Below are positions 1 through 64,000 of a stretch of DNA of 64,000 bases, in pieces; position 1 is the stretch's first letter, and each line of letters starts with the position of its first letter. The stretch comes from a virus. Taxonomy: Duplodnaviria > Caudoviricetes. Where the stretch lies: positions 1 to 64,000 of the IMG/VR virus record IMGVR_UViG_3300032320_001447, one strand, 5' to 3'. The notes beneath the pieces were generated by a model, which worked only from the letters and a program-made list of their open reading frames with translations, did not search any database and was not told the origin of the DNA. The position numbers and the translations under genes were made by a program.

Positions 1-247
1 CGTAGTCTTCGTCTACTACGCAAGCTCCTACTGAAAGGCTTTGCTTAGTTGCGACTCCTGATTTGTTGAATGCGATTAATGCATAACCTGATGGAACGTG
101 CGCTCTGATACCTGAAGGAATTAGAACTGATTCTCCTGAGTTGATAGTCGTTTCTTGAAAATCTTCTGGTACGTAGAAGTCGATACCTGCTGATAAGCTT
201 GTACCTCTACTTGGTGTTTTTACGTTTCTTGTCTTTTGAATATTCAT
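1..247 (-). CDS. dut: dUTPase (trimeric), truncated by window edge
   Basis: Not in ORF track; hand translation MNIQKTRNVKTPSRGTSLSAGIDFYVP...FNKSGVA...GACVVDEDY shows dUTPase motifs I (AGIDF), II (KSG) and III (G.VD.DY). An alternative in-frame ATG lies at 256. Confidence 0.9.
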   Translation of the reverse strand, partial: MNIQKTRNVKTPSRGTSLSAGIDFYVPEDFQETTINSGESVLIPSGIRAHVPSGYALIAFNKSGVATKQSLSVGACVVDEDY

Positions 248-512
248 TCTGTACATTTTTTTGATAGTCGTTTAGTGATGCAATATACGCAACTAAATCT
301 AAATAATTGTCTTCTTTGTAATTATAAGATGCTCTTGATAACTTTAGGGCTAACATACAATTGTACATATCAACTGTAGTGATCTCCTTTCTTGATAATA
401 GAGACGCAATCTTGGCTGCTTCTTGCATGCCTTCTTGAAAAGGGCCATACATACGCTCCTTTTCTTCGTTTCTTTCGAATACGATTTCGTTTGCTTTAAG
501 TAGTATATTCAT
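207..512 (-). CDS. DUF6378-like all-alpha protein (possible dNTP pyrophosphohydrolase-related)
   Basis: YG..., MLALKLSR, KEDNYLDLVAY pattern typical of this phage family; adjacent to dut. Confidence 0.6.
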   Translation of the reverse strand: MNILLKANEIVFERNEEKERMYGPFQEGMQEAAKIASLLSRKEITTVDMYNCMLALKLSRASYNYKEDNYLDLVAYIASLNDYQKNVQNEYSKDKKRKNTK

Positions 513-516
513 GAAG

Positions 517-524
517 TAAATATA
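517..524 (-). promoter_or_regulatory. Bacteroidota-type -7 promoter box TATATTTA, 4 nt before ATG
   Basis: Minus strand TATATTTA-CTTC-ATG; one mismatch to TAnnTTTG consensus. Confidence 0.45.
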
Positions 525-548
525 AGAAATAAAGGGCTAATAATAAAG

Positions 549-1436
549 CTAATCTTTGTAGTGCTTTTCAAAATCTTTAAAGTCTCCCCACTCGCGACTT
601 GAATCGATGTCACTAGGTTTTATTGTGGGTTTAGGCATATTTCCTGCTACATTCCAAAACCAATCCCCTTGCTGCCCATGTTGCTTTAAGAGTTCCCAAC
701 CTTTCGCATCGTATGTTTGTATAGAATCGAAAGGAGTCTGTATCCTTGAAGGTTTTAAGAATGCTCTGTCGTGAGAGTAGAATTTTGCTCTACCAAGTTC
801 TCCTTCTTGAATGTTTCTTGCCACGGCCACAGCATTGAATTTAGTTTTTGGTAGCGCGATCTGTAAAGTGCGAGATAAAACTCCAGTGGAAAATACAGAC
901 CACATAGTTTCAATATCTGTGTCTTTAAAATTATCGTGAAATATTCTAACTCCACCGGCAACCACCATTTCGTGCTTTAATCCAAAGGGTAAATACTTTG
1001 CTCCAATTTTTTCTGCGAATTGCTTTGCCCAAATATTTGCTGTTGGCATTGCTGGTATTCTAGTAAACATTGGAATTCCACCATTTTCTATTGCTGTTAA
1101 CTGGTGTTCAGATGCCTCTTTAGAAGCTGGCATAACTAGATACAATTTTTTATTGTACTTCTTTGCTAAATGACACAAAGAATAAGGAGCATAACCTGTT
1201 CTTGGTGCAACATAAACCATCGCATCTTCTTTTACTTGCGATATAAAGAAGTCTGCCATTTTTGCTTTGCTTCCAAATTGAAATTCTCCATCATCGACAA
1301 CTTTAAAGCCTTCTACGTCTTTTACTTTAAATGTAAAATCGTGCTTGTAATCTTTAGTCATGTCAAGATAGTAGTTTAAGTCTCTACCATCTGACATGTC
1401 TAAATTAGATTCATCTGTTGCTTTGTTTAAAAACAT
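549..1436 (-). CDS. PLP-dependent enzyme, fold type II (cysteine synthase/ACC deaminase-like), phage DNA-modification type
   Basis: GSKAK (candidate PLP lysine), VYVAPRTGYA, STGVLSR phosphate loop, YDAK, FWNVAG. Confidence 0.7.
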   Translation of the reverse strand: MFLNKATDESNLDMSDGRDLNYYLDMTKDYKHDFTFKVKDVEGFKVVDDGEFQFGSKAKMADFFISQVKEDAMVYVAPRTGYAPYSLCHLAKKYNKKLYLVMPASKEASEHQLTAIENGGIPMFTRIPAMPTANIWAKQFAEKIGAKYLPFGLKHEMVVAGGVRIFHDNFKDTDIETMWSVFSTGVLSRTLQIALPKTKFNAVAVARNIQEGELGRAKFYSHDRAFLKPSRIQTPFDSIQTYDAKGWELLKQHGQQGDWFWNVAGNMPKPTIKPSDIDSSREWGDFKDFEKHYKD

Positions 1437-1439
1437 TAA

Positions 1440-2129
1440 TTAGTATTTTTTAGTTTTTTGAAGTTCCTTACTTAAATTACTAATAGGAATAGGTGTTCCT
1501 ACTGGGTAAGGGAATCCTTCTTTAGCTGCGGTTACAGATGTCATTCCCGATTCAACTGGAACGGCTTTACGTAATGGAACTGCTGCTTCGTTAAGTGGTC
1601 CGTATACTTTTGCTAAAACGATACCATCGGATGTTGTGTCGAAGATAACTCCTGGCATTGCAAACATATTACTTTCGCTTGTACTTGGAGAATCTAAATT
1701 AATAACGAACATACGATTTACTGGTGGTAATAATTTCCACTCTTTAGAAGCTGGATCAAATTGAGGCACTGTTGTTGTTGAATCATAATACCAGAAGAAA
1801 GACCATACAGTATTGCTAGTTCCATCAGGAGTTTGCGGGTTTTCACCTACATTGAATTTTCCGTAAGTACCACTAAAACCATGCATTGCTAAATTAGAAA
1901 GAGATGGTCCGGTTAACACTGGACATACTGCGCATCCTTCTTTATATTCTACGCCTTGAACAATAATCATTTTTCCAGTTGGAACTGCGGCTGAAGCGCC
2001 ACAAAATGCAAAAGCTCCTTGATGAACCTGTACTATTTCTTCTAATTTAATTTCTTGTTCTACTTCAGCTGTTTTGCAACCGATTAATGTTACTAGTAGA
2101 CTAGCTACTATGAATGTGATTTTTTTCAT
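1440..2129 (-). CDS. Predicted lipoprotein of unknown function
   Basis: MKK + hydrophobic stretch + LIG-C lipobox; Cys-containing mature domain (FCGAS, GCAVCP). Confidence 0.6.
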   Translation of the reverse strand: MKKITFIVASLLVTLIGCKTAEVEQEIKLEEIVQVHQGAFAFCGASAAVPTGKMIIVQGVEYKEGCAVCPVLTGPSLSNLAMHGFSGTYGKFNVGENPQTPDGTSNTVWSFFWYYDSTTTVPQFDPASKEWKLLPPVNRMFVINLDSPSTSESNMFAMPGVIFDTTSDGIVLAKVYGPLNEAAVPLRKAVPVESGMTSVTAAKEGFPYPVGTPIPISNLSKELQKTKKY

Positions 2130-2148
2130 GTTTTTTATTTATTATAAT

Positions 2149-3084
2149 TTATTTTAAAATCTCAGTAAGATAAGGATAATGCTTTGGTTTCAAATGCACA
2201 GATTGTTTCATTTCTAATATGTCTAACATTTTAGTTCCGTCTGCGTCTATCCATTCTTTAGGCCACTGAATTACTTCTAGTCCTGAATTGTTTATGATCT
2301 CGTTTGCAATTTCTCTTACTTGCATTCTCTCTTCTCTTGTACCAAAGAATGGTTGCTTCTTATACAAACCGGTTCCAGGAATTTTTCTTGATTCGTGTTC
2401 TACTGGTAATAGCTCAACTAATGTGGCTTTCTTTAATTGTTTTGCAAAATCAACGTAACGATTAAATAGATCTGCTGTTGCTTGTTGTGGATTTTCTTGT
2501 CTCATTAAATGGAAACGTAAATCAATATTACCGAAGTACAAAGTAACTTCATCGAATCGACTACTGATCTCTTCGACCGTTTCTCTTTTTAAGAATCCGT
2601 GTAAAGTTCTGCCCGCTGTGAAATCTAAAGAGTGTCCAGGTTTCCACACTGATAATGCATGAGAATCACCGACAACACCTTTTCTACTTTGTAAACCGTG
2701 AGATAGAAAAGTGTTATACCAAGCTATCATACTAGTATCAGGAAATTGTCCTTCTACTTTTAATCTTTGATTGAATTTATTAAAATCAAATTGACTATTA
2801 GAGAATCTTATTTCTCCTTCGAACTCTGAAATAGCTTTCATTTTTTCTGTGTGAATGGGTTGTGGCCCACCAGGAACATTAAAAGAACCTGCTACAAAAT
2901 TAACTCCTTCACAAATGTATAAGGTATCGTAAGAACCCCAATCGCTAGGACTGGGGTTTACGTCTACAATATCATTTGGATGGTTATCTTTCAACATTTT
3001 TGATTGTATAAGTCCATATCCTCCTCCCTGTGAGTTGAATGTTGAACCTACATTTCCCATAATTGATACCAATCCAATTTTCAT
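2149..3084 (-). CDS. Hypothetical protein with C-terminal SGNH/GDSL-like motifs
   Basis: GDSH, GRTLHGF, YFGNID and SVH blocks in SGNH order. Confidence 0.5.
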   Translation of the reverse strand: MKIGLVSIMGNVGSTFNSQGGGYGLIQSKMLKDNHPNDIVDVNPSPSDWGSYDTLYICEGVNFVAGSFNVPGGPQPIHTEKMKAISEFEGEIRFSNSQFDFNKFNQRLKVEGQFPDTSMIAWYNTFLSHGLQSRKGVVGDSHALSVWKPGHSLDFTAGRTLHGFLKRETVEEISSRFDEVTLYFGNIDLRFHLMRQENPQQATADLFNRYVDFAKQLKKATLVELLPVEHESRKIPGTGLYKKQPFFGTREERMQVREIANEIINNSGLEVIQWPKEWIDADGTKMLDILEMKQSVHLKPKHYPYLTEILK

Positions 3085-3103
3085 AACTATATTTTTTTAT
3101 TTA

Positions 3104-4723
3104 TTACATTCCCATACCCATCATTGGGTCTTGAGTTTTTTCGTCTTTGTCTTTCTTTTCGAATACTACAGATTCAGTAGTTAAAATAGTGCCTGCTACA
3201 GAAGCTGCATTTCTAAGTGCTGTGATAACTACTTTCGTAGGATCAATGATACCTGCTTCTAATGCGTCTACCATAACGTGATTCTTAGCGTCGTATACTT
3301 GACCTTCTTTAGGAATCTTATTGTACCAATCCTGAATTCCAGCGTTTTCTAAGATTTTCTTGAATGGACTTTGAATGGCGCTCTGAACAATTCCGTAAGC
3401 GATATCATCACTGATAGAATCTGCTGCATGGTGTTGAATAGAAGCTTGGAATAAAGCTGAACCTCCGCCTGGTACGATACCTTCTGCTAACGCAGCTTTG
3501 GTTGCGTATAATGCATCTTCAACTCTATCTTTCTTTTCTCTAATTTCGATATCTGAATTACCGCCTACGTTGATGATTGCTACACCTCCAACTAGTTTGC
3601 CTAATCTCTCTTGTAATTTCTCTTTCTCGTAGAACGAAGTAGATTTTTCTATTTGTTCTTTGATCTCTTCAGCTCTTGCTTCAATTACAGTTTCAGAGCC
3701 TTTACCATCGATGATAGTAGTTTCGTCTTTAGATACTGTAATCAATCTTGCTCTACCTAAGAAATCGTTTACTTGAGCTCCAGTTAATTTATCTAACTTA
3801 TGACCTTTATCTTTAGAAGCAACTGCTCCGCCTGTTAAGATTGCAATATCTTCTAAAATTAAAGTTTTTCTTTCTGCAAAGTCTGGTGCTTTAACTGCAC
3901 ATACTTGAACGATGCCTCTCATCTTGTTAACGATCAAAGTCGCTAATGCTTCTTCTCCGATATCTTCAGCTACGATTAACAATGGCTTGTTCTCAGAATT
4001 TGCTTTAGTTAAAACTTGCAATAACTCTTGTGCTGAAGAGATTCTACCGTCGTACAAGAAAATGTAAGGATCTTCTAATACAGCTTGCATAGTCGTATTG
4101 TTAGTAACAAAATAAGGAGATTTGTAGCCTCTATCAAATTGCATACCTTCAACTACTTCTAAACTAGTTTCTCCAGATTTAGATTCTTCGATTGTAATTA
4201 CTCCTTCACGACCTACTTTTTCTACTGCAGATGCAATAAGGCTACCAACTTCTGGATCGTTATTACCAGAAATAGTAGCAACTTGTTTTACCTGTTCTTC
4301 TGAATCGATATCGATGGATATTTTCTTAATATATTCGATAACCTGTTTAACTGTTTTATCGATTGAGTTTTTAATCTCTACAGCGTTAGAACCTTGACGA
4401 ATTTCTTTTAATCCTTCTCTAACCATTTCTGTCGCCAATAAAGTAGAAGTAGTTGTACCGTCTCCGGCTTCGATAGCAGATTTAATACTAACTTGTTTTA
4501 CTAATTGAGCACCTAAGTCCTCAACATCGTCTTCTAATTTATGGAAAGCTTTGGCTACAGTTACACCGTCTTTGGTAACTTTAACTTCACCGTTTTGCTC
4601 TCTGATTAAAACTGTTCTACCGCCTGGTCCTAATGTAGACGAGACCGCTAAGTTTAATTTCTCAATTCCGGAAAGTAACTTCTCTTTAAGTTCTGTTCCA
4701 CTTATATTTTTTGTTGTACTCAT
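3104..4723 (-). CDS. groL: Chaperonin GroEL
   Basis: TLGPGGR, TKDGVTVAK, GDGTTT, GMQFDRGYKSPYF, GIVPGGG, GIIDP, C-terminal MMGMGM. Confidence 0.97.
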   Translation of the reverse strand: MSTTKNISGTELKEKLLSGIEKLNLAVSSTLGPGGRTVLIREQNGEVKVTKDGVTVAKAFHKLEDDVEDLGAQLVKQVSIKSAIEAGDGTTTSTLLATEMVREGLKEIRQGSNAVEIKNSIDKTVKQVIEYIKKISIDIDSEEQVKQVATISGNNDPEVGSLIASAVEKVGREGVITIEESKSGETSLEVVEGMQFDRGYKSPYFVTNNTTMQAVLEDPYIFLYDGRISSAQELLQVLTKANSENKPLLIVAEDIGEEALATLIVNKMRGIVQVCAVKAPDFAERKTLILEDIAILTGGAVASKDKGHKLDKLTGAQVNDFLGRARLITVSKDETTIIDGKGSETVIEARAEEIKEQIEKSTSFYEKEKLQERLGKLVGGVAIINVGGNSDIEIREKKDRVEDALYATKAALAEGIVPGGGSALFQASIQHHAADSISDDIAYGIVQSAIQSPFKKILENAGIQDWYNKIPKEGQVYDAKNHVMVDALEAGIIDPTKVVITALRNAASVAGTILTTESVVFEKKDKDEKTQDPMMGMGM

Positions 4724-4725
4724 AA

Positions 4726-5019
4726 TTAGTCTTTTAATACAGCTAAGATTTCTGTGTCTTTTGCGATGAAATAATCTTCACCTTCGATGGTGATTTTCAT
4801 AGATCCCAATTTAGGAATCAAAACCTTTTGTCCTACTTCTACAGTAGATTTAACATAAGTGTCAGTATGCCAATTATACGTTTCGCTTGTGGCTACTACT
4901 TCGCCCATTTCAGGACGCTCTTTACCTAAGTCTGGAATTACAATGTTTCCGTAGGTTTGTTCTTGTTCTTCAACTGGCTTCAATATTAGAAAACCGTTGA
5001 GTGGATTTAATTTACTCAT
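4726..5019 (-). CDS. groS: Co-chaperonin GroES
   Basis: LNPLNGFLILKP, GNIVIPD..KERP..GEVVA, EILAV; adjacent to groEL. Confidence 0.93.
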   Translation of the reverse strand: MSKLNPLNGFLILKPVEEQEQTYGNIVIPDLGKERPEMGEVVATSETYNWHTDTYVKSTVEVGQKVLIPKLGSMKITIEGEDYFIAKDTEILAVLKD

Positions 5020-5022
5020 TTT

Positions 5023-5223
5023 TTAATTTATTATTTCAGGTTCTTCAATTTTAATACAAAAATATAACATTCCATCTTTTTTGAATGTGGTGTCAGCACC
5101 TAACCATTGTTTAATGTTTTCCACATTAACTTCAGGGTTGTTGACTCTATCTTCAGCGTACTGTCTAAGCACTTGAAATAGATCTTGATTTACTTTGATG
5201 AAATTTTTACAAATAGTAAACAT
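5023..5223 (-). CDS. Small hypothetical protein
   Basis: 66 aa ORF tightly packed between hsp20 and groES. Confidence 0.7.
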   Translation of the reverse strand: MFTICKNFIKVNQDLFQVLRQYAEDRVNNPEVNVENIKQWLGADTTFKKDGMLYFCIKIEEPEIIN

Positions 5224-5232
5224 AACTAAGGG

Positions 5233-5242
5233 CGGTAGGCCT
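5233..5242. repeat. Inverted repeat arm A (CGGTAGGCCT) downstream of hsp20
   Basis: Exact reverse complement of 5748-5757. Confidence 0.85.
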
Positions 5243-5253
5243 CTTTATTTTAT

Positions 5254-5694
5254 TTAGGCATTAACTTGAAGTAACGTCCTTGGTTTGATTTGAATTTTCT
5301 TTGGTAGACTTTCATCAGATAACGGAATTTCTATTTTTAGAAGTCCTTTATCGATGGTAGCTTCTAAAGAAGATAGATCGAACTTGGAAGCAATTTTCCA
5401 AGCCAAATCGAAAGATCTTCGTGCTATTCCTTTGTGGATAAAATTTGTTATAGGTTCTTCTTCTTTTGCTTTTGCATACTTGATGCGAAGAACATCGCCT
5501 TGCACTTCGATATCGATATCTTCGTAGTCCAAACCTACTGCTGCAAGTTCGAATACAATACTGTCTCGTTTCTCGTAAATGTCTAGTGGATAAGAGATTT
5601 TCTCTGCGATTGTAGAGAAATTAGAATTTTGGTCGAATAGATTCTTCCATAGAAGATCAAAGGGATCGACGCCCCAATGGGTTAATTGTGTCAT
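5254..5694 (-). CDS. Small heat shock protein (Hsp20/IbpA-like)
   Basis: YPLDIYE, FIHKGIARRSF, ATIDKGLLKI alpha-crystallin motifs. Confidence 0.93.
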   Translation of the reverse strand: MTQLTHWGVDPFDLLWKNLFDQNSNFSTIAEKISYPLDIYEKRDSIVFELAAVGLDYEDIDIEVQGDVLRIKYAKAKEEEPITNFIHKGIARRSFDLAWKIASKFDLSSLEATIDKGLLKIEIPLSDESLPKKIQIKPRTLLQVNA

Positions 5695-5697
5695 TTT

Positions 5698-5710
5698 ACA
5701 CCTCCTGTGT
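5698..5710 (-). promoter_or_regulatory. AGGAGG Shine-Dalgarno inside mini-hairpin ACAC-AGGAG-GTGT, 6 nt before hsp20 ATG
   Basis: Plus strand acacctcctgtgt. Confidence 0.55.
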
Positions 5711-5747
5711 GTTTTGGTTAATTATTAAATTTAACATTCGTAACTAA

Positions 5748-5757
5748 AGGCCTACCG
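5748..5757. repeat. Inverted repeat arm B (AGGCCTACCG) in hsp20 5' leader
   Basis: Exact reverse complement of 5233-5242. Confidence 0.85.
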
Positions 5758-5770
5758 GTCCTCATTTTCT

Positions 5771-5778
5771 ATAAATAT
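5771..5778 (-). promoter_or_regulatory. ATATTTAT putative promoter of the chaperone operon
   Basis: One of 16 intergenic copies of the motif upstream of minus-strand genes. Confidence 0.6.
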
Positions 5779-5812
5779 ATATCATTTTTGAATGATAATA
5801 AAATTTTAGTTT

Positions 5813-8122
5813 TTAGTGACCATCTCGTAAATTATGGGCAATCATAGGTGGTGCTTTTAAGGCGATACTTAACTTTGTAGTGTTTTCCATTTTGTCTTGT
5901 ACAATCTTAGAGGCTTCTTCAGCGTGTTCTTTAGGCACTTCACAGACTATCTGGTCATGTATTTGGGCGCACACCCAGCCGTTTATTCCTCTCTTCTTAA
6001 ATTCTCTATTGATTTCCATTGCTGCTCTGTTTACGATAGATGCAGACAGTCCCTGAATCTGTACGTTTTTGGCGTTGTTTAGACCGTTGATAAAGTCTCT
6101 ACTAATACTCTTGACTTGATCTTTACCAAATTCGTACTCAAGTTTTCTTTTATAGTTCCAATCAAGTAAATTATCACCCATAGTTTCGTATATTGCTTTC
6201 ACCTTTGGCAAGTGTCTTACTCGACCAACTTGTGTTTTAACATGTCCCAAAGTTTTAGCTTCGTTCTCAGATCTCTTCATCCACTTGTCTAATTCTGGAA
6301 ATCCACTCAGGTAACCTTTAACTAATTTTTCGGCTTCTTTTGTTGTAACATTAATATTCTTACCAAGAGCGTAAGCGCCCATGCCGTAAGGAATACCTAA
6401 TGCGTATGCTTTTGCAGTGTTTCTTTTCTTTGGTGCATGCTTTCTTAAAAAATTATCTGCTTTTTTATCTCCTGAGTATTGATTAAGACCTTCTGTTTTG
6501 ATAGCAATAGTGGAATAAAAATCCCAGTTATTTCTAAAGATATCCTTGAGACCTTCGTCACCAGAAACATGGGCGAATACGTGTGGCTCCAATGATTCGT
6601 AATCGCAATCTACAAATATATTGCCTTCTTTTGGAATAAAGAACGCTCTTACCAAGTTTGTGTATTCTATAATTACTGGATCGTCATCACCTTCTTCTTT
6701 AGGTCTTGGTAGCTGTTGAGCATCTGATCCGTAGCGACCTGATACCGTACCGTGTTGTTTGTAGTAGAAGTAGTAAATCTCATTCTCGCTAGCATTTAAG
6801 AATCGATCTATGTAAGTTGATTTGATCTTTAATAACTTGTTATATATTCTCAAATTCTTTGCCCACTCATAGGTTTCCGAAATAACTTGTAGCATATCTT
6901 CGTCGAACTGCGCTTTACCTTTTTTGGTACTGGATAATGGTTTGAATCCAAGAACACTGAAAGCTATTTCGCCTAACTGATCTTTTGATTGAATGTTAAA
7001 GAAGTTACCATCGTTTGCTTCTCTCCACATTTTCATGCTGATCTTGTTAGAGAAGTCTTCGTCCAATACGTCTGCACCGTTTAATAAGAATTGCTTTGCT
7101 GCAGACTCTGGTAATCTTGCTACTTCTGATTTTGTAATGTTATATTTGCCCGTCTTTTCTGATTTAGGCAATTCTAATCCACACTCTTCTACAACTTTCT
7201 GAGCGAATGCTCCTTTACTATTTGCTGGGTAAGCTTCTTTTGCTTTGTCTAAAATCCAATGCTTGACTCTGCTATCTGAAAGCAATTCTGTTACTACTGC
7301 TTTTGATCTCTTGTTCATCTCTTCAGTAATATCAAGATCTGCTTTTTTCATTGTTTCTACGTCAAGCTTAACACCCACCTCTTCCATTGGAATTGTAACC
7401 TCTCTGTACAATGGCATAACTTCGTCTTCAAAAAAGAAAGTTTCAAGACCTTGTGCGTAAAGCTCTTTGATAAAGTGTTCGTACACTCTTAACGTTAAAT
7501 CAGTATCTGCTGCTGCGTATTTAGCTAGAATGTTTATGTCGGCTTTCCAAATCTCGTAGCTTTCTCTTGTAATAGATCCACCGTTCTCTTTGATTGAAGT
7601 TTTTAACTCGATTTGTTCTTCGTTTGCGTCTTTAGTTACATCAAGACCTAATTCTTTTTGGATGGATTGCGCGATACTTTTTAGACCGAATGGACTAGCG
7701 AAAGCGAAACCTGCGCCTTCTTCGTTTACTGTATGTACAAGTAAAATAGTATCTACGTAAAGACTAGGCAGCAAATCAACACCGTAAAAGTTCTTAACAA
7801 ATCTGCAGTCGAAAGACGCATTGTGCATAATCAACTTTTTACCGACTAGTTTAGATATGAATTGTTTTGCTAGATCTTGGCAATTTTTGCCATCGATTAT
7901 AGCGTCTACTAAAGAATTAGTTTCTTTATCGTAAACCGCAGTAGGCATGTAATAGCCTTTACCGATTTCTGCTGATACTGAGAAACCAATGATGGTTCCT
8001 TGTCTTGTGTTCAAAGAGTTTGTCTCGGTATCGAAAGCAATAATCTCTTTGTCTTTGACATGATTTACCATGTCTTTTAGTTTGTCGAAAGTATCGACTA
8101 ATACATAACTTTTTTCTTGCAT
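5813..8122 (-). CDS. polA: Family A DNA polymerase with 3'-5' exonuclease
   Basis: Exo I FDTET, Exo II HNASFD, Exo III YAAAD; pol motif A DYESLE, B RNTAKAYALGIPYG, C QIHDQIV. Start placed at ATG 8122. Confidence 0.95.
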   Translation of the reverse strand: MQEKSYVLVDTFDKLKDMVNHVKDKEIIAFDTETNSLNTRQGTIIGFSVSAEIGKGYYMPTAVYDKETNSLVDAIIDGKNCQDLAKQFISKLVGKKLIMHNASFDCRFVKNFYGVDLLPSLYVDTILLVHTVNEEGAGFAFASPFGLKSIAQSIQKELGLDVTKDANEEQIELKTSIKENGGSITRESYEIWKADINILAKYAAADTDLTLRVYEHFIKELYAQGLETFFFEDEVMPLYREVTIPMEEVGVKLDVETMKKADLDITEEMNKRSKAVVTELLSDSRVKHWILDKAKEAYPANSKGAFAQKVVEECGLELPKSEKTGKYNITKSEVARLPESAAKQFLLNGADVLDEDFSNKISMKMWREANDGNFFNIQSKDQLGEIAFSVLGFKPLSSTKKGKAQFDEDMLQVISETYEWAKNLRIYNKLLKIKSTYIDRFLNASENEIYYFYYKQHGTVSGRYGSDAQQLPRPKEEGDDDPVIIEYTNLVRAFFIPKEGNIFVDCDYESLEPHVFAHVSGDEGLKDIFRNNWDFYSTIAIKTEGLNQYSGDKKADNFLRKHAPKKRNTAKAYALGIPYGMGAYALGKNINVTTKEAEKLVKGYLSGFPELDKWMKRSENEAKTLGHVKTQVGRVRHLPKVKAIYETMGDNLLDWNYKRKLEYEFGKDQVKSISRDFINGLNNAKNVQIQGLSASIVNRAAMEINREFKKRGINGWVCAQIHDQIVCEVPKEHAEEASKIVQDKMENTTKLSIALKAPPMIAHNLRDGH

Positions 8123-8125
8123 ACT

Positions 8126-8133
8126 CAAATATA
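8126..8133 (-). promoter_or_regulatory. Bacteroidota-type -7 promoter box TATATTTG
   Basis: Perfect TAnnTTTG, 3 nt upstream of the polA ATG. Confidence 0.55.
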
Positions 8134-8164
8134 CACAATTTAGGGAATCTGAAAAAATGTAAAA

Positions 8165-9187
8165 TTAAAGTACTAACTCTTTCTCTATCAACGACTTGGC
8201 CGTAGCGTAATCTACTTGGTACTCTTTCTTTCTTGCACGTACCTCTTTGATAATGTCCAATTCTGTACAGTATACCACGAAGTTTCTTACTTCTGTTTGG
8301 GCACAATTAACTTTTTGGTTCTTTACCAACGATAGCATCTTATTAAAAGACAGCACAGGATCTCCTGGTAGCTTTTTTCCGTTTTGGTAGTATAATTTTA
8401 AAAGAATAAGATTAAGTTCTGCCTGTTTGTACTTGGGCGTTGATAGGAGCTTTTTGGTCTCTTCGTAAGATCCTATTGTGTATATAGCGTTAAATGCCAC
8501 ACCAAGAACTATAATGAACTCTAAAAAGAACGTCATGAATACAAATGCGGTGTCGTTCTCTTTATTTTTTTCTAGTGTAGATTGTGATTTGTCCGTAGTC
8601 TTGTTTTCTACAGCCAATAGTTTTTGGTCTTTTGTTTGCTGTAATGCATTAACTACTGAATCTCTGTATTTTCTGTCGGTTCGTGTTCTTGCAGGTTGCG
8701 CTCTATAATATGCTATTTCTGTGTCATAGTATTTAGATATTGAGTCAGTTTTAATACTGATGTTTTGATCTATAGTTGCAACTATCTTGTCTGAAGAGTC
8801 TACTAATCTATGTGCTCCATTTAAAGATAGGTAAAAAGATCCAGCAATTAATAAGGCTACACACAAAGATCCTACTATTCCGTTCCAAGTAAAAAACTTT
8901 CTAACTTGAATAAAATACACAGATAGTTGTTCTACAGCGAATCTTTTTGTTAATTCGTATCCAGTTAAAAATAGTGCAATGAACACAGCTAAAAATACTG
9001 ATTGATAAGGAAATAGTTGAGGTAGCGTATCTACGATGCTCTTGATAAAAAAGTACCCAAAGTAGATTAAAAAAATGTTGCCCAAGAAAGAGAAGTAGTA
9101 CAACACTCTATCTAATGCAAAAAAATTCTTCTCAAGTTTAAGTATTTCTAATTTAACCTTGAGTTCTTGAAACTTGTCTAATTTCAT
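8165..9187 (-). CDS. Multi-pass membrane protein with coiled-coil loop
   Basis: Three N-terminal hydrophobic helices, a polar coiled region, a fourth TM helix and a basic C-terminal domain. Confidence 0.65.
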   Translation of the reverse strand: MKLDKFQELKVKLEILKLEKNFFALDRVLYYFSFLGNIFLIYFGYFFIKSIVDTLPQLFPYQSVFLAVFIALFLTGYELTKRFAVEQLSVYFIQVRKFFTWNGIVGSLCVALLIAGSFYLSLNGAHRLVDSSDKIVATIDQNISIKTDSISKYYDTEIAYYRAQPARTRTDRKYRDSVVNALQQTKDQKLLAVENKTTDKSQSTLEKNKENDTAFVFMTFFLEFIIVLGVAFNAIYTIGSYEETKKLLSTPKYKQAELNLILLKLYYQNGKKLPGDPVLSFNKMLSLVKNQKVNCAQTEVRNFVVYCTELDIIKEVRARKKEYQVDYATAKSLIEKELVL

Positions 9188-9191
9188 AACT

Positions 9192-9362
9192 TTATTTTTT
9201 ATTTTTATAAGGAACTAATTCGTTTAATTTTTTTTGCCTTCTCTTGCATCCGCAATCCTTTCCAAAAGCTTTAAAAACTCTTTCAACTAATATATCTATT
9301 TTAAAGAAGTGAGTGATCTTAGCAATCGTATCTCCCAATCCTTTACTTTCTTGATTTTTCAT
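9192..9362 (-). CDS. Small conserved phage protein (SKGLGDT...DCGC motif), 56 aa
   Basis: Not in ORF track; hand translation MKNQESKGLGDTIAKITHFFKIDILVERVFKAFGKDCGCKRRQKKLNELVPYKNKK fills the gap exactly. Confidence 0.75.
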   Translation of the reverse strand: MKNQESKGLGDTIAKITHFFKIDILVERVFKAFGKDCGCKRRQKKLNELVPYKNKK

Positions 9363-9549
9363 CGTCTATCTTTTTTTCTAAACTATTAAATTTCATATCA
9401 GCCGCCATACCTAATATTTCAATATCGTCTATAATCTGATTCGTTACTCTTTCTAACGTATCTACCTTTCTCCACTGAAATATTTGAATTGCTGATAGTA
9501 CAACAATTATTCCTATATAGATATTCTCATTTGTTATTTCTAAAACCAT
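9343..9549 (-). CDS. Small membrane-anchored coiled-coil protein
   Basis: N-terminal TM helix then heptad-like tail. Confidence 0.6.
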   Translation of the reverse strand: MVLEITNENIYIGIIVVLSAIQIFQWRKVDTLERVTNQIIDDIEILGMAADMKFNSLEKKIDDEKSRK

Positions 9550-9768
9550 TTAAGTATTTTTTTTAAATTTAATGTATTCTGGCGAATCTTTATCTTTTAC
9601 GATTACGGTGCCTTTCTTATGTTTAGGCTCAAAAGGACAGTGTCTACAACCGTTACCACAGCACTGACCACGTTCTAAATGGAAAAGAGCCATAAAAATG
9701 ACTCTTTCTCCTTCCATATAGTAGTGAACTCCTTCTATGAATTTATCTTTATAAGATTTCACAAGCAC
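9550..9768 (-). CDS. Cys-rich DUF5522-like protein
   Basis: HLERGQCCGNGCRHCPF motif; exact start uncertain. Confidence 0.75.
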   Translation of the reverse strand: MLVKSYKDKFIEGVHYYMEGERVIFMALFHLERGQCCGNGCRHCPFEPKHKKGTVIVKDKDSPEYIKFKKNT

Positions 9769-11599
9769 CTCCTGCGCAAGCTAATTCGCCTTTTTGGTCT
9801 GTGTTATCTTGAGCTTCTATAACTTTACTCAAATCAACTTCGTGTAATTTAGTAACTGCTTCGTTGAATTGCTCTTCTGTGATTGTTTCGAAAGGAGCTT
9901 GAACGTAGCTACCGTTATCGTAAGGCAAACAAGATAGCGCTGTGTAATTGTTTCTGTTACTCCATGCCCACTCTCCAACTTCTACCCACTCTTCAGGCTT
10001 TAAACTGATTGTTACTGAAACGTTGTGAGTATTTCTACCTGTTCTGTGACCTGGTTTGATCCACTCTTTGTGCAATTTTTCCAATCTATGTAAAAGATCT
10101 ACTGCAGATTCAGAACGAGTGATCGCTCCTTCTGGTGCTCTTTGAGGTACTGCTACTACTGCTTGAGTTTGTGGTTTAAAGTACTCGTCTTCTACCAACT
10201 CTGGGTGGTTGATTAGTAAGTGAGAGTATAGAGCTTCGTTCTTACCCAATCTCATTCTTCTTAAATAGAACTTATCGTGCCAAGCATGTACTCCTGATGA
10301 AGTTCCTAATACCATTGAAGTGGTGCCTGATGGTTTAACTGTTGTACATCTTGCCGCTTTGTTGATGCCTAATATTTTTGCTACTCTTTCGTTTTCTTCT
10401 TTTACGATTAACGCAGCTTCTTTCATGTTTAATTTCAATACCGCTCCAGAAGCAATACCTGTCATACCAACTCCGATCAATGCATCTTTCTCAGTTGTTT
10501 TCTTCCATACATCTCTTAAGTAGTGGAAGTCTGTATAAGAAGCTTGTAGTGTACCAATGAATGATGCGTACTTAACTCTCTCGTTAAAGTCTTCTTGAGA
10601 CTCTAAGTTAGATACGTTTACTTCACACAAGTTACAAAATTGGAAAGGCTTTAATGCAATCTCTGCACAAGGATTAGTTCCCCAATCTTTATCGTTTGTT
10701 AAGAAGAATCCTGGCTCACCTGCGTTTGATAATTCGATCTTCTTCCATAAATCCAAGAACTCTTCTTTTAAGATTCTATCTCTTAGAATTACTGCTGAGT
10801 TATTTGCTCTACCTCTTTGTGGATTGTTTTCCCACCAAGCTCCGAACTTAGAAGTCAACATTTCATCGTCGTCGAAACTGAATAAACTAATTAAAGCTGC
10901 TCTACGTATACCGCCTGATAATACTGCGTCAGCAATATAACAAATAATATCATGACACTCGATAGGACTTAATCTGTCTCCGTTGTCTTTACGATCTAAA
11001 ATCTTTTGAATTTGGAACAAGCACTCTTTTAAAGGCTCTGGTCCTGGTGCTTTACCGCCTGCTGTAATTAACATTGCGCCCTTTGGTCTAACGTCTCTAA
11101 AGTCAAATTTTGGTCTTGGACCTCCTACTAAATAAGATTTCATTAAAATCTTTACTGCGTCTGCCCAACCTTCGATAGAGTCTCCAACTAAGAATCGCTT
11201 TTCTTTAATTGGTTTTACAATCTCTGACAATTGATCGATGTGATGCTTTTGCACTGAATATCCAACTCCGCAACCTCCTAACAAAAGGAACATTACTTCA
11301 CTGAACACCCTCCAATCATTAACAGGAGCAAAAGAGCAGTTAAATATACGAGCATTATTAATTTCAATGGGTTTACCTGCAAACTGCATCGAACGCATCG
11401 AAGGAAGAATTTTTTTATCATATACTAATTTATAAGCGTTTTCTATTTCTTCGGACAATTGTGGAAACTTTTTCTGATGCATCTCTTTATTTCTAGTAAC
11501 TATCTCGTTCCATGTTTCTCTTCTTTCTAATTCCGGTAAATACTTTGCATACTTATTATATACCGTGATGTCAGATAGGATCTCCTGCGTAATGTCCAT
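9749..11599 (-). CDS. nrdJ: Class II (adenosylcobalamin-dependent) ribonucleotide reductase
   Basis: PSMR, FNC, GGIRRAA, TNPCAEI, FCNL, KPSGT, C-terminal ACAGGACEI; no beta subunit nearby. Confidence 0.9.
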   Translation of the reverse strand: MDITQEILSDITVYNKYAKYLPELERRETWNEIVTRNKEMHQKKFPQLSEEIENAYKLVYDKKILPSMRSMQFAGKPIEINNARIFNCSFAPVNDWRVFSEVMFLLLGGCGVGYSVQKHHIDQLSEIVKPIKEKRFLVGDSIEGWADAVKILMKSYLVGGPRPKFDFRDVRPKGAMLITAGGKAPGPEPLKECLFQIQKILDRKDNGDRLSPIECHDIICYIADAVLSGGIRRAALISLFSFDDDEMLTSKFGAWWENNPQRGRANNSAVILRDRILKEEFLDLWKKIELSNAGEPGFFLTNDKDWGTNPCAEIALKPFQFCNLCEVNVSNLESQEDFNERVKYASFIGTLQASYTDFHYLRDVWKKTTEKDALIGVGMTGIASGAVLKLNMKEAALIVKEENERVAKILGINKAARCTTVKPSGTTSMVLGTSSGVHAWHDKFYLRRMRLGKNEALYSHLLINHPELVEDEYFKPQTQAVVAVPQRAPEGAITRSESAVDLLHRLEKLHKEWIKPGHRTGRNTHNVSVTISLKPEEWVEVGEWAWSNRNNYTALSCLPYDNGSYVQAPFETITEEQFNEAVTKLHEVDLSKVIEAQDNTDQKGELACAGGACEIL

Positions 11600-11634
11600 T
11601 TCGCTTGTTTTTTTTATGTTTTATTAAATAATTA

Positions 11635-11692
11635 AGCCTAGTTTAGCCTTTGAGCATAATTTTATGCCTTTAGACTTTCGTCACAACCTTTA
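11635..11692 (-). promoter_or_regulatory. Structured, phased leader upstream of nrdJ
   Basis: AAAGG three times at exact 20-nt spacing, separated by hairpins GAC-GAAA-GTC and GCATA-AAAT-TATGC. Confidence 0.4.
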
Positions 11693-11720
11693 TAATAAGA
11701 TTTTTGATGTTCGCTAAATA

Positions 11721-11939
11721 CTACCTAGATCCTGGTACTGTAGTATTCGCTTTTGTTTGCGTTAACGCACTTTCTGTTTTAGAAGTTCTATTAATCGTAT
11801 TAACATTGATTTTGTCATACTGATTAGGAGAAATAGTATTCAATTGAGCTATTTGATCGTTATACTTGTTAACAGTAGCAGGAGTTCTGAAGTTATCTCC
11901 TTTTTTCGATCTCTTGAATAAATTGATTAAAAAGTTCAT
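11721..11939 (-). CDS. Small hypothetical protein
   Basis: 72 aa ORF preceded by ATATTTAT at 11958-11965. Confidence 0.6.
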   Translation of the reverse strand: MNFLINLFKRSKKGDNFRTPATVNKYNDQIAQLNTISPNQYDKINVNTINRTSKTESALTQTKANTTVPGSR

Positions 11940-11983
11940 AAAGTGCGTTTTGTACTAATAAATATGGCGTTTTTAAGATAAAT

Positions 11984-13357
11984 TTAAAGCTTCATTTCAA
12001 AGAATTTCTTAGACAAGTAATTTTTTTCGTCTGAACTAAATCCAGAACCATTGAATGCTGGCTTCTGTCCTGTGTCGAATGTCAAATCGTCTTCACTTAT
12101 TTCGTCTTTATTGATCTCTATTCTTCCACAGTTAGTGTTTACTTTGGCTGCGTAAGTCATACCATCTGCTCCGTATCTATTTTTCATTACGTGCATTCTG
12201 CCTGTACCATTTACTTTGTCCTGTCTTTTTCTTGATAAGGACATTGCAAAGTCTGCAATCATCATTTTATTATAAGAGCCTGCGGCTTTGTCCCCTTCAA
12301 TTACATCATCCTTAGCTCCCATTCTATTAACTTGAGACACAGTCCAAATTGGCACTTTTAATTCTCTTGCCATGCCTTTTACTGCCGTATATACGTCGTC
12401 TATAGCATCCTTTGGATCTACAGATCTAGTTTTACTCTTTAGCAAATCCACGTAGTCTATAATAACCAAATCTGGAGGATGACCTAAATCTCTACACTTT
12501 TGAATGTGATTTTCTATAGTATTTGGTGTGGTTTTTCCCATTGGAAATTCCTTAATAATTAATTTGCCTTTTAGTTTGTCAATCTCTTGTTGAACTTTAT
12601 CTCTATTTAAATGAATCTGTTGAACGTCTATTCCAGTAAATAAGGCATCGTATCTCTTACCAATATAATCTTCAGAAAGTTCTAGAGTGTAATGATTAAC
12701 AGTGTAGCCTAATTGTACAGCTTCAGCGCCTAAGTTAACCAACAACCAAGATTTTCCTCCTCCTGGATTTCCAAATATAATGCCTAAATCTCCTACGCCC
12801 AAACCTCCCATCAGTAATTCGTTTAGGTTGGTCCATGGAGTTGCAACAGGAGAACGCTGTTCCATTCTGTAACGAGTTTCCATGTCCTTCTCGTATTCGT
12901 GTCCTATTCTTTTATCTTGACCTGCTTTTAGCGCAGTATCAATCATTGATCTAATCTGATCGAATTCGCCTTTTTCTAAAAGACTAACAGAATTCATAAT
13001 CGCATTCTTCATCTGTTGATTCTTACAGAAGTTAGAAAATTCGCTCTCTACATATTCTCTATCTTCATCTGTCGCTTTTAAAGAATCTTTTAATTGTTCT
13101 ACTACGCTCACCTTTAATACGTCATTGTCGATCTTCTTAACTTCGACCTGTAAAGATTCCATAGAAGGTGTAGTGTGATACTTGTAATAGTATCTTAATA
13201 TCTCTTGTACAATCCACTTATGCGCTGGATTATCAAACATCTCTACATCCAAAATGTCGTTTATATTTTGTAAGAATTCTTTATCTTTTAATAAGCTAGA
13301 TAAAACCTTAATTTGGAATCCAATTCCGTATTGTTGTAACTGATTTAAAACCGCCAT
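11984..13357 (-). CDS. dnaB: Replicative DnaB/gp41-like helicase
   Basis: Walker A GNPGGGKS, YTLEL, IIDYVD, SQVNR, KNRYG. Confidence 0.93.
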   Translation of the reverse strand: MAVLNQLQQYGIGFQIKVLSSLLKDKEFLQNINDILDVEMFDNPAHKWIVQEILRYYYKYHTTPSMESLQVEVKKIDNDVLKVSVVEQLKDSLKATDEDREYVESEFSNFCKNQQMKNAIMNSVSLLEKGEFDQIRSMIDTALKAGQDKRIGHEYEKDMETRYRMEQRSPVATPWTNLNELLMGGLGVGDLGIIFGNPGGGKSWLLVNLGAEAVQLGYTVNHYTLELSEDYIGKRYDALFTGIDVQQIHLNRDKVQQEIDKLKGKLIIKEFPMGKTTPNTIENHIQKCRDLGHPPDLVIIDYVDLLKSKTRSVDPKDAIDDVYTAVKGMARELKVPIWTVSQVNRMGAKDDVIEGDKAAGSYNKMMIADFAMSLSRKRQDKVNGTGRMHVMKNRYGADGMTYAAKVNTNCGRIEINKDEISEDDLTFDTGQKPAFNGSGFSSDEKNYLSKKFFEMKL

Positions 13358-13360
13358 AAC

Positions 13361-14389
13361 TTATTTATATTTTGATAATTGATAAAAATTATTGTGTAAC
13401 CATGTTTGAAGATTAGAAATAGAATTACCTAAATCGTCTTCTTCGTATAGACCCATAAACTCTTTAGATCTAAAAGTCTTGTTTGGATTTTCTAGCATCT
13501 CGTTAATTTCAACTAGAGAATCATCTGGTATATTTGGATTAGTTAGATCCATTAACTTTTCATTTATCTTTAACTGATGTTCAAAATTTCTAATACTCAT
13601 AAATGCTTTGCCTTCGCTCTCTTTTGCTTTGTCTATCACTTCAGTTAAAGTCATCTTCACATCGTCTGCCAATTCTGGATATAACTTAGCGATTGTTTTT
13701 GGTCCAACTCCTTTAATGCCAGGCACATTATCTCCAGCATCTCCAGTTAAAACTTTATAATTCAAAAAATTCTCGCTTGATACTCCGTACTCATCTAACA
13801 CTTTTTTAGGCGTATAGAAGATTTTTTTCGTAGGAGAATATACAGTAATATTTTGAGATACGAGTTGTAAATAATCTCGGTCTGAAGACATTATTGTTAT
13901 TTGCGAATTCATCTGTTGAGAAATGTATCCAATAACATCGTCTGCTTCGATCTTGTCTATCGAGATCAAATCTACTGGTAAACATTTCAAATAATCGATT
14001 AATCTAACTAATTGATTTGTGATTGCTTCTGATTCTTGCTCTTGATTCTCAAAAGCATCCCAGTTAGTGACCCTGCGTATGCCTCTGTTAGCTTTGTACT
14101 CCGGATACAAATATCTCTTATTAGTAGATGAACCTTTGCCATCGAAAGCCAAAATCACTCTGGTTGGTCTTATCAAATTGATGGCGTAACCAACGGACCT
14201 TAAATAGCCCGTTAGTCCACCAACATGGTTCAAACTCTTATTGAAATGTTGTATTACCGTAAATGCTCTTAAAAAAGTATTTAAAGAGTCAATAATTAGA
14301 ATTCTATCGTTTATCTTTAGATCTTCTTTTACCTCTTCTACCACTTCTTTTCCAAGCGATTCGAATATTTTTTGGTATTCTTTATTCAT
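13361..14389 (-). CDS. 5'-3' exonuclease / T4 RNase H-like flap nuclease
   Basis: IIDSLN, FDG, YPEYKANR, EADDVIG, SSDRDYLQL, GDAGDNVPGIKGVG; start moved to MNKEY. Confidence 0.93.
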   Translation of the reverse strand: MNKEYQKIFESLGKEVVEEVKEDLKINDRILIIDSLNTFLRAFTVIQHFNKSLNHVGGLTGYLRSVGYAINLIRPTRVILAFDGKGSSTNKRYLYPEYKANRGIRRVTNWDAFENQEQESEAITNQLVRLIDYLKCLPVDLISIDKIEADDVIGYISQQMNSQITIMSSDRDYLQLVSQNITVYSPTKKIFYTPKKVLDEYGVSSENFLNYKVLTGDAGDNVPGIKGVGPKTIAKLYPELADDVKMTLTEVIDKAKESEGKAFMSIRNFEHQLKINEKLMDLTNPNIPDDSLVEINEMLENPNKTFRSKEFMGLYEEDDLGNSISNLQTWLHNNFYQLSKYK

Positions 14390-15458
14390 TTTCTGATGCG
14401 TCAAATATGTCTTTAATGTCCTCTTCTGCTTCCTCAATTACATCGAACGTAGTAGATCCTAATGTCTTTAACCATTGATGAGAATACTGCTTCTTGTAAT
14501 TATCCAATTCTTTCTTATCGTCGGCGATGAATCCATGTACTGTCATAATCACTTTGTTTAAAGCAGTTACGCCAGTTACGTGGTTCTTATCACAAGAGAT
14601 TTTAGTTCTTTTTGCAAACTCAACTTCTTTACCATTCTTGGTAGCTTTGATCTTATTTGTACCAGAGTTAGTAACGTTACCGAATGTAATTACAAGAGAA
14701 GAATCAAAGAACATTGTGTCTCCACCTTTATTCTTCATCTTTGGTTGACTCATAATAGTTTCAGGCTTTGCAACCCAAACTTTATTGATAGCAACTAAAG
14801 TGTTTGTGTAAGGCTGACTCTCTTTTCTAGATAAAACAATTCTCTGATTGATGAAGTTACCGAACTGTTGAGACATTGCTCCTGCGTTCCACTCGTTGTT
14901 GTTCTTGTTAGACTCAATCGATAATCTACATGGGATCGAGCCCACAGAGTCCCAGAAGAAACACAAATCATAAGGTAAGTTACCAGACTTTTGTTCATCT
15001 AAGATATCTGCAATAAATGCGGATACATCTTCGATACAGTTTAGCTTTTCTCTATCAACGAATAGGAAAAAACCTTTATAGTCAGAAACTACTCCATCTG
15101 CATCCGCTACTTCTTCAAACTGCAATTCCATCTCTTTAGCATGTTCCCAACTCCATTTCATCTCAGTGATAATAAACACCGGTAGAATGCCCATTTTTTG
15201 GGCACTCACCGCTGCTTCTAATAACGCCGTTGTTTTACCGGTGTCTGAGTGACCACGTAATAGAGTGATGTGGCCTTTCGGGATTCCTGGGATTTGCAGT
15301 GTGTCTTGAAACGCTTTTGATAACGGAATCCATTGTTGGTCCTTAAATTTGATGGACGTAGATGATAAATTCTTTGATCTTTTAAAAGAATCTAAATTGA
15401 ATTCTGTTTTGATAGCTTTTGATACGGTGCTATTTAACCCTTCTTTAGCCTTTGCCAT
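14382..15458 (-). CDS. uvsX: RecA/UvsX-like recombinase
   Basis: Walker A GHSDTGKT, Walker B WDSVGS, KGG motif, C-terminal KNH. Confidence 0.88.
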   Translation of the reverse strand: MAKAKEGLNSTVSKAIKTEFNLDSFKRSKNLSSTSIKFKDQQWIPLSKAFQDTLQIPGIPKGHITLLRGHSDTGKTTALLEAAVSAQKMGILPVFIITEMKWSWEHAKEMELQFEEVADADGVVSDYKGFFLFVDREKLNCIEDVSAFIADILDEQKSGNLPYDLCFFWDSVGSIPCRLSIESNKNNNEWNAGAMSQQFGNFINQRIVLSRKESQPYTNTLVAINKVWVAKPETIMSQPKMKNKGGDTMFFDSSLVITFGNVTNSGTNKIKATKNGKEVEFAKRTKISCDKNHVTGVTALNKVIMTVHGFIADDKKELDNYKKQYSHQWLKTLGSTTFDVIEEAEEDIKDIFDASENE

Positions 15459-15467
15459 TAGTGAGGT

Positions 15468-15499
15468 TTAAAAAGCCCTCATTTTTAGGTGAGGGCTTA
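15468..15499 (-). terminator. Rho-independent terminator after ssb
   Basis: AAGCCCTCA/TGAGGGCTT stem followed by T run on minus strand. Confidence 0.75.
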
Positions 15500-15503
15500 T
15501 AAA

Positions 15504-16316
15504 TTAAAAGTTGAATAAATCGTCGATCTTGGAATCGATCTCGGTCTTACTTGTGTTTAAACTAAAAGCCTGTTTAGGAGCTTCTTCTGTTTTTTCCCAA
15601 GGTAAGTCTCCTACTTGTGCAGTTTTTTCAACTACTACATCGGCATCTTGTTTGATCTCTTCTTCAGGATTCAAATGAGCGCCTAAAGCAGATTTCATCT
15701 CTTCATAAGAATAGCGCTTGAACAATGTATCTGGCTCGGGTTGAGTTGTTAACCACAATTTTACTTTGTCGCTATCTTCTGATAACGGAGTAACTTTTGT
15801 TCTAACTCTTACTGTGCTAGTGTTGTACATTAATCCAGTGGTTTCTTTACCAGCTGTGTCGACTGTAATGTCGTGACCTTGAATAGGATCTGTAAAATCG
15901 CCTACGTCTTCGTCTTCCAAGATTGCTAACAAGTCCATGTAGACTTGCTTACCGAATTCCCATAGCCTTACACCTTTTTCTTCTTCGCCTCTTACGATGA
16001 CTGGAACGAATACGCGTAATTTTGGTTCGAACTTCTTAGCTGACTGCCAATCGTCGCTTTTTCTTAAGCCTTGTGCGAATTCAACAATAGGATCTTTTTC
16101 GCCGAAAGAAGTCGGAGAAATCATTGTCTTGTTGTTGATACCGTAGTGGAAAAATAATTCCTTGAACGGGTTCGATTTGTTGTACATAGAAGGTACAATA
16201 CGAACTAAGTGTTTACCTACAGTAGGTTTCCAGATTGTTACACTGAAGTCCTTTTTCTGTCCGCCTCTTGGATTTTGTAGGGAAGCGAGCCTAGATTTTA
16301 ATTGTGAAATGTCCAT
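15504..16316 (-). CDS. Single-stranded DNA-binding protein, T4 gp32-like
   Basis: WKP..G...VRIVP, FHY, DPI.EF, RLWEFGK, DFTDP..G.D, acidic tail ending DDLFNF. Confidence 0.85.
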   Translation of the reverse strand: MDISQLKSRLASLQNPRGGQKKDFSVTIWKPTVGKHLVRIVPSMYNKSNPFKELFFHYGINNKTMISPTSFGEKDPIVEFAQGLRKSDDWQSAKKFEPKLRVFVPVIVRGEEEKGVRLWEFGKQVYMDLLAILEDEDVGDFTDPIQGHDITVDTAGKETTGLMYNTSTVRVRTKVTPLSEDSDKVKLWLTTQPEPDTLFKRYSYEEMKSALGAHLNPEEEIKQDADVVVEKTAQVGDLPWEKTEEAPKQAFSLNTSKTEIDSKIDDLFNF

Positions 16317-16385
16317 AACTGTTGTTTATTATATAAGCTAATATACTAAAAATATTCGAAAGAAAAAAATTTATTCTTCAGTGAG

Positions 16386-16814
16386 TTATACTGCAACTAT
16401 CTTGTGAATAGAAGTGTTCAACTTTCTTAGATCTTCTCCTTGCGTTAATAGGATAGCATTCCTATAATCAGCCCAATTTACCATGAACTTATTGTCTAAT
16501 ACTCCGTTGTTAAGACTTTTGATTAGCGTGTTGAGCGCATTAATTGTGTATAGGGTGTTGGATTCTTTTTTTCGGTGCAATAAAATAGTATTCGGTAGTA
16601 TTTTGGTGTTAGGGCCTTCTATCTCTATATTATATGTGCACATGTACTCGTCAGACTCTGGGGAAGCCAATACGAATATCTTGTTGTAAAGTATCTTGTA
16701 TTCTTTATTTATTTCTTGCAACCTTTCGTCTAATAGCTCTTTTTTAGCGAATGTGCAAAATAGCTTGTTCATAAGCGATTCTGGTGTTAGTTCTATTGTG
16801 TTTGTTTCTATCAT
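16386..16814 (-). CDS. Conserved hypothetical phage protein
   Basis: NKLFCTF, HRKKESNTLYTINALN; preceded by ATATTTAT 16826-16833. Confidence 0.7.
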   Translation of the reverse strand: MIETNTIELTPESLMNKLFCTFAKKELLDERLQEINKEYKILYNKIFVLASPESDEYMCTYNIEIEGPNTKILPNTILLHRKKESNTLYTINALNTLIKSLNNGVLDNKFMVNWADYRNAILLTQGEDLRKLNTSIHKIVAV

Positions 16815-16844
16815 AACCTTTTTTAATAAATATTTGTAATTAGT

Positions 16845-18146
16845 TTAGAATGCATAGCTGGTTCCATGTTTGTGTTTTACTTTCATTTGGCCGAATTCCA
16901 ATATGATTTTTATCTCCTCTAGTGTCTTTTTTCCATCCTTTTTACTAAAGTCAAATAGGAAAGAATCGTAAGTGATTAGAATTAATTTGGTCTTGGCGCC
17001 TGTCGTTTTAAGATATGTTTGAATCTCTTGTATCTTATAGATATTTTCCTTGGTCTCTAGGTTTTGCACCACATAGTTAAACAGTTTATACTTGGTCATC
17101 GAATCGTCCATCTTAATTATTCTGCCCGTGGGAAGCTTATACGCGCGTTGCTTGTTATATTGTTTCCACATATCTTCTATGTAAGAACCCATTTGAGCAA
17201 AGAAGTCTATGTGTTTGTACTTTTTATCAACTCCACCGTAAAGCTGTTTAAAGGTAATCGTTTTAGATTCTTTGTATTCCTCTTCAGTAAGTTCTTCTTT
17301 ATTGAAGTAGCTTTTGCCAAGATACTCGTGGAAAGACTCTTGTGGACATTCGAAGCCTATTAACTTTGCGATTAGTCTTAAGTGATAAGCATCGAAGTCA
17401 AATTCAACTAAAAAGTCGTTACTTGGTAAGAAGCAGCTTCTAAAGTCGTTTTCTTTAGGAATCGCCAAGAAGTTAATGCCGTTGAAAGAGTTTGTTGGTC
17501 GTCCTGTTAAATTGTATAGATTGTAGCATGAGTACATCTTGCCCTCTTTGATAGAGTAATTCTGGTCGTGAATCTGGTACTTATCCAGTAAACAGTTTAC
17601 GTCTACCTTTATTGGATTCTCCTCTACAGATTTGTACGCGTTAATGAAGTCCTCTTGCGTTTGTATATCTGTCTCTAGATCGAAGTAGCCTTTAACAGAT
17701 TCGTACAAGCATTGACATCTCTCGTAGTGCTTTGCTATGGGAAGGATCTCATTTATTATGGGAAGGTGCCCATAACGAGAGTAAAAGTCGTGGTGTAAAT
17801 TAGTATCGCAATCGAATTGGTTAAATTCGTTGGTCTGATCTAGATTAACGAAGTGTAAGTCTATGGCGTTAGGTAGATCTAAGAAGTACGAGTGAAACTT
17901 CTTGTCTAATAAGTATACTTTCTTGTGAGACTTAAGAAACGAGTGAACCGCTTCGAAATCTAGACTGAATGATTCTGAATGTTTGAATGGAAATATGTAG
18001 CCTTTTTCTCCGTCGTTGTAATAGAGTAAACTTGCGTACGTTAGTTTAGGGTGAAATCTATCATTGTCAGTAACTAACTGCACGAAGCACTCGTCTTTAA
18101 TATTCAGCTTTTTAAACTGATCAATATTTTCTACAATGAAATACAT
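16845..18146 (-). CDS. Second, short family A polymerase-like protein (thumb deleted, exonuclease degenerate)
   Basis: TGRP, motif A EFDFDAYHLR, motif B SKTITFKQLYGG, NYVVQ, motif C ITYDSFLFD. Confidence 0.8.
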   Translation of the reverse strand: MYFIVENIDQFKKLNIKDECFVQLVTDNDRFHPKLTYASLLYYNDGEKGYIFPFKHSESFSLDFEAVHSFLKSHKKVYLLDKKFHSYFLDLPNAIDLHFVNLDQTNEFNQFDCDTNLHHDFYSRYGHLPIINEILPIAKHYERCQCLYESVKGYFDLETDIQTQEDFINAYKSVEENPIKVDVNCLLDKYQIHDQNYSIKEGKMYSCYNLYNLTGRPTNSFNGINFLAIPKENDFRSCFLPSNDFLVEFDFDAYHLRLIAKLIGFECPQESFHEYLGKSYFNKEELTEEEYKESKTITFKQLYGGVDKKYKHIDFFAQMGSYIEDMWKQYNKQRAYKLPTGRIIKMDDSMTKYKLFNYVVQNLETKENIYKIQEIQTYLKTTGAKTKLILITYDSFLFDFSKKDGKKTLEEIKIILEFGQMKVKHKHGTSYAF

Positions 18147-18199
18147 AACCTTTAATTTGAACTAAATATAACCAATCTAATTGATTGTATTCAATTAAT

Positions 18200-18832
18200 C
18201 TACGAAGTGGGTCTAGAGAATTTGGTGTAGTCACCACCAATGAACTCTATAAGTCCTAAGAAGTTTTTATTAGCATTTTCTATTAATCGCTTATTGGTAT
18301 CTATAATGCCTGCTCGTATATCGTACTGAGAAATTCTTACTGTGTTTAAAGGTCCGGTCAATTTCCAAAGAATATCTACCACTTGATAATAAGATACATC
18401 GTAGTTTACTGTGCCGTTTATAAAAGCAGTGTACTCTTGGGGAGATATTTCCATCACAAAACCCTTGCTATTGATCTTCTTAATAAAGTATCTTATAATA
18501 TAGCCTTTGGTGTAATCTGACTCTAAAGGTTGTGGATAGTATGTCTGTGGTTCACTATTATTTAAAACGTTTTGTAAATTAAAAGAATTTTCCGCAAAAG
18601 TATTTCTAACGGTATTAGTTAATTTTTGAGTTCTTAAAAAAGGACTGTTATTATATAGCTTGATTGGCTTTAAAAGTTGATTTTTTCCATTTATTGGATC
18701 GCTTCCTGTATAAGCTTCACCGTCGTATGTTTCATAAAAAGGTCCAGAGTAAGGAGTTCCGTCTAAAGTGTACTCTTCGCCTTGAGTTCTTAGTTTAGTT
18801 TTTACCGCAAAAGATGGATAGTACCTTATCAT
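18200..18832 (-). CDS. Putative virion/baseplate-associated protein
   Basis: Last gene of the tail operon, 2 nt after the hub gene. Confidence 0.5.
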   Translation of the reverse strand: MIRYYPSFAVKTKLRTQGEEYTLDGTPYSGPFYETYDGEAYTGSDPINGKNQLLKPIKLYNNSPFLRTQKLTNTVRNTFAENSFNLQNVLNNSEPQTYYPQPLESDYTKGYIIRYFIKKINSKGFVMEISPQEYTAFINGTVNYDVSYYQVVDILWKLTGPLNTVRISQYDIRAGIIDTNKRLIENANKNFLGLIEFIGGDYTKFSRPTS

Positions 18833-18834
18833 AA

Positions 18835-21800
18835 TTATAATCTATTTGATATGTGAACGTGAGTTTCATGATTTCCATCAGGAAAATCGTAAGTTAAAAC
18901 GGCTTTATCGTTTCCATATTCTCTATTCAAAAAATACCCATCTAATACTAACTGATTTGTAAACGACTTAACAAGAAGTTTATTTCCTGGTCCTACACTT
19001 TCGCCATTTATTATTGCTATGTCTACCCCTTTTCCTAATGGGTGTCGGCTGTTAGTTACGCCGTGATTATCTACTGCTGTTGTGATTACAACCGTTACAC
19101 CAGCTTTAGAAGCAGCTGCATTGATATCGTTAAGTAAATTCGTACTTATTTTTTTGTCTAAATAATCTTGGTATACATTTCCTAAATATCCTGTTCCAAA
19201 TAATATATTAGAATATTCATTAACTTTCTGAGAAGCATATCCTCTAGCGTTTGGAATTCCTGCTGGTTTATCACTTTCAATTTTACCGTTTAACAGGTCT
19301 CTTTTTGCTTCTATTGCTGATTGTCTTACTTTTAATACCGAAGTAAAATCTTTAAGACCGCTTTTTAAATAATTCATTTGAGTTCTTACGTTCGTAATCC
19401 ACTGATTGTTTTCAAATACTTGAGACAATCCTACAACAGCGAATCCTACACTAGAAAAAGGACTATCATTTATTTTTTTCAAATAGTTTGTTGGTAAGAA
19501 GGTATCATCGACTGTAAATAATTGAGTCATTTGAATTCCTGAAATACCATCCATTGATACATTTAAAGAAACTGGTATTATTGCAGAAGCGACTGTTCCT
19601 GATTCTCTATTTTTAACTATACTCATTTTTTGAATATAGTAGTTAGTAGCAGATCCTATTGCGTTTGTTGAAAACGTATTGTAAAATGTGTAAATAGATT
19701 TAACATGATCGTCGAATTTAATTGCAGCTTCTATTTGCGCTGTATTTTCGCTATCTTTCTTTTCTATTCCTATTTGTTGAATGTCTAAACTAGATCTAAC
19801 GTATCTGTCTTTAAAATCTGTGTTTAAATATCCAAGAGAACTTGCATCTGTAGATAGAGATACTTGTTTACTTACACTAGAATTAGCTGATATGGCCAAC
19901 ATACTGCCTAACTTATTACTTATATTTGTTCTTAATTCTATAGATCTAGCTATGGAATTTTTACCAAATATAGGCAATTGAGAAGTATTGCTAGAAGAAT
20001 ACACGTGATAAGATTGTTCGTTTTTTTCAGTAGGAGCTTGTTGGTCGTCTACCATAACAAAACAGTTAGAAGGATCATGATAAGACAATCTAAACATATT
20101 AAAGTTACCCAAAGATTTATTTAGGTCCAATAAAATTGTTTCTAATAATTGTTTTAAGTATACGCTGTTAGTTCCATCAGCGTAGCTAAATCTTTTAACT
20201 ATATCTGCAGCGTAATTCACATTAACTAACGCATACATCAATCGGCCTTGATAAGCAGACGCATCAGGAACGTAGTATCTAAAATCAGGTATTTTTTTGA
20301 TTATGAAATCTTCCGCATTATCTGGTCTGAATACAGTGTAATCTCTATCTTTTATCTTTCCGGTTTTTCTATCTAAAATTTCAGGATCGAAAAGATCATA
20401 ATAATCTAAATTGCTGCCTTGAAAAGGAATTATAAATTTAGTTATATCTGTAGAAAATTGTTTAGCATTGCTTAAACAAAAGTTTGTGTTAGGATTATAG
20501 TCTAAATATACTAATGGAGTAGGATTATCATTAGCGTCATCAGTATCATAGAGTAAACAGATATTGTTTATCATCATGACAAGCAAGCCTAAAGGTATGT
20601 AAACTGGGTGCTGTGCAGATATGCCTTGTTCTATTTCTGTATTTATATCGTAAGGTAATACATAAGATTTAAAAAGATCTTTATAATCTACTAAAGGTAT
20701 AAGAGACGGAGGCGTGCCAGATAGTAAGTTATAATTAAAACCATATTTAGCTTGATAAAAAAATCTTGTGGCTTTATTTTGAACTTTATCGTACTCTTCG
20801 TCTGGCACTGGAATATTTTGTTCGGAAATTAACTTGTTTAAAATTCCTTTGAATATGCCTTCGCTAAATAAGTCGGATAAAAAACCATCTTTATACGTAG
20901 CATCTTTTTTAGTTAGATCTACAGTGATAGGTGTTTTTTGCGTGTCAATATTTTGAGCTTGACTTAATGATCGTATTTCTATAGACTTAAGCATTATCTC
21001 TAAAGCAGACTGATAGTTTTTAGCGTCGTTTGCTTGTTTACTTAAATACTCTAGATCAGGAGATTGTATAGATTCGGAAGCAAATTCTGATTCGATTTGT
21101 TTTTGAACTGCCGCTATTGCTGCATTCAAATCATTGATAGATGAAGTTTTTTCTCTATCAAAAATACCTTTAATTAAAGAGTTACTTAAAGTTTTATCTG
21201 GATACACCGATCTATTATATTGAACAGATGACGCAATGATTAAACCTGGATCTGAGATTATGACTTTTTCATTGGGATCTGACACTAAAGAAAGCGTTAT
21301 AGAGACCCTAAGAGTATTTGGATTGTATTCTATTGAATCTAAATAAAATAATGGATCGAATTCTTTATATAAATTTAAATTGTTTGTATCCTTGTTTCCG
21401 CCTATAGAGATTTGGAAAAAGAAAGTTTGATTTAACGTATATGACTGCCTTTGATTTTCAGTGTATTTAACTAGATACTCAAATACACTTGTAACAGGCT
21501 GTTCTCTTAAATAGGCTAACTCTGTATTTTTATTTGTTATAACTGTTTCATAAATAGAGCCTATATAAGAAGAATCTAACTTTAAAGTTACGGTTTCTTT
21601 AGCATCTAAATAAATTCTAGATTCCTCCCTATTAAAATAGATCACATCTTTATTTGCTTCTACATCTAATGCTATAAATGCATTTCTTGAACTTGATACA
21701 GTATTTTTATCTACGTATCTTTGAGCCCTAGTATTAACAGTTTCTGCATCTGCTACAATGTCTCTTCTTACATCAGTACCTTCATTAAAAGTTCCCTGAA

Positions 21801-22848
21801 TATCAGATAAGATAAGTTTATTATAGTTCGCTAATAGATTTATTAGTGCAGAACTAGGATTGTTTGTATCGTATTTAAGTAAAATGGCGCTTTCTTTATC
21901 TCTCAAATCTTTCGTTCTATTTGCTAATTCTAAAGCAATTCTTTGGTTGATTGAATTTATTCTTTCTTGATATTCGCTCTGTACGTATTTAGTTATTTCT
22001 TTTATGTATAAATTAGGAAGTTTTGAGTTGTGATTTATTTTTATGCTATCTCCCAAAGTTCCCAAAGCCTGAATTGTTAAAGAGCAATCGTAACCGCCTT
22101 CTTGATTAAAAGAAAAATTAAAGTTGGTAATTATACCCAACATGGCGTCGTAATTTCCTTCAGATTTTCTTACATTTTTTGCTATTTGTAAGTTTATCTC
22201 TTCTTTAGTGTTTATTGTCTTTGAAAAAGGATCGAGGCTCAAATCTTCGCTTTTGTAAAGCTGATCTTCTCCAAATTTGTAGTAGTAAGTGTTTCCCCAC
22301 TCTAAAAATATTGTATATCCTAGTTTAAAATATAAAGCATCAATTACGTCTAATTGCTGTTTATTCCAAGCTTTGAAATTTATAGTGGCAGATCTAATAG
22401 ATCCTAACTTTCCTTGCGTATCTATTTGAACAGAAGTAATTCCTGGTAATGGTCTATATCCGTAATTTTGTACCTCTTCGTAATTTGACGAATCAGCATC
22501 TTTTTTTATAAAATTTTCGTATCCATTTTCTGCAATGTTATATGTAAATCCTTGATTTTCGCTTTTATACGCAGAGGTTCCAGCAAAAAGTACGAATTTT
22601 TTTGCCAAGTCGTTTTCGTCTGTAATGTTATACAATCTTCTAAACTCTTCGAATAACTGCCCGCTTTGTAATTGTATAGAAGATATTGCTCTAAACCAAG
22701 CAGTTTTATTTGCCAAGTAAACTAAGTTATCGTTATCTCTATCTTTAATTGAGTTTCGTGCAATTCTTTCTGTTATTTGGTTTATTACGTACTGAAATAA
22801 CGGCGTGCCTATTACATTAGACGTTCTAAATTGGAATCCATTTGCCAT
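18835..22848 (-). CDS. Large baseplate hub-like protein with C-terminal peptidase M15-like domain
   Basis: N-terminal PLPGITS/FLEWG/YDAMLG hub-type motifs; C-terminal RHPLGKGVDIA...HVHIS Zn-peptidase signature. Confidence 0.65.
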   Translation of the reverse strand: MANGFQFRTSNVIGTPLFQYVINQITERIARNSIKDRDNDNLVYLANKTAWFRAISSIQLQSGQLFEEFRRLYNITDENDLAKKFVLFAGTSAYKSENQGFTYNIAENGYENFIKKDADSSNYEEVQNYGYRPLPGITSVQIDTQGKLGSIRSATINFKAWNKQQLDVIDALYFKLGYTIFLEWGNTYYYKFGEDQLYKSEDLSLDPFSKTINTKEEINLQIAKNVRKSEGNYDAMLGIITNFNFSFNQEGGYDCSLTIQALGTLGDSIKINHNSKLPNLYIKEITKYVQSEYQERINSINQRIALELANRTKDLRDKESAILLKYDTNNPSSALINLLANYNKLILSDIQGTFNEGTDVRRDIVADAETVNTRAQRYVDKNTVSSSRNAFIALDVEANKDVIYFNREESRIYLDAKETVTLKLDSSYIGSIYETVITNKNTELAYLREQPVTSVFEYLVKYTENQRQSYTLNQTFFFQISIGGNKDTNNLNLYKEFDPLFYLDSIEYNPNTLRVSITLSLVSDPNEKVIISDPGLIIASSVQYNRSVYPDKTLSNSLIKGIFDREKTSSINDLNAAIAAVQKQIESEFASESIQSPDLEYLSKQANDAKNYQSALEIMLKSIEIRSLSQAQNIDTQKTPITVDLTKKDATYKDGFLSDLFSEGIFKGILNKLISEQNIPVPDEEYDKVQNKATRFFYQAKYGFNYNLLSGTPPSLIPLVDYKDLFKSYVLPYDINTEIEQGISAQHPVYIPLGLLVMMINNICLLYDTDDANDNPTPLVYLDYNPNTNFCLSNAKQFSTDITKFIIPFQGSNLDYYDLFDPEILDRKTGKIKDRDYTVFRPDNAEDFIIKKIPDFRYYVPDASAYQGRLMYALVNVNYAADIVKRFSYADGTNSVYLKQLLETILLDLNKSLGNFNMFRLSYHDPSNCFVMVDDQQAPTEKNEQSYHVYSSSNTSQLPIFGKNSIARSIELRTNISNKLGSMLAISANSSVSKQVSLSTDASSLGYLNTDFKDRYVRSSLDIQQIGIEKKDSENTAQIEAAIKFDDHVKSIYTFYNTFSTNAIGSATNYYIQKMSIVKNRESGTVASAIIPVSLNVSMDGISGIQMTQLFTVDDTFLPTNYLKKINDSPFSSVGFAVVGLSQVFENNQWITNVRTQMNYLKSGLKDFTSVLKVRQSAIEAKRDLLNGKIESDKPAGIPNARGYASQKVNEYSNILFGTGYLGNVYQDYLDKKISTNLLNDINAAASKAGVTVVITTAVDNHGVTNSRHPLGKGVDIAIINGESVGPGNKLLVKSFTNQLVLDGYFLNREYGNDKAVLTYDFPDGNHETHVHISNRL

Positions 22849-22852
22849 AGGT

Positions 22853-23161
22853 TTATCTTATGCTGTTTATTTCTTTGTAACTGTTTACTATCTCTCTTAT
22901 AGAAACAGGAATTCTTAATTGTGTACCTGGAATTGGCACCAAAGAATCTCCCGGTAAAGCGTTAGCTGATGCTATTACCCACCATAAATTGGAGTCTCCA
23001 TAAAAAGAAAACGCTAACAAATCTAATCTATCTCCAGAAGTTGTTATTACGTAGTTATCATCATTGGAATATGGAATATCAGGATAAATAACGTTTACAT
23101 AGTATTGACTACCTGTACTATTGTATTTTGTCACTGATATTGTATCGTATCTGTTATTCAT
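22853..23161 (-). CDS. LysM-like baseplate protein (gp53/gpX-like)
   Basis: GDRLDLLAFSFYGDSNLWWVIASAN...GTQLRIP. Confidence 0.85.
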   Translation of the reverse strand: MNNRYDTISVTKYNSTGSQYYVNVIYPDIPYSNDDNYVITTSGDRLDLLAFSFYGDSNLWWVIASANALPGDSLVPIPGTQLRIPVSIREIVNSYKEINSIR

Positions 23162-23163
23162 TT

Positions 23164-24921
23164 TTAAGCTTGATCTGAATTAAAAGTAGAAGTTGTGTCT
23201 ACAATTCCTAGTATAGATGTATTTCTCAATGGATTAGTATTTAAAGACGATAGATTAGGATTCGTTATAATAGCCATTTGTGAATCTATTTTCGATCTTT
23301 CAGGTAGATTTTTAAATATAGGTTTAAACGCTACATTAACTTCTATATATTGAGGAAGTTGTCGGCCATCTTCTATTTCCCAAGTTGCTTCATTATCTAT
23401 TGTTACATTTACGCTTTCTAAGAATCCTGGCATTCTAAATAAATAGTCTCCTACGGTTACTTTAACTAAAGGAGCTCTCATGATGCTAGTCTTATCTGAG
23501 TAATCAGGATACACTTGTGAAATCAACCTATTTAATTTAGAATAAAGAGGGATTAATTCTTCAGAAGATCCAGCGGCTATTCTAAAAGAAAAATTTATAC
23601 TTCTTGTAAAACCTTGATAAGTATAAAAATTTTCTCCTCTACCCATATATTTAAAAGCGTTAAGTTCAGCTGTATTATTATCAGTTAAACCAGCGGTTAA
23701 AAATGCTCTAAAAAATAGAGCAACAGAAATAGATGGATTATCATTGTCTACGCATTCAAATACAAATTTAATAACGTCTTTAGTTTCTCCATTAAGCACC
23801 AAATCAGAAGACCATGGATCTGTATCACTATTAAAAATGAAAGGCATAAGCTTATTCATTTTGTCTTTATAATTTCCTATGCCAACATAAAATTTAGATT
23901 CTAAACTTTGTGTATTGTAATCCCAAGCTTGTTTTCTAATAGTTTCGTCTTGTACACTAAGTCTAAAGTCAGTGATCTTAGTTAAACCGGGCGTTGTATT
24001 TTTATTTAGTATAGTATCGTAAGTCATGGTTCTAGTCGAAGCCAACCTAACTGCTGGATTTACTAGACTCGTAGTATCGTCGTATCTTTTTATAATCGTA
24101 GGACCTAAGCCATAACTAGACCCTGGTCCTCCCAAATATTGAAATATCAAACTCTTATCGTAGGAAATTCCAAGCTTGTTTACGAGGTTCAAATTAGCTA
24201 TGCTTTCTCTATCTTCAGTAAAAACTTGATCAGACGATTTTATTTTTAGCTTTTGTAATATTAATAGTCTGTTCGTTTGTTTTTCATTTAAGGCATTCTG
24301 CGCTCCTACTATATCTATGTAAAATTTTTCTAAATAGTTGAATGGACTTAGTCCTATTCTACTTATATGAATACCACCGCCCTGTTCTTTAATCTGCTGT
24401 AAAGTATTTCTACCGTTATTGTAAACTCTTGTATTTTCTATCAGTCCTGGAAGTATCGAAGTGGTTGTAAATTGACCGAACAATGTATTTCCAGTTTCTG
24501 TTTTTGGATTTGAAAGTTGTAAGTTTTTTTGTTTATCCAAAAAAGTTTTTCCTCTAGCAGTTTCTAAAAAAGCTTTTATTCTTCTATGATCTATAATATT
24601 AGAAACCGAGTAATTTTCTCCTCTTGCTTCGACTTCTACAAATCCAAATCCGTTAGTTAACGCCGTATTTACACTACTAAGAGTTCCGCGTCTTGGATAA
24701 TCGAATCCTCCTGTAGATGTTGGTCTAAAAATAGGTTGTGTATTTCCAGAAGTTGGCAAAGGGTTTGAAACAAAATCATTAGGTATTTGAGTTTGTATAA
24801 ACGGTTGATTGGAAGATCCGTAGCCTGGCAAATCTGCGCCAAATTTCAAAGACTTTAAATCTGTTTTTAAACTTATTAAAGGCGTTATAGTTTTCCCTGA
24901 TGTTGAAGATATTATTGGCAT
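23164..24921 (-). CDS. Tail tube initiator / baseplate protein
   Basis: C-terminal YMGRGENFYTYQGFTRSINFSF...PLVKVTVGD; lies between tape measure and LysM genes. Confidence 0.6.
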   Translation of the reverse strand: MPIISSTSGKTITPLISLKTDLKSLKFGADLPGYGSSNQPFIQTQIPNDFVSNPLPTSGNTQPIFRPTSTGGFDYPRRGTLSSVNTALTNGFGFVEVEARGENYSVSNIIDHRRIKAFLETARGKTFLDKQKNLQLSNPKTETGNTLFGQFTTTSILPGLIENTRVYNNGRNTLQQIKEQGGGIHISRIGLSPFNYLEKFYIDIVGAQNALNEKQTNRLLILQKLKIKSSDQVFTEDRESIANLNLVNKLGISYDKSLIFQYLGGPGSSYGLGPTIIKRYDDTTSLVNPAVRLASTRTMTYDTILNKNTTPGLTKITDFRLSVQDETIRKQAWDYNTQSLESKFYVGIGNYKDKMNKLMPFIFNSDTDPWSSDLVLNGETKDVIKFVFECVDNDNPSISVALFFRAFLTAGLTDNNTAELNAFKYMGRGENFYTYQGFTRSINFSFRIAAGSSEELIPLYSKLNRLISQVYPDYSDKTSIMRAPLVKVTVGDYLFRMPGFLESVNVTIDNEATWEIEDGRQLPQYIEVNVAFKPIFKNLPERSKIDSQMAIITNPNLSSLNTNPLRNTSILGIVDTTSTFNSDQA

Positions 24922-24926
24922 GCTAA

Positions 24927-27188
24927 TTAAACGGAGTTATAATTCCCGGTTTGAAGATCTGAATTTCCGTAAGGTGTACTTAATCCTTTGGCTGTAAAGC
25001 TAGCAAAAGTTCTTTCGTCCTGTGTATTTATTTTTCCCGTAACGTTTAACTCTAATACTTTAGGCCCAGTGTAAGCGCCTCCTCCCATTGATCCTTGAGA
25101 CACATTAACAGTTGAAGCGCTTGCATTTCCTTTCGCTGCATTAGCTGAAACACTTACGCTTTCAAAATTTCCTCCTATAGATCTAATTTTTTGAGGAACC
25201 AATTCCTCGTATCTTTCAAATTTTCTTTCTAACTCTTCTGGAAAAGATCCGAAAGTAAGAAAATCGATAACGTCGATAACTCCATTAGTTATAGATAATA
25301 CAACTCCCGCAATATCTGCGAATACATCTCTAATGGTTTCAATAACTCTTTTTATGTTTTTAGGTTCTGATAAGTAATTAACGAACTGTTCAATTTTTTC
25401 AATTACACCTGATTTTTCTACAAAGTCAGAGAAAGATTGAGTCACTTTGTCTAAGAACGCGGCTATTTTTTCTTGAGCAGACGCATTAAGCAAATTTTGA
25501 TATGCTTCCTCTCCAACTGCCGCGGCTAAAGCTTTTTGATTCTTGTATTTTTCTAATCCTAGTCTTAATTGTTCTTTTGCGCTGTCTCCTTGTTTTGCAC
25601 CTAATTTAGATAAAAACTCTTGTTGTTTAAGCATGTCTCCTAGCTGATCTCTAGACATTCCGAAAGCTTTCGCTAAAGACTCTGCTTGTATACGATTCAT
25701 CTTTAAGAATTCTTCAGCGCTACCAACTTGACTCGTAATTTCTTGAGCCGCTTCTGCTAATTCATTATTCAAGAAAAGCTCTCTCGCTTTTGCTAAGTTA
25801 ATGTCTTTACCAGTCAATAATTGAGCTTCAAATTCGCTTGATATGCTTGATTCAAAATCCAAGAAAGAATCAGCCATCGAATCTAGTTGTTTTAATTCTA
25901 GACCCATCGCTTTAACAGTAAGTAAAGACTTGGTTAATTTTTCAGGGTATTTTGCAAAAGTTAATCCTAAGTAACCTCCTAAATTAGAAGCTTCTTTTAA
26001 TATTTTTTGATATTGGAAACTTATACCAGTAGCGTTTTTTAAACCAACAACTTGTGCTAATATAGACTTAGTTATTTTATCTTCTTCTTTTCCTGTTACT
26101 TTAGAAGCTTCATAAAGTCCTTTTCTTGTTTCTAAATCAAGACCCGCTATATCTTTTAATTTGATATTGGTTGCAAGCTGTTCGTCGGTTAACCTATTAG
26201 TTACACCCAAAGCGTCAACCATCTCCATCTGAGATTCGACCAATTTTTGAGAAGTAACTAGTATGTCGCCTTCACTAATACTAATATCTGCGAATTGCAT
26301 TTTCATCTCTCTAGCTTCTGCTGTAGAAAGATTCATTGTTCTAGCAAACTTAACAGTTTTATCTTGAATTCCTAATATGTAGTCTAGGACTGCTTTTAAA
26401 CCTGTTACCATTCCAGATATCGCCGATCCTACGATAGGTATCAAAGTTAATGGATCTGATAAAGCGGTACCTATACCGCCTGCTGCAGCTTTTCCTAATG
26501 ATTTCGCTTTGTCAAAAAACGACAATTTTTTATTCTCTTCGTTTAAATCTCTAGCTTTTTGTACCATGTCTCCATAATACTTGTCGCCTATTCCTAATTT
26601 TTTAGCTAGCAAACCAAAAGCCTTTCCAGTTAAACCTACGCTACTGTTAATTTCTTTTTCCGTAGCTAATTCCGCTTCTAATATTTTTTGAGTTTCTCCA
26701 GCTACTTTATTCGCTTCTATGATTGACGCCAATCTTCTTTCATCTATGTTTAAACGATTCTCATCTGATAGTATTGCTGCGTCTATTGCATTTAGTTGAC
26801 TACCAAGTTGCGTCTGTAAAGCTATATTTCCTTGGAATCTAGCCTTTTGTATTTCTTTCTCTAATCTACCTCTTTCTTTAATATTGTCTACATACCTATT
26901 GGCATTCGTTATTTCAATAGCAGATAAGGTTCTAGCTAAGTCCTGCTCTTTCTTTTGAGAAAGAATTTGTTTCTCTCTTGCTTTTTGAACGTCTCTTTCT
27001 ATAGCTTTTACATTAATAGTTTCCTTATTTAATGCTTTAACTTTTGCAATAGACTCATCTCTCAAATCATTAATTTTTGAGAGTAGATTTATCGATTTGT
27101 CAAGTTCCTTATTTTGATCACCCTGCAATCTTCTGGATTCCCTAAGAGATTCTTCTAGAGCTTTACTAATATCTATTTCATCTGCCAT
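24927..27188 (-). CDS. Tape measure protein
   Basis: Long alpha-helical Ala/Leu/Lys-rich protein directly after the tube and chaperone genes. Confidence 0.8.
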   Translation of the reverse strand: MADEIDISKALEESLRESRRLQGDQNKELDKSINLLSKINDLRDESIAKVKALNKETINVKAIERDVQKAREKQILSQKKEQDLARTLSAIEITNANRYVDNIKERGRLEKEIQKARFQGNIALQTQLGSQLNAIDAAILSDENRLNIDERRLASIIEANKVAGETQKILEAELATEKEINSSVGLTGKAFGLLAKKLGIGDKYYGDMVQKARDLNEENKKLSFFDKAKSLGKAAAGGIGTALSDPLTLIPIVGSAISGMVTGLKAVLDYILGIQDKTVKFARTMNLSTAEAREMKMQFADISISEGDILVTSQKLVESQMEMVDALGVTNRLTDEQLATNIKLKDIAGLDLETRKGLYEASKVTGKEEDKITKSILAQVVGLKNATGISFQYQKILKEASNLGGYLGLTFAKYPEKLTKSLLTVKAMGLELKQLDSMADSFLDFESSISSEFEAQLLTGKDINLAKARELFLNNELAEAAQEITSQVGSAEEFLKMNRIQAESLAKAFGMSRDQLGDMLKQQEFLSKLGAKQGDSAKEQLRLGLEKYKNQKALAAAVGEEAYQNLLNASAQEKIAAFLDKVTQSFSDFVEKSGVIEKIEQFVNYLSEPKNIKRVIETIRDVFADIAGVVLSITNGVIDVIDFLTFGSFPEELERKFERYEELVPQKIRSIGGNFESVSVSANAAKGNASASTVNVSQGSMGGGAYTGPKVLELNVTGKINTQDERTFASFTAKGLSTPYGNSDLQTGNYNSV

Positions 27189-27216
27189 TTAGCGCGCGTT
27201 AGTTATGTATAAATAT

Positions 27217-27474
27217 TTAAGTCTTAGATTTTACTTTGGAAACAAAAGTGGGCTCCTCGCTCTTAGATTTAGCGAATTCTGGTATATTGATCTTCTTATG
27301 ATCTGTTTTCTCGGTGATTGTCTTATTTTTCTCGTTTCGTACCTCTTCTACTCGTTCTAAGTACTCGTTGATCTTTTTAAGATTGAATCTCCTCTTATTC
27401 ACGTCCATGTTCCATACCTCGGAATAGGTAAAGCCTCCGCCACCATGATAGGTGAGCTCAAAGACTTCGGTCAT
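27217..27474 (-). CDS. Tail assembly chaperone, second part (gp51/GT-like); probably made as a frameshift fusion
   Basis: Frame is open upstream of its ATG, through the T-run at 27500-27511. Confidence 0.65.
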   Translation of the reverse strand: MTEVFELTYHGGGGFTYSEVWNMDVNKRRFNLKKINEYLERVEEVRNEKNKTITEKTDHKKINIPEFAKSKSEEPTFVSKVKSKT

Positions 27475-27484
27475 AAACGTGTGT

Positions 27485-28249
27485 CTATATTCCGCTCCCG
27501 GGAAAAAAGAACTCAGCGGTCATCGGTACGTCGATTTCCATTTCAGTACCGTCAGACAATGTGACAGTGGTTTTCATTTCAATATCAGGAGTAACTGACG
27601 CCATAAATTGTCTTAATGGGTTTGAATCTCTTGACAATAAGGCTCCTGAATCGATGAAGTCTCTTACGGTTTTTGTTGATCTATCTCCATTAACAGAAGT
27701 AATCTGATGTTTTAGTCTTAAAGAAATGCCGGAATCTTGACCTAATGATTTTTTGATACCTTTTGCTTCTTCGTCAATCTTTTTATCGTCTTCTATTGTA
27801 AGAATTTTAAAAGTAACAAGGTTCTTTGTGAAAGGCAATTCGTAAGCGACTTCGTTGCTATTGTCAAATAAAGACAAATCCACCTGCTTGTATCCTAACT
27901 TTTGAAGGTCTGCAACAATTGTTTCGTCTTCGCCTGTATTAGGGTTGTTGTACTTTAAATTGTAGTCTTTACCGTAAGCTAATATTCTAGCTGATACTAA
28001 TAATGCGTTTCTGTCTCCTAGGGTTAGATCCTCGTACTTTATTGGAGTTTTAATAAGTGACTTAAGCATCTTCTCAATAGCTAAGCCCTGACGTAACAGG
28101 TTCACATTGGTTAGTATATCCTCTTCTTTAGCAGTCATGTATTTCATCTCTACGACTCCTGCTGACAAAGGGTTTTCTTTCGAGTAGACTTTACCTTTAG
28201 AAGGCAAGTCGATCATTTCGGTTGGCACCGTAAATTTTTGTTCTGACAT
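27485..28249 (-). CDS. Tail/baseplate assembly chaperone (T4 gp26-like)
   Basis: IDLPSKG, MKYMTAKEEDIL, GDRNALL..AR, ends EFFFP; between tube and tape measure. Confidence 0.75.
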   Translation of the reverse strand: MSEQKFTVPTEMIDLPSKGKVYSKENPLSAGVVEMKYMTAKEEDILTNVNLLRQGLAIEKMLKSLIKTPIKYEDLTLGDRNALLVSARILAYGKDYNLKYNNPNTGEDETIVADLQKLGYKQVDLSLFDNSNEVAYELPFTKNLVTFKILTIEDDKKIDEEAKGIKKSLGQDSGISLRLKHQITSVNGDRSTKTVRDFIDSGALLSRDSNPLRQFMASVTPDIEMKTTVTLSDGTEMEIDVPMTAEFFFPGSGI

Positions 28250-28297
28250 ATTGGTAACTTATTTATAAATAAATATAATTGATTCTGGTTTCCAGCA

Positions 28298-28328
28298 ACA
28301 AAAAAAGACCGCAGTGATGCGGCCTTTC
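28298..28328 (-). terminator. Rho-independent terminator after tail tube
   Basis: GGCCGCA/TGCGGTC stem followed by a T run on minus strand. Confidence 0.75.
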
Positions 28329-28350
28329 TTCTATATTCGTGAATGTAAGA

Positions 28351-28836
28351 TTAGTAGTTCAATACGCAATAATCCATTCCAACTGAGATTGTTAATTCTG
28401 TAGGATCTGTGGTAGACCAATCGTAATTACCGAAAGCTGCTTCTTTGATGAAAGCGCCTTTAATGATCCATTCTGAAACGATGTCTCCAACTGGTCCGAT
28501 AATAGATAAGTTTAAATCCTTCTTATAAAAGTCAGAATAACCATCTCTACCGGTTACCGATTCGTGATGTAAACGTACCCATTCCATTACGGCTTGTTGA
28601 CCTGATGGAGAAATTGGGTTATATAATGATAAAGTCATATCTCTCCATTCAGCCTTTCCTTTAATCTTACGATAAACATTGATATGATCTAATTTGATCT
28701 CGTTTAAAGTAACGCCTGGAGCGTCTGCTTTTTTAATCATATATGAAGGAATACCGTCTATGTACATTACAAATCTATTCGATACTGTAGGTTCGAAGGC
28801 GGTAAACATAATCTCGTTTGGATCCAACACTGGCAT
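28351..28836 (-). CDS. Tail tube protein (gp19-like)
   Basis: FEP..NRF, KGKAEW, GYSDFYKK, EWIIKGAF; follows sheath. Confidence 0.88.
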   Translation of the reverse strand: MPVLDPNEIMFTAFEPTVSNRFVMYIDGIPSYMIKKADAPGVTLNEIKLDHINVYRKIKGKAEWRDMTLSLYNPISPSGQQAVMEWVRLHHESVTGRDGYSDFYKKDLNLSIIGPVGDIVSEWIIKGAFIKEAAFGNYDWSTTDPTELTISVGMDYCVLNY

Positions 28837-28877
28837 AATATTCTAGTTTAATTGTGTAATAATAAATATTACTCTAC

Positions 28878-29315
28878 TTATTTTTTCTTCTCAGCCGCTT
28901 TTTTCATATCTGCAGCTTTTTTGTCAGCAACCTTCTTAGCTTCCGCTTCTTTCTTTTTCTTTTCGTCTGCTTTTTTCTTATCTTCAGCAGCTTTTTTAGG
29001 ATCTAGCTTCTTAGCTTCGTTCATAGCCTCTGCGCCTTTTCTAGCATATTTTGTTTGTAACCATTGCGAAATTTGACCAAGGTTTACACTAGTTTTTTTA
29101 AGCAAGTCTCTTTGTTGGGGATCCTTTTCTACGTTTATTTCTTGCATTATCATTTTAAGCGCTCTGTTAACAGCCTCGATTGTGTCTGCATCCATTCCTC
29201 TTCGGCTGTCCTCTTTTACAGGAGTTTCAGTTTCTTCTTTTACCATTAACTTGGCCTTTACACTCTCGTATAAATGAGCTGGTACTTTGATTTTAATAAT
29301 TGTATTATCGTTCAT
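28878..29315 (-). CDS. Charged low-complexity protein, possible internal virion protein
   Basis: K/E/A-rich tail; several hydrophobic-x-E motifs. Confidence 0.5.
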   Translation of the reverse strand: MNDNTIIKIKVPAHLYESVKAKLMVKEETETPVKEDSRRGMDADTIEAVNRALKMIMQEINVEKDPQQRDLLKKTSVNLGQISQWLQTKYARKGAEAMNEAKKLDPKKAAEDKKKADEKKKKEAEAKKVADKKAADMKKAAEKKK

Positions 29316-29333
29316 TTTCTATTGTGTTTGTTA

Positions 29334-31427
29334 TTATTGACCAAATGTTGCTCCTGTAGGCAAGATGTTGAAATCCAATTGAATAAATTCTGCGGTCTTA
29401 GTAGGTTGTAAATAGATAGTTCCAACTAATTGGTTTCTATCAACCACATCTGGAGTGTTATTTGTTTCATCCATTACCACTTGGAACGCATATAAGCCTT
29501 GTCTTTGTTGTACTGATTCTAAATATGGATTAACTTGATTAATAAATTTATTACGAGTTACTTGAGTGTTAGGCTCAAATACTAAAGTTTCTCCAATTTG
29601 ACCAATGTAACTCTTAAGAGCGATTAACAATCTTCTAACGTTAACTCTATCTAAAGCAGAAGGCTTCTTCTGTAAAGTCTTTTGACCGTAGATAACAGTA
29701 CCAACTCCAGGGAATGTAGCAATTGGGTTAACTGATCCTTGATATAATCTATCTCTATCGTTAGATGTTAATTTTCTTTCAGGTTGTAAAACTGTTGGCA
29801 AACCGCCTCTATTCAAACCTGCTGGCGCAAACCATTCAGCAGAAACTTTATCGCTATATTCGTAAGCGGCTGGTACAATTGTAGAAGCTGGTACGAAATT
29901 AACCTTTCCTGTCTCTCTAGATCTTAATTGAACCCAAGGCCAATAAGTTGCTGCGTAAGAGTTATCAAATGCAGTTGCTTGACCTAAAATTGTTGGAATA
30001 GACTGTCCGTAAGCTACCATATCAACCACTGCGATGCTATCGCCTCTTGTTTGAGCTGTATTAAGAAGGCTATTTATTTCAGAGCCTGCATTTACTGCAG
30101 TTAAACCTGGCGCATAAATAACGTTATAATCGTAAGCATCTTTATTACCTAATAATCCAATAGCGATATCGTAATCATTTGCGTATACGCCTTGAATATT
30201 AGAATTATTTGTAGAAATCGTAGAAAGAATACTAGGAATGTTTTCAAAGAAGTTAACAGGCTCTTTACCAAAAGATCCGAATATTGCGCCTGTAGCGGTT
30301 CCGAAAGATCCGTTGTAAGATCCAGATCCAACTATTGGAATAGAAGCAGTATATTGAGATTGAGGAACTCCAAATTGATTGAAATAACCAGGAGTAGGTG
30401 TATTTACAGTTTTTACTCTAATGTATCTACTTCTGTTAATATAAGAACCAGTTAATTGTAAGTAAGGATTACCCAAATCATCTGTAGCAACAGTTTGAGT
30501 TTGATCACCAATTACGTACGCAATATAGTTATTTTGATTTGGATCTAAAGATAAACCATTCCAAGTTTCTAAAATTGTTTTATTATTTTGGTAATCATCA
30601 CCTCTTCTAACAATTAAGTTAAATAAACCTGATCCTGTATCGTTAGAAGTGATTTCCCAGCGAATATTAGCAGAAGTTCCTGCTGGTAAAGCTCCGTTTA
30701 ATGGGTTAGCTGAACTAGAGTTATTGTTCATTATAGTGCCTACAGATAAACTCTCTAAAACTAAAGCCGCTTGGTTAGAACCGCCTGTAAAATAAGTGGT
30801 ACTACCTATTGCAGTTGCATAGTAACTATTTTTGTTTTCGCCTGTTATAGTTGTTTGTAAACTCAATTGAGTCGCGTTGCAACTAGCACTTATACCTAAG
30901 GCAAGTGAAGAACTATTAATAGAGCCAGTTAACGAATTAAGAGTTAATGCTAACGTAGATCCGGAAGTGTAATACTTTGTTGTAGCTGTATTTGTGAACG
31001 TTGATCCTGTAGCTACGAAAGAAAGTGTAGAAGCTCCTGAAATTACTATAACACTACTAGTTATAGCATTTGTAAGAGTTAGGTCTACGCTTGCTGTAGT
31101 TAATCCTATTCCATTTATTATAGAAGCTGTTGCAGCTGTATAAGATCCTGAAGCTACTCTTGTAACTAACAATGATTCTCCGCCTTGCTCAAAATAGTTC
31201 AAAGCAGCCATGCTAGTTAAGTACTCGTAAGAAGCGCCTCCAGAAACGAAGGCTGCTCCAAATACTGATTTGTACTGAGAATATGTAGTAACTAAAGTAG
31301 GTATGTTTACTGGGCCCGTTACAGTTGGACCCAATAAAGCTGCACCTGCTGCAACTGGTCCCTGTGTTATTTGAGATAAGTCGTTCTCTTGTAAGAATAC
31401 TCCTGGGCTAATTAGTGTTTCGGCCAT
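29334..31427 (-). CDS. Tail sheath protein (gp18-like)
   Basis: SPGV...END, YWPW, WFAPAGLNRG, GQKTLQ, DRVNVRRL, FEPN, PTKTAEFI. Confidence 0.95.
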   Translation of the reverse strand: MAETLISPGVFLQENDLSQITQGPVAAGAALLGPTVTGPVNIPTLVTTYSQYKSVFGAAFVSGGASYEYLTSMAALNYFEQGGESLLVTRVASGSYTAATASIINGIGLTTASVDLTLTNAITSSVIVISGASTLSFVATGSTFTNTATTKYYTSGSTLALTLNSLTGSINSSSLALGISASCNATQLSLQTTITGENKNSYYATAIGSTTYFTGGSNQAALVLESLSVGTIMNNNSSSANPLNGALPAGTSANIRWEITSNDTGSGLFNLIVRRGDDYQNNKTILETWNGLSLDPNQNNYIAYVIGDQTQTVATDDLGNPYLQLTGSYINRSRYIRVKTVNTPTPGYFNQFGVPQSQYTASIPIVGSGSYNGSFGTATGAIFGSFGKEPVNFFENIPSILSTISTNNSNIQGVYANDYDIAIGLLGNKDAYDYNVIYAPGLTAVNAGSEINSLLNTAQTRGDSIAVVDMVAYGQSIPTILGQATAFDNSYAATYWPWVQLRSRETGKVNFVPASTIVPAAYEYSDKVSAEWFAPAGLNRGGLPTVLQPERKLTSNDRDRLYQGSVNPIATFPGVGTVIYGQKTLQKKPSALDRVNVRRLLIALKSYIGQIGETLVFEPNTQVTRNKFINQVNPYLESVQQRQGLYAFQVVMDETNNTPDVVDRNQLVGTIYLQPTKTAEFIQLDFNILPTGATFGQ

Positions 31428-31477
31428 TTATGTCGTTTTTTTCTAGTAATAAATATCAATACTTAGTTCAAAACACT

Positions 31478-31714
31478 TTAGTTAAATTCCCCTGTCTCTA
31501 TATTTATGGAAACATTTCCGTATTTGGATCTAAGTTCTTCAAATATTTGAGACTCTTGAGTTTTTATTTGTTGTATTTTTTTCTTCTGCTCTTCCATCTC
31601 TATTTCTAAAGATATCTTTTGATAGCTTAATTCTCCAAGAAGAGATGCAACTTCCAGAGCGTCTTGTTTTACAAAGTTTAATTTTTGTAATTCGTCATCT
31701 GTTATTTTTGCCAT
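31478..31714 (-). CDS. Small coiled-coil protein
   Basis: Start moved to MAKITDD, downstream of ATATTTAT 31728-31735; ends KYGNVSINIETGEF. Confidence 0.7.
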   Translation of the reverse strand: MAKITDDELQKLNFVKQDALEVASLLGELSYQKISLEIEMEEQKKKIQQIKTQESQIFEELRSKYGNVSINIETGEFN

Positions 31715-31740
31715 AACTGTATTTGCTATAAATATGTAAG

Positions 31741-31768
31741 AAAAACGGCCCACTTTTTGGGTGAGCCA
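31741..31768 (-). terminator. Rho-independent terminator
   Basis: GGCTCAC/GTGGGCC stem followed by GTTTTT on minus strand. Confidence 0.7.
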
Positions 31769-31789
31769 TTCTCTTGGTATGAATATTCG

Positions 31790-32251
31790 TTATTCTTCTA
31801 TTTTGATAAGTTTAAAGAAAGTCGTATAAGCACCTTCTGAGGACACTTCTTCGAACTCTTCTAACTTGAACTCTTTGTGTTCTAATTCTCTTTCTTCGCT
31901 TAATAAGGCGTTGAATTCTTTTTGAAACTCTGCGAAAGTAGGATTGTTTTCTGCAGATACAATTTTGCCTTCTTCGTCCTTTACGATGTTAATGTACATT
32001 GGAATTGTAACATTTCCTTCTTCGTCAGGAGTTCCGTGTTTTTTGATTAACTCGGTTTTAATAGCTTCACAGGCATCTTTCTCTGTGGCTACTTTTTTGG
32101 TAAGATCGTTTATCCAATACTTTGTTGTTAACTTGATCTTTTCTGAAAGTAAACCTTTGGAAATCGATTCTCCAGTTTGCTGATTCGTAACTCCGTTAAG
32201 TTCTGCTTCTAGGTTATAAAACTCGTAAAGCTTTAACGCTGTTTTTTGCAT
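31790..32251 (-). CDS. Hypothetical protein
   Basis: 153 aa helical ORF followed by a terminator. Confidence 0.7.
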   Translation of the reverse strand: MQKTALKLYEFYNLEAELNGVTNQQTGESISKGLLSEKIKLTTKYWINDLTKKVATEKDACEAIKTELIKKHGTPDEEGNVTIPMYINIVKDEEGKIVSAENNPTFAEFQKEFNALLSEERELEHKEFKLEEFEEVSSEGAYTTFFKLIKIEE

Positions 32252-32254
32252 ATA

Positions 32255-32677
32255 CTATTTAGATTTTTTTGTTGCTGACTTCTTAGGCGCCGCTTTAGTC
32301 ACAGACTTCTTAGTTGTTACTTGCTTAGAAGCCTTTTTAGCCTCATCCATTTCTTCGGCTTCGTCCATTTCCTCAACCTCGTCAAGTTCTTCAGCGGCTT
32401 TTTCTACCACTTCTTTAACCTCTTCTATTGCAGGAGCTACAGCTTCTTCAACTTGATTTACTAATTTAGTTGTTACTTGCTTAGAAGCCTCTTTAGCCTG
32501 TTTTATTACTTCATTCGTAGGAGCTACTTCAGCGGCTTTTTCTACCACTTCTTTAACCTCTTCTATTGCAGGAGCTACAGCTTCTTCAACTTGATTTACT
32601 AATTTAGTTAATTTTGCTTTGTTTAATAGAATAGCAACTGCTACTGCTACTAATACGATAATGATTCCGAATAACAT
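32255..32677 (-). CDS. Membrane-anchored low-complexity protein with internal duplication
   Basis: N-terminal TM helix; duplicated 46-aa-period unit; basic tail. Confidence 0.65.
   Translation of the reverse strand: MLFGIIIVLVAVAVAILLNKAKLTKLVNQVEEAVAPAIEEVKEVVEKAAEVAPTNEVIKQAKEASKQVTTKLVNQVEEAVAPAIEEVKEVVEKAAEELDEVEEMDEAEEMDEAKKASKQVTTKKSVTKAAPKKSATKKSK
32389..32609. repeat. 83-bp exact direct repeat, period 138 bp
   Basis: 32389-32471 is identical to 32527-32609. Confidence 0.85.
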
Positions 32678-32781
32678 AAGTTTTTAATTTTTGTTTGTTG
32701 TATATAAATATATAAGAATTTATTAAAAAATGTTTTAAGTGTTACAAAATTTAGCGTTGATTAACTATGCATAACTATGTT

Positions 32782-34731
32782 TTATGGACATGATCCATCA
32801 AACATTGAAATTGTTACTGTACCTGCATCGCTTACAACTTGTCCAGAAAATGTTCTACTTGTTGATGTTGCACTTATACAAGTTACATTAGATGCAGTAT
32901 CAATAACTTCAACGGAGTCATTACTTATATTTGTGTAAGATACAACAATTGTTCTAGATGCACCAGTTTGCGTAGTTGTAGCAGACGCTCCATCACCAGC
33001 AACTATTGGGAATACCGCGCCATCAACTTGTACTCCATTAACAGTTATGTTTGTTATTGATGTACCGGCTGTATTATTAGCAATATCTACGAATGCATAT
33101 CCTAACGCAGCACTAGGTGTAGGTGTTGGCGTTAAACTAGGAGTTCTAGTCGGTGTTAAACTAGGCGTTGGTGCTGGCGTTGAACTAGGAGTTCTAGAAA
33201 CGCTTGGAGTAACCGTTGGTGTTCTACTTGGTGTAGGCGAAGGCGCTATACAAGATACCACGACGGCCGTTGATACTCCTTTATTACCGGCTGTATCCAT
33301 TATAGCTACGTAATATGTGTCATTTATTAATCCTGTAAAATTATACTCTGTGGCTCCACCTATAAATGTTCTTGTTGCTGAATTATCTAATCTAGATAGC
33401 GCATCTGCTGCAGATATTGCGCTGATTGTTATATAATCAAAGCTGTTTGTACCACCTCCAAATGCATTAGCGTATATTCTGCCATTTCCATTATAAACAG
33501 GTTCATCACAAAATGCAGTTACTGATAATGTTATTGGTATTATTGATGTAGATGGAGTAACTGAAGGAGTTACGCTAGGAGTTCTAGTCGGTGTTACAGA
33601 AGGTGTTCTAGAAACGCTTGGTGTTACACTCGGTGTTAAGCTAGGAGTTCTAGAAACGCTTGGTGTTACACTCGGTGTTAGACTTGGTAATATAGGAGGT
33701 TGACAAGTACATCCTCCTCCTGTTAAATAACCTGTACCGCCATCAAAAGAAACCGGTAAAGTATTAACATTACATACGCAGAGCAAAGTTCCTGTTGGAA
33801 AATATTCGTTTCTATCTATAGCATTACAATCTTTCCAAAAGAATGTACCAGAATTAGATACATAATACTCTCTACTTGTACACACTATACTCGTGCTCGG
33901 AGTTACAGACGGCGTTAAACTAGGAGTTCTAGAAATACTAGGTGTTACACTAGCTGTTATGCTTGGTGTTACAGAAGGCGTTATAGAAACGCTTGCTGTT
34001 ATGCTTGGTGTTACAGAAGGAGTTAAACTAGGAGTTCTAGAAACGCTTGCTGTTATGCTCGGTGTTACAGAAGGAGTTATAGAAACGCTTGGCGTTACAC
34101 TAGCTGTTATGCTTGGTGTTACAGAAGGCGTTATAGAAATACTAGCTGTTATGCTCGGTGTTATGCTAGGAGTTCTAGAAATACTAGGTGTTACACTAGC
34201 TGTTATGCTTGGCGTTACAGAAGGCGTTATAGAAATACTAGCTGTTATGCTTGGTGTTATGCTTGGTGTTACAGAAGGCGTTATAGAAATACTAGGCGTT
34301 ACACTAGCCGTTATGCTTGGTGTTATGCTAGGAGTTATAGATATCGATGGAGTTCTACTAATACTAGGCGTAATAGATATCGATGGAGTAATGCTAATAG
34401 AAGGCGTTACACTTGGTGTTATAGATATCGATGGAGTAATGCTAATAGAAGGCGTTACACTTGGTGTTATAGATATCGATGGAGTTCTACTAATACTAGG
34501 AGTTATAGAAACACTTGGTGTTATACTAGGCGTTGTGCTAGCTGTTACGCTAGGAGTTATAGAAGGCGTTATAGAAACACTTGGCGTAACTGATGGAGTG
34601 CCGCTAACGCTTGGTGTAACTGATGGAGTAACGTTAAAAATTGGTACAAGAATATCGAACCTTCCGTTTCCGCTTAGATTAGAGAATCGCATTCCTCCAG
34701 TCCCGGTTCTATTTTGAAATTCTATTGGCAT
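32782..34731 (-). CDS. Mucin-like Thr/Pro/Ser repeat protein with Cys-containing and beta-sandwich-like domains
   Basis: ~245 aa of (S/A)-x-TPS repeats, then two more TP tracts separating globular domains. Confidence 0.75.
   Translation of the reverse strand: MPIEFQNRTGTGGMRFSNLSGNGRFDILVPIFNVTPSVTPSVSGTPSVTPSVSITPSITPSVTASTTPSITPSVSITPSISRTPSISITPSVTPSISITPSISITPSVTPSISITPSISITPSISRTPSISITPSITPSITASVTPSISITPSVTPSITPSITASISITPSVTPSITASVTPSISRTPSITPSITASISITPSVTPSITASVTPSVSITPSVTPSITASVSRTPSLTPSVTPSITASVSITPSVTPSITASVTPSISRTPSLTPSVTPSTSIVCTSREYYVSNSGTFFWKDCNAIDRNEYFPTGTLLCVCNVNTLPVSFDGGTGYLTGGGCTCQPPILPSLTPSVTPSVSRTPSLTPSVTPSVSRTPSVTPTRTPSVTPSVTPSTSIIPITLSVTAFCDEPVYNGNGRIYANAFGGGTNSFDYITISAISAADALSRLDNSATRTFIGGATEYNFTGLINDTYYVAIMDTAGNKGVSTAVVVSCIAPSPTPSRTPTVTPSVSRTPSSTPAPTPSLTPTRTPSLTPTPTPSAALGYAFVDIANNTAGTSITNITVNGVQVDGAVFPIVAGDGASATTTQTGASRTIVVSYTNISNDSVEVIDTASNVTCISATSTSRTFSGQVVSDAGTVTISMFDGSCP
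33893..34632. repeat. Degenerate 12/18-nt coding tandem repeats (TPSV/TPSI units)
   Basis: Recurrent ggtgttacagaaggcgttatagaa and gctgttatgcttggtgtt units. Confidence 0.85.
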
Positions 34732-34848
34732 TTATGTATTTTTAAACCAATCTAAATATAAATATTATTTTGATTCTAACGTTTTTATTCTTGTGGTGGA
34801 GTCTTATAATTTTACTAATCTAATTAATTTTTTAATCTTACTTTAGTA

Positions 34849-35193
34849 CTACGCATTTAACCAAGGAGAAGTTAGAGTAACCGAAGGCGGATTGATTTGA
34901 TTTGCAATTTGATTTGCCAACCTTGTTTTCATACTGTTTACTTGCTGCTCTCCCATTGCGTTTTCCACCCAGCCTTGAACCGTTTCTAGAGTTAATTCGT
35001 TGAAAGGAATAAAAGTTGACCCAGATTGGTAAGTTAAACCTTTGGTTCCGTATGATTGCGCTGCGTAAGTAGTTTCGTTTACTTGCTCTGTAGCGTGTAA
35101 TTGCCAGTGAGCTGTGAATACTACGTCATTTTCTCCTGAAGCAGTTGGATAGGCTTCTAGTGGGTTGATTGTCCAAAAATAATTTACTGCCAT
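34849..35193 (-). CDS. Putative fibre-associated/assembly protein
   Basis: FIPFNELTLETVQGWV motif; directly after the S74 fibre. Confidence 0.55.
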   Translation of the reverse strand: MAVNYFWTINPLEAYPTASGENDVVFTAHWQLHATEQVNETTYAAQSYGTKGLTYQSGSTFIPFNELTLETVQGWVENAMGEQQVNSMKTRLANQIANQINPPSVTLTSPWLNA

Positions 35194-35205
35194 TATTTTG
35201 TTTTT

Positions 35206-37584
35206 TTATTTGTTCTTAAGTTCGTCTAATTCTGCTTTAAGTTCTTGTACTGCTTTTACTAAAGATGCTACTATTGCATTATAATTTAAACCTATAAATG
35301 TATCTTTGCCTTCTCCACTTTGAACATACGCTTGTGGGATATGTTCTTTTACCTCTTGTGCAATAAATCCTAATTCTTTATTATCTTTTGTATCATCTGT
35401 TTTTATTCGGTATAAAGTAGGTTTTAGTTGCAAAATTTCATTTAGTCCAATTGTAGAAGGTTCAAAATCTTTCTTTTTATTAATATCCGATAATGCAGTA
35501 TAAGTACCTGTTGACATATTAATTTGTGCGATATTTCCACCAAAGTAAAAATATGTAAGCCCACCAGTACCATACATTGTATATCTATCACCATTACTTC
35601 TAGAAGCGTAACTATAACCAGCTACACTACCAGTTGAAAGTAATTCTCCATTAATTTGTAATTTATCTCCAGTATTGGTGCCAGTACCTATTAATACATT
35701 ACCCCCACTTGTAATACGCATTCTTTCGGTATTGTTAGTACCAAGTGTTAAAGCATGATTTGAAAAAGTAAATAATGCAGTTAATAAGTCAGCTTCATTA
35801 GACGCAAGGAAAGATTTTACAGTTGTAGTATTACAATGATAAAAACTATACCCCCCGCCTGCATCATTTAATTCAAAATGCCTACCAGCTAAACTATATG
35901 TTGTAGGACTAGTCGTTCCAATTCCAACATTTCCAGCGCCTGTAATACGCATTCTTTCTGTAGGCGCAGTATTAGCAGCATTCGCTGTATGTAATGTTAT
36001 ATAAGAAGTTCCTGTATCTGAGTTCAATAATATAGCTGATCCTGCATAAGAAGTATTGGTTAAACCACTCCACGTAAAAGATCCATTAGACGTATTTTCT
36101 ATATTGTGTGACCATGAAGCGCCGGCAGTTGTACCGGCAGTTTGAACATCACTTAAGAAAACCGGAACCGTAGTACGTTGTATTTTTAAAGATAAAGGAT
36201 TAGTACCATCGTATAAATGTAATCTAGTATCAGGAGCTGTAGTTCCAATTCCAACTCTACCAGCATTTGTAAGAGTCATCACAGTGGTGTTAGTATTGTA
36301 ATTACTAGCAGCACTATTATCTCTTAATGCAATATCTAATCTAGTATAAGATTCATAAGCGCCACCCGCATTTTGATATCTACCTAGTTTTAATGAAGCA
36401 GCTTGTTGGAAAGATACTCCACCACTTAAAGCTCTACCTATTATTAATATATCTTCTGTGCCTGTTGTTCCTATAGCAGAGCTACCTTCAACATGTAATT
36501 TTTGTACAGCGCTAGTCGTTCCAATTCCAACATTGCCAGTAAAAGAAGAAGTTGTATTAGCTCCAGACTGAATGATGGATCCGGTTATTCTTAAACTACC
36601 GGTTACGCTATGGTTATCCGTTAAAAGATTTCCGATAACTACTCCATTGCTAGTTACTTGAAATTCTGTTCCAGTAGTGCTTACGGTCAAACTTCCTGTG
36701 ATGTTAACCGAACCAGTAAAATCATGGGTATTCGTTAACAGGCTACCGAATCTAGTACTACCCGTAACGAAACTAACAGAGCTAGTGATCGTTTGTACCA
36801 CTAGCGTTTGAGCGGTTATAGCGCCCGTAGTTAAAATAGCAGAGGCAGAAATTGGACTAGCAGAGCTCAAAGATCCGGTTAAAGAGAGACCGTTTGTTAT
36901 TCTAACCGATCCAGATACGTCTAGCGTAGTCACCGGAGCTTCTGTTCCTATTCCAACTCTAGATTGAGATACGAATAGAGCTCTCTGTCCGAACTGACCG
37001 ATTCTCACCGTGTTATCTGAGAACGCTTCTATTATTGGAAGACCTGCTGCAGTATTAACCGAGAATAGAGATCCGGACAAAGAATCGTCTACTTCGAATA
37101 GTCTACCTACAGTTCCATCAACAGAGAATACACTAGAGCCGGATCCCAGTATTTGTAAAGCGTAAGATGAGGCCGAAATATTTGTAGAACCAGAAACTCT
37201 AAAGGACCCAGTAATTGAAGCAGAGCCAGTGAAAGGAAATCCAGCTCCTGATCCTCCACCACCTCCCAATAGAAAAGAAGCGGTTAAAGCTTGAGATGCA
37301 GTTCCAAATAAGGAGCCAGTAAAAGACCCTGTGAAAGATCCAGTAACTGATGCTACTGACCCGGATACTTTAATGGCTTCAAATCCGTACCTTCCTATTC
37401 TTATTGTATTGTCGGAAAAAGCTTCCATTACAGGAATACCCGAAATATCGCTCACTGCAAATAAAGAACCAGAAAGTTGATCGGTTACAGAGAACAATTG
37501 GCCTTGTGAGCCTTGTATGTCTAGTATTACGGACCCAGATCCGTTTACTACGAGTCCTTTACGGACTTTAAATTCGTTTGCCAT
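35206..37584 (-). CDS. Fibre protein with C-terminal peptidase S74 intramolecular chaperone
   Basis: GNVGIGTTSP and ERMRI repeats; SDINKK...GFIAQEV...YNAIVASLVKAVQEL. Confidence 0.85.
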   Translation of the reverse strand: MANEFKVRKGLVVNGSGSVILDIQGSQGQLFSVTDQLSGSLFAVSDISGIPVMEAFSDNTIRIGRYGFEAIKVSGSVASVTGSFTGSFTGSLFGTASQALTASFLLGGGGGSGAGFPFTGSASITGSFRVSGSTNISASSYALQILGSGSSVFSVDGTVGRLFEVDDSLSGSLFSVNTAAGLPIIEAFSDNTVRIGQFGQRALFVSQSRVGIGTEAPVTTLDVSGSVRITNGLSLTGSLSSASPISASAILTTGAITAQTLVVQTITSSVSFVTGSTRFGSLLTNTHDFTGSVNITGSLTVSTTGTEFQVTSNGVVIGNLLTDNHSVTGSLRITGSIIQSGANTTSSFTGNVGIGTTSAVQKLHVEGSSAIGTTGTEDILIIGRALSGGVSFQQAASLKLGRYQNAGGAYESYTRLDIALRDNSAASNYNTNTTVMTLTNAGRVGIGTTAPDTRLHLYDGTNPLSLKIQRTTVPVFLSDVQTAGTTAGASWSHNIENTSNGSFTWSGLTNTSYAGSAILLNSDTGTSYITLHTANAANTAPTERMRITGAGNVGIGTTSPTTYSLAGRHFELNDAGGGYSFYHCNTTTVKSFLASNEADLLTALFTFSNHALTLGTNNTERMRITSGGNVLIGTGTNTGDKLQINGELLSTGSVAGYSYASRSNGDRYTMYGTGGLTYFYFGGNIAQINMSTGTYTALSDINKKKDFEPSTIGLNEILQLKPTLYRIKTDDTKDNKELGFIAQEVKEHIPQAYVQSGEGKDTFIGLNYNAIVASLVKAVQELKAELDELKNK

Positions 37585-37592
37585 TAGTTTAT

Positions 37593-37614
37593 CCTTTTTT
37601 CATTTTCCAAAAGG
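37593..37614 (-). promoter_or_regulatory. Leader hairpin CCTTTT-GGAAAATGAA-AAAAGG
   Basis: Stem ends 8 nt before ATG of MANEF gene; related element at 45336-45360. Confidence 0.6.
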
Positions 37615-37640
37615 TCATTTATAAATATCAAAAAGATTGG

Positions 37641-38306
37641 TTATAGTCCAAAACGAGCTTTAGTTGCGTTGTAGTTTTGAGTAACTTCGTCTGCAGATAG
37701 CGCTCTATTGTATACTTGAACTATTGGAATATTACCATTAACATATTCTCCACTATCGTTTGCCCATCTTCCAATATTACATGTTGTATTCCCAACATAG
37801 TAACCAGCTGCGGTTCTACTTGTATTAAAAATACCATTTTGATATATACTTTGAACAAACCCTGTTGTTAATGTAACAGCGAAGCAATTCCATACTCCGG
37901 TAATGCTTGTCACAGTAGCAGATAAATCATCGTTATACATACCAAAAAGAAAACTAGTATTATTTACCATTCTTAAATGAAGTGCCTGCCTAGTTGCGGC
38001 ACCAGTTCCAATGCTAAACACGGTATCACTAGTAGGAGTCACATTAGAGTAAACCCAACATATTATAGTAAAAGCGCTACTTGCTATATTAATAGTATCA
38101 GTTACATATTGATTAGTTCCATTAAATACTAAACCTCCTCCATTACTAGAAGTAAACGTTGGACTATTTACTAGTGTTCCATTATTATTATTTCCACTTA
38201 AATCATTCCACACAGTTCCTGTCCCAGGGTAGCTGTTCAGACTAGCAGCGTCCAACTCTAATACGAGTCCATTTCTTACTATATTTGCGCCTCCTATTGT
38301 TGCCAT
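37641..38306 (-). CDS. LamG/concanavalin-A-like domain protein (paralog 9)
   Basis: GLVL.LDAA..SYPGTG..W.DLSGN N-terminus; YNRALS.EV.QNYNA.K.RFGL C-terminus. Confidence 0.8.
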   Translation of the reverse strand: MATIGGANIVRNGLVLELDAASLNSYPGTGTVWNDLSGNNNNGTLVNSPTFTSSNGGGLVFNGTNQYVTDTINIASSAFTIICWVYSNVTPTSDTVFSIGTGAATRQALHLRMVNNTSFLFGMYNDDLSATVTSITGVWNCFAVTLTTGFVQSIYQNGIFNTSRTAAGYYVGNTTCNIGRWANDSGEYVNGNIPIVQVYNRALSADEVTQNYNATKARFGL

Positions 38307-38307
38307 G

Positions 38308-38982
38308 TTATAAGTTGAATCTTGATTTTATTGCGTTGTAATTTTGTAGGATTTCTGCTGCGGATAGCGATCTATTGTAAAATTGAATATTTGATATACT
38401 GCCTTGAAAAAAATCTCCTGCATTACGATCAAAACTAGTAGCGATATTTCTAGCGTTCGAAGTAATCCCACCAGAAAAACTCCCAACTGCAGAATTATCA
38501 AAAATGCCATTCATATATATTGCACGTGTAGTGCCGTTTACGACAAAAGTAGCATTATGCCAAGCGTTAGTTGTTAAAGTTAAATTGCTATCTAAAGCAG
38601 TATCTTGAGAAGTAGATCCATTACCTATAATAATTCTTATTTTATTGCTTTCTTGTGCAAAAAGATAATTTCTACCAGAAGCACTCCAATCTGATGTTAA
38701 ATATGAATTGGCTACTCTTGTAGGTAGGAACCACACACCTACGCTATAATTAGTATTGAGTCTTGTTAACGAACTAGGCAGGCTAATATTTTGAGTAGTT
38801 CCATTAAATGTTAAAATACCGGCATTAGCAAAACTAAACGTAGGTGTATTTACTAAAGTTGCATTATTGTTATTCCCGCTCAAATCGTTACAATTAGTTC
38901 CGGTCCCAGGATAACTATTCCTACTAGCAGCATCCAAAGACAATACCAATCCATTTCTTATTATGTTTGCTCCTGTGTACAT
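38308..38982 (-). CDS. LamG/ConA-like domain protein (paralog 8)
   Basis: Same conserved termini, divergent core. Confidence 0.8.
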   Translation of the reverse strand: MYTGANIIRNGLVLSLDAASRNSYPGTGTNCNDLSGNNNNATLVNTPTFSFANAGILTFNGTTQNISLPSSLTRLNTNYSVGVWFLPTRVANSYLTSDWSASGRNYLFAQESNKIRIIIGNGSTSQDTALDSNLTLTTNAWHNATFVVNGTTRAIYMNGIFDNSAVGSFSGGITSNARNIATSFDRNAGDFFQGSISNIQFYNRSLSAAEILQNYNAIKSRFNL

Positions 38983-39668
38983 TATAGATTGAATCTTGAT
39001 TTTTGAGCGTTATAGTTTTGTTGTATTTCTGCTAATGTTAAAACTCTATTGTATATTTGTGTGTTGGCTATTTTACCATTAAAGTATCGGCTATCTAAAG
39101 TGTTACCTCCAATGGCGATGTTGGGATTTGCTGTTAAAGCCGCAGAAGTGGCGCTCGTACTTCCTTCGGATATACCATTTATATATACTTGTTTAGAGCT
39201 TCCACTACCATTTTTTACTGCGGTTATATAAAACCAAGCACCCGTGTTTAGTATAATGCTTCCGTTTAAAGAAGAGTCTGGATTGCCCGTAAAAAAGGAA
39301 ATCTGATTGTTTAATATGGCCAATACAAAATCGTTAAAAGTACCCGCTACGTCTGACCATATAATTCCGTTGCCTTGCCAAGCTTGAGTACCCGTTAAAC
39401 TTGTTGCGGTTGTGCTTATCCAACACGCTAATGTAAAATTTACACCCGTAGTATTCGATAAAGCTATGTAATCATTCGTTCCATCAAAAACAAAAGTACC
39501 ACCATTATCAGAACTAAATGTTGGCGAGTTAGTTAACGTTCCGTTAGTGTTGTTTCCACTTAAATCTCTCAAAGTAGTTCCAGATCCAGGGTAGCTGTTC
39601 CTACTGCCTGCATCGTAAGCCACTATAAGTCCATTGGTTACTGTTTTTGGGCCTCTATTAAATGCCAT
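38982..39668 (-). CDS. LamG/ConA-like domain protein (paralog 7)
   Basis: Same conserved termini, divergent core. Confidence 0.8.
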   Translation of the reverse strand: MAFNRGPKTVTNGLIVAYDAGSRNSYPGSGTTLRDLSGNNTNGTLTNSPTFSSDNGGTFVFDGTNDYIALSNTTGVNFTLACWISTTATSLTGTQAWQGNGIIWSDVAGTFNDFVLAILNNQISFFTGNPDSSLNGSIILNTGAWFYITAVKNGSGSSKQVYINGISEGSTSATSAALTANPNIAIGGNTLDSRYFNGKIANTQIYNRVLTLAEIQQNYNAQKSRFNL

Positions 39669-39669
39669 G

Positions 39670-42600
39670 TTATAACAGTCTTATTAGTGAACGAATTGTC
39701 CAAGCTGCAGTAGATGCGCTAGCTTGAAGCTGTATGTTACCGGCAGAAATTCCAGTTTGTAATAGCACTCCTGATGTGCTACCTCCCAAATCTGCTGTGT
39801 AGTTTTCGTAGTATTCGGTAGCAGATCCTGACCATGTTGAGGTTACCGTTCCTGCTCTTACAATAGAGCCTGAGAACATTACGTAGTCGAAGAACGCAGC
39901 TCTGTAAGACGAAGTTGCCTCTGATGCAATTACTTGATAGCCTCCTGCGGAAACCGATAAGTTTTGACCGTAATCGAATGAAGCTGATTGAACAGTAACT
40001 ACTCCGAATACTGTTTGATTACCACTTAAAGTTAAACTGCCTGTAATATTCACGCTACCAGTCATGGTTTGCGTATTAGTCAACGCATTACCAAAGATGT
40101 TAGAACCAGAACTATAAGTAATAGAACTTGTGATGGTTTGTACTACTAGAGTTTGCGCAGTTAGAGTTCCAGTTGTAGTGATGTTTCCAGTAGAATTGAT
40201 AGATCCTGTAACTCCTAAACTGCCTGTGATTTGAGCGGATCCTGTGAAAGGAAATCCCGCTGCTGATCCACCGCCTATTAAGAAAGAAGCAGTTAATGCG
40301 TTTGTAGCGTTTATCGCATAAGAAGCAGACGTAGCGATTAGTGAAGACGACGCTAAAATAGCAGAACTTGCCGTATAAGCGTAACTAGCGGAAACTGCTT
40401 GCGATGCGGTTCCAAAATAAGATCCACTAAAGTTACCTTGATAAGACCCAGAAAAAGATCCACTAAATGTGCCAGTTCCAGAAGAAGCAAAAGATGCAGA
40501 TATGGCTGTATTAGCTGTAGTAGCGCTTATTACTACAGAAGACGAGTAGCCTCCTTTAGAAGCTACCGCGACACCAGTAGTAGGAGTAGAAAAGTAGATT
40601 AATGCAGAAGAAGTGTCAACCGCTTGTATTCTTTGAGGAATTATAACACTATTCGTGTTGTCGTATATTGTGAATACTGGGTACTGAGTCTGTAAGAAGT
40701 GATTAAAGGACCAAGTAAACGCTGCGGATGAGGTTTGAAATAGTATGGAGCTAGCGCTTCCTCCTAATGCAAAAGACGCAGTTAGAGCGTTTTGTGCCCA
40801 AGAAGCGGTACCGAATAAAGAACCTGTAACTGAACCTGATAAAGATCCTGTGATAGATCCAAGTATTGCTAAAGATCCTGTAAGATTATGAGAATCGGTT
40901 ATTAGATTACCTATCTTGGTGCCAGTGTTAGTAACTTGAAATTCTATTCCGCTACCTGTTACAACTGTAAAACTACCAGATATAAGTACTGCTTGGGTTA
41001 AGGTATTAACAGAAGAGGCAGTTTGAGCTAAACTTGAACTTATAGCAGAACTTGCTGTGAATGCGTAGGAAGCTGATGTGACAGACCCAGTTATGAAGTT
41101 AGTTGCCCAACTAGCTGTTCCAAATAAAGAACCTGTAAGATCTGTAGCAGTTACACGACCAATAATAGTAGCTGAACCGGATACATTCAAACTGCCTGTC
41201 ATTGTTTGAGTATTCACAGTAGAATTTCCAAAAATATTACTACCAGAAGAGAATACTATAGAGCTAGTAACTGTTTGTACTACCAAAGTTTGTGCAGTTA
41301 AAGTTCCAGTTGTAGTGATATTTCCAGTAGAATTTATAGAGCCTGTAACTCCCAAAGAACCGGTGATTTGTGCAGATCCTGTGAAAGGAAATCCAACTCC
41401 TGATCCGCCACCTATTAGGAAAGAAGCTGTTAATGCATTTTGTGCCCAAGAAGCAGTACCGAAGAGAGATCCAGTAATTCCGTTACTAACAGATAAACTT
41501 CCTGTAATTGCTCCTGAACCTGTGATAATTAAAGAACCTGTGATAAGTAGTGTATCTGCGTTAGAAGAAAATGCGCTAGATCCCTGGTTTGCAGTAACTG
41601 ATAAACTGCCCGTAATTCCAAGACTTCCGGTTATTTGTGCAGATCCCGTATAAGGAAATGCTGCTCCACCACCACCGGTAACTGTAACTGTTGCTACACC
41701 ACCGCCTACAGTTGCTGTAACTCCTGAACCTACAAAGTTAATAGTGCCTGCTGATCCTTGTGGAGATCCCTCATCTTGAATATTAATAGTACTTGCACCT
41801 GCTAATACGTAAGATGCTGTAGTTGCATAGGATGCACTTATTGCTTGTGATGCTGTACCGAATAGAGAAGCCGTAACAGAACCTGAGAAAGATCCTGTAA
41901 ATGCGCCGCTGCCTCTTAAACTAAAGGAAGCTGTTTGAGCTAAACTTGAACTAATAGTAGAGCTAGCAGTGAAAGCATAAGAAGCCGAGGTAACAGAGCT
42001 GGTTATGAAGTTAGTTGCCCAGCTAGCAGTTCCGAATAGAGAACCAGTAATATCTGTAGCTGTGACTCTACCTATAATAGTAGCTGAACCTGAAACGTTC
42101 AAACTACCCGTCATTGTTTGAGTATTAGCTGTACTATTTCCAAAGATATTGCTACCTGAACTAAACACAACAGAAGAGCTAACTGTTGTTACTACTAAGG
42201 TTTGAGCAGTTAGAGTTCCGTTGATTAGAGCTACTGATGCGGTAATTGCTCCTAAAATATTTTGACTTCCAGTATAGATATTAGAACCCGTAGTAGCGTA
42301 CGTTCTTTCTATTTGCGTTACTCTTGTTGAGAAAGATCCAGATGCTACTTGAAGAGAGGCTGTAGTCGCTTCTATGCTAGATACACGACTAGAGAAAGAA
42401 GAACTATCACTGGTGATTCTTGTGGAGAAAGACGCACTTGCTGCAACCAAATTGGAAGCAGTAGTTTCAGTATTAGTAAGTCTTGTAGAAAATGAACCTG
42501 ATGCGGTTACTAAAAGTGAAGAGGTAGCTTCTTCGTTAGTAAGTCTTGTGGATATCGAACCAGATCCTAGATAATTAACTGCGAATGATGAACTAATTGC

Positions 42601-45327
42601 ACTACTAGCAGTGAATGCAAAAGAAGAAGAAACGGCTTGAGACGCAGTTCCAAATAAAGAACCGGTAATTGAGCCAGACAAAGAACCTGTGATACCAGAT
42701 AAAACAATTAAGCTGCCGGTTATAATTGCGTTACCATTTACGTCGAATGCTGCGCTTGATCCAGTTTTACCGATAGCGATTCTATTTCTTACAAATAAAT
42801 TGCCTTGACCTAATCCTACGGGCGCTAAAGTGGTGGAATCGTATCCAACAAATAACGTATTACTAAATGCATAATCACCCCATCCATTAAATAACAATAC
42901 GCCTCCTTGTGTATTGTCCGATCTTGAGGACGATAATACTGTAGTAACGGTATCGCCTATTATTTGAATACCATTGCGAGGTCTAATTAAGCCATTTACG
43001 TCTAGTAAAGCTTGAGGTATACCATTCAATGGAGTAATTCCTCCAATACCAACGTAAGCGCCACTTGATGAAATGAATATTCTAGAAGTACCGTTAGTTT
43101 CTAATACTAAATTTTGTAAATCGTTAGTTCCTAATACAGCTTGAGCGCCAAATGAATTACCATTTTGAAGAAAAGCGCCAGTTGCGTTTGTTGCAAAAGA
43201 AGAACTTATCGCTGAGCTAGCTGTGAATGCGTATGATGCTGATGTAACTGACCCAGTTACGAAGTTAGTTGCCCAACTAGCTGTGCCAAATAGAGAACCA
43301 GTAATATCTGTAGCTGTGACTCTACCTATAATAGTAGCTGAACCTGAAACGTTCAAACTACCCGTCATTGTTTGAGTGTTGGCAGTAGAATTTCCAAAGA
43401 CATTAGAGCCCGAACTAAACACAACTGAAGAACTAACTGTGCTTACTACCAAGGTTTGCGCAGTTAAAATTCCATTGATTAGCGCAGCTGAAGCAGTTAT
43501 TGCTCCTAAAATGTTTTGACTTCCTGTGAATATGTTTGAGCCAGTAGTAGCGTAGGTTCTTTCAATTTGTGTTACTCTTGTTGAGAAAGATCCAGATGCT
43601 ACTTGAAGTGACGCTGTAGTTGCTTCTATGCTAGATACACGTGAAGAGAAAGAAGAACTATCACTTGTAATTCTTGTTGAGAATGAACTTGATGCAGTTT
43701 CTAAAGAGGTCGTTCTTGTAGAGAAAGAAGCACTCGCTGCAATTAAATTTGAAGCTGTAATCTCTGTGTTGGTTACTCTAGTAGAAAATGAACCTGAAGC
43801 TGTTACTAGGTTAGACGCTGTAATCTCTGTGTTAGTTGTTCTTGTAGAAAATGATGCACTTGCAGCAACTAAATTGGAAGCAGTAGTTTCAGTGTTAGTA
43901 AGTCTTGTGGATATCGAACCAGATCCTAGATAGTTAACTGCGAATGATGAACTAATTGCACTACTAGCAGTGAATGCAAAAGAAGAAGAAACAGCTTGTG
44001 AGGCAGTTCCGAATAGAGAAGCGGTAACTGAACCTGAGAAAGATCCGGTAAAGCTTCCACTAAAAGTAGCGGATACGATTCCAGGAAAACTAGTATTACC
44101 TGAGCCATCTAATAGCGTAGCCGTTCTTACTAACGAACTAAATACACCGGTATATTGTCTAACGTGTATAGGTTCTGTGCCATCATCTGCGGTTGCTATT
44201 TCAGCAAAACCTGCGTTTGTTGCCGTACCACCAACTAAAATTCTAAATTGGTCATTATCGGCCATATTGCCTCTAACAAGTTCTGTTGAGTTTGTGCCCG
44301 TTACAGTAGCAATAACAGTAGATGCAGTTGAAGCAAAAGAAGAGGATACGGCTTGAAATGCATTGGTTGCGCTAGATGCTGTGAATGCGTAAGAAGCCGA
44401 GGTAACAGTTCCTGGAGCCACGGTTAATATATTACCTCCTGAGTCTACTGCTAAGTTTGCTACTACCGTTCCTGGGAAAGCTCCAGCGCTGGTGTAAGAA
44501 GTGAACGCAATTTGATTTGTATTTAAGTTAGCGCTTAATACTTCTCCAATACTTCCTGTATTCGTCCCTCTTAATAGTCTAAATCTATTTTGATAAAGAT
44601 CAAGCATTGAGGCAGATGTATATGTACCTCCTGGTGCATTAAATCCAAGTTGACCTCCTTCATTTGCGGTATCACGAGCTCCTAAAGTTAAAGTATTTTC
44701 GATAGCTCCTATTGATCCTGACCCTACTACTAAACTTCCTGTTATTACTACATTTTGATTTAGTGTATTAACGAAAGATGCAGTTGAAGCAAAAGAAGCG
44801 CTAATAGCTGAAGATGCGGTGAAAGCAAAAGAAGCAGAAGTAACGGACCCAGTTACAAAGTTAGTCGCCCAGCTAGCAGTACCAAATAAAGATCCAGTAA
44901 TTCCAGAGCTAACTGTTAAAGACCCAGTTATAGTTGAACTACCTGAGATGATTTCGTTACCTCTAACTGTTAAACTTCCAGTGATGCCTACGGATCCAGT
45001 AAGTACTTGAGTGTTAGATAGACTATTACCAAAAATATTAGACCCAGAGCTGTATACTACAGAAGAGCTAATCGTGCTGACCACCAAGGTCTGAGCAGTT
45101 AACGTATTAGCAACAGTAAAGTTGTTTGCGAAGCTTGAGGTTTGCGCGAAAGAAGCTGAGAATGCGTTTGAGGCAGAGCTAGCCGTAAAAGCGTAAGACG
45201 CAGAGACTGCTTGACTTGAGGTACCGAACAGGCTACCGGTTATACCGTTGGTTACTATAAGACTTCCGGATACTACGGAGTTATTTTGGGCGATGACGCC
45301 ATTTCTTGCTACGAATTCGTTTGGCAT
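39670..45327 (-). CDS. Giant Ser/Thr/Gly/Ala-rich fibre protein (1885 aa)
   Basis: Repeated TGSLFGTAS, LTAQTLVV..SSS..SSGSNIFG and SASFSTR modules. Confidence 0.8.
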   Translation of the reverse strand: MPNEFVARNGVIAQNNSVVSGSLIVTNGITGSLFGTSSQAVSASYAFTASSASNAFSASFAQTSSFANNFTVANTLTAQTLVVSTISSSVVYSSGSNIFGNSLSNTQVLTGSVGITGSLTVRGNEIISGSSTITGSLTVSSGITGSLFGTASWATNFVTGSVTSASFAFTASSAISASFASTASFVNTLNQNVVITGSLVVGSGSIGAIENTLTLGARDTANEGGQLGFNAPGGTYTSASMLDLYQNRFRLLRGTNTGSIGEVLSANLNTNQIAFTSYTSAGAFPGTVVANLAVDSGGNILTVAPGTVTSASYAFTASSATNAFQAVSSSFASTASTVIATVTGTNSTELVRGNMADNDQFRILVGGTATNAGFAEIATADDGTEPIHVRQYTGVFSSLVRTATLLDGSGNTSFPGIVSATFSGSFTGSFSGSVTASLFGTASQAVSSSFAFTASSAISSSFAVNYLGSGSISTRLTNTETTASNLVAASASFSTRTTNTEITASNLVTASGSFSTRVTNTEITASNLIAASASFSTRTTSLETASSSFSTRITSDSSSFSSRVSSIEATTASLQVASGSFSTRVTQIERTYATTGSNIFTGSQNILGAITASAALINGILTAQTLVVSTVSSSVVFSSGSNVFGNSTANTQTMTGSLNVSGSATIIGRVTATDITGSLFGTASWATNFVTGSVTSASYAFTASSAISSSFATNATGAFLQNGNSFGAQAVLGTNDLQNLVLETNGTSRIFISSSGAYVGIGGITPLNGIPQALLDVNGLIRPRNGIQIIGDTVTTVLSSSRSDNTQGGVLLFNGWGDYAFSNTLFVGYDSTTLAPVGLGQGNLFVRNRIAIGKTGSSAAFDVNGNAIITGSLIVLSGITGSLSGSITGSLFGTASQAVSSSFAFTASSAISSSFAVNYLGSGSISTRLTNEEATSSLLVTASGSFSTRLTNTETTASNLVAASASFSTRITSDSSSFSSRVSSIEATTASLQVASGSFSTRVTQIERTYATTGSNIYTGSQNILGAITASVALINGTLTAQTLVVTTVSSSVVFSSGSNIFGNSTANTQTMTGSLNVSGSATIIGRVTATDITGSLFGTASWATNFITSSVTSASYAFTASSTISSSLAQTASFSLRGSGAFTGSFSGSVTASLFGTASQAISASYATTASYVLAGASTINIQDEGSPQGSAGTINFVGSGVTATVGGGVATVTVTGGGGAAFPYTGSAQITGSLGITGSLSVTANQGSSAFSSNADTLLITGSLIITGSGAITGSLSVSNGITGSLFGTASWAQNALTASFLIGGGSGVGFPFTGSAQITGSLGVTGSINSTGNITTTGTLTAQTLVVQTVTSSIVFSSGSNIFGNSTVNTQTMTGSLNVSGSATIIGRVTATDLTGSLFGTASWATNFITGSVTSASYAFTASSAISSSLAQTASSVNTLTQAVLISGSFTVVTGSGIEFQVTNTGTKIGNLITDSHNLTGSLAILGSITGSLSGSVTGSLFGTASWAQNALTASFALGGSASSILFQTSSAAFTWSFNHFLQTQYPVFTIYDNTNSVIIPQRIQAVDTSSALIYFSTPTTGVAVASKGGYSSSVVISATTANTAISASFASSGTGTFSGSFSGSYQGNFSGSYFGTASQAVSASYAYTASSAILASSSLIATSASYAINATNALTASFLIGGGSAAGFPFTGSAQITGSLGVTGSINSTGNITTTGTLTAQTLVVQTITSSITYSSGSNIFGNALTNTQTMTGSVNITGSLTLSGNQTVFGVVTVQSASFDYGQNLSVSAGGYQVIASEATSSYRAAFFDYVMFSGSIVRAGTVTSTWSGSATEYYENYTADLGGSTSGVLLQTGISAGNIQLQASASTAAWTIRSLIRLL

Positions 45328-45335
45328 GTTCTAGT

Positions 45336-45360
45336 ACCCCAGTTCCCATTTCCCTGAGGT
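45336..45360 (-). promoter_or_regulatory. Leader hairpin ACCTCAG-GGAAATGGGAA-CTGGGGT
   Basis: Stem ends 8 nt before ATG of MPNEF gene; related element at 37593-37614. Confidence 0.6.
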
Positions 45361-45393
45361 GCAGGTTTTATATAAATATTGTAGAGAAAACTA

Positions 45394-46104
45394 TTAAGCG
45401 ATTTTAAAACGACGCTTAAGTGCATTAAAATTCTGTGTCACCTCTGCTGCTGATAGTGCACGATTGTATACTTGAACTAACCCAATGTAGCCTTGAAAAT
45501 ATTCGGTCGATGTTGGATCGCCGCCTACGTAAAAAGGCATGTTACCCGAGAAAAATGTAGGGTTATCTCCAGTTCTAAGATATGGAGGAGACGTCTCAGT
45601 TGTTAATGTTGGTGTACTTAGCGTATTATAATATAACTTCATGTTGTTTGTATTAGTACCAAAAGTAGCTCCGTCCCAAACAGCACACATATTGTTCCAT
45701 TTAGATATAGGTTGTGGTAGATATACTTGACCAGGATTCATTTCAAACTTTTGAGTTGTTATCTTATAAAAGGTAGAACCCGGTCCTCTATATCCCGCAA
45801 CTACATTATCGTCTTGAAACTCTGGAACATACCATGCATTTATTGAAAAGGATGAGGATATGCTTTGCTGTGGAAGAGTAAAATTAGTGGAAACGTAACG
45901 CTGTTGAGTTGTATTAAAACCGAATGCCGCGGCTCCATTAAAAGAATCATAACTAACTCCATTAACTAAACTTCCGCTATAATTATTTCCACTCAAATCT
46001 CTCCAAATAGTGCCCGAACCAGGATAGCTGTTTCTATCACCGGCGTCTAAAGCCAATACAAGTCCGTTTGTTACTAATTTTCCATTTGCGTATTTCGTTG
46101 CCAT
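45394..46104 (-). CDS. LamG/ConA-like domain protein (paralog 6)
   Basis: Conserved termini. Confidence 0.8.
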   Translation of the reverse strand: MATKYANGKLVTNGLVLALDAGDRNSYPGSGTIWRDLSGNNYSGSLVNGVSYDSFNGAAAFGFNTTQQRYVSTNFTLPQQSISSSFSINAWYVPEFQDDNVVAGYRGPGSTFYKITTQKFEMNPGQVYLPQPISKWNNMCAVWDGATFGTNTNNMKLYYNTLSTPTLTTETSPPYLRTGDNPTFFSGNMPFYVGGDPTSTEYFQGYIGLVQVYNRALSAAEVTQNFNALKRRFKIA

Positions 46105-46108
46105 AACT

Positions 46109-46369
46109 TTATATTATACGTGAATATATTATACGTGAATTCCATTCTTCCGTAGAAAGAATTTCAATTATTTCATCATGCGTATATGGTCCTTCACTTC
46201 CAACTAAAGTAGATACAAATGAAGGCTGTTCATCTGTCCATTTTACAAATGTTTTTGAATTATCGACTGATTTTCTTACGGTTTCTTCCGAAGTTTCTAA
46301 TACTTGTGTAAAATCTACTTTAGAAAGTTCTGTTGTTGGTAAAATGATATATTTTCTTGTGTCGTACAT
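46109..46369 (-). CDS. Small acidic protein associated with LamG genes
   Basis: VLETSEETVRKSVD..KTFVKW...GPYTHDEI. Confidence 0.7.
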   Translation of the reverse strand: MYDTRKYIILPTTELSKVDFTQVLETSEETVRKSVDNSKTFVKWTDEQPSFVSTLVGSEGPYTHDEIIEILSTEEWNSRIIYSRII

Positions 46370-46372
46370 GTG

Positions 46373-46441
46373 TTATAAATTAAATTTTGATTTTTTTGCG
46401 TTGTAGTTTTTTTGAATTTCTCAAACTGAAAGAACTCTATT
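46373..46441 (-). pseudogene. Remnant 3' end of a deleted LamG paralog
   Basis: Translates NRVLSV*EIQKNYNAKKSKFNL*, matching the paralog C-terminus NRVLTLAEIQQNYNAQKSRFNL. Confidence 0.75.
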
Positions 46442-47111
46442 TTAAGCCGAATCGTGATTTTAAGGCGTTGTAGTTTTGACGAATTTCTGTTGTTGTAAGT
46501 GCTCTGTTATATATGGAGACTTCTGAGATATTACCATTCATAAATTGACTACCATCATCAGTTCTTCCTCCTAAAGATATAGTATCACTAGCACTCCAAG
46601 TTACAGTGTTTGCACTTCCATATGAAACAGAATTTACATAAGTTTTATAACCATTTGTAATACTATTTCCCTCACGAACAAACACCACATTATACCAAGT
46701 ATTTACTGCTATGGTTGGAGTGCTTAAAGATTGCCCAGATAATCCATCACTTGTCCAGAAACCCAAATTAGGAGTGGAGATATCCATTAATAGAAGTATA
46801 TAATTAGGAGTTGGAATACTAATTATATTTCTATAACCGCTAGAAACTACATTTGTTTTAAACCAAACAGACCAAGTAAACGCATTGGAAGAAATATAAG
46901 ATGTATTAACTATATCATTAGTGCCATCAAATACAATACTACCACCATTAGCACTATTAAATGTAGGTCCATTAACTAATGACCCACTATTATTATTTCC
47001 ACTAACATCATTCCATGTAGTTCCAGTCCCAGGATAACTATTTCTATCAGCAGCATCTAGCGCTAATACTAATCCATCTTGAATCGCATTTGGTCCACCT
47101 GATACTCCCAT
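46437..47111 (-). CDS. LamG/ConA-like domain protein (paralog 5)
   Basis: Conserved termini. Confidence 0.8.
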   Translation of the reverse strand: MGVSGGPNAIQDGLVLALDAADRNSYPGTGTTWNDVSGNNNSGSLVNGPTFNSANGGSIVFDGTNDIVNTSYISSNAFTWSVWFKTNVVSSGYRNIISIPTPNYILLLMDISTPNLGFWTSDGLSGQSLSTPTIAVNTWYNVVFVREGNSITNGYKTYVNSVSYGSANTVTWSASDTISLGGRTDDGSQFMNGNISEVSIYNRALTTTEIRQNYNALKSRFGLK

Positions 47112-47112
47112 A

Positions 47113-47829
47113 TTATGTTAGATTAAAGCGTGATTTTGTTGCGTTGTAGTTTTGAAGAACTTCTGTTGTATTTAATATAGTATTATATATTTTTACACTA
47201 TATATATTTCCAGCAAAATATTCACCTACAGGGCTTGCTCCATATCCTGCTCCTATTATTAAAGGAGGAGTTGAATATGATATAGCTCCTGCTGTGAAAG
47301 TTGTTGATGATAATACAGAACCATTTAAATAAACTACAGCGGCTCCTGTAGAACTATTAAGTGTAAAAGTTACATTATATATAGTGTTAGCTACAAAAGT
47401 ATAATTTGGTTGTAAAGCTCTATATGTGCCTCCAGTGTTTGTACTACATTCTAATACAGTTCCAGTATTATTTATTCTTATCATATAAGATAAATAAGGA
47501 GGAGTCCAAACAGGACCGTTAAAAGGTTTTGATATTATATTTGAAAATGAATTAAAAGAAGTAGGTCTAAACCAAGTATCAATACTAAATGAAGCAGGTC
47601 TAAGAGTACTGTTATCAGATGCAGTAGCATAATCATTAGTGCCATCAAATACAATACTACCACCATTACCACTATTAAATGTAGGACCATTTGTTAATGT
47701 TCCAGTATTGTTATTTCCACTTAAATCAGTCCAAGTAGTACCTGAATCAGGATAACTGTTTCTATCGGCAGCGTCTAAAGCAAGCACCAATCCGTTTGTT
47801 ACTATTTTTGGGCCATTATCGAATGACAT
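47113..47829 (-). CDS. LamG/ConA-like domain protein (paralog 4)
   Basis: Conserved termini. Confidence 0.8.
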   Translation of the reverse strand: MSFDNGPKIVTNGLVLALDAADRNSYPDSGTTWTDLSGNNNTGTLTNGPTFNSGNGGSIVFDGTNDYATASDNSTLRPASFSIDTWFRPTSFNSFSNIISKPFNGPVWTPPYLSYMIRINNTGTVLECSTNTGGTYRALQPNYTFVANTIYNVTFTLNSSTGAAVVYLNGSVLSSTTFTAGAISYSTPPLIIGAGYGASPVGEYFAGNIYSVKIYNTILNTTEVLQNYNATKSRFNLT

Positions 47830-47830
47830 A

Positions 47831-48079
47831 CTACGCTGGTGTTTCTTCTGTTGGAGTTTCTACAGGAGTTTCTACAGGAGTTTCTTCTGTCGCGACTACC
47901 GCTTCTAATTGACTTGCTCTGTACAATCTACCGGTTGGGTCCGCAGCTTGAAGTTCGTCAGCTTTCGCTTGAGTCTCTTCTAAGTTGTCGTATTGATAAA
48001 TTGGATCTTCTGGAGTTAGTCTTGCTACCCAGATTTGATCTAAGCCAGGAATAAATTCCATTTGTACTTCGTATAACAT
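47831..48079 (-). CDS. Small acidic protein with ETPV repeats
   Basis: 82 aa; C-terminal ETPV tandem repeats. Confidence 0.65.
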   Translation of the reverse strand: MLYEVQMEFIPGLDQIWVARLTPEDPIYQYDNLEETQAKADELQAADPTGRLYRASQLEAVVATEETPVETPVETPTEETPA

Positions 48080-48098
48080 ATAATATAATTTTAAAAGT

Positions 48099-51095
48099 TT
48101 AAGCTTGAGCTTCAGTCCATGAGATACGCGATAACAAGTTGATACCTGCTGATGTTAAATTAGTTGCAGTAATAGTAAGTACATCAGGTCCATCAGGATA
48201 AATTTGAGTGTTGGCAGTTGTACCTCCTCCTCCTAAAATTGAGTTACCTAAATCACGTACTTTAGATAAATCGATGGTTGTAGTTGCTTGATTCAAGAAG
48301 AATCCAGCGGTTACTTCACCTCCGCTCAATGTAACTGCACCTCCACCGTAATCGGCAATTTGAGCAAGACTTGAGTTAACTTGACCTGCGATGTTACCTA
48401 CAGCATTTGTCCAAACGGTTGCTGCACTTGGAGTTCCATTAAGGAACGCTCTTACAAGAATAGATCCTGTAGAACTTTGGTTAACCGCCATACTATCCAA
48501 TACTAATTGCATTCTGTTTGTTAATTCTCTAGCTCCAAATGCAGATGGAAGACCGTTATCAACAGATGGTGCTACACGAATCGACATCAATGCTCTAGTA
48601 GATCCAGAAGGAAGCGCTACCGGAGATTGTTGACCGTAAGTAAATACTAATGACTTATCATCATCATATCTACCGTCCATGATAACCGAAGTTCCCCAGT
48701 GAGAAATAGTTGGTCCATAAGTTGGGTAAGCCAATTCAACCGATACAGGAGCGGATGCTGAGAACGGAAAAGTTTGTGGAGTCATTTGTCCCATTGCAAA
48801 AGCACTTACTGTAGGATTTGCTTGAGTTGCCGCTTGACTTAGCGTCATTGTAGTTCCCGATAAGTTACTAATAAAGGTTCCTTCAGGGAAAGCACTCGCG
48901 CTTATCACTCTCATTCCAACTTGTAAGCTAGAAGTAAAACCTCCAGCAAAAGTTGCAGTATTAGATCCCACTGCTATAGTTAATGGTAAAGCGTCGCTTC
49001 CAGATCTTGCTCTGATAAGATTTGTAAATGCCGTTGAACTTGTACCTTCGTAGTTTACATATTCAAAAATAGATGCACTTCTAATCATTAGAGTTCCAGA
49101 AACAGGAAATCCGTCTGTACTTGTAACGGCCATAGAAGTAGCAACGTTAGTTAGAGTAGAAGTTAATGTTGTATATGGCGCAACTGTATTACTTTCGTAT
49201 CTACCAGGCAAGTTACCAGATCTCATGTAAGCTTCTCTGTTAACGTTGTTGTTCATCATTTTATGAACGTATATAATATTACCATTAGAAGCTCTTACAC
49301 CCCAACGAATAGATCCCGCTCCATACCAACTATAGTCAATATAGAACATTTGCATTCTAGCTAAGTCTATATTATATCCAGAAGGTCCAGTGCCATCGCA
49401 TCTATCCAAATTCCACGCTGATTGAGACACTTTTGTATCTACCGTTTTAGAAACTATAACGAATGGAGAAGTAAGACCTCTGTAAGAAGGACTAATCGAC
49501 ATACTCACATCGCTTGATATGTCTAAAACCTTATATGAAGCGCCTCTAATAACAACGTAATCTCCTGGGATTAACTGCTTTGAGAATATAGTAGGAAAAG
49601 CCGTGTTTGTTTGGCTTACAAAATTAGATCCGCTAGTAACAGTAACCTCTCCAGATAATTGGAAAGTAGAATTTCTTCTTCCTATGTAAAGCTTTTGACC
49701 ATCGTAATCAAAGTAAACTCCATTTTGTTGATCGAACAGTCCTAATTTATTAGAAGCTCCAAACCAGTTAACTACTCCTACGTAAAATAATCCAGAAGCA
49801 GTTAAAGAGCTAGGCACACTTAAAGCAATATAAGTGAATGTGTTGTATCCGGTAACAGTACTAACCGTAAAAGTACCATTGTATGCAGTCTCGTTAGCCC
49901 CTGATACAGCTATAGTAGTTCCAGGTTGTATATTGTGTTGATCTTTCGTTTGAATTGTGATTGTAGTACCATTAGCGGTCATTGAATCAATCTGTAACTC
50001 CGGTCTTAGTAACGTACCTGAACTAATTTGTATGCCTTTACCTGATTGGTATCTAAAGTATCTTCTTGTTTGTCTTACGGCTTGCTCGTTATTTGCTTGA
50101 GCGTTACTAGAAAAAGATACACCTCCATCGAATGGTCTGTGTAAGAAAGATGCTTGCGGTCTCATATAAATTCTAGCTGTTGCGCCAGATACAACGCCCG
50201 TAGGAATAGCATACGCATGATAACTAAACGCAGTTGGACTAGAAATTCCAGAAACGTTGTACGATCCGTTAGGTGCGTTTGTTGTAGCTGTAGATCCTGA
50301 TATTGCTATATCATTTCCTAAAGAAAGACCGTGAGGAACGCTACATGTAACATTAATTTGAGTTCCTACGAAAGTCATTGTAGGAGCCAAACCGATATTA
50401 GCTCCAGTATATAAAGTGCCTTGGAAAACGTTTGTTTTATTTGCATCTAGTATAGAAGTAATACTAGTTGTGTTAATCGCTCTAGCCGAATACGTAAATG
50501 TGCCTGTTAATCCACCAGTTTCAATAATGTACACACCATTTGCGATACTTAGATAAGTGTCTTGAACACTGATAGGAGTTCCGTTTGCTGGTGCTACTCC
50601 TGTAGATAGCGTGATTGTAACTACTCTTGAGTTGGTAGGTATTGTAATACCACTAATATTTGAGATTTGAGTAGGCACTGCGAATGCGAATGGAACGTTA
50701 TTTGTCATTCCCAAATTTTCCCACTTGGTGATTTGAGTACCATATTCAAAGTCGGTATCAATTAAGGCTTGAGGTGTTGAAACTCTTAGCTTATCAACAG
50801 GGTCCATCAAAATTGGCTCTCCTCTAAACTCGTTTACTATTTCATCTACATAGATTTGTAAGTTGTCAGCGTTAGCTTGACCGCCTGTGTTGAATACTAA
50901 AGTAAATGTAGTTTTATCAGTTGCGCTATTATAAGATGCAGTTGCTCCTAAAGAAGCGTTTGCAAAGTTGTATATAATAACGTTTCTAGTCACATTGGTA
51001 ATCAATAATAGACTACTTAAATTGTAGTTACCATCGATAGTGATTGTTCTAGATGCTGCGACAAAGGTGTAATTTCTAACGAGTTTTTTAGCCAT
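48099..51095 (-). CDS. Large virion structural / fibre-associated protein
   Basis: MAKK start at 51095; DPVDKLRVSTPQALIDTDFEYG, RQTRRYFRYQSGKG, MFYIDYSWYGAG, ends WTEAQA. Confidence 0.7.
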   Translation of the reverse strand: MAKKLVRNYTFVAASRTITIDGNYNLSSLLLITNVTRNVIIYNFANASLGATASYNSATDKTTFTLVFNTGGQANADNLQIYVDEIVNEFRGEPILMDPVDKLRVSTPQALIDTDFEYGTQITKWENLGMTNNVPFAFAVPTQISNISGITIPTNSRVVTITLSTGVAPANGTPISVQDTYLSIANGVYIIETGGLTGTFTYSARAINTTSITSILDANKTNVFQGTLYTGANIGLAPTMTFVGTQINVTCSVPHGLSLGNDIAISGSTATTNAPNGSYNVSGISSPTAFSYHAYAIPTGVVSGATARIYMRPQASFLHRPFDGGVSFSSNAQANNEQAVRQTRRYFRYQSGKGIQISSGTLLRPELQIDSMTANGTTITIQTKDQHNIQPGTTIAVSGANETAYNGTFTVSTVTGYNTFTYIALSVPSSLTASGLFYVGVVNWFGASNKLGLFDQQNGVYFDYDGQKLYIGRRNSTFQLSGEVTVTSGSNFVSQTNTAFPTIFSKQLIPGDYVVIRGASYKVLDISSDVSMSISPSYRGLTSPFVIVSKTVDTKVSQSAWNLDRCDGTGPSGYNIDLARMQMFYIDYSWYGAGSIRWGVRASNGNIIYVHKMMNNNVNREAYMRSGNLPGRYESNTVAPYTTLTSTLTNVATSMAVTSTDGFPVSGTLMIRSASIFEYVNYEGTSSTAFTNLIRARSGSDALPLTIAVGSNTATFAGGFTSSLQVGMRVISASAFPEGTFISNLSGTTMTLSQAATQANPTVSAFAMGQMTPQTFPFSASAPVSVELAYPTYGPTISHWGTSVIMDGRYDDDKSLVFTYGQQSPVALPSGSTRALMSIRVAPSVDNGLPSAFGARELTNRMQLVLDSMAVNQSSTGSILVRAFLNGTPSAATVWTNAVGNIAGQVNSSLAQIADYGGGAVTLSGGEVTAGFFLNQATTTIDLSKVRDLGNSILGGGGTTANTQIYPDGPDVLTITATNLTSAGINLLSRISWTEAQA

Positions 51096-51108
51096 TTTGT
51101 TTTTTGTT

Positions 51109-51267
51109 TTATCCTCCGAATACGATTGAATAAGAAATAGCGTCAGATTGACTAGCAAGAGTTCCTCCAGAGGTAGCAGAGCTTCCGCTCATTGAAAGAG
51201 ATCCTGATATGATCACGCTCCCTGATATTAACATGGAACCGGAAACGATTGGACTGTCTATTATCAT
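51109..51267 (-). CDS. 52-aa mini-fibre/adapter peptide
   Basis: Not in ORF track; MIIDSPIVSGSMLISGSVIISGSLSMSGSSATSGGTLASQSDAISYSIVFGG, directly after ATATTTAT 51282-51289. Confidence 0.7.
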   Translation of the reverse strand: MIIDSPIVSGSMLISGSVIISGSLSMSGSSATSGGTLASQSDAISYSIVFGG

Positions 51268-51302
51268 CTTTTCTTTTGTTTATAAATATCTTAAGTTATT
51301 TT

Positions 51303-51974
51303 TTATATTCCGAAGCGTCCTCGTGTTGCATTAAAGTTTTGTAGTAATTCATCATTAGATAATCGTCTATTGTAAATATATACAGCATATATTCTTCCTT
51401 TATATAATCTTCCATTAAAAGTCTGAGATAAAGTGGATACAGACATCCCTCCACTTAAAGCACCAAGATAAAAGTCTTGCGTTAGTGTTCTTCCTTCAGG
51501 TACTATAAAATACCCTGAGGCATTAGTTGATAAGTTAGATTGACCATTTATCATAAAAGAAGATACATAATTTAGTTGAAAGTCATTAGAATTAGGAGCA
51601 TTAGGTGCTGCGGCTCTAAAAGTTCCACCTTCTGTTCTTAGAGAACTATCTCCAGTAACTGAGTTACAAACTAAACCTGCTAAGCCTACAATGGTAGGAT
51701 CAAACCTACCCCAAAAGCATATAGTTTGTGCTGTTACAGAGGAAAATGTAGCATAATCATTAGTACCATCAAATACAATACTCCCTCCATTATCAGAATT
51801 AAATGTAGGTCCATTTATCAATGTTCCATTATTATTATTCCCACTCATATCCTTCCACACCCCGGCATCCACTAAATCATTATATGAATTCTTAGCTGAT
51901 GCATCTAAGTACAATACTAAACTACTGTCCTTTATTATATTTGGTCCTCGCCATGTTCCACTTACTGTACTCAT
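51303..51974 (-). CDS. LamG/ConA-like domain protein (paralog 3)
   Basis: Conserved termini. Confidence 0.8.
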   Translation of the reverse strand: MSTVSGTWRGPNIIKDSSLVLYLDASAKNSYNDLVDAGVWKDMSGNNNNGTLINGPTFNSDNGGSIVFDGTNDYATFSSVTAQTICFWGRFDPTIVGLAGLVCNSVTGDSSLRTEGGTFRAAAPNAPNSNDFQLNYVSSFMINGQSNLSTNASGYFIVPEGRTLTQDFYLGALSGGMSVSTLSQTFNGRLYKGRIYAVYIYNRRLSNDELLQNFNATRGRFGI

Positions 51975-52657
51975 AGTCCAAATCTTGATTTTAGGGCGTT
52001 ATAGTTTTGGAGAACTTCGGTTGCGGTGAGGGCGCGGTTGTATATTTGGGTAGTTGCAATATTTCCTGGGAAATAAAATCCTAGACTTGATCCAAATGTT
52101 CCTATCATTAAGTTTCCTCCAGCTTGTGTAACAGTTGCTGGTATAGAAGTTGTAGAATTTTGTAAAATACCATTTAAATATATTAATGTAGAATTTAAGG
52201 ACTTATTATAAACACATATTCCTTGCCTCCAGATCCCATCATTAACTGTAATTGGAGTAGCAATATCAATTTTAGAAGGTGATCCAAAAGAAAAATTAAG
52301 TCTATTAGAGGAATCTAAACCAATCCACCAGTCAGCACCAGACCCATTATACATCCCCATCATTACTTTAACAATTCCTGTAGAAGTGGTATTAAAAAAA
52401 TAGCTTATTGTAAAAGAATCTGTAAAAGTTAATGGATTTCCACAATTAGTATACTGATTTGTTCCATTAAATGTAATACTACCGCCATTAGTTGTACTAA
52501 ATGTAGGACTATTAATTAAAGAACCACTATTATTATTCCCACTAATATCATTCCATACAGTTCCACTACCAGCATAAGAATCTTTCTTAGCCGCGTCCAA
52601 ATTTAGTACTAATCCGTCTTTGACTATACCTCCGTAATATGATATTCTTCCTGCCAT
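51971..52657 (-). CDS. LamG/ConA-like domain protein (paralog 2)
   Basis: Conserved termini; ATGA overlap with next gene. Confidence 0.8.
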   Translation of the reverse strand: MAGRISYYGGIVKDGLVLNLDAAKKDSYAGSGTVWNDISGNNNSGSLINSPTFSTTNGGSITFNGTNQYTNCGNPLTFTDSFTISYFFNTTSTGIVKVMMGMYNGSGADWWIGLDSSNRLNFSFGSPSKIDIATPITVNDGIWRQGICVYNKSLNSTLIYLNGILQNSTTSIPATVTQAGGNLMIGTFGSSLGFYFPGNIATTQIYNRALTATEVLQNYNALKSRFGL

Positions 52658-53373
52658 TATATTAAGCCGAAGCGTGTTTTTGTTGCGTTATAATTTTGTA
52701 GGATTTCTGTTGCCGTAAGTGCTCTGTTGTATATTTGAACATTAGAAATATTGGAATTGATGGAGGTAGATGGTTTGCTAAATGGTCTACATCCAACTAC
52801 TAAACTATTCATACCTATAGTACTAGTGGTATTATTTAATCTATTTGTACCTAATTGAGGATTTCCATTTAAATAAAATTGAATATACGTTGATGATATG
52901 CTAAAACATATATTAGCCCATGTTCCAAAAGGTACATTTGAAGTCATAAAATTAAATCCCCCTGAAATTGTTAATATTCCTCCTTCAAAACTACATTTTG
53001 AAAAATTTAAAGTTGCATCTGCCTGCATATCGATATTAAAGCCAGAATTATAATCATTTCCGCTTGCTCCTACTGCTCCTATAAATGCTTTGTAACCTCC
53101 TGAATTTGATAAAACTTTAACAGTCATTTGAACTGTCATATCATTTAAAGTGGTTAAATTTCCAAATTGACAAAAGTCATTAGTTCCATCAAATACAATA
53201 CTCCCACCATTAGCAGAATTAAATGTAGGTCCGTTAGTTAAAGTTCCATTATTTCCTCCTCTACTTAAATCATTCCACGCAGTTCCACTACCAGGATACG
53301 ACCTAGAATTAGCCGCATCCAAGTACAGTACTAAACCGTCTGTTACTATTTTAGGTGAATAGTTAAATCCCAT
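52657..53373 (-). CDS. LamG/ConA-like domain protein (paralog 1)
   Basis: Conserved termini. Confidence 0.8.
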   Translation of the reverse strand: MGFNYSPKIVTDGLVLYLDAANSRSYPGSGTAWNDLSRGGNNGTLTNGPTFNSANGGSIVFDGTNDFCQFGNLTTLNDMTVQMTVKVLSNSGGYKAFIGAVGASGNDYNSGFNIDMQADATLNFSKCSFEGGILTISGGFNFMTSNVPFGTWANICFSISSTYIQFYLNGNPQLGTNRLNNTTSTIGMNSLVVGCRPFSKPSTSINSNISNVQIYNRALTATEILQNYNATKTRFGLI

Positions 53374-53377
53374 AACG

Positions 53378-56300
53378 TTATATTGATCTTATGATTGCTT
53401 TTACTGTCCATCCACTACCTGTAGTTACAGATCCTGTTACTACCATATTACCGCCTGATATTGATGCGGCCAAAGTTAATAATGAAGTATTTCCAAAGTC
53501 TGTTGTTGAGTTGTCCATATAGTTCACGCTCGATCCTGACCAAATAGCTGCAAATACACCTGCTCTAGCGCTCGAGCCTGATTTTGCTGTGTAGTCTACA
53601 AACACGCCATCGTAAGATGCTGTTGGTACTGCGTATATTACAAAGCTACCGCTATTAGTAGTTGTAATTTTGTTTGTTGTATTTAATGCTGGTGCTAAGT
53701 AATTGCCTACTAGTGTTGTATTGTCTGAGAATACTTCTAGTATTGGTAAACCTGATAAATCGTTTACGCTGAATAGAGATCCTGATAAACTATCTGTTAC
53801 TGAGAACAACTCACCTTGTGAACCTTGAACTGTAAATATTGGTTGCGCTGAACCTGAACCTACAACAACTAATCTTTGCGTTCCTGAGCCTGAGATTAAA
53901 ATTGCAGAGCCTGTGATAGTGCCTGTTGCGTTTAGAGAACCAGTTATTATTGCGTTTCCTCTTAAAGTTAAACTACCGGTGATGTTAACAGAGCCGGTCA
54001 TCGTTTGTCTGTCTGTTAATTGACTTCCGAAGATGTTAGAACCAGAACTATAAATAATAGAGCTTGTAATGGTTTGTACTACTAGAGTTTGCGCAGTTAG
54101 AGTTCCAGTTGTGGTGATATTCCCAGTAGAAGTAATACTGCCGGTTACTCCTAAGCTACCCGTAATTTGAGCTGATCCTGTAAAAGGAAATCCAATTCCA
54201 GATGCTCCTCCTAATAAGAAAGAGGCAGTTAATGCATACGAAGAACTTATAGCAGAAGATGCTGTGAATGCATAAGAACTAGAAACAGCATTTAATACGT
54301 AGCTTGCAGAAACGGCTTGTGATGCAGTTCCTATTAAAGATCCACTTAATACGCCTTGATAAGAACCTGAGAAAGATCCACTAAATGTGCCCGTTCCTGA
54401 TAATGCGAATGATGCAGTTATAGCAGTGTTTGCGATAACAGCACTAGTAACTACTGAGGAAGAGTAACCTCCTTTAGAAGCAACCGCAATACCAGTAGTT
54501 GGACTAGAGAAGTAAATTAACGCAGAAGCCGTATCAACCGCTTGTATTCTTTGAGGAACAATAACGCTATTCGTATTATCGTAGATCGTAAATACTGGAT
54601 ATTGTGTTTGTAAGAAGTGATTAAAAGACCAAGTAAATGCAGCCGAGGCCGTTTGATATAGTATAGCGCTTGCATCTCCGCCTAAAGCATAAGAAGCCGT
54701 TAAAGCTTGAGATGCCGTTCCGAATAGAGAGCCTGTAAGATTAGTAGCAGTTACGCGTCCAATAATAGTTGCGGAACCAGAAACGTTCAAGCTACCGGTC
54801 ATCGTTTGTGTGTTCGCTGTGCTATTACCGAATATGTTACTACCCGAACTGTATACTACAGATGAGCTAATTGTGCTTACTATTAAAGTTTGGGCAGTTA
54901 AAGTACCGGTGGTAGTAATGTTTCCTGTAGAATTGATACTGCCAGTTACTCCTAATGATCCTGTAATTTGAGTAGAACCTGATACTGTTAAATTTCCTGA
55001 TCCGTTTGTTTGAACTCTTCCGTTATCAAATGAAACTCTTCCTCTTGTTGCGATAGCATTACCCGCTCCTCCCATTTTTAAATCGTAAGCAACACCTCCA
55101 AAAGGATCTACGTAAGATCCATTCGCAATATTCACTTCACCATTAACTGCTAATGCTGCGCCGAATGCAGATCCTGTCGTAATATCAACGGTATAAGTAG
55201 TAGCTGTAAAACCGCTGCCTCCATTAATTAATAAGGCTTTGGTAGAATCATTAATGTTTAATCTTCCAAACATCGTTGTTGAACCAGTTATACTCGTAGA
55301 ACCAGTTACTCCAAGACTTCCAGTAATTTGAGCTGAACCCGTAAAAGGAAATGGAGAAACATATCCAAGTAAAAAAGAAGCCGTTAATGCGTAAGACGAA
55401 CTTATAGCAGAACTAGCTGTAAATGCATAAGACGCTGATGTAGCTATTAAAGAAGCGGACGCTCTAACAGCACTAGACGCTGTAAAAGCAAAACTAGCGC
55501 TAACAGCTTGGAATGCATTAGTTGCGCTAGATGCGGTGTAAGCGTAAGATGCAGAAGTAACCGATCCAGTTATGAAGTTAGTTGCCCAACTAGCAGTGCC
55601 AAATAAAGAGCCAGTTAAATCGTTGATAGTGCCTCTACCGACTAATGATAAACTTCCAGAAATATTTACAGATCCAGTAAATGTTTGAGTGTTCGCTGTG
55701 CTATTACCAAAAATATTCGACCCTGAACTAAACACAACCGAAGAACTAATGGTAGTTACTACTAACGTTTGAGCAGTTAAAGTACCGTTAATTAATGCAG
55801 CTGATGCTGTTATTGCGCCTAAAATATTTTGACTTCCAGTGAATATATTAGAACCGGTAGTTGCGTAAGTGCGTTCAATTTGAGTAACACGAGTTGAGAA
55901 AGATCCTGATGCTGCTACTAAATTTGACGAAGTAATCTCAGTATTAGTTGTTCTAGTAGAGAAAGATCCTGAAGCAGTCTCTAAGTTAGTAAGTCTAGTT
56001 GAAATAGAACCAGATCCTAAATAATTAACTGCAAATGATGCGCTTATAGCTGAGCTAGCAGTAAATGCGTAAGAAGCAGATGTGGCTTGAGATGCGCTAG
56101 TTGCAGTTTGCGCATTACCAATTAAATTAGCGGTTAGTGTAGATTGATTCTCCCATTTAGCGGATGTGCTATTGTAAACTAAAGGTTGACCGTTTGTTGG
56201 ACCTGATATGTTTACGTCTGATAGACCTGCTAATGTTTGAGTTACTACCGATCCTCCGCCTCCTGATCCTCCTACTTGTCTAAATAGTCCTCCAGGCTGT

Positions 56301-58693
56301 ATTTTGTATGAATCTGGGTTTGTAAAATTTGCATTGTTTCTTACTACTATAGCGCCAAGATAAATTGCATTGGCCGCTGTATTTGGTGCCTCAACAAATG
56401 ATTCAAAAGCGATATTTGCAATAGCTTCTACTTCCGTAGCGTAAGTTGCATTACCATAATAAACAACTATAGCTTTTGCTACGGAATTTGGGAAATAAAA
56501 TACACGTTGAATAGAAAATTGTCTATTTGATCCTCCTCCTGGTACTGCTGTTAGTACGCCGTTGTTTGAATATTGTGTTGGGTCAATTGCTGTATAACCA
56601 GCACCTGCGTTTGTATCATATACCCAAGTAGAACCTGACTGTCTGTATCTGAATATTTTAGATACGTTAGTTCCACTATCAGTTGTGTAGGACGGATTAT
56701 TTGGATCTACTGAATAGTTAGAGCCAGGTGAGTAAGCAGTACCGCTTGCTACTACTAAACTACCGGTTGAAGATCCGCTTGGCGCTAAAGTATAGCCTGA
56801 TAATTTTAAAGGTCCAAATGCTCTATTAAATACGTTTTGTTGCTGTTCAAAACCGTATGCTACAGAAGGCTGTGTTTTGACGCCATTAATTGTAGATTGA
56901 TTTTGAAATAAGACTACACCTATATTAATTTCTGTATCATACTGACCTGCCGCATAAGGTGTGCCTTGTTGGTAAATATTACCAGTAGAATCAATGGATA
57001 CAAACGCTTGTTGATAAGACGCAGTTAATGGCGCAATACTTTGTGATAAGTTACCCCAATTTAAGTATTGTATAGTTGGGTACGGATTGTCATTTAAACT
57101 TGCATTTAAATCAACAATAATACCGCTACCGCTTGACACTTGGTAAACTGTAGAAGATTGGGAAGTAATTACGCCCCCATTTAATAGTCCAGTGTATAAG
57201 TTTCCTTCAAGCCATCTTAAACGAGTTACGTTATTATAGCCTTTACTGTTTTGACTAAAGTATAAATCTTGAGTAGATCCTGATACGAAAATGTAAGACG
57301 CAGATATACTAGTGTCTATATTAGTAGTAACTGGAAGATATCTGGTATAGCCTGTTTGATTAACGTCTCCAAATATATTAATTGTAGGAGAGACGCCTTG
57401 AGATCCTGATATTGTTAAACTTCCAGATAAACTAGTATTACCAAATAAATTATTTGTACCTACTTGAGTAGTAGATCCAGATACATTTAAGCTACCGGTT
57501 AAAGTAAGAGTTTGTCTTAATGGATTTACAAAAGATGCTGTCTGCGCGACTGATGCTGATGTAGCACTAGATGCAGTAAATGCATAAGATGCAGAAGTGG
57601 CTTGTGAAGAGGTTCCGAATAGAGAACCTGTAACTGAGCCTGATAAAGATCCAGTGATACTTCCAAGTACAGCTAAAGATCCTGTTATATTGTGAGAATC
57701 TGTTATTAAGTTACCTAGTTTCGTTCCTGTATTAGTGACTTGGAATTCTATTCCACTGCCTGTTACAATAGTGAAGCTACCAGATATAAGTACAGGTTGG
57801 ACTAAAGTATTAACAGATGAGGCAGTGGAAGCAAAAGAAGAGCTAATAGCAGAACTTGCTGTGAATGCGTAACTAGCAGAAGTAACCGATCCAGTTATGA
57901 AGTTAGTTGCCCAACTAGCAGTGCCAAATAAAGATCCGGTAAGATCGTTGATAGTGCCTCTACCATTTAATGTTAAACTTCCAGAAATATTTACAGATCC
58001 AGTAAAAGTTTGAGTATTTGCGGTGCTATTACCGAACACATTACTGCCAGAACTAAACACAACTGAAGAGCTAACCGTAGTTACTACTAACGTTTGAGCA
58101 GTTAAAGTACCATTAATCAATGCAGCTGACGCTGTTATTGCTCCTAAAATATTTTGACTTCCAGTGAATATATTCGAACCGGTAGTTGCATAAGTTCTTT
58201 CAATCTGTGTAACTCTTGTTGAGAAAGACCCTGATGCTGCAACTAGGTTAGAAGCAGTCGTTTCTGTGTTAGTTACTCTAGCTGATAACGAAGAGCTATC
58301 ACTTGTAATTCTTGTTGAGAAAGATGCGCTATCGTTGGTAATTCCAGTAGAAAAAGAAGCGCTAGCGGCAACTAAATTAGAAGAAGTAGCTTCTGTATTG
58401 GTTACACGAGTAGAGAACGAGCCAGACGCAGCTACTAAAAGTGAAGACGTGGCTTCTTCGTTAGTAAGTCTTGTAGATATAGAGCCTGAGCCTAGGTAAT
58501 TAACGGCGAATGATGCACTAATAGCTGAAGATGCAGTAAATGCGTAAGAAGAAGAAACTGCCTGACTCGCTGTGCCGAATAAAGAACCCGTAAAAGAGCC
58601 TTTAAAGCTACTAGCGCTGACGAACGTATCTATTGTTGCGGAGCTAAAACTGGCGTCAGATCCAGAAGCTACCACTTTTTTCCATGATGGCAT
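53378..58693 (-). CDS. Giant Ser/Thr/Gly/Ala-rich fibre protein (1771 aa)
   Basis: Same repeat modules as the 1885-aa fibre, plus a ~380-aa non-repetitive central domain. Confidence 0.8.
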   Translation of the reverse strand: MPSWKKVVASGSDASFSSATIDTFVSASSFKGSFTGSLFGTASQAVSSSYAFTASSAISASFAVNYLGSGSISTRLTNEEATSSLLVAASGSFSTRVTNTEATSSNLVAASASFSTGITNDSASFSTRITSDSSSLSARVTNTETTASNLVAASGSFSTRVTQIERTYATTGSNIFTGSQNILGAITASAALINGTLTAQTLVVTTVSSSVVFSSGSNVFGNSTANTQTFTGSVNISGSLTLNGRGTINDLTGSLFGTASWATNFITGSVTSASYAFTASSAISSSFASTASSVNTLVQPVLISGSFTIVTGSGIEFQVTNTGTKLGNLITDSHNITGSLAVLGSITGSLSGSVTGSLFGTSSQATSASYAFTASSATSASVAQTASFVNPLRQTLTLTGSLNVSGSTTQVGTNNLFGNTSLSGSLTISGSQGVSPTINIFGDVNQTGYTRYLPVTTNIDTSISASYIFVSGSTQDLYFSQNSKGYNNVTRLRWLEGNLYTGLLNGGVITSQSSTVYQVSSGSGIIVDLNASLNDNPYPTIQYLNWGNLSQSIAPLTASYQQAFVSIDSTGNIYQQGTPYAAGQYDTEINIGVVLFQNQSTINGVKTQPSVAYGFEQQQNVFNRAFGPLKLSGYTLAPSGSSTGSLVVASGTAYSPGSNYSVDPNNPSYTTDSGTNVSKIFRYRQSGSTWVYDTNAGAGYTAIDPTQYSNNGVLTAVPGGGSNRQFSIQRVFYFPNSVAKAIVVYYGNATYATEVEAIANIAFESFVEAPNTAANAIYLGAIVVRNNANFTNPDSYKIQPGGLFRQVGGSGGGGSVVTQTLAGLSDVNISGPTNGQPLVYNSTSAKWENQSTLTANLIGNAQTATSASQATSASYAFTASSAISASFAVNYLGSGSISTRLTNLETASGSFSTRTTNTEITSSNLVAASGSFSTRVTQIERTYATTGSNIFTGSQNILGAITASAALINGTLTAQTLVVTTISSSVVFSSGSNIFGNSTANTQTFTGSVNISGSLSLVGRGTINDLTGSLFGTASWATNFITGSVTSASYAYTASSATNAFQAVSASFAFTASSAVRASASLIATSASYAFTASSAISSSYALTASFLLGYVSPFPFTGSAQITGSLGVTGSTSITGSTTMFGRLNINDSTKALLINGGSGFTATTYTVDITTGSAFGAALAVNGEVNIANGSYVDPFGGVAYDLKMGGAGNAIATRGRVSFDNGRVQTNGSGNLTVSGSTQITGSLGVTGSINSTGNITTTGTLTAQTLIVSTISSSVVYSSGSNIFGNSTANTQTMTGSLNVSGSATIIGRVTATNLTGSLFGTASQALTASYALGGDASAILYQTASAAFTWSFNHFLQTQYPVFTIYDNTNSVIVPQRIQAVDTASALIYFSSPTTGIAVASKGGYSSSVVTSAVIANTAITASFALSGTGTFSGSFSGSYQGVLSGSLIGTASQAVSASYVLNAVSSSYAFTASSAISSSYALTASFLLGGASGIGFPFTGSAQITGSLGVTGSITSTGNITTTGTLTAQTLVVQTITSSIIYSSGSNIFGSQLTDRQTMTGSVNITGSLTLRGNAIITGSLNATGTITGSAILISGSGTQRLVVVGSGSAQPIFTVQGSQGELFSVTDSLSGSLFSVNDLSGLPILEVFSDNTTLVGNYLAPALNTTNKITTTNSGSFVIYAVPTASYDGVFVDYTAKSGSSARAGVFAAIWSGSSVNYMDNSTTDFGNTSLLTLAASISGGNMVVTGSVTTGSGWTVKAIIRSI

Positions 58694-58702
58694 ATTTTCT
58701 TC

Positions 58703-58783
58703 TAATTACGGTTGGTTACAGTTAATACTGCCCACTTCCACTTTCGTGGCCAATAAGTAGATTCTATTACTAGAAACTAATTA
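58703..58783 (-). ncRNA. Candidate structured cis-regulatory leader RNA
   Basis: Hairpins TTCTA-GTAA-TAGAA, CCAC-GAAA-GTGG and CAGT-ATTA-ACTG; possible CTACTT/AAGTGG and TTGG/CCAA pairings. Confidence 0.5.
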
Positions 58784-58810
58784 ATAAGTTTGCTATAAAT
58801 AAATATAGAC

Positions 58811-59032
58811 TTAATCTGATAATGTGGAATAGTACTCTTGAAGTTTGAGTACTAGGTTGTAAACGTACTCTACTTGATCGCCCTTAAAAGTTGAAACTTG
58901 AATCATACTAAGCATGGCCTCTATTTCAGGCCTGCTTAATTGTAATCCTAGGCTTTGATTAATATTCGCAATTTGTTGCACTGCGTTAGTACTTGTAGAT
59001 TTCCCGTTTTTAGTAGAGAATGAGAATCCCAT
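58811..59032 (-). CDS. Small hypothetical protein
   Basis: Start likely MGFSF; STFKGDQVEYVYNLVLKLQ. Confidence 0.65.
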   Translation of the reverse strand: MGFSFSTKNGKSTSTNAVQQIANINQSLGLQLSRPEIEAMLSMIQVSTFKGDQVEYVYNLVLKLQEYYSTLSD

Positions 59033-59049
59033 AACTTTTAAAAATTTTA

Positions 59050-60024
59050 TTATGCCCAAATGAAAATGTCAGATGTAGTTGAGTTCACCCACATGTTACC
59101 CAATCCGTTTGTTGTACCACCCCAAGTTGGAGGAGTTGCGTTAGACGGGTTACCAGCGTTTATTTTTGTTGATACCATGTATTCGTCTGCCGCAACCGCA
59201 GAAGAGCTAGCGTGAACGTTGTAGGCTACCGCAAAACGACCGTAAACTCCTGCTGATGCTGCTTCAATGAAGAAAGCAGATCCTGATGCTCCACCTGCCG
59301 CTGTTGAACTTGCGACAATGAAACCACCGTCTGTCAATGAATTCGATCCAGAAGCCAATATAAGGAATTTATCGGCTATTAATACGTTTTCAGTATTTTG
59401 GAAGCTAGCTGTACCTGCAACTGTTAAGTCTCCAGTTACAACTAAGTTTTGATTGAATGTTGAGTTACCAGTTACATTAATACCTCCTGCTTGAACTGTT
59501 AAACCAGAAGTAGCTCCTGATCCAACGGTTACCAATGTACCGTTATCCGTAATGTTTGAGTTAGAAAAACCAGCGCCTGTCCACTTAGTAAGCAAATTCG
59601 TACTTAAAGCTGCGGCTCCTGAAACTGCTACCGTTGCTGAAGTACTACCTGAATATGTGAAAGGAACGATACCTGCGCCTTGACTTAAAGGAGACATACC
59701 TCCTATTATAGATCCAGAGAAAGATCCAGTAAAGCTACCGTTTAAATTAGCCGAGCCTGAAAAACTGCCTGTAAATTGACCTGATAAGTTTGCAGTTCCA
59801 AAGTGCGATCCTGAAAAACTTCCTGTAAAATCTCCGTAATGAGATCCAGAAAAACTACCAGTTAAAAAGGTTCCAGCTCTAGAGGAAGATATTTGTTGAG
59901 TTATGACTCCTGCTGCAGTGCTTACAGCAATAGAACCACTTACTCTTAAGGCGTTATCTATGTTAACATTCGCTAGTTCGGCTGAGGAACCACTAACAAT
60001 GACTTTTCTCCAACTTGCTGGCAT
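59050..60024 (-). CDS. Fibre-family structural protein
   Basis: N-terminus MPASWRKVIVSGS shared with the 1771-aa fibre; GSFSGS repeats. Confidence 0.7.
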   Translation of the reverse strand: MPASWRKVIVSGSSAELANVNIDNALRVSGSIAVSTAAGVITQQISSSRAGTFLTGSFSGSHYGDFTGSFSGSHFGTANLSGQFTGSFSGSANLNGSFTGSFSGSIIGGMSPLSQGAGIVPFTYSGSTSATVAVSGAAALSTNLLTKWTGAGFSNSNITDNGTLVTVGSGATSGLTVQAGGINVTGNSTFNQNLVVTGDLTVAGTASFQNTENVLIADKFLILASGSNSLTDGGFIVASSTAAGGASGSAFFIEAASAGVYGRFAVAYNVHASSSAVAADEYMVSTKINAGNPSNATPPTWGGTTNGLGNMWVNSTTSDIFIWA

Positions 60025-60063
60025 ATGTTTATGTTTTTATATGTACTTATAAATATCGTAATG

Positions 60064-60543
60064 TTAACTAAAAGTAGTCTGATCCAATCCAATATACATA
60101 GATTGACTGGTAAAATACATACCGCCGTACTCCGCAATTGGAACGTAACCGCTTTCGAACACTTTATTTTCTACAACACCTTCATTGTTTATTTTGAAAA
60201 CATTTTTACTACCGCTTGTTATTAAGAAAAAGTGAGGAACAGATCCAGTGGCATTTATTGTAGCGCTTCCACTGTTACTTAAACTAAAAAGTGTGCTACT
60301 AGCCGAGATTATTATGAATGCTATAGAACCCACGTTGACGCTGGCAGATATACTTCCTGTGGCTATTCTCGAAAGGTTTAAATCAACGATATGGCTCGCA
60401 GAAATGTTAGTTAATCCGCTACCGTCTCCAAAAAAAGATCCGCTAAAAGAACCTGATCCTACACCAATAAAAGAACCACTAAGAGATCCAGTAAAGGAAC
60501 CCGATAAAGGAAATTTTAGCTGTTTATTATTAAATTGCGCCAT
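60064..60543 (-). CDS. Short fibre-family structural protein
   Basis: SGSFTGS and GDGSGLTNI motifs. Confidence 0.65.
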   Translation of the reverse strand: MAQFNNKQLKFPLSGSFTGSLSGSFIGVGSGSFSGSFFGDGSGLTNISASHIVDLNLSRIATGSISASVNVGSIAFIIISASSTLFSLSNSGSATINATGSVPHFFLITSGSKNVFKINNEGVVENKVFESGYVPIAEYGGMYFTSQSMYIGLDQTTFS

Positions 60544-60545
60544 TA

Positions 60546-61799
60546 TTAATTAAATTTACCTACTCCAACTATAATATCTGTTGCTTCTATACTATAACCT
60601 AATTGGGCCACATTCAAAGTTAAAGTTGAATAAGATCCATTGTTTACAAAACTTGTAATCGCCGCTGGCTCTACAAATTGACCATTTATAAAGAAAGTAA
60701 AATTCTCTGAAGTAAGACTTGGAGCTCCGGATGGAGGTATAGCCCAACCCAATCCAAAAATAACCGTATTCGAAGAGGTAAACGTTCCTGTAACCTCTTT
60801 TTGAGAGCTTAAGTAAGACAATATTGCCGGATCCAAGCCTCCGTTATTTATTTGTATAACTGTATTATTTCCATCAGATGCAAGAACATTGGCGAGTTTC
60901 TTAGCTGCCGGTTTCTTCGTATTAGCAGAGAATTGCTCTGCGCTATCCGATGTTTCAAGACCAAATAGTATCTGAGATGCCCCATAATATCTATTTGCGT
61001 TTGCCAGTTTTTTGTTGACACTGTCTGGTATTAAATATCCACTCAAAGTTAAGGTAAAAGAAGTCTTTATTGCTCTATCCTCTCCAATGTCGTAAGTTAT
61101 GCTGTCACTAAAAGTCTCTATTTGACTGTAAAATTGAAACTTATTAGGATCTCCCCAATAAGATCTTGAAGAAAAGTTTAAAGATTCAATCAATTTATCC
61201 ATCTGTTCAACTGAGTAAGTCCAAAGTAAGCATTCGAATTCTACAGTTACATAATCAGGAGTAACTGAAACTACATATTCTTTTTCAAGACTTCTATTGG
61301 TTAGTACGGCGAAGTTACCATAGTTGTTTCTTTGATTATATCTCTTCTCAAAAAGTTGAACGTTTCTTGAAACATTTCCGTCTATTTTGTTACCTAAATT
61401 TCTATTTGGAGTTGTCGTAGTTCTTTTGTACATTATTAATGGAGCTTGAAGCTTTCCATTTTTATCTCTGTAATATCCATCTCTTTGAATGCCTTTCCAA
61501 TTCTCAGGAGTTCCATAAATTACTGGAATTGTGATCTTATTATTGTTTTGTATTACGTAAAGTCTAAGAATATCGTTAAAGTAATAAGACACCGCGTCAG
61601 TTAAATCCTGCATGCCAATGTAAAAGTCTTTGTCTGTATCGCCTTTTACACTTATCTGTCTTGCTCTATTATTTTCTGGCTGACCTAGTTTAGCTGGATC
61701 TGAAAAAACACTGTTTGGATTACCCACTTGTTGATCGTAGGGAACTATCAACTTATTCATGAACTCTCTTCTATTTTCGGGTCTTACTACTTGATTCAT
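60546..61799 (-). CDS. Tail terminator/sheath stabiliser (gp15-like) with C-terminal extension
   Basis: IPVIYG.PENWK, PDYV, EQMDKLIE motifs; follows neck genes. Confidence 0.6.
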   Translation of the reverse strand: MNQVVRPENRREFMNKLIVPYDQQVGNPNSVFSDPAKLGQPENNRARQISVKGDTDKDFYIGMQDLTDAVSYYFNDILRLYVIQNNNKITIPVIYGTPENWKGIQRDGYYRDKNGKLQAPLIMYKRTTTTPNRNLGNKIDGNVSRNVQLFEKRYNQRNNYGNFAVLTNRSLEKEYVVSVTPDYVTVEFECLLWTYSVEQMDKLIESLNFSSRSYWGDPNKFQFYSQIETFSDSITYDIGEDRAIKTSFTLTLSGYLIPDSVNKKLANANRYYGASQILFGLETSDSAEQFSANTKKPAAKKLANVLASDGNNTVIQINNGGLDPAILSYLSSQKEVTGTFTSSNTVIFGLGWAIPPSGAPSLTSENFTFFINGQFVEPAAITSFVNNGSYSTLTLNVAQLGYSIEATDIIVGVGKFN

Positions 61800-62290
61800 T
61801 ATAAGCGTTGTTTTTCAATACCAAGCTTATCAGCGCTTGTATAGTGAGTTGTTAATATTATAGAAAACGAACTACCAAAATTTTCTAATCCACTAGAGTA
61901 GGCATAACTATTATCTTTACCTAAAACTAATTGATTCTCATTAACGTTATCAACTTCGTAATATAGTTCGTTGTACATAATTACGTCTCCAATTTCTGGT
62001 ACTACATTAGCATCAACTAAGTGATCTCTTAAAAATCTGTAAGTAACTGGTCTTTGTACGTCTAGACTTTGCTCTAATGTAGAAGTGCTAAAATCGCCCC
62101 TTTCTATTAAACAGTTAATTAACACAGGTCCTATATAATACCTGCTTGCGCCTTCTCCATAAGCGTTTATCGTTGTATCGTTTAACATATACTTGTAATA
62201 ACCCACTTGTTGAGAAATTACATTTTCCAACAACTCTCTTGCGATACCTTTGAAGGTGCTCACATCTCTAGAAGATCCAAATAGTGCCAT
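61799..62290 (-). CDS. Head closure / neck protein (gp14-like)
   Basis: NAYGE, PEIGDVI....YYEVDNV. Confidence 0.65.
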   Translation of the reverse strand: MALFGSSRDVSTFKGIARELLENVISQQVGYYKYMLNDTTINAYGEGASRYYIGPVLINCLIERGDFSTSTLEQSLDVQRPVTYRFLRDHLVDANVVPEIGDVIMYNELYYEVDNVNENQLVLGKDNSYAYSSGLENFGSSFSIILTTHYTSADKLGIEKQRL

Positions 62291-62291
62291 A

Positions 62292-63458
62292 TTATCCTAA
62301 GTAAACCATCATAGGTACTTCACTTAAAGTACTCGAGATGGATTGGTTTTCTGATTGTTTTCTTTCTAATTGTGCTCTGCGACTCATGTCTTCAAAATCT
62401 TGACGAAGTCTTTCACGTAAAGAGGCTTGTTGTGCTTGACCTTTAGAAATTAAGTCAGCGCCATTCAATGTTACCTCAGAACCTGGTGCAGGAACTTGAG
62501 TGTATTTACCTCTAATTAAACCTAAAAGCTCAGAAGCTAAAGCCAAAGTGTATTCAAATATCCACTGTTTACCAGGCTGATTTATTTGAACGTACGTAAT
62601 TGTGCCGTAAGGAACATTTGAAGGATTTGTAACCAAGCTTTTATTGTTTCCATAAGGGCTATTCTTTGTAGGATCAGAAAAGTCCGACTTCTTGGAATAC
62701 TTGATCCAAAGAACCATATCATCAGTCTCAGGTCTTGGTAATACAGTAAGTTTATTATTAGTTACTTCAAAAGAGAAAAAAGATCTTCTAACCTGATTCG
62801 ACATTTCTATCTCTTGAATTCTTTGAATGTCCCAATAAACCGGGAATAGAGTAAAATTTAAACCTGGGGAATAGCTCGCCCATCCAAAGTTTTCTGTTGC
62901 GCCTTGATAGTTAATAGATCCTCCAATGTATGGATCGTAAAACTGGTTTACTGCTGGATTTCCTTTATAAGAAACCTCCTGAATAACAATTCTGTCGCTT
63001 CCGCTAATGTGGCCATTGTCTACAGCCCATTTTTGCATATCGTAAACTTGAGTGCCCGATATTAAAGATATAGATCCAGAGTAATATTCTATTGTACCAC
63101 CAATTCCAACTTGCGCTCCGTAGTTATCAGCAATGGTAACTATAGAGTTCAAAGAAGGTACAACTACAGTATTATTTAATTGAGAACCTGTTGGAGCTCC
63201 TTCTAAACCTAGATAGTTGTCCTTTATTTTAGATTGGTAAAGCTCTTCAGAGTATACGGACACGGCCTCTTCGAAACAAGCGTATATGTTTAGGTCTTGC
63301 AATTCTACGTCCATAACTGGATATCCCAGCTTTCTAGCGCAGTAATTAGCTACTTTTGGTCCGTCAGTCTGAAATTGAGGATCTGAATCGTAATAACCAA
63401 ACGGTGTATTTCCTGATATTGCAATAGGTGTGCCGTCGTATATTGATGGATTTGCCAT
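62292..63458 (-). CDS. Neck protein (gp13-like)
   Basis: RKLGYPVMDVEL, WIFEYTLAL..E.LG.IRGKY, TLNGADL. Confidence 0.8.
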   Translation of the reverse strand: MANPSIYDGTPIAISGNTPFGYYDSDPQFQTDGPKVANYCARKLGYPVMDVELQDLNIYACFEEAVSVYSEELYQSKIKDNYLGLEGAPTGSQLNNTVVVPSLNSIVTIADNYGAQVGIGGTIEYYSGSISLISGTQVYDMQKWAVDNGHISGSDRIVIQEVSYKGNPAVNQFYDPYIGGSINYQGATENFGWASYSPGLNFTLFPVYWDIQRIQEIEMSNQVRRSFFSFEVTNNKLTVLPRPETDDMVLWIKYSKKSDFSDPTKNSPYGNNKSLVTNPSNVPYGTITYVQINQPGKQWIFEYTLALASELLGLIRGKYTQVPAPGSEVTLNGADLISKGQAQQASLRERLRQDFEDMSRRAQLERKQSENQSISSTLSEVPMMVYLG

Positions 63459-63512
63459 TAAATGCTTTCAAATAAATATTTACGTAATGGGTAAAACCCC
63501 AATAAGCAAAAA

Positions 63513-64000
63513 CTATTCGTGAGCCTTGTATATTTCCAAGATATTTTCTACTATTGGGTCCCTATGATTGGTCTTTAAAGCAACCACTTCGAATCCTGGC
63601 ACTTCTTTGAAATTTGTACATATAAAATGGAAACCGCTCATTTTTCTGTCTTTAAGATCAATTTGAGCTGCGTCTCCACAAACAATCATTTTAGTTCCAA
63701 CGCATATTCTACCCAATAAAAGCTCCATCTGTCTGTTGGTTATGTTTTGAGCTTCGTCTACTACAACTAAACAGTTGCTTAAATTACGCCCTCTCATAAA
63801 CGCCAATGGAATTACTTCTATGCGACCATCTATTAATTCCTTGTCTATTTTTTCTTTGTTGTAAAGCCTATACATGTTGTCGTATATGGCCGCGGTGTAA
63901 GGTGCTAGTTTGTCTTCTTTGGTGCCAGGTAAAAAACCTATGTCCTCTCCAGAAGTTACAGCTGGTCTGGTTAAAATAATTCTGTCTATCTCTTTCCTAA
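63513..64000 (-). CDS. phoH: PhoH-like ATPase, 5' end outside window
   Basis: Frame open to window edge: IILTRPAV..GEDIGFLPG..EDKLAPY, PLAFMRGR, DEAQN, GDAAQIDL, HR. Confidence 0.93.
   Translation of the reverse strand, partial: RKEIDRIILTRPAVTSGEDIGFLPGTKEDKLAPYTAAIYDNMYRLYNKEKIDKELIDGRIEVIPLAFMRGRNLSNCLVVVDEAQNITNRQMELLLGRICVGTKMIVCGDAAQIDLKDRKMSGFHFICTNFKEVPGFEVVALKTNHRDPIVENILEIYKAHE

Follow-up and report, generated by a model that had tools for sequence, protein, structure and literature searches.

A probable long-range RNA helix, maintained by compensatory change, encloses hsp20 in a chaperonin operon transcript of uncultured phages

Between the DNA polymerase gene and the chaperonin genes of an uncultured phage lies the small heat-shock gene hsp20, preceded by a GC-rich sequence and followed by the exact reverse complement of that sequence. 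The arrangement raises the question of whether the two sequences pair with each other in the mRNA, across the whole of the intervening gene, and what such a pairing would mean for hsp20 and for the genes transcribed after it. The window, the whole stretch of DNA that was analysed, comprises the first 64 kb of an IMG/VR record of 174,359 bases that is complete by CheckV, and all of its long ORFs are on the minus strand. The features on which the argument depends are the following, in order of transcription:

8128-5813, minus strand: polA, the family-A DNA polymerase gene upstream of hsp20
5770-5781, minus strand: promoter-like box TATATATTTATA with core ATATTTAT, recognised as a motif only and the basis of the inferred transcription start
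5746-5764, minus strand: 5' arm of the helix, UGAGG-AC-CGGUAGGCCUUU, on the mRNA strand according to RNAduplex, its columns covarying with the 3' arm
5741-5747, minus strand: TTAGTTA, adjoining the 5' arm on its 3' side, a direct repeat of the ORF66 start context
5700-5706, minus strand: AGGAGGT, a strong Shine-Dalgarno-like (SD) site 5 nt before the hsp20 ATG
5254-5694, minus strand: hsp20, 146 aa, the cistron inside the helix (Pfam PF00011, 1.3e-12; PHROG 432)
5227-5244, minus strand: 3' arm of the helix, AGAGGCCUACCG-C-CCUUA, in the hsp20-ORF66 spacer, from RNAduplex
5023-5223, minus strand: ORF66, an ORF call for a small protein with no Pfam or PHROG match, the first gene past the helix
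5019-4726, minus strand: groES, the gene after ORF66
4723-3104, minus strand: groEL, the gene after groES

The spacers on either side of hsp20 measure 118 nt (polA-hsp20) and 30 nt (hsp20-ORF66), and the genes that follow are almost contiguous, with gaps of 3 nt between ORF66 and groES and 2 nt between groES and groEL. Between positions 4900 and 5900, including the hsp20-ORF66 junction, no terminator-like site of the intrinsic type, a local GC-rich hairpin with a U-tract, was found. The AGGAGGT-type site is unique to hsp20 among the 52 gene starts listed for the phage, whose other leaders are A-rich and have no SD, those of groES and groEL being good A-rich leaders. Several other minus-strand genes of the window are preceded, at 14-40 nt, by an exact or near-exact copy of the promoter-like box, and the position of the box at this locus is conserved in almost all relatives. 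The TTAGTTA site reads ...AGTTACG in the window and often AGTTATG in relatives, where it opens a short uORF or, in nine loci, an in-frame extension of hsp20.

The first-pass annotation of this DNA had pointed to the 10-mer CGGTAGGCCT (5233-5242, plus strand) as the exact reverse complement of 5748-5757, which is correct, and these are the only two copies in the window. The pairing of about 16 bp with one internal loop that it had drawn also holds and is extended a little by RNAduplex on the mRNA strand to 17 bp at -27.4 kcal/mol: an outer stem of 5 bp (UGAGG, 5764-5760, with CCUUA, 5231-5227) and an inner stem of 12 bp (CGGUAGGCCUUU, 5757-5746, with AGAGGCCUACCG, 5244-5233), separated by a 2x1 internal loop in which AC (5759-5758) lies opposite C (5232). 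Both arms are intergenic and lie where that annotation had placed them, the 5' arm just downstream of the putative promoter, with its first paired base 5 nt after the end of the promoter-like box, and the 3' arm between the hsp20 stop and the next ATG, with its first paired base 9 nt past the stop and its last 3 nt before the ORF66 AUG. With the transcription start placed by motif, the 5' arm probably stands at the very beginning of the transcript. The suggested duplex of roughly 500-nt range that loops out hsp20 is likewise supported, on the mRNA strand, as the helix encloses 501 nt made up of the hsp20 leader, the AGGAGGT site and the entire hsp20 ORF; it covers neither the hsp20 SD, 39 nt downstream of the 5' arm, nor the hsp20 AUG. 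When the 552-nt RNA of the window was folded, the minimum free energy and centroid structures both closed with this helix (z = -3.6), at a predicted pair probability of about 0.99.

One sequence alone makes a weak case for the helix, since inverted repeats of this kind, GC-rich 10-mers, are no rarity in the window: exact repeats of at least 60% GC lying 60-3000 nt apart number 14, compared with 5.4 +/- 3.3 in Markov simulations. Several 9-mer inverted repeats are present in the 1.1-kb stretch around the helix, and when the intergenic regions of the window were scanned for duplexes, all against all, the long ones dominated and the scan was uninformative. The 174-kb genome has 48 promoter-like boxes, of which the hsp20 box has the best downstream partner. 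The runner-up promoter-proximal helices of the genome have their partner inside coding sequence, and bracketing of cistrons as a general strategy of the phage was rejected on this ground. It is the comparison of related loci that puts the helix, as far as sequence can tell, far beyond chance.

Relatives were collected in three IMG/VR scans with hsp20 and ORF66 profiles, giving a pooled set of 117 distinct loci with this hsp20 family (50-99% amino acid identity in hsp20), all of them on uncultured contigs. A matching helix is present in 115 of the 117 and has a dG of -20 kcal/mol or lower in 114; the helix of locus L253 has -19.8 kcal/mol, and that of L073 has -22.4 kcal/mol under alternative windows. 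Twelve loci that seemed to have no helix owed this to an hsp20 start called too far upstream, and a start-independent rerun recovered all of them except L234, the only locus without a 5' arm, which is a natural deletion of that arm in which the polA stop abuts the leader. Over the family the helix has a median length of 17 bp (IQR 16-19, range 12-26) and an energy of about -22 to -34 kcal/mol, and its base pairs comprise 1522 Watson-Crick and 69 G.U pairs. Its placement is also regular: the 5' arm mostly begins 5-12 nt after the promoter-like box, and the distance from the hsp20 stop to the 3' arm is often 9-15 nt (13-15 nt in many loci, probably out of a terminating ribosome's reach); the arm ends 3-5 nt before the next ATG in 67 loci, the distance being 17-28 nt in about 20 others.

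The sequence of the arms, in turn, is highly variable, with 78 distinct 5'-arm strings around a near-invariant A-G-G / C-C-U core; arm pairs of relatives include TTGGTAGGTCT / AGACCTACCAA, GATACGG-CAGATCTT / AAGATCTGTCCGTATC and AGGTAGCAGGTA / TACCTGCTACCT. Compensatory change in related phages, which the first-pass annotation had itself named as the check on its proposal, is what the comparison revealed, the arms being conserved and covarying in those 115 loci. Pairs were counted by mapping each locus's own duplex onto well-aligned 5'-arm columns, and since this mapping leans towards pairing, a non-cognate control and tree-based counts were added to the following column counts:

Alignment column 59: A-U 17, G-C 17, G.U 14
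Alignment column 70: G-C 31, A-U 28
Alignment column 71: U-A 29, C-G 28
Alignment column 75: U-A 32, C-G 17, U.G 6, A-U 2, G-C 2

On the hsp20 coding-sequence tree, columns 70, 71, 75 and 59 require at least 9, 8, 7 and 6 Watson-Crick switches, respectively, counts that recombination of whole arm sets could inflate; the arms match either way. Cognate arms pair with a mean dG of -27.5 kcal/mol, compared with -14.9 +/- 5.6 kcal/mol for non-cognate combinations, only 3% of which reach the cognate value. In partition-function folds of the full 570-650-nt RNAs, the helix had a probability above 0.5 in every one of the 57 loci folded, and above 0.9 in 45 of them. RNAalifold predicted zero pairs on the full 751-column MAFFT alignment because MAFFT splits and shifts the 3' arms, which are therefore misaligned. 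Judging from these substitutions, selection acts on pairing in the mRNA strand, and we consider it very probable that the helix has been selected as an RNA structure and exists as a conserved long-range element.

Covariation by itself is not decisive for RNA, since terminal inverted repeats of mobile elements co-vary too. The repeats could accordingly mark a DNA-level element, be it the terminal inverted repeats of a mobile hsp20 cassette, the ends of an invertible segment or paired operator sites bound by a protein, as inverted repeats around a cargo gene also co-vary between element families; moreover, hsp20 is absent from the polA-groES junction of the Flavobacterium phage immuto, which implies a past gain or loss of the cassette. 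We nonetheless hold a DNA element to be very improbable, as the mismatches are strand-asymmetric. Counting isolated internal mismatches flanked by matches, which are the only informative ones, the mRNA strand has 10 of the G.U type and 1 of the A.C type, the unfiltered counts (43 vs 27, then 38 vs 40) being swamped by AT-rich flanks. The sense helix is the more stable in 52 arm pairs and the antisense helix in 30 (Wilcoxon p = 3e-4, uncorrected for phylogeny), and bulges are tolerated at a fixed place. Although it lies beyond the 5' arm, the conserved promoter box goes with that arm regardless of the upstream gene. As to what would be expected of a cassette bounded by terminal inverted repeats or of an invertible segment, the loci show no target-site duplication, the direct repeat (TTAGTTA here) standing 3' of both arms and not in the geometry of such a duplication; no recombinase gene is adjacent, the neighbours being polA and ORF66 or groES; and there is no segment inversion among the 117 loci, in all of which hsp20 is co-oriented with the promoter and the downstream gene.

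With the helix taken as RNA, its heat-shock gene context brings to mind an RNA thermometer, a helix that melts at heat shock and so frees translation of the chaperone genes. Thermometers are found in the 5'-UTRs of small heat-shock genes in several bacteria, and the first-pass annotation had likewise suggested a temperature-sensitive switch. The suggestion did not survive folding in silico, in which the 10-bp core retained a pair probability of 0.985-0.994 (about 0.99 throughout) across 10 to 65 C, and the helix energies of the family, about -22 to -34 kcal/mol, tell against melting as well. Moreover, the hsp20 SD (5700-5706) and AUG are outside the helix, and its arms, 501 nt apart, do not form a local hairpin. 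The local SD- or AUG-masking hairpin with melting in the physiological range that characterises a thermometer is thus not what the models predict, and we find this explanation barely credible. ROSE and fourU elements are, like the phage helix, cis-acting RNA structures tied to an hsp20-family gene, but they are local, marginally stable and mask the SD or AUG, whereas the phage helix spans a long range, is very stable and does not engage the hsp20 SD. No Rfam family, ROSE included, matches the window or four diverse relatives, which bears out the annotation's remark that the arrangement is unlike described heat-shock regulation.

The gene to which the helix belongs can be read from gene order. 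The gene after the 3' arm differs by lineage, being an ORF66-like gene, groES directly, another ORF of 55-71 aa or yet another gene, and the upstream gene also varies between lineages. Because the downstream gene varies, the helix is best regarded as part of an hsp20 module and not as a control specific to the chaperonins; this module runs from the promoter box through the 5' arm, the leader and hsp20 to the 3' arm. The earlier proposal of a switch for ORF66-groES-groEL therefore stands only in part, as the helix does abut the ORF66 start here, but brackets hsp20 whatever gene follows and in about 20 loci ends well short of the next ATG, at the 17-28 nt given above.

The reading that we favour, tentatively and with slightly less than even confidence, is that the helix serves as a processing and stability clamp, probably a substrate of the RNase III type, much as the first-pass annotation had offered in its alternative of a processing or stabilising stem for that enzyme. 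Once RNA polymerase has cleared hsp20, the 3' arm would capture the free 5' arm, which would make the mRNA inaccessible to 5'-end-dependent decay and at the same time bury the ORF66 initiation region. A double-strand-specific nuclease, probably the RNase III of the host, would then attack the near-perfect duplex, and cleavage would yield an hsp20 mRNA with both ends still paired, hence stable, alongside an ORF66-groES-groEL mRNA of its own, whose leader would be short and unstructured and whose start would be freed. In this manner one promoter could serve the holdase gene and the chaperonin genes and yet give them different lifetimes and translation rates. The traits that are universal in the family, a 5' arm at the transcript start, a 3' arm behind hsp20 and a stable, mostly Watson-Crick duplex of 16-19 bp, are the reason for favouring the clamp. 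The icaR 5'/3'-UTR duplex is an RNase III substrate that is cut by the enzyme (PMC3868564), and the 14-bp 5'/3'-UTR pairing of hbs modulates nuclease access (PMC5737220). The nearest cultured relatives infect Flavobacterium, and the hosts of the phages are probably of the Flavobacterium or Bacteroidia type; the Bacteroides thetaiotaomicron genome used as a control contains an RNase III domain.

Several observations fit the clamp less well. Good RNase III substrates usually extend over about two helical turns, and the helix (median 17 bp, 5+12 here) is somewhat short for this. No phage-encoded RNase III was found in the 174-kb genome. The near-invariant A-G-G / C-C-U core, of which RNase III has no need, may hint at sequence-specific recognition by another factor. 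The 3-5-nt spacing between helix and AUG in 67 loci, finally, fits a purely translational role equally well.

Such a role would be that of a translational gate, or of coupling, without cleavage. The helix buries positions -4 to -22 of the next start codon, that of ORF66 here, and ORF66, together with groES and groEL by coupling, would be translated only once the helix had been opened, whether by ribosomes finishing hsp20 or by ribosomes loading at an AUG or uORF beside the 5' arm. The long-distance pairing between the coat and replicase regions of MS2 RNA is a comparable gate. Apart from the spacing in those 67 loci, the gate is suggested by the position of both arms directly upstream of an AGUUA(U/C)G start context, the first of which is an in-frame hsp20 start in 9 loci, by the A-rich leaders without SD in this phage and by the gaps of only 2-3 nt that separate ORF66, groES and groEL. 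The likely Bacteroidia ribosomes ignore Shine-Dalgarno pairing and need an unstructured leader. Bacteroidia, the likely hosts, tune initiation through mRNA structure (PMC6847099). However, the roughly 20 loci with a more distant helix and the lineage-dependent downstream gene are at odds with the gate, as is a helix that is predicted to be fully closed at every temperature tried. Most lineages do not translate the 5' arm, and a ribosome terminating on hsp20 would unwind little or nothing of a 3' arm that often lies 9-15 nt past the stop. As for groES and groEL, each has a leader that is A-rich and good in itself. A gate for which no means of opening is apparent is unsatisfying, and we rate it as possible but somewhat unlikely. 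In favour of the clamp over the gate are the 5' arm mostly 5-12 nt past the box, a helix that follows hsp20 whatever gene is next, the lack of a terminator between hsp20 and ORF66 and a predicted stability too great for the helix to open unaided.

A simpler function would be pure end-protection or insulation, in which the helix sequesters the 5' terminus, has its partner 500 nt away by happenstance and stabilises the whole transcript with neither cleavage nor an effect on downstream initiation; it may in addition insulate the folding of the hsp20 segment. In nearly all loci the 5' arm is indeed within a few nucleotides of the expected transcription start, local hairpins stand just past the same promoter box in other leaders of the phage, and the 14-bp hbs pairing, mentioned above for its effect on nuclease access, sets a precedent for modulating RNase access in this way (PMC5737220). 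For such a purpose a local hairpin would suffice, however, and it is left unexplained why, although the arms were replaced many times, 115 of 117 loci keep the partner precisely after the hsp20 stop, which makes pure end-protection decidedly unlikely in our view.

The clamp can also be taken one step further. In rRNA operons the flanks of 16S and 23S rRNA pair over hundreds of nucleotides into stalks, and the resulting helix is cut by RNase III. The phage helix could be the mRNA counterpart of such a processing stalk, excising the message of one gene from the operon transcript of a Flavobacterium-type phage. The hsp20 mRNA cut out in this way would be very stable, with its ends paired, and could possibly be circularised, and cleavage would expose the start of the next gene. 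We regard this more specific version as unlikely, though if true it would reveal a distinct, reusable means of setting stoichiometry within phage operons. The likeness lies in the long-range pairing of the flanks of a functional RNA unit, and the difference in the rRNA stalks being longer and surrounding a non-coding RNA. In T7, RNase III sites cut polycistronic mRNAs into stable units; these sites are local intergenic hairpins and do not pair across a cistron as the phage arms do, and cleavage at hsp20 is putative.

By kind, the helix is a 5'/3' mRNA end-pairing element. As in bacterial 5'/3'-UTR pairings, one arm is in the leader and the other after the ORF of the same transcript, pairing on the mRNA strand, and the substitutions in relatives indicate that the pairing is held by selection with compensatory change. 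The hok mRNA is an instance of fold-back inhibition by 5'-3' end pairing (cited in PMC3868564). In hok, the pairing keeps the toxin mRNA inert until 3' trimming refolds it. Its 5' end resembles that of the phage mRNA in pairing with a far 3' end only after the full transcript has been made, whereas the enclosed phage hsp20 keeps an accessible SD and AUG and phage transcription runs on into further genes. In icaR of Staphylococcus aureus (PMC3868564), too, a segment 3' of the ORF pairs with the leader of its own mRNA and brackets the coding region. There, however, translation of the bracketed gene itself is blocked, its SD region being the partner of the 3'-UTR, whereas the phage 5' arm is 39 nt upstream of the hsp20 SD; the phage 3' arm, furthermore, is the spacer between two cistrons of a polycistronic mRNA, directly before the next start, and the support for it is comparative, not experimental. 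The hbs mRNA of Bacillus subtilis (PMC5737220) likewise has a short long-range helix between leader and 3' region on the message of a small, highly expressed gene. It differs in being the monocistronic mRNA of a Firmicute host gene, with RNase Y as the nuclease and no tie to a downstream start codon. We know of no report of family-wide covariation for the hbs pairing. What sets the phage helix apart from icaR, hok and hbs is the free ribosome site of the enclosed gene, the intercistronic 3' partner in a phage operon, the abutting of the next start in most lineages and the deep covariation that supports it.

Long-range 5'/3' pairings of bacterial mRNAs amount to a handful of single-gene cases (icaR, hbs, hok), each known from experiments in one organism. 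The phage helix adds to these what is in effect a deep natural mutagenesis series, of more than 100 loci and 78 arm variants with repeated compensatory changes and U.G intermediates, in the heat-shock/chaperonin operon of uncultured phages that reach about 185 kb and probably infect Flavobacterium. Its mechanism, once known, would show how phages of SD-blind Bacteroidia tune operon expression, and the helix offers a ready-made design for clamping or processing a cistron. As no Rfam family matches it, the helix would also be an addition to the catalogues of structured RNA motifs, and a well-supported one.

The origin of the module can be followed some way among relatives. The nearest cultured ones, the Flavobacterium phages of the immuto group, have a GroEL that is 56% identical and the gene order polA-groES-groEL, without hsp20 and without ORF66. 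The immuto leader has the ATATTTAT box, AAGTTA and TTAACCAAA in common with the hsp20 leader and has no GC-rich arm, and the 30 ORF66-like genes without hsp20 are found in unrelated contexts; an insertion of hsp20 into the loop of an ancestral 5' leader hairpin is unsupported by these comparisons. A blastn search of the locus against cultured phages gave no match, and tblastn of hsp20 returned only relatives of 36% identity or less; two of these, a pelagiphage and a cyanophage with a distant hsp20, have ordinary local terminators at the position in question and no bracket helix. A scan of bacterial genomes contained no close groES relatives. ORF66-like genes follow hsp20 in many relatives.

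The Flavobacterium phage vB_FspM_immuto_2-6A (NC_055915.1), which belongs to the group of nearest cultured relatives, has the same polA-groES-groEL synteny and carries neither hsp20 nor ORF66, the small gene behind the 3' arm of the long-range helix that brackets hsp20 in the window.

L183:1797-1859, leader of vB_FspM_immuto_2-6A, 63 nt

GATATTTAT, AAGTTA, and TTAACCAAA occur both here and in the window's hsp20 leader, which suggests that a pre-existing groES leader was taken over by hsp20.

A second conserved element is present in the hsp20 leader of most relatives, a local hairpin with UUAAUUAACC on its 5' side and ACAAAA on its 3' side.

Alignment (A2) columns ~119-141, leader hairpin GCNNACC-UUAG-GGNNGC (e.g. 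in the comparison loci L036:2401-2500 and L044:2401-2500)

Its stem shows clear compensatory changes (GCTCACC/GGGGAGC, GCTTACC/GGGAAGC, GTTCACC/GGGGAAC, and GCATACC/GGGATGC), and the 5' strand, UCACCUU, is similar to the 16S anti-Shine-Dalgarno tail. The hairpin of the relatives is absent from window positions 5707-5740, having been lost in the window's lineage.

The stretch occupied by the hairpin in other lineages is coding sequence in nine loci (L195, L196, L199, L203, L207, L208, L240, L241, and L247), where the AGTTATG right behind the 5' arm, located some 100 nt ahead of the start codon normally used by hsp20, opens a frame that runs into the gene without a stop and extends the N-terminus of the protein by roughly 20 aa (e.g. 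MKQTFINRSPEGNTK...). The ATG behind the 5' arm in other lineages starts a uORF of 2-7 codons or is replaced by ACG. Within the window, 9 of the 52 listed genes start in the context GTTATG, mostly AGTTATG.

3084, 5223, 9187, 13357, 16316, 16814, 18146, 46104, 53373 (e.g.), minus strand, gene starts with GTTATG

Because this frequency at gene starts is far above that predicted by base composition, GTTATG may be a preferred initiation context of the window phage.

The start of hsp20 itself is preceded by a different signal.

5700-5706, minus strand, AGGAGGT, strong Shine-Dalgarno (SD)-like site 5 nt upstream of the hsp20 ATG

In contrast to hsp20, the other listed gene starts of the window have A-rich leaders without an SD, and within the hsp20 family the site is found in only a part of the members. 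Ribosomes of Flavobacterium, the host of the nearest cultured relatives, have been reported to be SD-blind unless they lack bS21 (PMC9976891). Through its SD, hsp20 may be subject to a special translation regime.

Downstream of hsp20, the organisation varies between loci.

5023-5223, minus strand, ORF66 (family loci L101-L180)

Proteins of the ORF66 family comprise 60-79 aa with the consensus ...WLGADxVxKKDGxLYF... and have no match in Pfam or PHROG. The gene directly follows a window-type hsp20 in 50 of 80 IMG/VR loci and is preceded by a tRNA gene or unrelated genes in others. Where groES or another small gene that is not ORF66 comes next, a conserved element follows the hsp20 stop.

Just after the hsp20 stop, 3-6 nt upstream of the 3' arm, TAAGTTTTGAAA (e.g. 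L039, L040, L044, L053, and L054)

It is absent after the hsp20 stop of the window. The -7 promoter element of Bacteroidetes is TAnnTTTG, to which TAAGTTTTGAAA is a near match, and the element could be an internal promoter.

In one natural variant, L234 (IMGVR_UViG_3300021139_000281), neither the promoter box nor the 5' arm is present, and the leader directly adjoins the stop codon of polA. The 3' arm, AGCCTACTAAGTACCT, is still there, and the variant may have arisen through recent deletion or be a product of joining during assembly.
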